A stretch of DNA of 63,078 nucleotides, counting the filler, from Platydemus manokwari (Eukaryota): assembly GCA_037951405.1 (NCBI GenBank). It is 5 parts of 5 records of this genome, joined end to end, with 100 filler letters (N's around TTAATTAATTAA, not from the genome) between each part and the next. Parts side by side here need not be neighbours in the genome. Positions count along the whole stretch, not along the records: positions 11,665 to 22,963 come from JBBMOY010785536.1; 4 more parts are not named here. One strand, given 5' to 3'. The notes beneath the pieces are model-generated. The model searched no databases, was not told the origin of the DNA, and was given only the letters and a program-made list of their open reading frames with translations. The position numbers and the translations under genes were made by a program. Positions 1 to 63,078 of the stretch are shown here, in pieces. Every line of letters starts with the position of its first letter. The stretch's first letter is position 1.

Positions 1-3000
1 ATTAGAATCATTTCAAATTACGGTTATTATTTTTCATTTAGCTACCAATCTATTTTATATTTTAGATTTTAGTAGCTTATGAGAACTTTGGGCCTTTGAC
101 TCCACAGATGTGAAACCAGTTACGAATGTGAATTCAAAATAGAAATGAATTCTAATTTGTACAACAATTCTTGCTTGAACTGGTACTTATTTTGTAATAT
201 TTGTTATAATTGTGTCTTACAGATTCATTGTTTTATTGTTTTAACATTGTTTCTTTGTAATGAGATTTATAAATGATTTTCTGTTGAATTTACAAATTTT
301 TGGGTTTTATCAGTTAAACTATATACGTGGGCTTTTAATGGTTATTTTAAAGCTTGCTTATTGAGCTTATCGGAATCATTAATGGTTATATAATGGTTTA
401 ATGGAATTTTATGAGTTATTAATGGTCTGCGAATCTATGTTCGCCTCACCACAAATGAATAAAAATCGACAATCGCTTTATGAGTCTCAATATGTTGAAA
501 TGTTTTGTGAAAGCCCGAATATCTTGACGTATTACATATTAAATATTCCAGTGGGACCTTATAAGATTAAAGCATTCATTATTACTTCCAAATAAGTTCC
601 CTACCGAAGGACACGATTTAGTGCCTCTCTGATTCCGATATCAAATAAACATGATTACTGATGATCTCCAAATATTGTTAGTCATAGCCTCTAATAGAGG
701 AATTTTCTACTTTATCATTAGAAATGCGTACTTATCTCACTGCATTATCAGAATAGTAACTACTCTGATTTAGTAATCAACATGCAATAGATGATATAGC
801 ACTATCAATCTCTGGGAATACAAAACCGTTTGCAGATTCTGAGCTGCTATCAGAAGAAAATTGCAATAAAAGCATCTTTATTGCATACCCACTACTTGTT
901 AAATATTAAAACATAAAAAATCGATTTTAGTCACTGTTTGTTTCTGTTTTGATTTACAGAATATATTTGAACAGGTGTTGAGATTGACGACTCATTTGTT
1001 TCGAATAGATATAAGATTGACTTTACAAAAGAATAGAAGTATTTGTTTATGAGAATGATTTTGGAGTGGGAATAGCTTTCTAAATTGGATTAAAGATGAT
1101 TTCGGGATGTATTCAAGTTGGGTTGGACTCTAACACACCCAAAGAATGTTTTAATCATCAAACACATGATTGTTATGGGTTTTGAAATTAATGTGAATAA
1201 TTTCGCTTATCAAATGCAGGTTATTCTGAATAAATGTGAGCGATAGACGATGAATATTATTCACTGACATTTTACGGATTTGATTCTGTGAATGACTAAA
1301 AATTCCAAACTTATCATCTCGAGTTACTAGTCCAAATATTGGATTCATCGATAATCACCATTGATACCTTATTCATCTAACTGGTGACAACATTATAAAT
1401 TGAATGGTGATCTGCTGAAAATTATACAGAAGATTTAAATTAATGTTATTCATTTGCAATTTTATGATCCTTTAATCTCCTATCCTTTAATCATATTAAA
1501 AATTGCGGAGTTCTTTAACTCTTTGATCACTTTTATTAAATAACATCAGAGTAATTATTCTGAGTCTCGTAATAGTTCCTTTATAAATAATTATTGATAA
1601 TGAATATAAGATTTTATGATACCCGTTGCAATTTATTAATTCGTAAACTCCCTATGCGATTGGATAAAATCACTTTGTAACTATCTTTTGGTTATCTCTA
1701 AACTCTAATTGTAAAATAGTTTTCGCTTCACATTAGTATATTAATTGATATCGTCGTTACTATTTTTTGTTTATCAATTGAGATAATTTTCATTTCTTTT
1801 CATTCACAAATACAAACACCAGCTGCAATTAGATAAACCTCATAAATTTCATTGATATGCCTCACATGAATTTAGTCTAACACACAACTATAATAATGAT
1901 AAAATAATATAAAATAATTACTGAGAATATGTATAAATTGGTTTGCGTTTAAGATTTATTAATTTTTTTTCTAACGTTACAACTATTTTTTATTCTGACT
2001 TTAACTGATTCCCCCACTGTTTTCTCATTTATAAATCACTCTTATATTATAAAATCCCCGTCATTTATAAGATATTTTTAATTTGATTTTATTTTAATAA
2101 ATTTATCTCTTTCCCAGTCTTTGAATATTTTCTTATTGCTAATTAATTGTTATGTTATTTAAATTTCTGTGTAGTTTAATTCTATGAATAATATTTTCTC
2201 TATTTTTCTTATTCAAAAAATGTTTATCATTAGTCGATATCGTAAATACATTAGTTTTACTTCATATAAATACTCCTTGTGTGGTCAGAGATATATTTTT
2301 TCCAGATAAACCATAAATATCGAATATAAATTTTTAAAAATGCACCCAGAATTCCAATGTTAGACATTTATGTGCCTATGTGATAAAAAAATCATCTATA
2401 GGTAAAAAGATAAAAAAAATTTAAGCACTGATTAAAATACTTTTTAAATGAACGATGTAGAACATTTTTTCCGTTAAACAGTATAATTCAAGATACGAAT
2501 TTTCATCTCCTATACAAACATAAGTGTTGATTGTTTAAAGATCAACAGTAAATGTTTGCTTGTTCTCTCCACATCGATTTCAATAAAACCTACTTACAAA
2601 TATAACATATAATAAATGATTTTGACTTTTATTCCATCTTTGATTGTTCAGATATTCGTTATTTTTATAAAAATTTATGCAACCCTCAAATTTATTATTT
2701 GACCTTAAAAATTACTCGCTGAGAAATATACTACAATACTTAATTATTTCTTATTTTAAGCAAAAATATTAGATTTGAATTCATTAAGTGTTGTCGGTAA
2801 ATGCCAGTGATTTTTTTAATGCTATTTTTATTTTCTATTTTATTTTTAGATAATTTTTAATCTATTTATTATTCTTATTAGTTGAGATGGAGTCTGATAC
2901 CCAACAATAATGAAACATTTTAAATTTACAAAATCAAAAAATCATATAAAAGTGTTGTGATTTGAACAGGAACTATGTTTATCAAATCCGTTTAATACTT

Positions 3001-3719
3001 ATTCAATATCCTAAAAACTGATCCATCAATTGAACTAAGTTAATAAATTAAAATCATGAAATAGAAAATAATATCATAAAAATATTCATTATTTATTTGA
3101 GAATTTTATATTATATACAATTTGTAGATATTTTTATTTCTTCTTATTTTAAAGAAGACGACTAAAAAATTACAATAAACATAAAAAATAACATTCAAAG
3201 CATTACTCTATCAATCATTTTATTTGATTTTATTATTATCAAGTTGCATTGGGTGTCTTATCGAGGTCTTCCAGATTTTGGTTATCAACACGGCATCCCT
3301 CTTAAAATTTTATCCATAACAACGAGAAATTCAATAGCATTTTACCGAAGAATAATTACTTTGTATGATTTTGGTCTAAAAGCAAAATTATTGGAAAAAT
3401 TAATTTTAACATCAAATTTGAGAAAATTATACATAAAATGACATTACAGGAGAAAATTCGTCATTATGAAAATAGGTCAAAGGACTCCTTTTCTTAAATT
3501 TATCAAAAATTCTGTTTGAAAACAAACTAAAATGTTCAAGTAGTTTAAATACCAATTAATTACTTTAAAATACAGTATATCCTTTATTTTTGAAATTTTC
3601 TGATTCTGGAATTTAAATAAGCAAATAAGGCGATCCTCGAACATGAATGGAGGGTCAAGAGAGGGGAACAACTAATGCGCATTCCTGATAATTGCCCAAA
3701 AGATACATTTGAAATCAGA

Positions 3720-5665
3720 AAATCATTAGCAGAAAGACTGATCAACAAATGAAACAGTGGATGAAATGTTTAGTAAATAGTGTGAATTATTCGCTGTGTC
3801 TACACAATTAAATCACCAAGTGACCCTTCCTCGGGTAGAGCCAATGATGAAAAAAGAGGTGGAACTGAGCTGAAATTAATGAGACTGTTTAACCACTCTC
3901 CATCTGCTGCCTTTGAATTAGCAACGCAATACACAAAAATTGACTGTCGATATACTCAAAAAGACTTCGAAAAACATTTCGAGGAAATACAAAAGCAAAA
4001 AGCAGATCTTCCTGATTGCGAAGGATTGTGTACAAAAGCATGTACAAATTATTGTTCACTAAAGAAAGTTAATAAAAGGGGCCAAAATTTTGACTTCAGC
4101 AGAATAGAACCAGAAACAATTAATACAATCCTTTGCATAAAGCTCCCAAGTGCTCCTGGAAAAAAAACAATTATAAAGACTATCTATATGCACAGCCAGA
4201 GACAAAAATCATACACAAGATTTTCACAAAATGCTTAGATAACTTGAAAATACCAGATGAATAGAAAACGTATATAACATTGATAATACCGAAACCCATG
4301 AAAGAGAGTTTATCAACAAGTCAGCTCCTGGCGCGATATTGCCCTGCAGCTATAAAATTTTCACAACGATTCTGTGAAAACAACTGAAGAATTGGATTGA
4401 TGAAAATAACTTGATACATCCACTGCAGAAGAGCTTAAGCCCAAATGACGGATGTGCCTAATACAACTTTTTATTTCGAGTCATTATAGAAGAACACATC
4501 AAGAGAAATATCGATAATGTTTACATAGGATTCTTAGACATCGAAGAAGCTTTCCCTTCATTAGATCTTGAAGCGATGTTTACAATCCTTGATCATATCG
4601 GCATGACTGAAACTGCCATCAAAATCATAATAAGTCTCTAAACAAACTGCCAAACTTCTCTTAAATGCGGAAATTATGAAACGAAACCAATTAAAATTGA
4701 TAGGAGGGTTCCACGGGGCTGCTCTATCAATCTAATCTTGACACAAATGAATAACTAAAAAACGAACTTATTGGAGGCCTGATAATTGTCTTGCCTATAT
4801 AGATGACATAGCAATTATTGCGAAATACCAAAACGGACTCCAAATGATAATCAATGAATCATCGATTCTCGGGGTTCAAATTGGTTTCAAGTTCAATCCT
4901 TCAAAATGTGAGCACTCACATAATAAAAGAGCAAGTACTAACGCGGAGGAACTCCTGATCTACAATGAGAATATTCCTACAATCAGTCTAGAAGAGCACT
5001 ATCACTACCTAGGAGTGAACTTCTCTTTGAAGTTAGATAATTCAACAGAAGGACTGTTCATCGACATTGAAACTCTGATGAATGCACTGGGAAAATGCAT
5101 TTTACTCCTATGGCAGAAGCTAAAAGCCTTTGAGTTATGTGACAATGAGACAGTGTTTTGTACGATCTTATCAATTAAACTGGACTAATTAAATAAGAAA
5201 TTGACGCTATAGAAGCTACTCAGAAGCTATTAGTCCATTGTGGTCAAAAATAGTTTTTAATAGGCCCCTCCAATGTAAAATGCTCCTTTAATGGCGGAAA
5301 TAACTCAAAAGAATATAGAAAAATACACAGACCTCCGAAATGCGATAAAAAAGCAGCCGGACTGAATTGTGGAACTGTTCACTTTTGTTGTAGGAGTTCT
5401 CGGAACTTGGCAAACACAGACGAACGATACATACCTAAAGAAATTAGGGAATAACAAGAAAATGTTAAATAAAATAACTCTTGCCTGCATAAAGTCGAAT
5501 ATAAATGCGAGCTATCTGCAATGGAAGTTCCATGCGGGAAAGAGGACAGTAACAAAGACAGCCTTAAAAATAAAGGAACAGGATATCCAAGACAACATCG
5601 ACTGGATGACGGAAACAGAATTGAATGAAATGCCTCTTAAATATCAATCTATAAATAATGTTTAA
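3720..5665 (+). mobile_element. Decayed non-LTR retrotransposon with C-terminal restriction-like endonuclease (RLE; R2/NeSL/R4 group), internally deleted
   Basis: RT motifs in order across stops and frameshifts: SAPG (~4149), NWIDENNLIHPLQK, FLDIEEAFPSL, IKIDRRVPRGC, CLAYIDDIAIIA (YIDD at 4796-4807, in frame with ORF 4844), GFKFNPSKC, YHYLGV, WQKLKAF. These are followed by RLE motifs VKCSFNGG..KYTDL..FVVGVLGTW. No APE domain is seen; boundaries are approximate. Confidence 0.85.
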
Positions 5666-6283
5666 TCGTCAATTGGCACACATCAATAACAGATAACAAA
5701 CATCAAAGGTAAGCCGAAGGTAAAAGAGTTAGAAAATAATCTACAAATAAAAAGATATGTGAACAGTTTCAGCTAATAAAAAAGGTGAAGCTACAAAGCA
5801 ACACGCAAACATACATGCGGAGTATATAAAGAGCTAAATTTCGAGAGCAATCATCAATCTTTCATGGCAGATAACTTAGTACCTGACTCGTTCTTTTGCA
5901 ATGTCATTTTGATGATTAATCTTTTGTGATTACTATTTCAGTCTGTTTTATCTTTTAATCACTGATTCCTTAGTTAATTGTTAATTGACCTTATTTTTTG
6001 AGAGAGATTTATAATGAGAATGATCTTAAGCTGTAACCATGTGATTACAATTAAATTTTTAAATATTCAGCGTCACTGGATGTCTGACCAATATGTCAAT
6101 AATTAAAAAAATTTGAGTTATAATATGGAGTATATTAACAAGATTTATATGAAGTTTATTAATTCTGTTACATAGAACTTGAACAGATTACAGTTAAACA
6201 ACGTTATTCTTCTAAAGTCTGTAAAATTGTCATTTATCGGTTATATTTCGATTCTTACCAGTTATCAGAATTATACTTATCCA

Positions 6284-9040
6284 TCATTCGTGCTTAAGAC
6301 GAACTTTCTGTTGGGAAGCAAATGTATGCTTTAATAGATTTTCTGGAATATTTTTTTGAGATCTTTTAGATGACTTTTTATCCAAAGGTTGTCGACAGTA
6401 CACAACATTAATACTCGATCCCTGAATATCTTGGCAATTATCAAGGTCTTGACATTGTAAAATAGATAAGTTGGTCGAATTGAAAGATGGTATTACATCC
6501 ACAACAGATGTTAATGCTATGTCATAGTTCTTTTGAAGCTTAGATTTACAATCATTGGTTTGAGGATCATTATTTAAACGATTGTGATTCTCTTTTAATA
6601 ATTCCGATGAGTCAATATGTTGGGTTTTGGTGATTATTTTATTCATCCTTGGATATTGATTATTCCGTTCATCTTCATCTTCAGTTGATGTATTGTATTT
6701 AAAAACAAACGAATGAGAATTAGCCACAGACGATGTATTAAATTGTGTTAAATTATTGTTCTCATCGCACGAATACGTTCGACCGATTGAAATCTGTTCA
6801 ACATTGGTTTTATTTCTTACTTTTTCATAAATATCTTTAATTTCTTCCGGTTTGGGATCTAAACTGACATATTGAGAACTGTCATTGGTTAATTGATTTT
6901 CATTAGATGTTGATTCAGATTGACAATTAACTGGTAAATATTGCTTAAAATACTTGGCCCTGACAGCATGAAAGGTACAACTCGAATCAGTATTCTGTTG
7001 TTCATTTTCTGATATTTCTAAATCAGCTCGATCGTTATTGTTGTTCACCATTGATATGGTTGTCAAATTTATTAATTCTGGAGATTTCGGTGAATTACAC
7101 AATGCTTTATTCAAAAAGTGATTGTTTTCTGTTTCTAATTTTAGAATGTAATCTGACCAATCAGATAATGATGTGATATTTTTCTTATTAAAATTCATAT
7201 GTGTTTCCGTGTGATTATTTTTGGTAATCAAATCTTGACATTCCGTTTTCAGATTGTTTTTTGTCATAAAATAATTCGAAATTTGTAATTTTTGTTTACC
7301 TTCACTAATGTAACCACTGTCTATTCCAAATGTGGTTTTCGATTTCAAGCTCATCGCTTCTGAGGTTTGTGAATTCAATTTACAATATTTGACATTATCT
7401 TGAAAATATTTCAAATTCGACACTACAGATTTCAACTTTTTCACTGGCATTGCATCGGTAATTTTGTACGATTCAGTAAGCATTAATTTATTGTTCATAC
7501 ATTCGCCAGCAAAAACAAAATTGATTGGTGTAATTTTCAGATTCTTTTCCAACATAGATTTACTATCATTATACTTGATATTAAGCACCTTAACGTTTAA
7601 TTTATGGTCTAATTTCTGTGAAAACTCACTGGATATACATTCAACAGATGATGCTTTGATAATTTGTAATTTCTCATGAGATGATTTCACAACTGACGGA
7701 ATTCGTCTTGATGTTTGATGGACAAAAGTCGATTCCTTTTTCAGAAATTTATCCTTATCACTACCATCAGTTTTCGATGATTTCCTATTTTGAAAAGCAA
7801 TTTGAAACGTTTTCTTGGATTTACATGGATTATGGTTGATAATTGGAGCATCAGTTGTAGACTTCGAGAGAACAACTCTGTTAGAATTTTGGGGATTAGT
7901 GGAATTGTCAATATTCTTATCTTCTGGGATTGGACTTAGATTCATTGCATGATTGTTTTCCAATGAATATTTGCTATTATAAATTGATATACTAGAATTA
8001 ATTTTTCCTTTACTTGTTGGTATATTACTAGCTTTTTTCGCGGTTATATAACATGAATATTCACCATTTAATTTCCTATCGCCATTTACAATGGTTTTGT
8101 GGTCTTTTAAATTTTGTGTTTTTGATTGTCTTTTACTATATTTTTTAGCTTTGGAAGAATATTTAAATGCGATACTCTCTTGAAATGATGGTGACATAAT
8201 GTTTTTCATATTTAACCGATGCTTGATACCTTTATCAATATGAGCGTTTGGTATGCATACAATGTTGGAATTTTTATTAGGTTTTTTATTATTTTGATAG
8301 CTATCCTTTATATTTAGATTTGAAGAAATATGTGGTGTTTGAACATTTGATTCCAATGGTATTGATGTAGATTTTGGAAATGTATCGGAATCGGAACTGC
8401 TATTTCCAGGTGAACAAACAACCCGTAAATAATTTGGATTCCACGTTGGTGTTTTCAATGCATATGATTCGTTGAGTTCAGAAATTGATTGCAAGATGAT
8501 TTGGACTCCTGATTCTATAATGAGATCCTGAATGGATTTCAATAACTTATCACTGTCTTTATAAGGAGAATCAAGCATCTGACTCATCACAAAATCTAAC
8601 AAACTGTTTAATTTATCTAAATTCTTGGATGATTTACCAGCATTATTAAGTGTAATCAAATCATTTGTGGATTTATGGCGAGTCAAACGGCAATTATCAG
8701 AGAAAGTTTGATCAAATGCACTTGTTTTTAAACTAGTTTGAGGAGTATGATTAATTTGTGAAAGTATTTCCCATTTGTTAGAATTATTATGACTGCTATC
8801 ATGAGATATCGTTTTCTTGTAGGATATATCATCCATGAATCGCATAAAATTGAGATTATCATGACTTTTAGATCTGCTCAAATCGGAATTAGATAAAAAT
8901 TTTTTCGTGTTCTTTAATTCTGTTAGAAGAAAATTGTGAATGTTTATTCGCTTAGTGAAACGATTGAGTGTTTCAAGAACTTTATCAAATAATTTATTTC
9001 TTTTTTGAAATGCACATTTTCGAAATCCCTCAACTGGCAT
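6284..9040 (-). CDS. Uncharacterised ~918-aa Ser/Asn/Lys-rich, probably disordered protein (one long exon)
   Basis: A 2.76-kb stop-free frame in very AT-rich DNA is unlikely by chance. First ATG is at 9040 (the ORF track starts at an upstream TTG). No TE or globular-domain motifs recognised. It could be one exon of a larger gene. Confidence 0.75.
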   Translation of the reverse strand: MPVEGFRKCAFQKRNKLFDKVLETLNRFTKRINIHNFLLTELKNTKKFLSNSDLSRSKSHDNLNFMRFMDDISYKKTISHDSSHNNSNKWEILSQINHTPQTSLKTSAFDQTFSDNCRLTRHKSTNDLITLNNAGKSSKNLDKLNSLLDFVMSQMLDSPYKDSDKLLKSIQDLIIESGVQIILQSISELNESYALKTPTWNPNYLRVVCSPGNSSSDSDTFPKSTSIPLESNVQTPHISSNLNIKDSYQNNKKPNKNSNIVCIPNAHIDKGIKHRLNMKNIMSPSFQESIAFKYSSKAKKYSKRQSKTQNLKDHKTIVNGDRKLNGEYSCYITAKKASNIPTSKGKINSSISIYNSKYSLENNHAMNLSPIPEDKNIDNSTNPQNSNRVVLSKSTTDAPIINHNPCKSKKTFQIAFQNRKSSKTDGSDKDKFLKKESTFVHQTSRRIPSVVKSSHEKLQIIKASSVECISSEFSQKLDHKLNVKVLNIKYNDSKSMLEKNLKITPINFVFAGECMNNKLMLTESYKITDAMPVKKLKSVVSNLKYFQDNVKYCKLNSQTSEAMSLKSKTTFGIDSGYISEGKQKLQISNYFMTKNNLKTECQDLITKNNHTETHMNFNKKNITSLSDWSDYILKLETENNHFLNKALCNSPKSPELINLTTISMVNNNNDRADLEISENEQQNTDSSCTFHAVRAKYFKQYLPVNCQSESTSNENQLTNDSSQYVSLDPKPEEIKDIYEKVRNKTNVEQISIGRTYSCDENNNLTQFNTSSVANSHSFVFKYNTSTEDEDERNNQYPRMNKIITKTQHIDSSELLKENHNRLNNDPQTNDCKSKLQKNYDIALTSVVDVIPSFNSTNLSILQCQDLDNCQDIQGSSINVVYCRQPLDKKSSKRSQKNIPENLLKHTFASQQKVRLKHE

Positions 9041-9849
9041 TGACAATTACATTGTAAATTATATAATTTTAAACCTATCGATAACTTAATTAATTTATAC
9101 ATGCATCGATCATATGAAAGGAAATTTATAAATCTATAAATATATGTACCCAATTAATTTGACTAAAAGTAAAAAAAAAAACTATTGTTTCTTGTGACAA
9201 ATTCATGTGACTTAAGATGTCGAATATTTAAATATTATAAACAAATGATTACATTTTCCATGAAAAAATAGAAATTTCAGAAATCCATTATATTCTGAGA
9301 TTTAACAAGTGATTTTTCTGATGGTGCATGTGATCTTGTTGAAGTTCACATAGGCTCACATTCTTACATAATAATTCCGACAGTGGTACTATTGCTATCT
9401 TAAGTCACATTGTAGTAGGAAAACCCTAGAAATTAACTTTTATTCAAATTTTAAAAAATTTAACCTTTTCTACTCATTTCATTAAATCTCCGACGGAATT
9501 GAAGTGCACATTAGAATTTTTACTACTAGTTATATTTTCATTGTCAGTATTTTAAATAAGTAATTTACAAATTCTATCTCTCGAATACTTGTTTAAGTAA
9601 TGTCATAAAATTGACATCTAGAAATTCAGATTAACTCGCTGAGTTAATTGTTTTATATTTCTCTGGCAATTATGGATCGATATGTTTAACAATCAATGCT
9701 TTTGCTTTCTAATTACTTTTACTCTGTTATGAGGCAAGATAATGTATGTTTAATTTAATAAGATTTTAGATTTTATCATATTTACAAATCAACATTTGTT
9801 GAATGTATTGGTGCATGTATATTAACTGGTGATGACTTAGCATAATCAT

Positions 9850-10800
9850 TTTGCTATGGATAGATGAATTACGCAAGTGCAAATGAGTATTCTCATTTTA
9901 CTTGTCTGCTCCTCATTTTCTAGTTTCCTATTTAGAGCAAATACCTGTGCTATAGTTCTACAAATTGTTCTTAGACATTCTATTCTTTTCAACTGACATT
10001 TTTTCATTTGTTCTTTTTCTATGAACTTTGGTTTCAAATTGAAAGTCTCTCTTTACACACTTCTTGTGTACTTGGCCAAAATAATAACTTGCTTAGTTAT
10101 GTGAGATGTTCGAGAATAGGTTCTGCAGTATGTGCTCAATTGAGGCTTATAAATGCTTGTTCTTGTGATGTATCCCACTTAAATGGTTTCTTTTCCGTTA
10201 GTGATTGAGTTAGATAGAACGACAATACTGTAAAACTACTTTTGTGACTCGGGATTTGCGATATATTTTTATAAAATTCTAGTTCTTCATAGAGATGCCT
10301 TTCGATAATATTATGTTTATGTACAGTTAGACATTCAATTACGTCAATTATTGAACACGTATTAGGATGTTTAGGTTTTGCGCAATCGATATTTACCTAT
10401 TAGCCCTAAAATAATAATTTTATCAAGGTATTGAACGTGATTCCGTTTACTCATTCTCTTTTGTCTGCTATGAGTTATTTCATGAGTAAAAAATGTTCCC
10501 ATTCATCCTGGATTTCCAATCATGGTACTAATGTTTGATTTATTATTCGAGTCATTTTCTAGACAGTTGAAAATCATTTGACATGTCTGTGACCGCTCAT
10601 ATTTTGCTTATCTAAGCAAGTTATTGGAATCTTTGACAAAGTATCCACTAGTCTATCTGAGGTTATTTTTATGATGAGTTGCTCCTGGTTTGAAGTCCCT
10701 TGCTAATTTACTATCTCCTATAATTTAAGTTTATATTGGATAATTTTCTTTATAAGGGTTTCTTATCGATTAGTTTTAATATCTATAAATCGATTATTTT
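9850..10800 (-). mobile_element. Heavily decayed Ty3/gypsy pol remnant (RT connection and RNase H region)
   Basis: The minus strand reads LTEKKPFKWDTSQEQAFISLN*AHTAEPIL (~10100-10205), matching the gypsy K..PF.W....EQAF..LK..LT.APIL motif, followed by an ECL-like RNase H segment. There are many stops and frameshifts. Confidence 0.65.
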
Positions 10801-11564
10801 TACCAACCTGGATCTTAGAAAACACTATTTGATTTCAGACTTGAGGCTTCTATTTCACCAGCCATATTTTTAAGAATAGCCACTTTTAATGCGTATCTTG
10901 TACATGGAAGTTATATTGATATACTGGTTATAATTGGTAATAAAATACAGTATAAAAATTCAGAATAACGATGAAAGATATATTAAAGATAAGGTAGATT
11001 AAAGATACAGAATGTTTAAATAGATCCAATGTTTTATTTTCAAAAATAATTGACCGATGGTGAACTGTTCAGGTCAGTTAACCATTGTTTTCAAAATCCA
11101 AGTGTTCTTTGAATCTGACTTTAATTGCTTGGATCCAGTCGTAAGCAATGCCTTAGATAACCAGAATTGTCTTCTTCTCCAGTAAGTGCATTGTTGTCTA
11201 ATTGTTCCTCTATTGTTTTCCACTCACGGTATATTTGTTGGGGTTCTGTCAATTGGATGAATTTATACTATTATTGACTATCAATGTCTAAAAGTAGCAA
11301 ACTTGATTATCGATGTGTATATTTTTTGTTTATGTTTGTAAAAATCTTGGTATAATGATGTGACCATTATTTTTTTATATTTTATTTTATTTTTTATGTG
11401 CAATTATCTAGGAGAAATTGAAGTTAAAATAATAATTCCCATAAAATAGAAAAATTAGTTGATAAATGAAAATTGTAATAATTTTGATTGACCATAATAA
11501 TCATGATTTTAATAATAAATTTGAATATCACTTAAATAAATGGTAAATTATGATCATTTAATGA

Positions 11565-11664
11565 NNNNNNNNNNNNNNNNNNNNNNNNNNNNNNNNNNNN
11601 NNNNNNNNTTAATTAATTAANNNNNNNNNNNNNNNNNNNNNNNNNNNNNNNNNNNNNNNNNNNN
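11565..11664. other. Artificial contig spacer
   Basis: 44 N + TTAATTAATTAA (stop codons in all six frames) + 44 N. Confidence 0.98.
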
Positions 11665-11717
11665 CAAAAATTTTCTGCCTCTCTTCTCGTTTGGCTCTAG
11701 TCAGAGCGTTAATTTCG

Positions 11718-11729
11718 GCGTGGTCGCCA
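11718..11729 (-). mobile_element. Isolated tRNA-Arg-type PBS; probable 5' end of an LTR element truncated by the contig edge
   Basis: The minus strand reads TGGCGACCACGC, the same PBS as the TRIM-like family, pointing into the gap. The LTR was not delimited. Confidence 0.4.
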
Positions 11730-12406
11730 GTAAAAAGACAAATCGTTTCCATCAATGTTTTATTATCTTTCAAAATTACACCGTTAGTTTCTTTTAATAT
11801 TTAAACAAATCTCATTTTTTATCTAACTTTTATAATTATTATTTTGAAATTTTTGTGTTATTTTTAATTTTTAAAAATTTTTTAAAGCCAATTGTAAATA
11901 TCGTTACAACGACAATAAAATATTAACCAAAATCATGGCACTCCCTACGTTCCTTTTTATATGCTTGTAAATTAAATTTGTTATTTCGATTATCACTACA
12001 ATATTTAAAGCCCTCGATAATAATGCTGATGGTTATTTTTCATTTCAGTATCATTATAAATTATTGGATCTGGAATTGATGCAGAACCATACAAGTATTT
12101 CTTATCTGATTTCAGATGGTTTATTTCGTATCAGAAGTTAAGTAAGATAAATATATGATATTCCACTCTCATGTTAAATCATTCGGAATTCGCAGAATAT
12201 TTATAAATTCATACCGCAGTAAATTTTAAAATATGAAAGTGAAAGTCTTTATAAAAACAAGGTTTGGATGGAATTGGCTGGAACAACATCAATTGTACTG
12301 TGAGATTTATAATTCAAATTATATTCTATTATATTCAATTATATTCTATTCAATATATATGATTTTATATAAAATCTACTTTCACATATTAAACTATTTT
12401 ACGCTG

Positions 12407-12957
12407 TGTTAGCCACTACTATTTTCAAAATCACACATTAACCAGCTGTAAAATCAGGAAATCAAATTATATATAAATACAGATATTTAAACAAATTAAT
12501 ATCATTTTATAAATAAAATATTTTTACAAAATTAACTCTTTAAAAATTTTACTTTAATTTAAAATGCTCGCATTCACCTTTTTTTAAAATCATTGATTTT
12601 CTTTGTATTCTTAATTGGCGTTGTGTCTAATGCTCACATATATATCCACATAGAAAACTCTAGTTCATCTATCTGTTTTAAATCTTCTTAATATATTCTT
12701 TATATATTATCTAAATAATTTCAACATTGTCCTCCTTCTTTTCCATAATTTTCAGTCATCAAAATCGAATCGTGATGAGTGGTCGCCATGTTAGTTGCTT
12801 CTATTTTAAAACCCACACATTAAAAAAGAGCTGAATAGCCACGGCATCCAATTATATTTAACGACAATTATTTAAACAAACTCATTTAATTTTATACAAA
12901 ATTTTATACAAAAATAACAATTTATATAATAAAATATATAACATTATATTATACGCA
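12407..12957 (-). mobile_element. TRIM-like non-autonomous LTR element, copy 1
   Basis: On the minus strand: 5' LTR 12957-12789 (TG...CTAACA); PBS TGGCGACCACT from 12788; ~215-bp non-coding core; PPT AAAAAAAGGTGAA (12585-12573); 3' LTR 12572-12407 (TGCGAG...GGCTAACA). The LTRs are diverged and there is no clear TSD. Confidence 0.8.
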
Positions 12958-15900
12958 AATACTATTTACAATTACCTTGGTTACAAAATCATAAATAAAT
13001 AAAGGAGATTTCACTGTTTAAAAAGTTTATTAATTCGTTTAGACACTACTTACTGCTTGGAGTCAGTAATAATATTATTATTATTTTATATATTATTATT
13101 ATTATATTATTTTTTTTTTATTATAAAATTTAGTTTCTTATTATAAAATCTTAATGGTAAATGATTGGAGATTGTTTTGCTTTTCTCCTTGTTATTTTAC
13201 TTAATTGACATATTTTATATCTTCTTTTCTAACTATTTCTCGAATTATTACTCGTTGTGGGGCAGTGAGTGTTTGTTATTTTGATATGGCATATTTGATA
13301 ATCCCGACTTAAAATGTGAATAATTTGTGCTTTTCATTATTGTTACTTAGCTTGAAAAACAATGGAAAATTTATATAATTATATTCACAGATAATATGAT
13401 TATAAATCATAAAATAAATAAGATTGACGTTTCAAGTTGACATTTATTTGTTTTATTAGATATTTAATTTTTCAGTTCTTAATTTTTCTTGAACGATTGA
13501 TAAAAATAGAATAAGCTAGGATGATAATTTATGGTTTGGTGAGATTAAATATTCAATCTCATCTGGAATGAATTAGCCATATGTCTATGCGAAATAGCAA
13601 TTATTTCCTTAATTATTCCGAATTCAATCTTTAACGGAAATTATGAGTTCATGGGCATTGATAATTGAGCATGTTTTTTGATATTTCTGACAATGAAATT
13701 GCCCAGTCTACTAATTAATACGATAATCTATCTGCCTATCTGACTCTGAAGAACTGATAATTCCATTTCCTTAATCGCTGTATGTTGCCAATATTGATAG
13801 TGAGCCTTAGAATCTTAAGAAAACAGACTCGGCGGAGTTTGTCTAATTAAATGTACCACCCTTAGATCGATTCATGACTCGTTAGCTTTCATTATGTTGC
13901 TCAGAGGTGTAATAGCCCCATGGAAAAACACTATCGAATTATTAGCAATGAAAAGAAATTACACAAAAGATCTGTCACGAGAACTATTCACCTATTATTG
14001 TGAATCGAAAACCACTTCGATTAATCATATTCAAATCCTTTTTGTTTCTAAATTTCATTTTTTCTTTTTTTTTATTAGTTTATAATTATAAAAATAGTGA
14101 ATTGACTTTTTTTTCTTATTTTTTGTCTTTTTGCCAAAGAAACTTGTTGAATATCAAATCAAACACACAGCACTGAAATATGAAATCTTTTCATTGAAAC
14201 ATATATGTCTCTTATCACACTGTCAAGACCTATGTCGGTAGTGAATAAAATATACTACTCTTGTTTTCAAAAATTTTCACCAGAAATAGTTCCTTAGCAA
14301 TATTATTGAAATTATTAGAGGATAATGCATTCGTCATAAAAAATTTATGTCACCAAGTAAAATACCAAGCTTAATCTGATTAGAAAGTATTTTTTGAAAT
14401 AATTTCTTATTATTTCCAGTCATTGAAATGGAATATAAACACTTTTTCAAAATATTAGAATACCAATTTTATCAATAGACATATCTAAGAAATCCGATAT
14501 CTGATTCCATTAATGAGGCGTGCTGTCAAACAGCAGTAACACACTGTAGCATAGACGTGTAAGCAGTGTTTGAAAATTTATATATATAACAATTTAATTT
14601 ATTGAAGCCAAAGCTAGCAATAAGGAACTTATTGAATACCATTTTCAATGAATTATTATGAAATTAAATACCAGCATTTCATCACTCAAACATTATTATT
14701 TATGGATTTCATTAAGAAAAAGGGTTCTTTGACATAATTTTAATGTATCGATTTTTCATCTATTATTTAATTTCAAAATTTATGGATAATGATATTTTTA
14801 AATGTTTTGACTTCAAATATAATTTTAGATGAAAAAGAAAAACAACAATCCCAATTTGAAGTTCATTCAATTTTTTGAGCATAAATATCTTTGTGATCCG
14901 ATTTCATAAAGCATCTACAATGATTCGCCGTGATAACCTAAGTTTTAAATTTATAACATCTCCAGTAAAATCTCAAAACCATAGATCTGTCGTCATTCAT
15001 CATCAATTAAACATAAAGTAAAACTTTAATAATTAATTTTTATGTTATTCTTACAAGATTTTCCCCTGGAATTGTCATTCCGGGACTTTGAAATAGAAAA
15101 GCAAAGACAACAAGAAATCGCCAACTTTTATATAACAATAAAATTTTAAATATTTAGCGTAATTTTTATAGTTTTTTATCGTTTTGTGAAAGTTGATGTA
15201 TTTACATAATTCAGTTTATGTCGTACATTTTATGATGTCGAATAGGAACTAAACGATATTGCTAAACCAAGTTACTCTTCTAATCACAACAGTTTTATAT
15301 GATTGTTTGATTTTTCAAACTTAAATTTTTTTAATTATAAATCGAATTCGTTAACTACATCAATATTAGTTAACAATATCATTGCTTATTTTTATAAAAT
15401 AATTGTAAAAATTGGGAAGATCTCTCAACTTCTTTCTTATGTTAAAAAGAAGTCCTAACCAATTTTCTATTAATTGCAATTCGACCTACTTTGATCTACT
15501 TTTCATATAATCGCATTTTATGAGATTTTGAAGCTGTAGTTTATTTATTATTTGATTTCAAACAAATCAAAATACTTTTAAAGTACTCAAATAAAAAACC
15601 CAAAATGTTTTAAGATAGATAGATTTTCGCAAGACACAACGAATTAAAAATTTATTTTGGAATTCCTTTTCACAACTTTAGCTACTTATTTTAAGAATAG
15701 AACGATCATTTGGTGAAAATATATTATTTAGATTTATATCCGTCAGTTTAAATTGATTGAAATGTAATAAACAGAATTTCTTTGTTTAAACGTGATTAAA
15801 ATTGGTGTTGACTGCTGATACCTAGGAGGTCTGCCAATATTTCGGCATGTGAATTTGTCAGTACAACTGGGAATCGATATTTTCATTATTTCCTTTGATA

Positions 15901-18900
15901 AGCCAATCAAATAATGAGTCATTCAGTTCTAAATAAAAAAGCCAAATTTTCTTCAAGCCAGTCAGAAATATATTTGAAAAACTATTTCATTTGTAAGTTT
16001 ATAAAAATGATAATGGATTTTGGTTATAAATTTGAAAAGAATAAAATATTTTAAAAAAGAAAAACAAAGACAATTTTCAAGGAAGCGTCTTAGTTTATGA
16101 ATGAGAACTCTTGACCAATAATTGTATTCGGAGTTTATCGTTTATGTGAATATGTTTATGTATTTTACAATTATTGTTTTAATGATTAAGATATTAATAT
16201 GATAAAATATTAACCAATTTTATTACAAAGTTTAAGAGTGATTATAATTTTTTGTTTTAATTTTTGCATTAGATAGTTAACACTTAAATAATGAGGTTAC
16301 TTCAATAGTAGATTTCGTTTATTTATCTAGTTTCATGTTAATTGATTTGATATTTTTTTGGAGAGATCATCGATTACAATAAACCCTTCCACTTGATAAA
16401 GTCGCGCAAGATATGTTTAATTGATATAAAGGTATTGATAGAGTTGTAAAAATCTTAATTTTAATCATAAGTAAACTATAAAAATTGAATGATGCTGAAC
16501 GAATAAGTCACTTGTTTGTATTAATATTACAATGGTTACGGAGATTTATTCAGGGACAATCGTTTAAAAAAACTCTATCAACAAATCACCGAATGATGAA
16601 GCCTTTAATAGATTTCTTGTATAAAAGCGGATCAAATTCGTTAACGAATTTTAAATAACGGTCGACAATCTGCTTCTTGCCTTTCTACCATTTTCATCAT
16701 TACCCTCACAAAAATGATACTCTAATAAACACTCTAATAAATGTTCTAATAAATCATAACTTATCTGGACTCTAACTACGATGATAATAAAAAATTTACT
16801 CAATGATAGAAAACTTCAGAAAAATTGCAATATTGAATAAAATTCGATGCAACAGAGAATAATAATAAGATTGACTTGAAAAATTATCCAAATCGTATTG
16901 ACCTTCAAATATTGCATTAACAATTCGGTAATAGTAATATTGTGCATGGTTTCATATAGTGTTTGTTTCATGAGCCATGTCACTATTTTTGGTAACATTC
17001 TATGCTTTGTTTCATGTGTTACTATTTTTGGTATCTGCTAGATAGTAGTCATTATTTTTAGTTATGATAGCTGTATATAGTAACACTTGTTGCTATTATA
17101 ATTTCCTTATGACCTTGAGGTCTGTTAAACAATCTTAATTTTGATGTGGTGAAACAAATATTTATTTTTATTTTTGAAAATTTTTATGGTGCTTTCTTGT
17201 ATGGAAAATTTCTTTATTTACTAAAGTAAATTATTGATGTTTACTCTTTTAAAAAAAATTAATATTTTATTATTTTCGATAGTCATTTATTAGTCTCGAA
17301 TGTTTTCGCGCACTATTCGTAATATCCGTTACAAAAGCTCTACTTAAAAATAAAAATGTTATTATCTTATGTTTGCTGTCTAATATTCTGCGAACTTCTT
17401 CGCCTGATTGTCATCAATTTTATATCATTTTTACTCGCACCACTATACTGCAAGCATAACGCACTTGGCTTGGCATTAATATAATGTCAAATCAATTATT
17501 TAACATAAAATTTCTATTTCAATAGATTGTTTACTTTAAATACTTTTGATTTATTTAAACAAATTTTTACTACTTATTATTTTTTATATTTTTTACTTAT
17601 TTTTATTATTTAACAAATTTTAATTTTATTTTTTTATTTTTAAATACTAATTTATTGTTACTATCATTATTTTTATGGATTTTTTTGTATTGCTATTTCA
17701 CTATCAGCATTGTTTTTTATTAACATTAAGTACCTTTTATTCAGTAAGGAGTCAGATAATCAAACACGGATTGATTAAGTCTGAGTAGTCATTTCAATTT
17801 TTTGTCGGTTTTTGAAGATTTAACCTTAATTCACAGGAGTTTGATATCGATTTATTGATTGAATTCATGGCTCGATACTCTGATATCACAAACTTTCATT
17901 TTACAATGAAATTTTAATCAATAAATGGTTTTAAAATTAGTAATTCATTTCTGCTCTTTAGTCTTTGATTAAATTCTTTTGCCTTATCCTTTAGTTTTAT
18001 TTAAAACAAAATAATAGCGAGTTATTTGCTTTGCAATATAATCAAAAGCAGAGATAGTAATAATAAAAATAATAACAGCGAAAGTCAGTTTTCAAGAATG
18101 TCTAACTAGATAATAAAAAAATGTGAAAGTAAATCCATGTTTATGGTTAATGATAAGTGGTGGTTACTGAAATTTAGACTCATAGTGCAAGCACTTTTCG
18201 AAATCGAAACTTGCATTTCGTATCTCTCTCCCAGTCACAAGAATGTAAGCAATAATTGATTTAATTATGAGCATCGGATCCTGGTTACGTTTCCGTGTTT
18301 CCTATTCCTAGAACAACTATTAAATAATCCATTTGTGTTTCCACATGCCATACATTACAATGTTGCGATATTTGCATTGAATAGAAATGTTGATAAAATA
18401 TTGAGAATATGCTGATATCGAATTAGAATTAATTATTGACGGCTATTCAGTGTAAATTATATGGACTCATGTTTTTTCTATGTGTAGGAACAATTATTAT
18501 TGAATATACTTTTAGTAAGATTTGGGATAATTTATTAATGTGATGACTCTAAAAAATTGTTAATTCGTTGGCAGAAACCAAAATCACAATTTTAATAATT
18601 ATGATAACAAATTATATAATCGATTGCACAAGACAAGAACTTCCTTTCAGAATAAATTTTCGAAAAAAATTGACAAACAATATTTGGCAATAATATTTTC
18701 GTTTCCGAATTTTGGGATCCATTGAAATCGGTTTATTTGATTTATTTTACGAGAGATAAATAAAAGAATCCTTATCTTGATTTCAGAACATTTTTTAATA
18801 TTGTCTTCGTTTTTTAGGATAAATATTTTCCCGTGTCATTATTTTCCATGTCTGTATTCTTAAAAAAACATTTAATGTATCACATATTTTGAATAACATA

Positions 18901-19754
18901 CAACATTGTTTTGAATTTTGAGATTTATCTTATAAATATGTAGCGATATGTAGCGATATCACAATCAATAGCACAAAAAAATAACGACAGCCAAGCAGTA
19001 GGTTGCAGTGAAATTGTATAAAGTGCAGGTAGTTGCGAGTCCTCCATTTTAAGAATTATATTATTGTATCTGGCTATCTGATTAAATTTCATCTTGTTAG
19101 ATCAGCAAATTTTCACAACTGTTACAGGAATATCGTTTTTCATTTTTAAGAAATGACCAACAAATGAATGAGCGATCCGGTAATTATATGACCACATTTC
19201 TAGTGGTTTCAATGGAGGTTTTCTTTTAAATATAATTAAATTATTTTGAAATATTATTTTATCTGATTAGACATATTGGTTTGACAGTAAAGTAAATGCT
19301 TGATGTAAAAACAAAATAGGCATTTTAACAAACTGGAATGCAGAACAAACAACGGATAAAAGAAAATTTTGATTTCTGATGATAAAATAATTATTATTTC
19401 TGGCATCGATCAGTTCCAATGTTTGGTACTGCATTTGTAGTAAAAATTTCAGGAATGGATTCTATTATTTATTTTTAAATATATATATTTTTTTAATTTA
19501 ATATATATTAAGGTTATGTTTTAAAAGTTAAACAATATATAAGATATTTCGTTCTTAAATAATCAAATTTAATAAAATATAAAACTAATGTTATTGCTTG
19601 TTTTAATATTCAGTTTTTTGATACTGTTTTAACATACACATTTACACTTACTATAAGCGTTACTATAAATGTTTTTAAAAAAACGATAAAATCTTTAAAA
19701 ATTGTAGTTAAATGTACTTTTTGTGTTGTCGTTTAAAACATTGTATTCAATGAT

Positions 19755-20379
19755 TGTGAGATACTTTAAATGAGATACTTTTTAATTCTAATTTTTATAA
19801 AAAATCATATTTATATAAAATTAAATTTATTTGCATAAAAATTGTATTTAAATAGATTTTTGGTATATTGATTTTTCAGTTTGTTTTTGATGTGCGGTTT
19901 TTAAAAAAATAGCGGTTAACATGGTGACCACGCATCTGGATTCGATTCTGAAATGATAAACGACTGGAAATTATAGAAAAATAGGAGGAAGATACTGAGA
20001 TTATATTAAAAATCTCTAAAAAAGATATAAGGAAGATATAAAGAAGTTGTAAAAGAGATAAAAATGGGATATAAAAGAAGATATAAAAGAGGATATAATG
20101 GAGATGTAAAAGAAGATATTAAAAGATAGAAGAATTAGAGTTTTCTTGTAATGAAATATTTAATGTATTGGGTACAGAGGCAATTAACAAAATCATTGAT
20201 TTTAAAGAAAGCGGGGTGTGAGATACTTTAAATGAATTAAATTTTTAATTTAAATTTAATTCTAATTTAATATAAAATTAAATTTATTTGTTTAAATATT
20301 CGTATTGAAATAGATTTTTAGTGTTTTGATTCTTCAGTTGATTTTCAATATGTGGCTTATAAAATAGTCACGGCTAACA
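19755..20379 (+). mobile_element. TRIM-like non-autonomous LTR element, copy 2 (best preserved)
   Basis: 5' LTR 19755-19921 (TGTGAGATACTTTAAATGA...CGGTTAACA); PBS TGGTGACCACG at 19922; purine-rich core with AAAGAAGATATA-like repeats; PPT AAAGAAAGCGGGG at 20204-20216; 3' LTR 20217-20379 (TGTGAGATACTTTAAATGA...CGGCTAACA). Confidence 0.9.
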
Positions 20380-20686
20380 GTTGATATGAGTTGAAATGAA
20401 GATCCATTGATATAATCCACCATTGATGTCAATTCATTTCGGGAAATAAATCAGTTTAATTTCATCATTCCTGTGAATCGAATTTAACCAATCAATGAGT
20501 CATCAACACATCAATGACAAAATCATCAATTAAGTATAAAATATGTCAAACACATTTACTTGTTCCAAATCTAACATCATTGAAACATTCACATAATGTT
20601 ACTTATTGATTAAACGTGAATATCTTTTTGCTGGACGTAGGTCGACTTCTGTGATTATTTCGTCATAAAACTCTACTGATGGCAGT

Positions 20687-20795
20687 TGTAAGCTGCAAGT
20701 AGTTTATAAATCACCCATTGAAAACGAACTGAGAAGTCATGACACCAAATTATGTAATTAAATAATATTATATAAATAAATATGATCCCGTGACA
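20687..20795 (-). repeat. Solo or partial LTR of the TRIM-like family
   Basis: TGTAAGCTGC...GAGAAGTCATGACACCAAATTAT is the reverse complement of the LTR 3' half seen at 40506-40572. Confidence 0.65.
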
Positions 20796-20966
20796 CTTGG
20801 AAATTTTGATTGGTGAAAACATTATTTTTTGGTGATTGAAATGATGGTGGTTTCAGCAAAGTTTCCATTGTATGGCCAATATTCGAATCACTGAACCATT
20901 TTTGGGATCAAAATCTTAATTCTCGATGCTGAGTGGGTAGAGGATTTGATCATCTAATGTGCTGTC

Positions 20967-21040
20967 TGTGACCCGCTACTATTTTAAAAACCACAAATTA
21001 AATCTGAACTGAAAAGTCAAGGTACCAAAAATCTATTTGT
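20967..21040 (-). repeat. Partial LTR (3' end) of the TRIM-like family
   Basis: TGTGACCCGCTACTATTTTAAAAACCACA...CTGAAAAGTCAA matches the LTR ends at 12407, 12789 and 61103. Confidence 0.65.
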
Positions 21041-21099
21041 TAATGTCTACTGATGTCTTTGTTGTTGTATTTTTAAATATCTACGTTTTTCAATATTTA

Positions 21100-21809
21100 T
21101 ACACTATTCTTTTTCATGATGTCCTCGAAAATGGCACTTTTGCATTTGATTATATTTGGACAAATTCCGGTTTTATGGCCTTTTCCATGGCATCTCGAAC
21201 AAGTTACATTCTATGGAGTGTTACAGTTTTGTGTTATATGACGTGGTTTGTTACAGTTGTAGCAATCCGGGGTCTCTTTTCTCCTTACTTGGATTTTTGG
21301 TTTATGATTGGATTTTCGTCTTGTTGTCCAATTGTGTGACGTTTACCGAACTCACATTCTTTATATATAACTATAAACGCGCAAACAAATATATTTTTAT
21401 TTTACATATTATCCAAACAAATATTCCTTTTTAAAATTCGTCAACCTTAGGGTTTCCATATAATCTTGGGCGAATGATTTCTTTTAACCAAACGCCTTCC
21501 TCAGTCTACCCTTGTATTCATTTTCGCATCTTTTACTTCAAATTGCTCTACTCAGATGTCGTCTAATCGTTGTATTACGATAGCGTAATGGACTTGCTTT
21601 GAGATTTTCACAGCCTCGAATTATCGATTACACTGTTTAATAAAGTGTTGGGCGTTATTCCTCAATTTTTATTTGTCTGGGAACAGCAAGCCTAGGTCGC
21701 CATGTCTGTAGCTAACACTTCTTTGTTTTTTATCTTATATTCAAAACACATAACTATTAGTGGGCAAAAAATATTTTTATATGACATATTATCCGAAATA
21801 TTGATTACA
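21100..21809 (-). mobile_element. 5' part of a decayed LTR retrotransposon: LTR, PBS and gag with CCHC zinc knuckles
   Basis: LTR 21809-21703 (TGTAATC...CAGACA); PBS TGGCGACC at 21702-21695; gag-like LLFPDK...HFIKQCNR*FEAVKI; knuckles CYNCNKPRHITQNC (21264-21223) and CSRCHGKGHKTGIC (21201-21160), plus a broken third. Confidence 0.8.
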
Positions 21810-22963
21810 CTTTTTTTTAAATTGATCGATATTATGCACCATATTAAATTTTATGGCAGCATCAAATAATGTACCAAATTCAAATGCGTGGTCGACATGT
21901 TAATTACTAAAACGTCATTGTTTTTAATATTTAAATCAAAAGACATGTTAACAGAACAAAAGCGTTTATTTTTATAATACATTCGTGGGCATTTGTCATG
22001 TGTAGAGTCAAGCAAGAGATACTAGGCTGTAGAACATACATCACTTTTTTCTCGATTGTGTTGTACGTTCTGCGGTTTTCATTGAATGGGTCTCTTTCGT
22101 AGATTCTCTCATTGGATGGCAATACATTCAGTCTGACTTCTCATAAACAAAAACCAAAATTTATTTACAAACAATGTATATCCAAAAAGTCATACAAGTA
22201 TGACTTATATTTAGAGTCTTTTCCAAAGATCGGCTTCTAGTATGACAGGTTGCTATTTTCATATTTTCTTTGTGACTTGGAGTTCTTGTTGTTCCGAACA
22301 TGATTCATTTGTTGGCAGAGTTCAAATATACAAAATCAAACCCAAATTTGAAATACAAGTCCGGAACCACAACACGCTATAGATATAAAATTCCGAGATT
22401 ATAGTTCCGAACTAGCAATACCGAACTCAAAAGTTTTAAGACACATGTTAATAAAAGTCCATTTCCAATCCCAACCCAAATACAAAATATAACCCCAAAA
22501 GTACAAGTCCGAACCCACAAGTCCGAAACCATAACTCAGAAAAGATAAAAGTCCGAGGTTACAGCTTCGAGCTAGCAAGTCAGTACTCATAGTTTTGAAC
22601 TTATATGTTCAAAAAATTTAAAGACAAAAAATACAATACAAAAATAACAATGAATAAAGAAGAACTCTACTACTTATTAAAGTAGGCCTAGGTATTATTT
22701 TATCTGTTGTTAATTTACCATAATGACCTTTACATTTTCTATAAATAAAATAACATAAGTTACACAAACCTGCATTACGACGAGATATCATCAGAGTCAC
22801 CCTGAATATTGATAAAAAGAGAATTTACTTTATAAATCATATCCAGTGAGATAGTTTCATCAAAAAAGTTTAATCTTTTTGAGATCTCAGTACATTTTAA
22901 TTTAGTTAACATCAATGAGCATTGTTTTCGAATAAAAGAATCATCAATTAGGTGATTACTGAT

Positions 22964-23063
22964 NNNNNNNNNNNNNNNNNNNNNNNNNNNNNNNNNNNNN
23001 NNNNNNNTTAATTAATTAANNNNNNNNNNNNNNNNNNNNNNNNNNNNNNNNNNNNNNNNNNNN
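22964..23063. other. Artificial contig spacer
   Basis: 44 N + TTAATTAATTAA + 44 N. Confidence 0.98.
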
Positions 23064-23801
23064 TTAATTTAATCATGCAATCTTTGTCATTAGAAGTTAC
23101 TTATCTTTTATTCTCAGAACACTATTTATTATCTTCCTATTAATTAACTTTGCTACTATGAGAATTTTAACTAATAAATTTGAAACTACCTTTTATTTGA
23201 TGTTAATTATTTAATTTATTCCTTTTTTAATTTCTTATTGCGAAATTTTAATTTCGAAAATTAGATAAATATTCATAGTAATGTCTTGCCAAGGAAAACA
23301 ATAACAACTTATACAAAATTATAATTATTATTTAAAAAGGACATATCTTTTGTTGAATTCGATATTTTTTGCAAAAGCAATGTATTTTACAAACATATAT
23401 TCTCATTTTCATTTACATAAATTTATAATACTTTAGTACATTTAAAACATTTATAATACTGTCATAGTAATAGCACTACTACTTAGAGATGCAGATTATA
23501 GTTATTGTTATGCGTGCATATCCTGATTGAAAGTGTTTTCGTTGATATCACAAACTTAGGCATACATATAAAAGATTTTTAAAATATTCACATTTCTTTC
23601 AAATGTCAACTGATTTCTTTCATTTATGATTTTTGTCATCTGAATATTAAATTAATTTTTCATTTATTGTACTTATACAAAAGCGATATTTATATTATTT
23701 TCAAGTGAATAAACAATATTTGTTAAAATAAGCCAATTATTTCTTTGAATTATTTAAATTTTCAACAATAGGAAATAATTACCGAATTATAATAATTAAT
23801 A

Positions 23802-26800
23802 ATGGTTACATATATTTATGTTCTCCGTAAGATTTTATCGCTTAATAATATATTGTTTAATACATTTTAGTGCTTGTTTTCGCGACTGCTAAATCACAAG
23901 TTCCATGTACCATACCCTCAGATCATATTATGGTAATTTTTTCTCTAGAAGGCGGTAAAGAAACTGTTACAGACATTCAGTCCAATGGCTTAGTATCATT
24001 TAAAAATAACTTTGATGGGTTATGTTTCAGTGTTATGAATTCAACAACTCCTTTACCTGAATCTGAGACTGACATTAGAGTCATTTATAAAAATAGGTAT
24101 AACTTCCGGAAAAATTATAATTTTGATACATGGTAATTTAGAACAAACAATTGCTATTTCTGTTATAGATATATTAGACGAAGTATGTATGTAATGCAAT
24201 ATTTGCATACTCAATGTCAAGCTTATGGGCAAGATATTTGTAGTTTGCTTGATGGAACAAAATTTGAAACTGGTTTTCTTAAATCAAAGTCGCAACAATT
24301 GGATTTCAATTGTAAAAGTATTGTCGAAGGAATATATCAATTCAACTATAAACTTACACAATACACTGGTGTTTGCGACAGACCATCCAACCTTATTAAA
24401 GCTTGTCAGAAGCAAGGATCTCCATTGAGAGATAATAACATATTTACTATGAAATTTGATTTATGCCCTACTATAAATCCGGCTCATGTACGATTTTAAC
24501 CATTTTGAAAATATTTATTTTATTTAGAGTGTTGGTGACATAAAATACATTCCTTATGATTTCACATGGAAATGTTATGGTCGATGGGTTGATCCGGAGA
24601 AAAATATTTGGGGAGCTATAGAATTTGACACTAATGAAGAAAAATTTCGTTATCGTTGCATTCAGACTCGAATTGATCAACAAGATCCAAGCAAGCAAAC
24701 GTGGGGTAAAACTTTAATTAAAAACAATTATTAAATTTAGTTGTTCTAACGGAATTTATATAATCATGATTGATTTATCATAGGATTTTGTAAATGGATT
24801 TTCTTTGAACGATCATTTATTCCATAAATTTAACATGTATATATTAATTTTTATCTCGTTTTAAAAAAAATTATTTTTGGTTACACAATTTTTTTAAAAA
24901 GGCATTAGTTCTGATGCTGCTTGCAATACCTTGGATTCGGGCATAATAAATGCTCCAATTAGAATTGAAGCAAAAAGAGCTTTTGATCCCGATATCCAGA
25001 TAAGAGAAATGGAACCTGGTTGTAAATTGCCTACCAACTTCACGGGAACTTGGTTTTATCCTAGTGAATACAATACAGAGGTTTGATCGTTAAGATTGCT
25101 TACCGATTATTATTCAATCATAAAGGTGAAAATTAATTCTACTCACATTTATTTCAAGCGTCGAATCGATCAAACGACATATGATGAGATCTATTTTGTA
25201 TGTAGGCAGTTTCAAGAAAATAGATATTTAATGGCAACTGTTACCAAGGGCAAATGGTATTTTAATTATTTTTCATTAATTTAATCCATTAACTATTGTA
25301 ATGTTATGAGAATCTTTGGTGATTTAATTAAAAAATTCTAGTTTGATATTTATGATTTATAATTAATATTATTGTAATTTTGTATCTGTAAATATTTTGT
25401 TGAATCAAGGTTTACAGATAATCTAAAGACAATTTTGAGATAATCTAAAGGAAATTTTGAGATTTACAAACGAGTTCTTCATTATAATCTGATAATGAAT
25501 ATTTTAATTGTTGACAACATTATTGTTAAATGTAAAATATCGCTAAAATTTGAATAACTTATGCTATTAAATATATCTAATTTATTTTTCAAAAACATTA
25601 TTGAACCACAGAAAATGGCAAACTTTTCTGTAATTTTGATATATATATATATTTGAAAACTGTTGAATTGTATTTAACCATCATATTTTTCAGTAATCTT
25701 GATTTCACATGTTTTCATTTTCTTCCACGACATCATAATATTATCCGATTTCGAATGGGGCGACCTTTTCGAATGGATGATGATGATCGTAAAAGAAATA
25801 GAGATGGATATATGAATAACATTTTCCGAGAATCTTGTCATTGGAATTCTTTTACTCTTAACTACGTGGATTGGGTGTATGAATATTTTATCTTGGATCC
25901 ACCAGTGCCTGTTAATTGTCCAATTCAAGGAAGATATCGTTTCAATCAAATTGGGCAAAAGGAAGAATTGTATTACACAAAAATGCCAGATGGAATGACT
26001 CCAAGACCTCGTTTACAGGTTTTTAATTTCTCAAAGCTAAAATTTATTATTATTTAAGACCATATAACAAAAATTCATTTAAACAAGAATTGTCCATATA
26101 TTAAGTCAACATCTAGTGTTGTGTTAATAATTTCTCTGATATTTAAATCCAGAATTCCAGGAATAAATAATTTTATACTGTGTACTAAATTTTTAAAGTT
26201 GAATATTGATAATATGATATTCTGTTCTAGCATGATAAAACTTATTATAATCTTAAATCAAATGAAATTAAAATTATTTTTCAATCAAAATCTAAGATAA
26301 AAAAGTCTAGAATAAATGACTGCTGGTCATTTATTGTTAGTGATAATAATATATAATCGGGTAATAAATAATCCAAAATTTAATGTTAGCATTTATTTTT
26401 AAATAAAATTTGATATTATATAACAAATCTTTAATATAAAATATCTTTTTTATTATTAATTCCATTAGGTGCTATGTGACGGTAAATGGGAATCTGATTT
26501 AGCTGCTTGTTATGAAAATCCAAAACAGTTGAATCTGGATGTTGATCGATGTATGAGACTAGATTTTATTGGTCGTCCGATATCTGAATATGATATTGCT
26601 GATAATAGGTTGACTTGTGTTGGTTACTGGATGGAAGACACTAAATCATATTTGATAACATATGATCCTGAAGATCCGGTAAGTTTGCTCAATAAAATAA
26701 ATTTATAATAATTATTTTTGTTAGGTAGTGCATAATTTCCGATGCTGGGTTTACAGGAGAATAGAATTAAGCACTTATAAAATGTCAAGAAGTCAAGGCA

Positions 26801-27039
26801 CACATTGCAGTAAGATACAGACAGCTGACTCATCTGGACCCGAAACTGGTGCTTCATTATTGTTAGAATTATTTCAAAATGAACTGGAATTTGATGCATG
26901 CCCGATGTCATTTGATGATGGAACAAATCCTTACGCGAATCCAGCTGTATTTAATGTGTATTCAAGCGCAGGAAGAACGGGATGCTCTCAACTCTTATTT
27001 ATTATTTCTATTTTTATCTATATTTTTCTCCCATATTGA
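23802..27039 (+). CDS. Secreted, probably GPI-anchored, cysteine-rich protein of a conserved uncharacterised invertebrate family (resembles DUF7042/DUF7043-type proteins); 9 exons
   Basis: GT-AG exons at about 23802-23826, 23871-24096, 24141-24487, 24528-24705, 24902-25080, 25126-25256, 25694-26018, 26469-26678 and 26724-27039 give a continuous frame. Signal peptide MVTYIYVLLLVFATAKS. Repeated modules (WKCYGRW...RYRC; GCKLPTNFTGTWF; CPIQGRYRF; LTCVGYW...FRCWVY). The protein ends YSSAG...LLFIISIFIYIFLPY*. The family assignment is from memory of motifs. Confidence 0.85.
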
Positions 27040-27439
27040 TTTATTGATGTTCCATAATTAGAAGAATGGCTGTGAAATTTTAAGTACAATTACTCTTGTT
27101 TTTAAATAAATATTTTTTTAAATTATTGTTTACTTATTAAATTTTTCAAATATTGATTAAACTTATATATTTTCCTCTAAAATTTATTTTTTTTAAAAAC
27201 TAAATCACATGGGAAAATTAATTTTAATGAAGTAAGATCAAAAGATCATCTTCATTATCTTAAACTAATTTGATGATTAAGAATCTAACTTAATATATGG
27301 TGTATTAAATTAATAAGAATAATAAGTGAAGACAGCAAAATATAATCATTATTTGAAAACAATAGTTATATACAGTAACAGTAATATAAAAAGTATATTT
27401 AAAAACAGTACCATACAACTGAATATTATAACAAGTAAT

Positions 27440-28930
27440 TACTTGACTTTCCATTGCTTTGAGAACTAAAGGTATTCTATAAGGACGTTGGCATGCTGGT
27501 TCTGGATTAATGTATTATTATGTCTTAATATTATATTTTAGGACATTACATTGTTCTGGAATCTAGGTCATATTCATATTTCGCAAAGGTCCCTTGATTC
27601 TTATTGATTAACAAGGTTAATAATTTGTTTAAATAATTGTTTAGATCTTCAGTATTGAATTAAAGTGGTCCGTAATGATTTACTGATCCCTTGGAAACAG
27701 GATTTTTATGGAATTCCGTTGCTGTGCCTATTATCAAGGCTTCTCTCATTTTGATCGGTTCATTTGAATGGTTCATTATTCTTATTGGTATTCGTCCGTC
27801 GGTAACTATTGCTAGGCAGGTACTGATAGTCATGTTCGCTTCTCCATAAATTTTTGACTTGGTTCAAATAATATTTCCTTGTTCTATGTTCAGTGAATCC
27901 GAGCAAAGCATATTCTTTCCATTCTTTGTGAGATTATGACTTCTTGTGTCATATAAATTTCACAGGTTTTGTTTCTTATTGTTTTGGGGGTTTTAATGAG
28001 TTTACCCGTATTGCATTCATATACGATATCTCTGACGTCTTGTCCTATAACACAGTCATATAGTGTGGCTTCAGCTACTCCTATTATTACATTAATAGTT
28101 TGGTTACAGAGGTGTAAGTGATATCGTAATTCTCCTAATATTGGTAATGGAGTACCGTAAAAATCATATTATTTCTACATTAATTGATTTATTTTTGATT
28201 TGTGGATTCATGAGTTAATTATACTCGAATCAACTCCGATATTTATTAGAGCATATGCATGGTGACTGTTTATTTTTACCTGCATGAGCCTCGAATCAGC
28301 ATTAGCACATTCTGCCACACAATGTATTTTAACCATTCCAATTTGATTTTGTCTTCTAATAGTTGAGTCTCTTAAAATAAACTTAAAATGGTTCATTTTC
28401 CATTGTTCTTCTAATTGCTGTGTTGGATATAGATTTCCACCAATACCAGGCTTATAATACTCTCATTAGGAGCAATCGGTTTGGTATAGTTAATCATTTA
28501 GATATCCTTGTTGGATTAGAGTAGGATTGCGATTGACCCTTCTATTCGTTGGTTGTACTGTTTGTACTTCAGTGGCTTTGTGCTTTTATAGTTCTGTGCA
28601 CTTGTTTATAGATTCGTTCACCATAAGTATAATATCCCCTTTCATAATAGTTCCGATTATTTCTGTTATTCGGTCCCGCAAAAGTAGGAAGTTGAATGCT
28701 TTCATTGCATCTTCGGTATCTTCTTTTGCATAGATTCGTTTTCTATATCGTCAATATTTGAGAAGGATACTTTATGCTCAAGTACATGAAGGACTTCTAA
28801 GTTTTATGTTTATTATCTGATCAGTACGTAATGTATTTATGAATAGTTTATAATTTTATTTAACTGATTCACCTGACTATTAAAAATTAAATCTGTAAAA
28901 ATTTAATTAAATTTTAAAATTCTCACAGTA
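27440..28930 (-). mobile_element. Decayed Ty3/gypsy gag-protease remnant truncated just before RT
   Basis: Aspartic-protease-like VKINSHHAYALINIGVDSSII (degenerate ALIDTGA), then the pre-RT motif PACQRPYRIPLVLK (~27460-27505). An LTR-like start TGTGAGAATTTTAAA lies at 28927. Confidence 0.7.
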
Positions 28931-30220
28931 TTCTTAATTGTCAAACTATTCAAAAGGTACTTTAGAGTTGGGTTAATATTAGATTAGGTTAAGTTTAATT
29001 TTTCACTAAAATGTAACGAAGTTTGTTTTATGGTTCTTGCTCACATATTTTTTTATTTATTATGTTAAATACTAATGCAGTAAAGATCAAGACTTGATTA
29101 CAATGGCAATTTATTAATTTACAATTATTAATTTATAATTAATTAAAATGTTGATAGTTTAATTTATAATTTATCTGCAATTTTAAATATTAGAGTTTGA
29201 AAAATAAGTCAGCAAGAGTTGTAAAATATGTTTAGTGAAAATATTCAAACTTATAACAAAACAAAATACACTTTGATATCACACACTGTGTTAACTGCCT
29301 GAGAATATAATTCAGAGTGACTCACACTACGTAGAATAGGAAGACCAACCAAAAAATAAAAATGACAATGCACGAAACAAGTTTTTACGTCTTTTTAAAT
29401 GATTCAAATATTTTACAATAATCTTCGTTGAAAAAATAATATAATAGAATTTCCATTAATTTTGTTCTTATGTTGAAGGTCGCACCCAGCCAACAACATC
29501 TCCACATCTTCAACTTAATAATATTCAACAAAATATATAATCCATATCTAATCCAACACTCAACCCAATGTCAATCAAATTAAATACCAACAATGATTAA
29601 ATCTGATCTGATTCAGATTCCACTAAATGAAAATTAAACTCTAATCGAACTTTTAAACTCATATTTTTACATAACTGATCGAACCGCTTGAACATTGAAA
29701 ATATTTTTTTGCTTCTGCTTATAATTGATGTTTTTATGTGATGAATATTCGAAATATCAGTATTTCATAATTAGTTCTTTGCATGATTATGATGTTATAA
29801 ATCTTATAAATTCTATGTTACGTTCGAGTCTTATTGAACTTATTTCATTTAATATTACTATAGTCTTAATTACTTTCATTTAATTATTAATTAAGACCGC
29901 AAGAGTAATGAACCGGTTTCTTATTTTATTCTTCATCTCGCACAACGTTATTGTAATAACGGCATTAAATTTAGCAATCTATCAATCTCAGATTATGCAC
30001 GTTATCTTAATCCATAAACTCGCTGACACCAACGATAATGAACTATAATCCATATTTAATCAATAACTAAGACATATTATTACAAGTGCTTATCATTAAA
30101 TAACAACTATACCATTTGACAACTAAATAAAACAATAAAATAGAAATTACAAGCTAATTTTAACGGTGTAATATACACTAAAACATTACTACTGTCATTA
30201 ATAATTCCTTAATAATTTTA

Positions 30221-30311
30221 ATTATCAATTTTAGTTTCTAAAAAATTATTACTTAACATATTATATAAATTCGGTTTCAATGGTGGCATTTTTATTCTCA
30301 GAGTTCGCGTT
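30221..30311 (+). repeat. ~90-bp dispersed repeat, copy 1
   Basis: 30235-30311 is identical to 34349-34425 (TTTCTAAAAAATTATTACTTAAC...CAGAGTTCGCGTT). Confidence 0.9.
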
Positions 30312-31278
30312 TCGATTTTGATAGAGTTTAATTATCAATTATATTACATAAGCCTGTTGGATTGACATTGCAATTCAAGCAACAGACAGCAACTCACACT
30401 AGTTATAAACTTAAAAGGAATAAACCCAACAATTGTTTCCGATTAGAAATTGTGACAAAAGAACAACCAATGACGAAATCTTATACTATGACAAGCATTA
30501 TCAAATAAATTATAACCAATAAATTCCACAATCTTCGAGCAAAACCGGTTGCCTTTCAAGATGATTCAATAAAAACTCGATAAAAAGAAACAAACGATTT
30601 ATAATAATGATCAGTATTTTATACAAATCTTACTTAGGACCTTCCAATAAAAAACTTGGCATATATGGAATACTGATCTGTAACATAGAATGATCTTCTC
30701 ATTTGCAGTTCTTAACCGCGAAAATCGTGTTCAATCCCCATGTATAGCAAGCGTGCATACAATTCTCTACTATTTTAATTTAGTGCCATGCATTTTTGAT
30801 TTCATGCTAGAATTTATTTATGGTGGACAGAAATTCTTTGCTATTAAATTTATTATACAGAGAGAAATTCATATGCTCATATCATCATACACTATAAAAT
30901 TAATACATAATGTCATAAAAAGCTACATAACGTGATGCAAAAATTGGTTTCTTTTAGTTAATTTTCTCAAAAGCTTACATATAAATTTGATCAAATATAA
31001 TTAAATATAATTAAAATGATGAATAATATTTAAAAAAATGAGATAATAAATATAAATCAACTATAAAGAAAATAATGATATTAATAATAACTATATTTAA
31101 TAATTAAATTTAGCTAATTTCAAAGAAACTCTTATATTTTGAAAATTGTATTGTTAACATGAGTTAGTATTAATAATATAAAGTTTGTAAAATATTTGAG
31201 ACATCATATATTCGATGTCACTAGATTTAATTTTTCTCTCAACTTGAAATAGTGTAATCTGTGGGAAGCAATTATTTC

Positions 31279-33371
31279 CTACATAAATTTTAACTTTAAT
31301 AATTCTAAACAATTTTTTACTTGTCGATTGAATCCATTTTTCAACATCTTAATACTTTTTTTATTTCTATAAGATTTTTCGTTCTCGCACCACAACTTCC
31401 ATTCAACTTGCTGCTTTCGATAGAAGTCAATATTTTTGCATCTTTTATCTTGATCAATCAATTCTTTGCGAGTCTGTGATAATATAGGTTGACCATATGA
31501 TTTATTCAATGGATCGGAAGAGTAATAGATTGATTTTATTATTTCATTTTCTTCAACTGAATTCTCTTGTTGATTTGTCTAAATTGAATATTCATAATAT
31601 TTTCATGACATTTAAATTTAATTACTAGAATTCCAGACTTAATTTAAATAATAAGTTGATAGAAAACTTTCGTTATCGATTTTATTGAATGAAAAATAAG
31701 TTAAGTTACATTATTTTTTAATTATGTTTCAAGTTATTAAATACCCAGGAGTATACAATAATGAAAGTATTTTAATTACTTGAATCTAATATAATAATAG
31801 GAAAATTTCTTGCTGGACATTAAATTTATAAATGCGAAAAAATTGTCAATAATATCATAATTTTATTAATCCTGTGTTTGCAAAACGTTTATTTGAAGAA
31901 CTATTAACGAAACTAATAACAAATTGAAAAATACGAAAGTTAAATCCCTGAGTATTTTATCTAGTGAGAATGTTTTAATCTAAATTGAAAACTTCACAAA
32001 AAAGATATATGATTACGTCAGAATAATCATACAATCTCTATTGCAATATGAAAACAAATTCTATTAAATTCTAATTAAATTTAATTGGATAGGTTTAACA
32101 AGTTTAAATTTAAGTATGTATAGAGTATTTATGAGTTAGATATTAATAAACAAATGTTGAATACATACATACTGTTGAACGGTTGAATAGGATGCTGAAT
32201 CTTAAGTAATCGATTTAAACATAAATAATTTCAAGGATTTATTACATATTCAAAATTCTATGTTACAAATAATATTTTAACAAACTTCATTTTCTTTATA
32301 TTTCATTTGAATTTGTTTGCCTTTTTGAAATCTAAGTGGATCAATTTCTAGCCAAATCTTTTTAATAGCACACAAATTTTCATATTTTTCTTTATTTCTC
32401 AATATTTGAATATTATCCTTAAGTTAAGTAAAAACAAAACTTTCAAATAATTCGAATAAACCTCCAAAGATGCATCGCTTACTACAAAAGCTGTAAAATT
32501 TGCCTTTTCGGTGTCAAAATGAGTAGAATTGGGTCTTGAATTATGACTATCATTCGAGATATTTTTGGAAAGGGATTTATCAATATTTTTAACGTTTTTT
32601 GACATATCTTGTCCCTTTTCCTTGCTTTTCGTTTTTGACTGGTTTTTCTGTACTGTTTCTTTCTTCGTTGTCTCTGGATGCTGTGCCATTTTACTTGAAT
32701 TTTCGAAATTCTTATTTTCAGCTAAAATGTACAATTAATGAACTAATTCAGCATGATAGAAATATTATCATGGATATTTTAAAACATAAATAACCATATT
32801 CAAACTTTTATGATCATTATCATTTGTATTTTAAAAATTATAAACTTAATCTTACTATCGTTTAGTTTTCTTATATTAAAAATGAATTTAAACGAGGAAT
32901 ACTATATAATATACTCATTAACATTTCTTACTCATATCTGCTTTTTTATTTTTTTTCAAATTTTCCACGAAATCTTGATTTGAATCAGATATAGGCCACA
33001 TATCACTGTCTATGAAACCTTGTATTGAATATTTATTGATATTAATATCGTCACTACTACACGAGCTATTAGTTCTCTAGAATTACAGTGTTATAATTCA
33101 ATTTAATGTAATTTAGTGAAACCTTTGTAGAAAATTGATCAATCTTATCTTTAACCTTTTTTGGTTTAATGAAATCCTTTGAAGGAAATTGACTAAAATT
33201 TTCTGTTTGATCTTCGACATTTGCATCTTTGAAAAATATGAAAGACGGTATGAAAGTCTCTCCTATTCCATTTACGAAATAAATTTCATCATGATTGAAA
33301 ATAGATAGTCGCACAGGAACGTCACGGTTAGACACTTTCATAAAAATAGACACAGGATGATCAATTTTTAC
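31279..33371 (-). CDS. ADGB: Androglobin-like gene, 3' exons only (divergent; 5' part lost at the contig edge)
   Basis: About 5 exons (33371-33123, 33068-32934, 32721-32462, 32417-32286, 31578-31279). Motifs follow the order of the androglobin C-terminus: VRLSIFNHDEIYFVNGIGETFIPSFIF (cf. GKGHAVIPAFIF), KYSIQGFIDSDMWPIS (cf. KYIIQA...SWPL), FTAFVVSDA (cf. WTLRVVSDA), NKEKYENLCAIKKIWLEIDPLRFQKG (cf. DTERADEIRAMKQAWE..EPGRA.KA), then a charged helical last exon. Confidence 0.7.
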
Positions 33372-34276
33372 CTTAAAATGAAAATAATTAATTTTTATTA
33401 AGTATGTAAACTTTTATTTTCTTTAAAAAGTATTTCAAATAATCTTATTTTTAGCAACATTTATTATTTTAGAACAGGAGTTTAAAACTGGTGGCTCGAG
33501 CCTTGAATTATTTTATAAATAAATACTTTATGTTAAAAATACTACCAAGTTTTGTATTGAGTTTTAAAGAGTTTGAATTTAAAATTAAAAAGGAAAACAT
33601 ATAAAAAAGATTTATTTTTAGTAAAAGTTGGAAGTTTGACATGTATATCGGTGATAGAACAATTCAATCTAAAATTTGATTATGGGTAATTTTTATAAAT
33701 TCAAATTCTGATCACTGAATTTGTGTTAATTGCAATGCTTCTTATTCCACTTTCTTTTTTTATTCATCAAAATAAAAATATATAATAAAAAATATTCAGC
33801 TAATAAGAACATTTTTACAAGAAAGAATGTGTTTTGAAGATAAAAACCCCACGTTAATTAAAAGAAGAGGCTTTTACTATTGTGCTACGGTAGCAAGCCA
33901 GACAACAATCCAACAAATATTATAAGATGAATATTTATTTGACAGTTATTATTTTTCATTTGTAAGTTTGATTTGAAAAATTTTTTACTCTGAAAAATTT
34001 GGAAATTGTGAATTCGATTTGTAAAGTTGAAAATTCCAAATTTGAAATTTTATTATTTAATCTTTGTTTATATTTAAAAATGATAAATTATAATACCGAT
34101 AAAATTAAATATATAATAAAAATAATAAATAAAATCTGAAATAATAAAATAAGAATATTGAAAATATGGGAAGATAACTAATAAACTAAACTAAGCAAAA
34201 TACGGAAAAAATATTATTTATTATGTGAACGAAAATTAAATCTATTAATACTGTATTGGGATTTATGATGAATAAT

Positions 34277-34280
<4 letters not shown>

Positions 34281-34309
<29 letters not shown>
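34281..34309. repeat. (TA)n microsatellite
   Basis: Directly visible. Confidence 0.95.
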
Positions 34310-34313
<4 letters not shown>

Positions 34314-34334
34314 AATTAATATGCGGGTAATATT

Positions 34335-34425
34335 ATTATCAATTGTACTTTCTAAAAAATTATTACTTAACATATTATATAAATTCGGTTTCAATGGTGG
34401 CATTTTTATTCTCAGAGTTCGCGTT
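34335..34425 (+). repeat. ~90-bp dispersed repeat, copy 2, running into the contig end
   Basis: Near-identical to 30221-30311. Confidence 0.9.
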
Positions 34426-34525
34426 NNNNNNNNNNNNNNNNNNNNNNNNNNNNNNNNNNNNNNNNNNNNTTAATTAATTAANNNNNNNNNNNNNNNNNNN
34501 NNNNNNNNNNNNNNNNNNNNNNNNN
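34426..34525. other. Artificial contig spacer
   Basis: 44 N + TTAATTAATTAA + 44 N. Confidence 0.98.
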
Positions 34526-34849
34526 TAATTCACCCAGTTATATATTCAAAATATATATCTAGTAAATATCAACTAGCTTTGTTCTACTAAATATATCGCT
34601 TATTCATATATCTGAAGATGCGCTTTGGAACAGATGATTGGGAACAGAGAACAAATCGATATGAAATAACAGTACGAATATAAGCACTCCACCAGCAGCG
34701 TTTGAAATATTGTCAATAAATATTAAATCTGATTGCTGGCGAGATAAATCTGTAACTCATTTCAAAAAAAGAAAAATAGAAAATAGTGTTAATCGATTGC
34801 CATAACGACTGTTACGTTAAATCATTTAATAAAATGGGCCAATTTTCCA

Positions 34850-36100
34850 TTTTTCAGAAATAAAAATGAAAGAACATAGAATTCTTAAGAAAGATAAAAG
34901 AGATCAAGAAAGAACAAAGTTAGTTATAATGATAAGATCTACAGGATTAAAATAAGAAATCCTTGAGGATGCTGCTAAAACAAGGAAAATAATACCCGAT
35001 AATTGGTGCATTTTCAACATCAGAATAATGCCAAATAAAATTAAGGAAGCGCTATAGTGAAACCAGTTCATGGAGACTAATTAAATTGATTGACTGTGTC
35101 TGCAAAATATATCACATTCAACTTTGAAAAATATTAAGAAAATAGAAAGAGGAAAAAACCTACTTCACTCTATACAAAACAGTCTTGTATGGTTTGAAGA
35201 ATGCACATAACACAACCATTATGGCACTCTGTTAAAGAGACACAGCATAAAAAGAAGGTAATTCTACACAGAAGCGTACAAAATACGTATGTAGTACGAA
35301 AGAAAGGGGATGTCTCAATAAAAGCAACAATAATAATCAAAAATGTCTATAACGATTGTAGTACGTCTTTTCTATCAAGAGACTACTACCATAATCTTAT
35401 CTACATCACAAGAGGTATAAGTAAAGGTTGTTCTATTTCAATGTTCTACCTCGATTTAACATTCTAACCAATTCATTTCTACCAGAGGCTCAAAATATAA
35501 TCAGAACAAGTGATAAAGCCTTTATAGAGTATTCTAAAAATTAAATAATAAAAAATGCCTAAACAATCAATTGCTTAAAATGAGAGCATTCTTGGAGAAA
35601 GTTGGTGGTCTCTGTGTTCAAGACCATAATAAAACCAGAAATAGACATGGAGAATCACTACATATATCTTGAACTTAACCTTGCTGATAAAGTTACACAC
35701 CTTTATTGGATATCTTTCTAATAATCTAATGACGTTCTCGACAAAGGTGCGAAAATTTTCTTTCCATATTTGAAATTGGATGCTCAAAATATCATCGTCA
35801 AAAAAGATATCATTTTCTCTATAAGTAACATATACTAGACTGGGTAACATAGATGTACTGATTAGGAAAAAACTTTATAGAATTCTGAGCGCTCCAAAAT
35901 CATGCTTGACCAATTATCTATACTCTAAAAGTCCTTATAATAGAGGTAGCACGAGAAGTATTACAAAATAATATACCATTCATTCAATAATCCATTTCAT
36001 AAGTAATCTCACAAATAAGTAAAGTGAAGTAAATGACTGTAGAATTATTAAGAAGGTTCAATATGGAAATTAATGTTCTTCGTTGGAGAAACTTAGTGGA
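34850..36100 (+). mobile_element. Highly decayed non-LTR retrotransposon RT remnant
   Basis: SSWRLIKLIDCVCKIY (cf. WRPI.L....YK.Y, ~35065) and IYITRGISKGCSISM (cf. I.RGV.QGCPLS, ~35400); A-rich strand with many stops. Confidence 0.55.
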
Positions 36101-36270
36101 TCAATATTCTAGAAGTAGATAACATCATGGGGAGGAGATTGGAGATAAAGTCATTATTTGAATATTTTAAAATTTTCAAAATATTTTCCAACGAAATTGT
36201 ATAAAAGTTACTCGAATGCTTTAATTTCAACAAAGCTTTTAATTTTGAAGAGAAAAATTTTTTAGTCACC

Positions 36271-39200
36271 TTTTTTACTGGAATTAGGATATCTGTTTTT
36301 AACATACAGGAGTGGAATAAACATCAACCCATACAATATTCCAGAAAATAGACTCAAACCGATAGCTCTAGAATGCCAAATATGTTAGTCAAAACATTCG
36401 AAATATTCAACAAACAAAAATTTAGATTTTCTCTTCTTAACAAAATGAATAATTCGATTATGTGAATTACTGTTATCATGAGTCTGAATATTGTCTGTCG
36501 AGTCATGTGTTAAAATTGGTATCGCTTCCGTTTCGTGTCCCGAATGTATCATATTAACATTTGGTTTGATAAGGCCATATATCATTGGGCTGAAATGAAT
36601 TCGTATAAACAACCAATATTTACGGACCACGTGGGCTATAAATGATTAACGATTTGCATTCAATAACAGTTAATTATATACAAACGATAGTGAACCATAG
36701 ATTCTGAATTAGTAATTATGTATTGAACTTCTCTGTAGATAAATATCATGAAATAGGCAACTGATAATGAAATGGTCAGTTAATTTGCCAATCAGAATCA
36801 CGAAGAGAGGAATAAGAGAGTATTTTGGATATTGATTATAAATTTATAATATTTTCTAAGAATATAATCAAATTGAGAATCTTTAAATATTTTAATTATT
36901 TTAAATAAATTATTAAAAATACTTTTAAATTACTTTTTTGGTTAAATATAATTCTTTGTGTTGACTTTTTTCAGAGTCGTTTTCAACAAATATTTAATGA
37001 AATATTAGTGGCTAACAATCCCTATGTTTAATTCAGTATGTAAAGTCGAAAGGATATTATAAGTACACTAAAATGCCCTGATGGTATAAATTCATTGATA
37101 ACCTTTATGAATAATTATTTCCATCTTAACTTTATCTTTCGATTATTTCTATTGAAACGACTGAAATAAAGGCAATGGAAAATTTTTTAAAATTGGACCT
37201 ACTTCTATAGAAACAATATGCCATAGAAAATTTATCGTGGTTCCTTCTTTAATTTATTGTATATGACAAAGTTGAAATATTCCAATATTTTTTTTCAAAA
37301 ACTTCAATTGAAATCAGAAAAACCTTGTCTTCGAATATATTTCCACAATGAGCTACAGACAATTCTTTCAAATTTAACAGTCTAGATTTAGAGACAAAAC
37401 GAAAATAATTATTCCAAATTTTTCACAATAATTGATTCATATACTTATTGATACATCAAATTAATTTTTATAAATACTTGATTTTTTAAATGAAAGATAA
37501 ACTTGATTATTCTTCATGATAAAATTATAATAGAACAAGAAAAGAAAATTCGTACAATAATAATTAATAATAAATTTATTCTAAAATACGGTATATCAAT
37601 CCTGGAATAAAATTTTTTTTTAATATTTGAACTGGGGAACTTAATAAAAAATGACTTTAATTGTTAGCTAATTGTTCACTAATCAAGAAATATATATAAA
37701 CCGTGTGTTTCATATGTGTCTGTCTCTAAAACTAAAATAAAACAACAAAGCACAATATAATTTATACTCACATATTTATACTCATTGATCTTAATTATTA
37801 TTCACTGATTAATGTACTTTATTTCTTATTTCTTATTAATCAGTTACATTATTACAAAATGTTAAATTTTCGCTTACTGATAAAGTGTTTATAGTTAGCT
37901 ATGCAATACTTTACCAGAGTAGTATCAAAGTTTGCCAAGAATTTTAACAACATTTCAATCGTTCACTACCAGCTTAGACAACAGTGCAATATTGGAAATA
38001 GAAGTTTGAAGAAACTGAAAACTTATCCACTAGGTTGCGATCAGGAAGACCGTATGATGAAACGATGAAGGAAAAGGAGAAATTTTGTAAAAGAGAATGA
38101 TGGCACAAATCAACGAGAAATTGCACGAGTGTGTATGACCTCACATACTACTGTTCACAGATATCTCAAGGAAGAAAAAATAATACCTTTCAAATATTCT
38201 TTTAATCAATCATTGAGAGAAGATTATCCCGATAGGAAGGTTGAATTTTGTTCTTGGATAGTCAACGAAAGCAATGTCAATTTCCATAAAAAGATTATTT
38301 TCTCAGATGAATCTTCGTTTTATCTAAACGGTCTCGTACGAAAACACAATCGTTTTTATTACGCTAACGAAAATGAACATCGTGTGTTATCTGTATCGCT
38401 TAAGCCATCTGGACTGGCCGTTTGGGCGGCTATGTAATAAGATCTTGATGTAACCTTCAGTATCAGTCGTGAAACAATGAACAAATAACGATATGTCGTT
38501 GTTTTAAATCAAAAGCTGTTGTACTTCATTGGAAATAACAATCAACATTGGTATCAAACTCGATGGTGTCCCACCTAATTTCATTATTCCAGTACGACAA
38601 TGGATTGATTAACATTTTCCACAGCGGCGGATTGATCCTAGAGGACCAAAGGAATGGCTCCTAGATTTCCAGAACTCAGTATATTGGACTTTTGGCCATG
38701 GAGCTATATCAAAGATCAAGTTTATGCAATACATAACAATTATACAACGCTCAACCAACTTGAAGAAGCAATTTTACATGAATTAATAAACATCAATCAA
38801 AACGTAAATGTTATTCAAGCTTCACAAAACGATACAATATCTGTTTGGAGCAAGATGGTGAACATTTTGAACAGTCGCTACGAAATTGCTTATCATTTAC
38901 CGTTATTTGTTTTTACTGTTATTGTGTTTTGTTGTGCATTAAAGTAACTCAATACATTTATTTTGTTCTTACTGTTGTTTTATTTTAGTTTTAGAGGCGG
39001 AGACTTATGAATCACACGGTATATATATATATATATATCACATTGAAGTTGAATTTAAATAAATGGTGCCTAAAATAGTGAAATAAATCGTAATACTTAA
39101 CTAAAATAAATATTAAAATATTAAATTATCAAATAAAATTATCAATTACTTCAACATAACGAAAAGCATGGATATGATTTTAACACCCTTACAACTGCAT

Positions 39201-42030
39201 TAGCCCATTTTTAATATAAAGCAGGTATAACTAACCATATAGCAGTGAATACAAATCCTATGTAATTCATTGGTAGATTATTTGGTAGCTCTGGATCAAT
39301 ACCAAACCATCCAAATCTAAATATTTAACAATTATAAATTGTATTCGATTTATTTTGGGATTATTTTTATTTAGCTATAAAATGATAAATAATTTTTCAT
39401 TAGTAAAATAATTGAAAAATCAAAAAACAAGTACAAATACATTTATGTAAAACTAAATGAATAATAATCTCTTACACAAGACAAACTCCATTGTATCGCT
39501 TATATTCTTAGGCAAAAAGAAATTCCAGTAGGAGCCCAATAAGTAAACAAATATAATCAAAATTTTACGAGGATATAACTGAAGTTATTACGAATGGTAA
39601 AATATTAAAATAAATGATCACGAAAAAATAATTCAGCACATAGTAAACTAAATGATGTCAGAAACAAGTCAATTAAAATCTAAAAGAAATAAGAAATATT
39701 TTACCAGTAGTGACGATTGTGAAAGAAAGCCTTTAATAATAAACAAATACATTATAATAATATTTTATTTTATTAAATTACTTCGATTGCCTATGCAAAT
39801 TAAATGAATATCTTGTTAGGAATTACAAGCTCTACGTGCTTGAAAAGAACTTTCTCGTGTAAAGGTAGACATTATTTAATATTCAATTCAGTTTAATGAA
39901 TTATTAAAATATTATACACTAAACATGGCATTTGATTCCAAAGCTCAAAAATTTGTTATTGCTATTGCGTAAAATCTCAAAGTTATTTGAATAAAATTTA
40001 ATTTTCAATTTGGACTTATTCGCATATATATATATATATGAAATCATTATATTCTCCTAAAAATATTTATGTTGATATCGGTTAATGTGAATTGCTCTAA
40101 TTTCATTATATACAACCTAAATCCACACATCAGCTCTAACATAAAAGGGCAGAAAATAATTTAATTTAAATATGAGAAATTCGAATGGGAGACAAATAAA
40201 TTTTTATAATGATGATGATGATGATAGTAACGGTTTACATGGCGACCATTCATTTGGATTCGATTCTGAGAAGATCTATGGCATGCAAGTATTGTAGAGA
40301 AAATGGAAAATATAGAGAACATACATAAAAGATAAAGAGAAGAAATCTTGACATAGATAAATATTTAGAGAATTCGATACAGAGATAATTAATAATCGAT
40401 AGAAAATCAAAATTTTAAAGAAAGGAGAATGTGAGGATTTTAAAAATAATGATAATGAAATGAATATAAAAGTATATTAATATGTTAAAATAATTGCAAA
40501 GAAATATAATTTGGTGTCGTGACTTTTCAGTGTGTTTTCAATGCGTTCTTCATAAAATAGTAGCGACTTACTCCGACCCGTATGACTTCTGATTTCATTT
40601 AATGTTGTAAATGATGTCATTTGTTTTCATATTTATAAATTCAAGTAGGATGATGGTTGTTGTTAATATTTCTATTAAACGTGCACGATTTATAAATGAT
40701 TTGATCATTTTCCGCTATGTACTCTATCAAGATCTTTATAAGTTTGTTGGTATTAGCCTACTGGTCATATTTCACATTCTGTTAATGGTGACCATTCTCC
40801 CTCGCGTTTGCGTGCTTCAATCAACTTATTATCATCATTAAAGATATATTATATGTTTAAATATTTTCGGAATTAAATATGTTCTTTCACTTGCATTTAA
40901 ATAGAAAAACGAACAAAATCCGCTAAAGTTCAAGATTTGCTTTATACAAACAGACAATCGAATATGGTGTCAGAATAAAATGATAAAGCAATTTTTATTA
41001 AAACAATTTAAACAAACCTCGTACTAAGCCAACTTATGATTATCGACGAGGAACTCCACAAAAGTATGCCCTTGCCAAGGCCAATCAAATTAACAATTGG
41101 AACCACACAAATATTTCCTAAAGATTCGTTAAATGTCAAGATTATTTTATTAATAACAACAACAGAAACTCTGAAAATGGAAATACATCAATAGAATGAT
41201 TAAATCTAAAAGTTCTCTTTAAAATAATACTAAATTGAGATGATATTAATATGATAGAGCTGGATCAAAACAAAGAACATGACGATAAATTATGGGTCCT
41301 TTTATACGTGATCGCATATCCTATTCGAGATGTCGAAATTCGGAATGATCGTTTGGCCATTAAAATCAGAATCAAGTGATTGAAATTATCCAATGTCACA
41401 GCGAAATCAATTCCTTACACATTTCCCCATCATAGTTAAATCATACGTTTGTTGCTATTTCTATTCAGAAATTCAATTACAATACACCGATCTTATGGGC
41501 AAATTCAGATATTTTCAATAGGAAAACATAATATTTGTCAAGTTTTATTTAAAATTTATAATAAATTAAGAATAAAAATTGCGAGAAAATAAAGTAATAT
41601 TATCATTAAAAATAAATGTATTACAAATTTAATAAAGAACCAATTAAATTATTGAATATTTTTTATATCTATAATAGTTATTTTAAAATTTAGTTACTCT
41701 AATTTTCAGATATTAAAACCATATCATTACCTGTTGACCATATAAATCCTCCTAATATTACTAAAGGCTCAAATTTGGGGAAATTATAATATCCAGCTAC
41801 TGGAAAACTTCCAATAAAAATAGCATTACATACTATCCACTGAAAAAACATACCTAAAATGGTGATTCAAATCTCATTTATTTTAATCGAAACATACCAT
41901 CTCCTGCATTTACTTTTTTTATTGGTAAAAAGTTAATACCAAAGCCTATTACGGTAACCAATAATCCTATAAAACCATATCCCACAGGAATGTTTTCACT
42001 AGGTTTGGATGTAGTATAACCCAAAAGCAT
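36271..42030 (-). CDS. TMEM144: TMEM144-like multipass membrane protein, paralog B (exons 1-6; last two exons not in this contig)
   Basis: Exons at about 42030-41898 (MLLG...FGINFLPIKKVNAGDG), 41852-41731 (MFFQWIVCNAIF...GGFIWSTG), 41117-41018 (NICVVPIVNLIGLGKGILLW), 39316-39236 (RFGWFGIDP), 36589-36417 (PMIYGLIK...) and 36368-36271 (AIGLSLFSGILYGLMFIP). GDGMFFQW and RFGWFG are TMEM144 hallmarks. Confidence 0.88.
36873..37017 (+). repeat. Solo LTR of the TRIM-like family
   Basis: TGAGAATCTTTAAA...TGTGTTGACTTTTTTCAG...TAGTGGCTAACA; same start and end motifs and similar length to the 20217-20379 and 40430-40572 LTRs. Confidence 0.65.
37701..39019 (+). mobile_element. Full-length but inactivated Tc1/mariner transposon, rosa/DD41D-like, in intron 4 of TMEM144-B
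   Basis: ~46-bp TIRs (CCGTGTGTTTCATATGTGTCTGTCTCTAAAACTAAAATAAAACAAC and its reverse complement ending at 39019), right flank (TA)n. Transposase motifs IIFSDES, VWAA, DGVPP, RGPKEW.PRFPELSILDFWPWSYIKDQVY. The second and third Asp codons are 125 nt apart (~41 residues). Stops and frameshifts are present. Confidence 0.92.
40171..40572 (+). mobile_element. TRIM-like non-autonomous LTR element, copy 3, in intron 3 of TMEM144-B
   Basis: Eroded 5' LTR ending CGGTTTACA (40239); PBS TGGCGACCATT plus GGATTCGATTCTGA; PPT AAAGAAAGGAGAA at 40417-40429; 3' LTR TGTGAGG...AAAATAGTAGCGACTTAC at 40430-40572. Confidence 0.8.
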
Positions 42031-42744
42031 AGTGGTGTTAATTTTCAAATAATTTTAAATGACCTTGAAAAGTTGATTAGTGATTATTGTATTTATAAAA
42101 ACATTTATCAGATATTAATAAAACATAACTTTGAATACAATGAAAAATAAATCTTACACTTGTTTATTCGAAAAATTGCATTAATAAAAAATCCCGGTAG
42201 CATTTACTTGCTAATAATTTTCGTTTGATTCTTTTACATTACAATGGTTAGAAGAAATTAGGTCAAGGACGAATTGTAATTATTGCAATGTTTGAAGAAT
42301 AAATCCGCGTGACTTTCTAATCTCATTTGTATGTCAATGACGTAATGTTAAGCGAAATTTTATTTGTTATTTCAGATATTACCACGCAATTTTTAATCTT
42401 AACAGTACAACTGAATTAATTTAATTTTGGTTTTGTACTAATGAATTTTTGTACTAATTGTAATTAAAATATATTATAAAATTTTATTTCTTCCAAAACT
42501 TTAAATAGTTTCTTTGCGCGGTGCACATTACTTTATGAAGTTTCGTGGCACACTAATAAAACATATTGAAATATCTAGCTTTTTCTAAATTCTGTCAACA
42601 TTATTCATCTCTTCTATTATGCTGGAGAATAATTTTATTCACGAGCCTTATTAGTTTAAAAGCAATGTTTAAAAAATATCAATTAACACCAAAATAAATA
42701 ATAAATAAAATAATTTCTGTTTGGGAAATTTTTTCTTAATGTCT

Positions 42745-42935
42745 CCACTTGACTTCGAGTACTGACAAACAAAAGTAATAAAATTTAAAATACTGATGAA
42801 CGTCATTCCAAATTTAAACGTATCTATCTAAATAGAATATGAAATTTAGGTGTGTTGATTTCTTGGGTGTTTTATTATATATAATTTCTGATATTGTATA
42901 AAACACCCAAGAAGTCAGTACTCGAAGTCAAGTGG
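42745..42935. mobile_element. 191-bp MITE-like element with perfect 22-bp terminal inverted repeats
   Basis: CCACTTGACTTCGAGTACTGAC (42745-42766) and GTCAGTACTCGAAGTCAAGTGG (42914-42935); internal 16-bp inverted repeat at 42860-42875 and 42898-42913. Confidence 0.75.
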
Positions 42936-44316
42936 TCCAATCCTCTAAGAAGCATTTACCATTATCTTTGGAATTAGATAACAATAAATGCTTAAAATAA
43001 GATTGAGCTTGTATGTACCTACAATCCCTCTGGTAAAAATGAGTTTGAGCATTAATTTATTTGTATTTAATAGAGTGATTGGATTAGATTCAATTAATTT
43101 AACTTTAAAGTAAAATCACAGCAAAATTGATTGAAAAAGTTATTTGATCAAGATAAAATTACTGGAAACGAGTTTAGGTGATGTGGAATAAGTATAATTC
43201 TACAAAGAATTCGTGCTGTTGATATATAATTGATTGTATCTTGTGATTGAGTAGGTGTAATAATTGCAGAGCTTTCTGTCTAATATTTCTTGACTGATAA
43301 TAATTGGCTAATTGTAATATCAAATATAATATTAGGTGCAGTCTAATATTGGGCGCGTAAGTGTCATTTTTAGGTATATGTATATTATTATTTTCATTCT
43401 TTGTTTGATGCTGTTTCTAATTTTATATTTAATTTAGTCTATTATTATCTTTTGTATTTGTTTGTTTCTACTTTTGGTGTTTTCATATTTTATTAATACT
43501 ATTTTTATTTTTTGATCTATGTTTATAAAAAATGTTTATTTATTATCTTACTTCGCATATTTTTAAGTTTCTATAATTATCAATATAGTTAGTGTATTAT
43601 TTACGATTTAACAAAATAATTTTTAGTTTTTGCGATATATTAATTTCGATAGTTTTCGGAATATATGACTTACTTCATGTGTGTTAATTAAAATATTACC
43701 ATTATGGATTAGTGTTTTTATACCTTTTGTGGTCATGAAACGATTTATACACACCCACTCATTACATGTAAATAAAACTCGAATACATTGAAAGGATGAA
43801 TGGCCATGTGCCCTAGCTTTATTTTAATTATAACTGTAAATGCTTTATTGAAAGAAAAACGTGAGGAATGTTAAAAATGCAGTCCATTTTTTGATATTTT
43901 GTACAAACGGATATGAGTTTGCAAAATGTGGCTCAAAGTATGATTAGCCTAACCCCACGGAATCTAGGTTGAAAAGCAATGTTGTAATGTGTAAAATTAT
44001 AAATCTTCCAAAGGATAATCGGCTTTGTTGTTTAATAAAATAAAACGTTGAATACAATAAAACTCTATCAGCGAAGGACTTATAGGATAATGTTTTATTT
44101 ACATTATGGTGTTATATAATATGTAAGGTGTAAACAAAACAGTTAATTGAAAAGTCAAATGTACAGCATTAAAATCCAACTAATAGATATTCACAATATA
44201 AACAAATTATGAACGCTAAATATCTCTTCTATAGAGAACTCATTCTCGTTAAATTAATCAATAAAAATGAAGGAACACAAGATGAAAATAATAATTTATT
44301 TCAAGGAATAAATTTC

Positions 44317-45435
<1,119 letters not shown>

Positions 45436-45614
45436 TTATTATTTCAAATTACAGGATTAAATAAAACAAAAAACAAACATACAGAAAATTCATTAATATG
45501 ATATTTGTCATTTCTATTTGCTATTACGTAACTCATATAAATATTTATCAACAGAAATCAATAAATATTGCCAACATTTTAATTACGCACAAATAAAACC
45601 ATGAAAAATGTAAG

Positions 45615-45714
45615 NNNNNNNNNNNNNNNNNNNNNNNNNNNNNNNNNNNNNNNNNNNNTTAATTAATTAANNNNNNNNNNNNNNNNNNNNNNNNNNNNNN
45701 NNNNNNNNNNNNNN
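45615..45714. other. Artificial contig spacer
   Basis: 44 N + TTAATTAATTAA + 44 N. Confidence 0.98.
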
Positions 45715-46046
45715 ACAGTAATTTAAGTACCTTAATTGATTAAAAATTTGGAATTTTATAATTAGTAAAGAACGTTAGTAATTCAATGAACGCCAACTGT
45801 TTTCTGATAAATTTAATTGGGTAATTTTTTAAATTAAGCGAATTTTTTATACAGTTTTTAATTATTCTAGTTTCAAATAAATTACTAAACGTATATTGCA
45901 AATACATTTTAATTTAATTAAAAATATAAATAATTAATAGGAAAGGATATATTTGATTGATTGATTGTTTAAATATGCTATTTTAATCATTCGAGGTCAT
46001 CGTTTTTTAAATAATTTTCACATATGATGTCGATTGGATTTATAAA

Positions 46047-49000
46047 ATGACTAGTTATTCAAGATCATCAAAAGGTTTGGAAGATACAAACAGAGGAAAT
46101 TATATTCCGTTGCCGATACAAAGCTTTCTACTTACTCAAACAAAGTATTCAGAAATATGTGAAAAATTGTTATACTTTGATTTTAATTTTCAGTTCGTTT
46201 TTTCTAAATAAGAATACCAGAGATAATGCATGCATAGTGAGTTTGAAAATTCAAATTTTTTCATTACAATAATTAATAATTATGATAATAATATTATCAA
46301 GAATTATTCATAATTTCAATTTTTTACTTCTCTGATTAATATAGTAAATGAATAAAAATTCAAATTTTATTGATTTGTAGAGCCTAGAACGCGTGCTTGT
46401 TCAAAACATCATACATGGTCTATCTCCTCCAGTCTGTAATTCTATACAGATGGTCAGCCGGTGGCAGCTTATCAAAACTGCTTTTCCTCACGTGATGCAT
46501 TGCGCAGCTTTGCTAATGAGTGAAAAATTTAGCCAGGAAACCAACAGAGTTCCATTTTCGTCCACCGAGACCAAGATTATGTACAGTTTGCATTGGATCA
46601 TTATGGACGCTGCTTCAGAATGTGAAGATAACGATAGAGAAAATAAATGTAACCTCTCATATTTTTACTAACCCTTCAAAATTTCGTTCAGGTTCTGACG
46701 GCATCAGCTATTTACACGATCTCAGCGCAATTCAGCTATTCGTTTATTTGTTCGCATCTCTCATTCATCAGATGGATGAATCACTTTTCCAGACCCTCAA
46801 ACTCGAGAATGGTCTCAATATTTGGACCTCTTTGCGAAATTTTCAACAACCACAACTAACATGCTTCACAGCTCCAGTAAAATCAAAGACCTGCAAAACT
46901 GAATCGTCATCAAAACCTACGGTGGCAATAGGTGTCAAGAGTGCTCAAATATACATCGGAAAGGGCAGCTCTGTTGAAAAACTAACTGTTGATCCGAAAG
47001 ATAGGTCAAGTTTTGTCAATGGTGCATTTTGCCCAGCTAATATTTTATACCCAGAAGAATCGATAGACAGCGACGTATGTTCATGTTGAGTAAAATCAAA
47101 TTAATGTTTTTAATCATTTTTCATAGATGACAACGAGTTTTGGAGGAACGAGCATTCTTGATTCTACCGCGAAAAACCATTGGTTGAAAAGCACAATGTG
47201 TGGTGGTGATAATGTTATGGGGTTTTCTAACTTGAATCAATCAAAACTCTCACCGGCACCATTAGCTCGACTGAGTGACATATGCCCTCTGTCGACAGTT
47301 TCTGGAGACACAATCAACTTGGAGGTGTATTGTGAAAATTGCAACAGCGTAGTCAGCAACAAATCGGTTAGAAATAAATCGTACATAGGACTATTGTTTT
47401 GAATTTCATTAAAATACCTTCAGTGTATTTTATCTAGTATGGGCATCATTTTTCTCAAATCAATTATGCTATATTCTAAAAATTACTCTTTATTGAATAT
47501 CGTACAAAAGTAGATAACGGAATATTTATTGATTGCTAATAAGTGCTGCCCAGCACCAAATACGAATATCAATAAGTAACACTGTCTTCTGGTTTCTACT
47601 GGGCATGTATTTTGCCAAATTGAAATCTTCGTTTTATACTGATTATGATTAGTCGATAATGAACCCTATTTGATGATGCAGGTGTGTATGTGAGTAAAAA
47701 TATCAAAACAGATGTCCAAGGCAACAATGGTCTTTATTTTGTGTGATATTCTTCTATACTCAACACTTTATTTTGATATGTTCGTTGCATTTTTTTCAGT
47801 TTAAATAGTAACGATAATTGTCAGGGATCCAGTAATTATGTCAAATTATTGATTTCTATGATTATTTATGATCTTTAAATTTTTGTCTTGAAGCATACCT
47901 TAATATAAGGTGAATTTATTACAACAATTTCAGATATCAAATTTAGATGTCATTTTCTTTAAAATTTTTTTGATAACGATAATAATAATTATTATTATCA
48001 GCAATAATATAAGTACTCTTGTATTTCTAAGCGCAGTCAATTTTAATAAATTAAAAATAAGTTCTGAATTTAAAGATAAAATTGTTGGTCCAGGGTGAAC
48101 TTATTGGATGCTCTTGTTATCCGGCCAGCAAACGAAACAGTTGGTCTTTATTACATCCCAAATTAGGAAAATTAAATTTGCCGATCGATTGGGATTACAA
48201 AAACAAAATAATTAACGAAACAGCAGCATGTCCTCAACAAATACCATCGCAAGGCGATGATTTTCTCTTAGCAACCCATCTAGATTTGGCGGTACTTCGA
48301 TGTCTCTTTTGTCAAGGATGGTCAGAACCTGGGGTCTACTGGGGATTACGTTATCTTCACAAGAGATTGTTGGAAATCAGCCGAGAACTGAAAATGTCGG
48401 AAGAACAAGAAAGAAGATTTCAAAATAGCTTCAAAAGACGAAGTAAATCAGCTCATTGTGTGCGAGTGGAAATTCCAGATTCGTTTTGGCAAGATCCAAT
48501 TGGTGGTAAATCTCAATTTGATCGAAGTACGATAAGTAAAAATAATTGAGTTAATTTTATCTATTGGCCTGTAGATATTATGGATGACTGCAGTTCAGAT
48601 TCAAGCTCTCGTCATCCAGTCTCACAAGATCCATCAAGTGATCTGTCAGCTTCTTTTCCAATGTCAATGTGGGATCGTTCTATGAGTATATCAGCAATGA
48701 CAGTTAGACCTTCTAAAAAAATGAAGATGACAGATTTCAAAGAAAGGTTTACAAAAGTTTCAAAATTAAAAAAAATAGAAATGGAAAAAGAGGATGAAAA
48801 CCCAGATAATGGAAACAAGCTCCGTAACCAGATTCAAATTACTAATGCCCATGGATCTAGAATGCCACCAAGTCCCAGGCAGCAAAGAAATTCAAAGCTT
48901 CCGAATGAAGGCGTGATTCCAGAAGAATTGATGGATAGTGGGTCAGATAAAGATGAGCGCAGAAGCAGTTTACCATGTTAGAGATTTTTATGATAAATAA

Positions 49001-52000
49001 ATTTGTTGATATGAAATATATATATTTGATGCAGCCGATAAATTGGGATCGAAAATGTCACCAGTGTACACGGAGGCAGAGGCTCTTTTACCGTCAAAAA
49101 AATCCAGAAAAACTGTTACTCATAAGCGTCAAAATGGCACCAAATTTCGTCCAATCAATTCTAAGTTAAAATCATCAAAATTTTCAGATATTAGTGGGTG
49201 TCATGAAAATCCAGTAGTGCAACCCGAAATACAAGTGAATGGGGAAATCGATTTAAAAGGTAAATTTCTAAAATTTAATTGATCATATATTAATTACATA
49301 TTATTACATCACTATGATAATCAATAATTATTAATATGTGTTACGTATGATTACATATATATTTCTTTTAACGATTCGAATGACTTATTACCCAGCTAGA
49401 ATTATGTGGGATTAGTAATTACAAAACATAGATTCATAGAATGAAATTCTTCAATGTGAATATTTGAGAGTGGAAAACTTTATTAAGCTTATTAATATAT
49501 TTTTTGAAAATATTTCAAAACAGTGTCGAAGGATAGATAATAAATGAAAATTTTATGTCCTATAAAAATTGATGACGAAACAAAATTTTACAAAACTGTT
49601 TGCATTTATTAGTAGCGATTTCATCCTCAATACTCAATACTTACGTGATGAAAGTAGTTTTTTGTCATATTTAGCTAATTATTACGATCTCCAATAGAAT
49701 CATTGATTTGAAAATTATCGATATTTTGAAAATTTAAATAAAGAACAAGATCGATAAAAAATACTAAAATTGATAAGAAACGTAACATTGTTATTATTAA
49801 TATTGTCTCTCTTTATATTATTATAAATAATAATTAAATAGGCTTGTCTACTAATGCCCAACCATTATTTATCCTCCCTGATGATCCTGCTACAGCACTT
49901 GATCCTTTACCAGATTTCACATTAGAAAAGGATTCTTTATCCGATGAACCTGGCCTTTTTAACGACACTCAAACTTCAAACAAAAAAACAACTTCTTTTT
50001 TCGACGAATCTCCGAAATGTGACAAATCTTCTGGGGAACCGCAAATCCAGCGATCTCAAGAAATTCTCAAAAAATCAAATTTACATCGTTGCCAAAGTGA
50101 TACAGAGATAAATTATCCAATGATAGAAGAAGTAAATGATAGTATTTAATTCTCTATTTACTTTATCCCCGGATATGTAGCTGGAAGAGGTTGCCGGATC
50201 GATTCACTATATCCAAGGAAACGGACAAATGAATTACAATATCATTTTAAAGGCACTTCACTCTCTTGTCAGTTACCACTCAAGTATACGTGTATGTGAG
50301 AATATTATGAACAACATGGCATGCTTGTTCGATATGGGAATATTTGAGAAACGAGTAAGAAAAAAAAAGGTAATTACAGATCCAGAAAGTGGACCAATTA
50401 CTGGCAAGAAGAGAACACAGTCTAAACATAAAAAAGGAAAATCTAATGGTCAATCACCTCTTGTTCCACATCGACCTGATATTCAGAGAAGCTCTCTGGG
50501 ATCTTCTCTTCAAATTGGAGCTGGTAGTATTGTTGGCAGAAGAGATAGGCGTGTATCTATGATGATTAATCACAGTGGCTACCAAACAACAAAGGACCTA
50601 TCTGGACCTTCTCAATCGGATGAAGATGCTAGTGACGAGTCTCGATCTAAGTCAGCTTCCCACACCAGACCAATTAAAATCGAGAAACATGCTTATAAAC
50701 CAAGAATCGAAAAACCAGCAACCACATCAACTACAGAAGATACAAAATACGGAAGCATGAGCAATAACGACATTGCAATGGAAATAATTATCAAGTTTTG
50801 ATAAAACTACAAACTAAATAGAATTGATCGATCGAAATTTTAGAGTAATCAAAGTACTGGGATGTTGTCATGAACATCTCTGCCAAAACCAATCTCGAGA
50901 AAGACGATCTTGGCCTCAAGGAACCGATCCTAATACCACTCGACTTCAAACCCATGAATGTCTACTGAAATTATACAAGTTACATACACGAAAATTTCAG
51001 AATTTTCTAACCAAAATGGCCCAAGATCAACCTTTATCAGAAATTGTCGATTTTTTGCATGCATATACTGGTTTCTGCAATGATTCAGCAACAAACCGGC
51101 CGTCGAGTTTGGTTTAGTTTTTTAAATTGATAAATTTGTAGATTCCGCTGTTTCGTGATAATTAAATAAAATTTTCAGCCAATAATTTATTTGTATCTAT
51201 TTAATTAAATTAATTATTTGATTTTTCTTCTCTATAAAATAAAACCGTATAATGAAAATTATTTATAATTTTTTACGTGATTTATCATATATTTTATGAT
51301 CAACTTGTAATATATATTTTCTCATTATTTTTCACGTTGAAATAATTCAGGATTAAATTCTCGAAATGGTTACAAAAATTGCTTCAATCAAAGTGTGACA
51401 GGTGAAGGCACTCGTGGCTCTGAGGGAGTTCTTATCGCTAATTTACTGGAGCCATTGGTGGAAAGATTAGTATCGAGTCGAAAGGATCTTATTTGCCAAG
51501 AAAATTTTGTTTTGTATTCCGATCTGCGTCAACTATTGGCATATTTCAAGGAGGTTCATGGAAGTACTTTTCGTAGAGTTATGCTCACTGGTATGCTAAA
51601 AGTATGGCGAAAACCAAAGAAAGGAAAATCATACAGAGGGGGAAAAGTACAAATATTTGATCCACATTTAATGAGGTGCATTTTGAATTGTATTAGAACT
51701 TAAATTGAAAAAACAATTCATTCATGGAAGTTAAACTCAATTATAAATTAATTACAATGTAATAAGTTTTCAAATTCATATGCCAAAATATGTCTACAAA
51801 AAAATCTACTTTTGGAATTTAATCAGCAGATTGAGTTCTATTATTTCAAAGCTCAATTGATGGATTAATTCTTTGACTTAGGTCGGGACATTCGTTTCCT
51901 TATGATAATGACTACACGACTGGGAGGAGTTCTTCTGATCTACATAACAGAACAAGCTCTTTGTCAGCTGCTCTCGTGGCCAGTGAATTATTGCAGCAAA

Positions 52001-55000
52001 TGTCAAACAGCAACAACTATAAGTCTGGAAAGAAAAATATCTTCAAACGATACAGCAGCGCTGTCCATAGGTTGCAATGTTTTTTAAATTTTTTGTTTTA
52101 TTATAAAGTAATAATTTAAATCGTAGTCATTTAATATTTACCATATGTTTTAGAATTCATTTCTAGTTTTGTACAATGTTTAGCTCGTATAGATAAACTT
52201 TTTATTTTAATGGAGTGGCTTTAAATTCTTTACCATTTATATAAGAATTTTCTCCTAACCCATAAATTGTATTTAATATTAAATAAGATAATAGTAATTA
52301 TTATTATTATTGTTAATATCGGTATTAGTTTTAATGAAAGTGTCATTACCTTGTTGGAACAAATATAATTTTGTGAGATAAATTCATTCTACAATTCTTC
52401 AATTAATATTTATCTCGTCGCATTACAAAAATTCTTCGTCTATCCTTAATCTACAACCAAAATAATTATGGTAATAATAAATAGGCTCATTTTGTATTGA
52501 TTAAATTTGCCTGTGGCGACAATTTCATTTCAGTATAAACTTCTACAGTGCTACACCTGACTCGAATTCTTTGCCGATTCATGTACCGATTTACCGACGA
52601 GGCAAAAAACGGGAATCGCTTTGCAGTCAGACCTACCAGATAGCAAATGACGCAAAAGACATTGATGACATTAATGGCGACACAATCATTGATTCCATAA
52701 CTGTTCCCGTCACCGATTCTCGATGTCGAGCTCGATCTCTGTTGTGTGAAGTGGACCCTGATGCTAGTAAACAAATTTCGAATTGATGGAGAATAAAGTC
52801 TCTACCATTTCATTTCAGCTGTTCCTTCTTCGCCGATGAAGTCTGTGCACGGAGATGGGGAAAATAATTTTGTGAGACCCCATAGTCCAACACACTCAAC
52901 GAGTAGATCTATTTTTCGATTAATAAGTTCTATTTGTTTGAAAATCTAGAATGCACATTGACGAGTACATCAAGAAATCGAGCGAGAAACTCAACTAAAC
53001 CCAAAGAATTACGAGAAACAGCAAATGAAGGTGAGTAATTATCTTGCCCCTCATTCAGTAGAGTTGTGACGATGCGATTTTATGCGACTATTAAACTGAG
53101 ATTTTAAATTAATTAGTTGAGTTGCTATGGAAATTGCTAACAGTCTTAGTTTTTTTCTAAAATGAAAGTAGTAGCCATGTAATCAATTCTCAATTTCGCG
53201 TCTTGTGCTCAGATATATCTATAAATATTGATATTCAATGTCCACTTGGCAAATAATCAATAATTCCTCATACTGATCAATCCAACACTAATTGCTGTCA
53301 GCACCACACTCTCACCACACACACGCACACATACATTCATGTAGTGATATTCCACCAGTGAACAACTGAACACATTATTGATTGCTGCAATCGGTTATCG
53401 TCACTGCACATGCTGATAGAAATGAAATTAGAAAAAGTGGTTAACCGGTTGTTTCCTTTCTAATTCCATTTCCCATCGACTTCAGTTTGATTTTCAGACA
53501 TTTCCGCATCTCCTCATCATTATCGTTATTATTATGGCGACTACTTACTCCAATGCCACAACACCAGGTCATCCGTAATATTTCAATGTGTTTAATGACT
53601 GCCAATATGTGTAATCATATTTTTTTTGGAATAATTTTCATAGAATTTACATTGAATGGGTTTTTTTTATTTTAAAACTAATTAAAGAAAATCATTAAAA
53701 TTAATGATTTCTCATGGATCACTCAATTAATGTTTCTGCATTAACTTGATATTTTTAATATTGTCGATTTTTTTAAATAGTTGTTGAATATTTGTAGATA
53801 TTATTTAAATCGACATTTTAAGTATATTTTTCCATAATATTATGATTTAATATATGGTTTTATTTTTCAAATAACTTCTATGTTGTGATTGAATGTTTCA
53901 TGTTTCATAGATTGAGTACGAAACTCTTTAAAGTAAACAATATCAAATTTTAATTGATATTTTTCTCAAATATTTATTTGACAGTTTTTTCTAATATAAT
54001 TGTCATTTCCCATAGAAATGAAAGAGAATAGTCGATTGTATATATCAGTGGATGTATGGATGTTGTCGAGTTATGCAGATAAATTATAAATTATTCTCTT
54101 TATTATTTTATTTTTTCTCTTTTATTTTTTTGATTTATCTTCTGTTTGGTGAATATTAAATTTCATTTTGTTGATTACCGTAGATTATGTGTATTAAGTG
54201 CTACCTTTTTGGCAAAAAAATTCAGTCTAAAATCCAGAGAGGTCTTAATAGGTGTAGTCAGCAACTTGGCTTGCTGGATCAACCATTAATGCATGTGATT
54301 AGCTAGTTTTCTCCCGTTATTCAGCTGCTTTATGATACTACACAATAAATTGATATTTCAGTTAACAAGTTTGTGTACAATTTTCTGATTCCCATAAAAT
54401 GGCTGAAAGACGAAATTCCTTTACTGGAAGATACGAGCTAAAAGTGGTTGAATTTACCAAAATTGGCTCTGGGGATGATGCTATTTTGCCTAAAGTGATT
54501 CCTCAGACACAGATAATGAGAGAATTGAGCAATTAGCTACAAAACTGGTTAATCAACACGTGGAAACAGAAGATATGTTTGAGAATTAAGAAGAATTTCA
54601 TGGTTTCTATGACGAATAAAGTAATTTAGGTATTCGAAAATTTTTGATCTAATAATGAAGGGGTCTTAATAGATGAAGGTTCTTAATACACGTAATTTAC
54701 GGTATATCTTTTTTAAGATTAATCAGAAATAATAAATTGTCATTATTTGTTTACTTGTGAATTGATGGAATGGGAGAACCTGTTGTGATGTCATCCCTTC
54801 CAATAATAGTCATTATTTTCATAAATAAGCCATTACAATGTAGTCAGCTACAATTCTTAACAACACAACCGATTTGATCAATCAAAATATCTTGAAGTAA
54901 ATCTTTGTTTTCAATTCTACTCAATATCTGAGCCAACCTTTGTGGAATCAATATCAATCTCCAGGGAGCTCTGAAAATCGGTGCTAGACTTTAGAAAAAA

Positions 55001-58000
55001 ATCATAGAATCGAATTGAAAATCTTAAAACAAATGAAAGAAATTCTTGATTTAATAAAATTACCAAATTTTTAAAACCTTTAACAGGGAAAAGAATATAT
55101 TTTAAGAATAAGTTATCCTCAGTCTAACTACAGGGGTATCCGTGATATTTACTACAGCATTAAGTCAGTTAGGTTGGCTTAACGCTAGACCAAGATTTGA
55201 TCTTAAACCAGGGGTTCATTACAGATGCGACTGTGTAAGACGATCATTTTCTATTTTAAACAATTAGAAAATTCTCCATAGAAAAACATTAATATTATGG
55301 ACTGAATTCAAGGTGTTCAGAATGATCTGAATAAGCACTAACAAATGCCAAGAAATCAAAAAAACACATATCCAAGATAGCCTCAACACTCTTGACTTCT
55401 ACTTTATCAAAAGATACACAATTTGTATACTACAAATCAATAAATAGTCATTCTCTGATCTAACATATCGCACGCAGTGAAAACAAACGGAAGTTGAAAC
55501 ACAAACCTTTTTTCTTTCAGAGCTCAACATTAAAAAGTGTCCGTCAACATTAAACTACTTAAAATCCTTACATAAATGTATAGAATATTAAGAATAATCG
55601 AAGTTTTGTCATTTGTTATGGACATTATAATATCACCAAAAGCTATCAATGTTTGGGATAAATGTCATTTATCATTTAGTCATCTTAAATCTGAAATTTT
55701 CACTCAACAATAACGATAAGAACTTTCTTTTTTGAAACTTGATAGGAAAAAATCACAAAACAATGAACGTCAAATAAGAGTAAGTATTATTTGAGTCGAT
55801 AGCAGTACGTTTGACAACAATTGCGATAGACAGTTTTAAAAGATTTTTGAGAGCCTGATTTTGAAAATCAATAGTAACACCCGAAGAGTTAATTGTAATG
55901 GAGTCTCTTTGATTCACACCTATCAGTTACTACTACTGATGATACTTGAATGAATTGGTCTGAATATATTCATTAATAGATCTTGAATGTCAGTGAAGGC
56001 CAGTTGTTTCCTTTGGCTGTAATATAATTCAGCCATTTTGATTTTATATCAACAATTTTAAATATTATGTTCTTATTAATATTACTATTTATGATTAATT
56101 TGCTTTTATAATTCATGTTTTATATTAAATACAATATTAAATATAATATATTAAAGATTTTCATTTCATATTCGTTTCATAAGTTTGAAAACAAAATTTC
56201 CAATACCCAGTCAGATTAGTGTTTGGTTTTATTTTCTACTACAAGATATTATAAGCAATCTAAACGACAATGACCTTAAAAATCTCTGAGTGACGGTTTT
56301 AATGAAATGAAAATATTTTGTGTTTAATTAAAATATGATGTAATACAATCGACCAATTAAAATTTATGATTCGTTCCCTTATTATAATATAAAGTTAAAG
56401 AACTCACAGCGACATTATCTAATTCATTACAGGTAGAAAGAATTGTAGAAAAGAACTATTTCTATAAAATTATCACTAAAGATAATAAATTATATTATCT
56501 TATTAACATTATATAAAGTATGATTATTCTTATCTTTAAGATTGTAATTAACTTTCAATTTCATAATATTTTATAATTTTATCTGCACCTTTAGCTAAAT
56601 ATAAAATGAAAGATAAATTTTCCTATATTTCAAATTGTATTTTAAGTGAATTATCCAAAACATACTGAATTGTAATGTCATATATCGATTATACGTTATA
56701 TTTGAAGTTGATTAATATAATTAATATAAACACAATTTATTATATTTATCTTATCAATGAAAATCATAAAAGTAAACCGAGACAGATTCTTACTATCTAA
56801 TATTGTAAAAAATTTAATCTAAAATTCAGTTAAAAATGTATTTGATCTTGTTACCATTGAATTATTTTTATTTCTAATAATATTATTTAAGATTTACTGA
56901 TTAACCACCAAATGGTATCAGGCCATTAGAATCATCTAATATATTGAGTTGGTGCATAAGTTCGTGCGATTTTTTACAATTATGAAGAATGCATATCGAT
57001 CAAGAATAAAAACAATGCAAAAAAATTATGAATTTATGAAATCATTAGAAAAAACAAATATATCAGTCTCAATCGGTGATATATTCTTCGCCACAATCGA
57101 TCACTTCTTTCCACCGTTCTGGCAGTTTGTCGATCCCACGTTTGAAGAAGCTTGGTGATTTTTGGTCGAAAAAAAGTTTTTATTGCTTCTTGGTTTCAAA
57201 TGTCTGACCAGAAAGATGGTTCTGCATGGAGTGGAAAAGATGAAAATCTGTTGGGGCTAAGTCTTGCGAATTTGGAGGATAGGGAGGAACTTTCCAGCCA
57301 AGCTCTTCAATAGCCAACTTTGTCATTGTGACGACATGTGGTCGAGCATTGTCATGCTGTAAAATTATCTGCTTCTTATTGGTGTTTTGTTGCAGTGTTT
57401 ACTCGCTTGAGTTATTCACAATAAAATGTGACATTAATTGCTTGGTTTCTTGGCAAGATTTCGTAATGGATAACACCAACTTGGTACTACCAAATTTTGC
57501 GTTGGTGAACTTAGGGTTTCCCACATGGTTGTGGTTGCTTTTGAGAAATTACCCAATCTTTTTTGTGTTCTAAATTTACATACATGCACCATTTCTCATG
57601 ACGATCCTACAAAGTGAAGATTGTTGTTGCTGCACAGCAGTTTGATGACGAACGAGTAAAGATGCTTAAATCGAAACATGTTGATTTTTGTGACTTTCTT
57701 TGAGAAAATGAGGTGCCCATGATCCAAGCTTTTGAACTTTTCCCATTTTCATGAGATGTCGAGAAATAGTGGTATGATCACACTCCATGACTTATCCAAG
57801 CGCTCGTGTCGATTGACGCGGATCATCATGAATCAATTGGTTTAAACAATCTTCATCAAAGTCACTAAGTCGGCCGAGGTGCATTACTTAAATCAAAATT
57901 TCCAATTAATAAATTTCGAATATCACTTTTTGCGCTGTTCGTTCACTGACTGCCTTTTCTCAAATAGCATAAATAATAAAATATTAATTTAAAATTGTAC

Positions 58001-60797
58001 CAATTGCATACTTGATTATATCTGGCACTTACAGTATTCAGTTAAAATTGCAAAACAAATGGTCTGATTTTAATTTTTCACGAGATTTTATTTCAATTTT
58101 TATTTGTTTATCTATAACCAATACTAGTTTTAGTAAGTCCATCAGCATCAATAAATACCATACACAAAATGAAAGACCGTAAATTTATCGATCCTTTCTC
58201 TCTCAAAAGAGGAATGGCTATATTCAGTTTTATGTTGGATAGCTTTGAACCAGGAATGATTCCGGAATCCCAATTAGTGGCTTCACTGCTCGATTTGGTA
58301 CTAAGTTGGTTGTATTTCATAACCGTGTTGACATAATTATAGGAGGCACCTGTGTTAGCCAGGGCTTGTTTACTTCTAGAATTGGCAAATTTTGTTACGC
58401 GATGTAATAAAGGTGAATGGCCAAGTTGGATGCGCATTAACTTTTCAGGTTCATATCGACACAGTTCAACTATACCAACCACTAATCACCAATTCAGTGG
58501 AGTGTCAATTTCTGGACCAACTTCAATGAAACAAAATTTCCCTGCCCAACTTTTGAATAGTACCAATAGGAAAACGAATTTAATCCAACGACAAGCCGGT
58601 CAAATGTTTCACAGCTGGGCAGAGGTCTAAATTTCTTAGCGGGTGGATTATTATTTCTTTTAATATTTATTTAAATAAGGCTCTGGGAACAAGACTGGAA
58701 TATTTTCTGAAAATTGAACAAGCTGCAGATCGATTCTCAAATATTTCTGAGATTCAGGATGAGAGTAAGATGAGGGAATTGCAAATCCTTGATGAAGAAG
58801 AGAACTTCTTAGATGATTGTAAGAGTTGTTATTTCAAAATGATTTGCAATTGATATCAATCATAGCAACCGTCAACCCGAAAGGTGACAGTTGTCCTTAT
58901 GCTTTGAAATCAGTAGTTGTCCAACTGCTTCTGGCTATCACGACATATCTGCGCGAAACTCATCAATTTCTACCCAAATATCGAGTTCCCTCGACTCATA
59001 AAGAACGATCATACCATTTAGATATTTCTCAGGAATCTAAGCGTGTACCAGGTGATGTCACGTGCAGAACCATTTCTCCAACACAAGGAGTTGAATTACA
59101 TAGTCCAAATTCTGATGACCAGGATTCTGTGGAGTCCACTATTTGCGATATTACCCAGACCAATACAGGTTACTCAATTTTCGAAATATTATTCATATTT
59201 TATGATTTTTGTATACGAATTATTAAGGTTATGCAACTAATATTCATAGCATGGTATTTAATATTTAAAATTATGTGAGAAATATCAAGAATTTAGCATG
59301 ATCTAAAAATTTACATTAAAATTCGAACTGTTTGGAATGAATTGGATTGATTAGTTAGCTATATATGGTTTTGTTTGCAGCTTGAAATTGTCCTGCTCAA
59401 CTTGAATTAGACTTTTATTTTGGATTTTTAAATGAAATTTCCTTAATATGCAAATATAAGAAAATAATTTAATCATATAGCTTATCAGTTTTACAACCAT
59501 AGTTTCAATACACATTATTATGAGTAATCAATCGGGCGAGTGTACACTGATGTTGATTTGTTCGAGTTTTACCCGTATCTAGTATATGCAGAATTCTGAG
59601 AAAAATTATAGATAAATCTATAAACCGAAATATTGGTAAATCACAAATTAATCATCTGTTGCATAATTTTTTTGCTTAATTACTACTGATAATAATAAAT
59701 CAGTGGTTAAATACAAAATAAGAATTAAATCCTTTGTTGTAAAAAGCATTGCTATAATAAAAATAACCCAACATAAAATAATAATTATTATTAGAAGTTC
59801 ATCAACCACCCGGTAATAGAAGAATCAGTTTTGCTTTCATTCAAGAAAGATCAGCATCTCTGCATAGTAGCAATAATTCATTAGATCAAACGGACGGATC
59901 GGGATCGAAGGAAAGAAAAGGTAATTTAACGATAAAGTCACTGTTATAAAATCGGATAACTTGTACAAATTCCTTCTTAAATTTCTACAGCAACTCGCTC
60001 GTCACCAATGGAGGCCCCTGTTGCCACTAACCAGATCAATAGCTATCCCCACATGATTTCGACAACGGCGACTTTCTTGTCTCCCATTAGAAAAATTAGT
60101 GAGACATTAGAAAGTGAGTTTTCCCGAAAAGCAACGCGGTTTCAGTTTTTCCTCATACCATATAAATTGTGGCCTCTGCGCTGATGCGTGATGGGCAGCA
60201 TATATCTCTATACATATTTATATATCCAATGGTGTTGCATTTGGTTTCATTTGAAAATTCATCGTTACTATTTTTCATTATGATTATATTTTATGTGTTG
60301 CACGATTCCTCGATTTATTTGCAAAATTTTATTTTCTGCAATACCTTTTCTTTTGATTGATATCATTTGTAAGCGGTTTTTAAGTGATTCTTGCCTCATT
60401 ATTTCTAGGGAGAAAATCCATTGGCGGTAAAAACCTGTTGCGGAAGCGTCGTGGCTCTGGAAGTTTTCAGCGCACCAACACCGTGACAAGAATGATCAAG
60501 CGTTTGTTTCTATAGTCGTTTGATGAAATTTTGTTGATTTGTTTATATAGCTGATCCTGTTGGCTCAATTAGAGGTCCGTCCAGCACACACACAAGAATC
60601 GGAAGCATAAGATGTCGCAAAGAAAGCTCTCAATCGCAGATCAGTTCATTTGCTCCAGAAACAAGCACAATGAAGGAATATAGTGAAGATACACCTACAA
60701 ACTATTATCAAATCAGTGGTCTGGCGAAATTAAATGAGCAAGACAACTTTTCGTCACATATGCCATGGATGCGAGTGGTTACCCAATTTGCTAATAA
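46047..60797 (+). CDS. unc-80: UNC-80, NALCN channel complex subunit; 5' multi-exon portion, continuing beyond the window
   Basis: N-terminal IPLPIQSFLLTQT, SLERVLVQNIIHGLSP, SRWQLIKTAFPHVMHCAALL, ETKIMYSLHWIIMDAASEC, IQLFVYLFASL, LKLENGLNIW; HLDLAVLRCLFCQGWSEPGVYWGLRYL; EEVAGSIHYIQGNGQMNY; DFLHAYTGFC; APVLARACLLLELANFVTRCNKGEWPSWM; EEENFLDD; CPYALK; MPWMRVV. All are colinear with UNC80. The last exon seen is ~60552-60797. Confidence 0.95.
54178..54702. mobile_element. Non-autonomous Tc1/mariner-superfamily (Tc2/pogo-like) MITE in a UNC-80 intron
   Basis: TIRs CCGTAGATTATGTGTATTAAG and CTTAATACACGTAATTTACGG, flanked by TA on both sides (54176-77, 54703-04); subterminal GGTCTTAATA motifs. Confidence 0.85.
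56944..58010 (-). mobile_element. Decayed mariner (DD34D) element in a UNC-80 intron
   Basis: Mariner-type TIR (TA)TTGAGTTGGTGCATAAGTTCGTGCG at 56944. The minus strand encodes QHDNARPHV (~57334-57360), QDLAPTDFHLF and FFKRGIDKLPERWKEVIDCGEEYITD*. The other TIR is degenerate (~57995-58010). Confidence 0.9.
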
Positions 60798-61102
60798 GTA
60801 ATAATATAATGGTTTTTAATTTATTATTTATTAAACGATTTAAAACTTAATCAAAGTTAAATAGCACATGATGTATTTTTTGTCATAAAATTTTTCACAG
60901 CATCTTTCCAAAATATAGTTGCAAACATGTAAATTTTAAAATTTCGGATTTGAGAATGTTTCAAAATAAAATAAATGATTCGGAAACTAAATTAACATCC
61001 ATTTATTGTTTCTTCTAAGATTTGTTTCATAAGAGATATTATTTAAGTTCAATAATTAACTAAATCCTCAAAACCATGAAATGAGATATAAAATATTCCA
61101 GA

Positions 61103-61229
61103 TGTAAGCCGCTACTATTTTATAAAACAGGCTTTGTAAACGAATTGAGAAGTCACGACATCACATTATGTATTTAAATACCATTATATAAACAAATTGA
61201 TATAAAATTAAATCTTTAAAAATTGCACG
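61103..61229 (-). repeat. Solo LTR of the TRIM-like family
   Basis: TGTAAGCCGCTACTATTTTATAAAAC...GAGAAGTCACGACATC is the reverse complement of the 40430-40572 LTR type. Confidence 0.7.
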
Positions 61230-61589
61230 AGGTCTACGTGGTTTAAAAAATTGGGGGATCAATGGGAAGAATTTTTCAAAAAGTGCAAAAAACAGTATAA
61301 TTGATACAATTATAATATTTTAAAAAAATTATAAAAATTTAACCCTGTAGCATTATCAAGTCGAGATATTCGCTCTATGCCTTATATCTATGCATAGAGC
61401 GAATCACACTGATGCTAAGCTTCTTTCAAGGTAATAAAACTAATCTTATTCATGAGATCATTAGTTTTAAAAAGGAAAATATTTAATAATAATAATATAA
61501 ACTGGTAATTAGGCACATATAAATTATATTAAAATTTTTTGTTTTTTTTTGCTTTTTCCCATTATAGGAACTTTACTACTGTTGAAATT

Positions 61590-61677
61590 TAAATCTTTTA
61601 GTGTGTCGCAAGGGGTCTACCCAAAAACCTTAAAACATAGTAAGGGGTCTACGAGAGAAAAAGTTTGAGAACCTCTG
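61590..61677. mobile_element. hAT (Charlie-like) transposon end
   Basis: Terminal AAAAGTTTGAGAACCTCTG (reverse complement CAGAGGTTCTCAAAC) preceded by repeated AAGGGGTCTAC subterminal motifs; the other end was not identified. Confidence 0.6.
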
Positions 61678-63078
61678 GTATAGTTCTATCATGAAATGTT
61701 ATATCTATAATAAGTTTTTTGATATATGATTTTATCAAAGGAATGTTGTCGGTTTAATTCATTGGGAATGATTGTGTTGGGTTTACGTTTGAAGCTTGAT
61801 TGTATTAATTACTATTTATATTGTTAAATATTAAAAACTGATGAAGATTTTCTTACATGTAATTTTTATCATAAAATCTTATAATCTTTTTCATAAATTT
61901 CAAAATAAATGAGCAGAAATAAAATTCCCGGAATTGATTTCAAACAATTAAGTTCGTTCAGACAATCTATTGACCGAGACAATAAATATTTATTAAGCGG
62001 ATTTTAAATTCAATATTTTATTTAAAAATTTTAAAAATTAGAATCAATAATTCAATAAATCAAAAATAAATCACCTATAACTAACAGACATTGAATTATT
62101 TTAGAATTAAATCTTAGCAATAGTTCGCTCAAAAGTAGATCATTAGATACTGGAGGGAAAAAATGGAAACAAAACACCATTTTATGAAACCCATGCTGAC
62201 AAAGAACAAATCAAATTGAATATTGAAATAAATATTCACAATTATAAAATTTCGTGACAATTCAATATGCAGCCTAATGAAAATTTGATGAGGTTGAATT
62301 GTTGTTGTTGTAGATCTGTGAAATTGTGATTGGTACAAATCTATTGTGTAACTCTATTGAAATACTGTTTTTTTCAGAAATAATTTGTCCACGTTTCACT
62401 GATCAATCCTGTTTATCAACTCTCAATATTGTTCCGTTATTATTTTGATCTAGATGCCGTGGATCAGTGAACAAATAATAATTCGGGATAATTATTCCGA
62501 ATATATAACATTCCCTAATTATTATAAATTAACAGACCACAATAATATAGAATTATTTGATAATTAAAATATTAGATTATGATCATGTTGAGGTTGGAAT
62601 GATAATATCCAATATTTAAAAAAATGTATTCTGTTTATGAATATGTGTTTGTGTCATCGTTCTAGAGCAACTAGAATGATTCTTGTTTGAAAAAAGTTTC
62701 AATCTGGTTTATAAAACATCATTCGTTAAAAATAAAATTTTCTAAATGAAATGTAAATATTAAGAAAAAAATAATATAAAAATCATTGTGAATAAATTTT
62801 ATAAACATGAAGAAATACAAAATTCAAAAAACGATGTTGATAAAAATAAATATAAAATAATGTCGATAAATATTTAAGTGGTTAAATAAATTTCTTTAAT
62901 AATCTACCATTTTTTTTAAAAAATTTCCACATATGTCGATTTCAATTGATTAGAGCTAACGAATGGCATTTAGTCGATAAACAATTCAAATGAGAACATT
63001 ATGAAATCGATATACATATCTATTGTTATTTTTTCTCATCTATCTCTCTCTTTTAACGAATTTTTGATCTCATTTCCA

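What the first reader, a model, noticed from the sequence alone, without database searches (positions are those of the whole stretch)
19755..20379. Dispersed family of miniature non-coding LTR retroelements (TRIM-like) not visible in the ORF track
Seen: two ~165-bp direct repeats, each TG...CA, with a PBS immediately after the first, a polypurine tract immediately before the second, and only ~295 bp of non-coding core. The same architecture recurs at 12407-12957 (-) and 40171-40572 (+). Solo or partial LTRs occur at 20687, 20967, 36873 and 61103, so the family is present on four of the five contigs, including introns of TMEM144-B and UNC-80. Established: LTR-PBS-short core-PPT-LTR defines TRIMs, which are common in plants and more sparsely reported in animals (e.g. 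cestodes). Inference: about 8 relics in 63 kb implies a high-copy, old family with at least two LTR subtypes (ending GGCTAACA or GGCTTACA) that may be uncatalogued.
Basis: partly seen in the sequence, partly recalled or inferred. Interest (0 to 1): 0.72.

Follow-up and report, generated by a model that had tools for sequence, protein, structure and literature searches.

The report
Flatworm miniature retrotransposon with traceable parents
This is a real, old and abundant family of tiny protein-free jumping elements in a flatworm genome; it shares its ends and primer site with two decayed full-size retrotransposon families there, which likely belong to the group that gave rise to it and moved it.

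Summary
Confirmed as a TRIM. 19755-20379 has 167/163-bp TG..CA LTRs (84% identical), a 295-bp non-coding core, a PBS and a PPT. Genome copies have sharp ends and 5-bp TSDs (56 of 85 bases match, against 31% by chance). The primer is tRNA-Arg(ACG): 12 nt match, plus a further T-arm match after a 2-nt bulge.

Two decayed coding Ty3/Gypsy families in the same genome share the LTR termini, PBS, PPT and 5-bp TSD. The TRIM's first 60 internal bases are colinear with one family's gag start; its last bases match the other's integrase end. The direct parent was not found.

No copy is over 85% identical to the two queries, so the family looks inactive. The host is a flatworm, probably free-living.

Corrections: seven relics on three stretches, not about eight on four. 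The window is denser than other contigs; roughly 10^4 fragments genome-wide. The flagged copy has no clear TSD.

Animal TRIMs are known (ants, tapeworms, bivalves). The scan noted a different, tRNA-bearing TRIM in another planarian genome, but no look-alike of this one. Verdict: new member of a known kind.

The parts
19755..19921 (+). 5' LTR (167 bp, TGTGAG..ACA)
19922..19933 (+). PBS, 11 of 12 nt complementary to the 3' end of host tRNA-Arg(ACG)
19936..19953 (+). Extended match to the tRNA T-arm after a 2-nt bulge (13 of 18 in this copy); function inferred
   Evidence: read against the tRNA
19921..19981 (+). Decayed gag start, colinear with coding family B; the ATG position spans the LTR/PBS junction
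20187..20216 (+). Integrase-end relic and polypurine tract (left boundary approximate)
20217..20379 (+). 3' LTR (163 bp)
12407..12957 (-). Diverged full copy (about 65-70% identical); 5' boundary uncertain, 12941-12957
40171..40572 (+). Diverged copy with most of the 5' LTR lost, inside an intron of the second TMEM144-like gene
20687..20786 (-). Partial LTR, GCTTACA type
20967..21038 (-). Partial LTR
36873..37017 (+).
61103..61213 (-). Partial LTR, GCTTACA type
21443..21793 (-). Relic of coding Gypsy family A: LTR end, PBS and broken gag start
21057..21363 (-). Relic of coding Gypsy family B: broken gag zinc-knuckle region

Best explanation
This is a TRIM, a miniature non-coding LTR retrotransposon with tRNA-Arg primer site, polypurine tract and 5-bp target duplications, which likely arose by internal deletion from a Ty3/Gypsy element of a clade still present as relics in this genome and was likely copied by that clade's proteins. 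Shown: the architecture, the primer match, the TSDs, the termini, PBS and PPT shared with coding families A and B, colinearity with family B gag for 60 nt, and similarity to family A's integrase end. Inferred, following the standard LTR cycle: transcription from the 5' LTR, packaging by helper Gag, minus-strand priming by tRNA-Arg(ACG) with possible extra T-arm pairing, plus-strand priming at the PPT, and integration by helper integrase with a 5-bp stagger. Solo LTRs and the tandem copy would then come from LTR-LTR recombination. The family appears inactive now.
For: 5-bp TSD: 56 of 85 bases in 17 complete copies, 0 of 20000 permutations as high; 4 and 6 bp not enriched. Second subtype: 24 of 45, 16 of 5000. 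30 of 30 junctions chosen by the LTR/PBS motif run into the same short core. 30 of 179 second-subtype junctions examined; none has an ORF over 98 aa downstream. The host tRNA gene fragment scores as tRNA, with anticodon ACG read from the sequence. The coding family has Gag knuckle, protease-like (below Pfam cutoff), RNase H and integrase domains in Gypsy order. Solo LTRs of families A and B also have 5-bp TSDs: 53 of 70 and 51 of 80, 0 of 5000. TRIM against family B, nt 33-60: 54% identity against 29% null, 0 of 2000. Last 60 nt against family A's 3' end: mean Z 3.7 and 4.2.
Against: The direct parent with the same LTR body was not found among 60 junctions. TRIM LTRs resemble A and B clearly only at the termini; other LTR hits are weak, AT-rich and on both strands. 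The middle of the core shows no significant match to gag or pol, and the 5' match is not significant when unanchored. Against family A, nt 33-60 is not significant (P 0.16). Family B's 3' end was not tested. The flagged copy lacks a clear TSD, and only 13 of 17 copies keep TG and 13 of 17 keep CA. No expression data.
Confidence: 0.88

Rival explanations
1. The short copies are independent deletion wrecks of one long LTR element and never moved as a unit.
For: The core keeps gag and integrase ends. Internally shortened family A copies exist. Core lengths vary from 205 to 337 bp in 12 of 14 parsed junction-chosen copies.
Against: All 30 junctions share the same core. No long version was seen among 60 junctions. 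Subfamilies have their own diagnostic bases.
Confidence: 0.04
2. It is a TRIM, but it was moved by an unrelated helper, and the likeness to families A and B reflects ancestry or a common primer only.
For: LTR bodies differ from A and B. Helper switching has been proposed for taeniid TRIMs (PMC4558846, section 24 read).
Against: First 6 and last 6 LTR bases, PBS position, PPT and TSD length all match A and B. LTR-LTR identity in 4 of 5 family A copies (80-88%, gaps included) is in a similar range to the TRIM's 84-94% (ungapped columns).
Confidence: 0.07
3. It is a dispersed satellite or a Pol III-promoter TRIM of the Helenus, Ajax or Cassandra type.
For: One tandem LTR-core-LTR-core-LTR copy (L039) and short A/G-rich subrepeats in the core.
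Against: Copies are dispersed and carry TSDs. No tRNA or 5S match in the element. A and B boxes in 0 of 57 LTR 3' parts; tRNA similarity at chance level (P 0.7).
Confidence: 0.01

Closest known systems
ta-TRIM of taeniid cestodes and its candidate helper lennie (PMC4558846; passages and section 24 read)
   Same: Flatworm TRIM; TG..CA LTRs of about 200 bp; many solo LTRs; helper proposed from shared LTR start, PBS and TSD length.
   Different: ta-TRIM uses tRNA-Leu (9 nt, 4 nt from the LTR), has mostly 4-bp TSDs in E. multilocularis, a core of about 590 bp with no protein similarity, and is highly expressed. This family uses tRNA-Arg (12 nt, flush with the LTR), has 5-bp TSDs and a core of about 290 bp with gag and integrase relics. 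No sequence comparison was made.
PbTRIM of ants (PMC3532108; passages)
   Same: 480-781 bp, LTRs 152-184 bp, PBS and PPT, solo LTRs, copies in or near genes.
   Different: tRNA-Leu primer, 4-bp TSD, young copies, no autonomous relative found.
biv-TRIM of bivalves (PMC6934838; passages)
   Same: Solo, canonical and tandem forms; 27,489 loci in one genome, mostly fragments.
   Different: No typical PBS and no partner element found.
Plant TRIMs with parent elements, such as OsajRetroS10 and OsajLTRA10 (PMC4717578; passages)
   Same: TRIM traceable to a longer LTR element; 5-bp TSD; tandem arrays.
   Different: There the parent is highly similar in LTR and internal region (11 of 289 subfamilies). 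Here only sister families were found.
Ty1 extended primer pairing (PMC4974528; passages)
   Same: PBS inside gag, with extra complementarity to the primer's T arm just 3' of the PBS.
   Different: Ty1 uses initiator tRNA-Met and the pairing was shown by experiment. Here it is a sequence match only.
Helenus and Ajax, TRIMp3 (PMC10886601; abstract and passages)
   Same: Animal TRIMs linked to Gypsy helpers through PBS similarity.
   Different: They carry a tRNA- or 5S-derived Pol III promoter in the LTR; none was found here.

Membership tests
TRIM | Total length under 1 kb with two terminal direct repeats of about 100-250 bp | tested here: met
   625 bp, LTRs 167/163; other copies 140-195 bp, one subfamily about 210-232 bp
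TRIM | LTRs bounded by TG..CA | tested here: met
   Flagged copy yes; 13 of 17 TG and 13 of 17 CA in complete copies
TRIM | PBS complementary to a host tRNA 3' end | tested here: met
   Mean 11.1 and 11.9 of 12 nt to tRNA-Arg(ACG) in 42 and 17 copies; tRNA gene fragment
TRIM | PPT next to the 3' LTR | tested here: met
   Located in 28 of 30 loci, often decayed
TRIM | No coding capacity | tested here: met
   Longest sense-strand open frame 32-59 codons in 30 copies; first stop by codon 30 in 28 of 29
TRIM | Target-site duplications | tested here: met
   5 bp at family level; not in the flagged copy
TRIM | Mobilised in trans by an autonomous LTR element | not testable with these tools
   Candidate clade identified by shared cis signals only
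Ty3/Gypsy (coding families A and B) | gag, then protease, RT, RNase H, integrase in that order between LTRs | tested here: met
   Family A: order of fragments; Pfam zf-CCHC, RT_RNaseH_2 and rve above cutoff, protease below. Family B: only gag and a protease motif seen
Named Gypsy clade (Mag, CsRn1, Saci2 and others) | RT phylogeny with reference elements | not tested
   No named references among 74 hits; Saci2 has 4-bp TSDs (PMC12471100, passages), which does not fit
Helenus, Ajax, Cassandra (TRIMp3) | tRNA- or 5S-derived Pol III promoter in the LTR | tested here: not met
Already catalogued repeat | Match in Dfam or Repbase | not testable with these tools
   Libraries not available

The most novel reading that the evidence does not exclude
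A free-living-flatworm TRIM whose whole history can be read. It descends from a compact Gypsy clade in which the gag start codon is built from the LTR's last base plus the PBS and integrase runs into the PPT. Both parasite and helpers grip tRNA-Arg through a Ty1-like extended T-arm contact, which the TRIM strengthened once freed from coding, letting it out-compete its helpers for primer.
Probability: 0.3. Interest if true: 0.62.

Novelty: new member of a known kind. Interest (0 to 1): 0.42.

Why it matters
Few animal TRIM families are described, and for the ant and bivalve ones no parent or helper was found. Here the TRIM, its primer tRNA and two related coding families sit in one genome, so reductive origin can be traced base by base. 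The possible extended primer contact gives a testable reason why a minimal element could outnumber its helpers. Practically, roughly 10^4 fragments, some intronic, need masking in this genome. It does not change the concept of TRIMs.

Tried and rejected
Search for young copies: best non-self hits were 83% and 85% identical to two queries (40 scored of about 4,600 candidates each). A fragmented short-read assembly can hide young copies, so inactivity is not proven. Search for a direct coding parent among 60 LTR/PBS junctions: none (7 of the 30 had under 600 bp downstream). A mid-gag origin of the core's middle: alignments often land near gag nt 400, but Z is about 0, so rejected as unsupported. 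A conserved short peptide from the junction ATG: stops are scattered and subfamily changes are non-synonymous; rejected. A 4- or 6-bp TSD: rejected. Pol III promoter or structured RNA: none. Sequencing runs: one holder, no RNA holder listed; no reads were laid, so insertion polymorphism is open. Twenty arbitrarily numbered contigs gave 0 hits in 8.3 kb, too little to inform density. A TMEM144 exon search returned nothing. The ESM Atlas gave only generic Gypsy clusters. Parisot 2014 (PMC4202319; passages) and the planarian genome paper (PMC11410931; passages) gave no clade name and no TRIM.

Full report
Observation. The window is five stretches (joints). At 19755-20379 there are two direct repeats of 167 and 163 bp, both TG..CA, 133 of 159 aligned bases identical, around a 295-bp core that begins with a PBS and ends with a purine tract. 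A search with 148 segments of real copies found family hits at 12407, 19814, 20687/20967, 36934, 40240 and 61103, and none in the reversed window. That is seven relics on three stretches. Exons of a second TMEM144-like paralogue flank the 40.2-kb and 36.9-kb copies. The UNC-80 intron claim is likely but not shown.

The family in the genome. G000 has 911 Mb in 1.99 million contigs. The element gave 4,556 first-look candidates; the 40 scored matched at 78-83% over most of the length, apart from the copy itself. A second query gave 4,648 candidates and at most 85% over full length. Of the 30 loci fetched, 28 could be parsed (core 271-306 bp; this set is biased to full-length likeness) and 17 had both ends. 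Their LTR pairs are 84-94% identical. Flanks match in a 5-bp register at 56 of 85 bases against 31% for mismatched pairs (0 of 20000 permutations); 4 and 6 bp are at chance. The flagged copy matches at only 1 of 5.

Unbiased samples. An exact 22-nt LTR/PBS junction occurs 48 times, control 0. All 30 junctions examined continue into the same core; 14 could be measured, 12 at 205-337 bp, one tandem and one with an insertion. The second LTR subtype has 179 exact 17-nt junctions. In the 30 examined, no downstream ORF exceeds 98 aa, TSD matches are 24 of 45 (16 of 5000), and LTR identity is 68-95% in the 16 with a second LTR.

Abundance. Density is 7 in 62.7 kb in the window, 4 in 131 kb of other long-contig stretches, and 3 in 134 kb around Gypsy hits after dropping two hits to the Gypsy PPT itself and one weak hit (control 1). 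These contigs were not randomly chosen and the counts are small. About 25-30 per Mb suggests an order of 10^4 fragments, mostly LTR pieces. This is an extrapolation.

Primer. A pattern search found two tRNA 3' parts. L032 scores as tRNA, cut by the contig end (36.8 bits), with anticodon ACG read from the sequence. The PBS matches its 3' end over 12 nt and stops at position 13. After a 2-nt offset the next 18 nt match again: mean 11.9 of 18 in both TRIM subfamilies (null P 0.0007 and 0.004), 10.6 in the third, 9.8 in family A (P 0.025) and 8.8 in family B (P 0.12). Predicted duplexes are 8-10 kcal/mol more stable than with shuffled tails in TRIMs and 5-6 in the coding families. Copies are not independent, two loci are counted twice, and only one tRNA was tested. 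The alanine codon in this stretch is GCG in 23 of 28 A and 16 of 30 B copies, against 2 of 68 and 0 of 55 at the few other alanine sites counted; this is weak support for a nucleotide-level constraint. Ty1 has such T-arm contacts inside gag (PMC4974528, passages). Function here is untested.

Coding relatives. A search for a longer tRNA match found L064, where an ORF begins at an ATG made of the LTR's last A and the PBS's TG. It defines family A (588 candidates, 150 scored). Family B was found beside it (892 candidates). The junction ATG is present in 26 of 28 A, 28 of 30 B and 24 of 29 TRIM copies. Family A copies are broken, about 3-4.4 kb, with domains in Gypsy order. Relatives of its Pol are unnamed Gypsy proteins, best 74% identical, and nine of the ten C-termini printed end in a similar GG- or EG-containing tract, consistent with integrase overlapping the PPT. 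A and B LTRs (about 260-330 bp) start TGTGAG and end CTAACA like the TRIM's, and their solo LTRs have 5-bp TSDs. In register from the PBS, the TRIM matches family B at 57% over nt 13-60 and 54% over nt 33-60 (null 27-29%), about as well as A matches B (59%); the match ends after nt 60. The last 60 nt match family A's 3' end (Z above 3 in 8 and 10 of 13 copies); the core's middle matches nothing significantly. The parent was therefore probably a sister family that I did not find. Relics of A and B lie in the window at 21057-21793.

Host. All 10 named hits of a window exon are parasitic flatworms at 60-65%; an unnamed protein is at 90% (13 hits). With about 27% GC this points to a free-living flatworm, possibly a planarian. 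That last step is inference.

Literature. Searches listed TRIMs from ants, taeniids, bivalves and the TRIMp3 groups, and none from a free-living flatworm. Most subscription journals, Repbase and Dfam were not searched, and no supplements were read; repeat libraries in supplements could hold this family. What was read of each paper is given under Closest known systems.

Verdict. A real TRIM family, a new member of a known kind. Its extra value is the visible ancestry and the extended primer match. Interest 0.42.

Noticed in passing
L031:735-773 (G000:C615661): The 3' half of tRNA-Arg ending in a genome-encoded CCA, without its 5' half; likely a reverse-transcribed tRNA or primer fragment.
   Followed up: partly
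L039; L061: A tandem LTR-core-LTR-core-LTR copy, and a second short tandem with two PBS junctions 159 bp apart.
   Followed up: partly
L055: A TRIM copy with an insertion of about 360 bp in its core; the insert looks like an inverted family B LTR (by eye, untested).
   Followed up: no
L113 (G000:C1416978): A family B element inserted into the 3' end of a family A element.
   Followed up: partly
window 21790-21910 (-): A further diverged PBS junction with gag-like codons, perhaps a third coding family of the clade.
   Followed up: no
window 30213-30311 and 34328-34425: A 99-bp repeat, 96% identical, ending at a contig end.
   Followed up: no
window 2913-3142 and 15104-15331; 37690-37760 and 38958-39030: Another dispersed repeat (71%), and an inverted repeat around transposase-like ORFs at 38069-38947 (Tc1/mariner label recalled, untested).
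   Followed up: no
window 34526-45614 (-): Two tandem TMEM144-like paralogues with matching exons at 68-79% identity.
   Followed up: partly
L103: Several TRAF/MATH-like ORFs on one contig (label recalled, untested).
   Followed up: no
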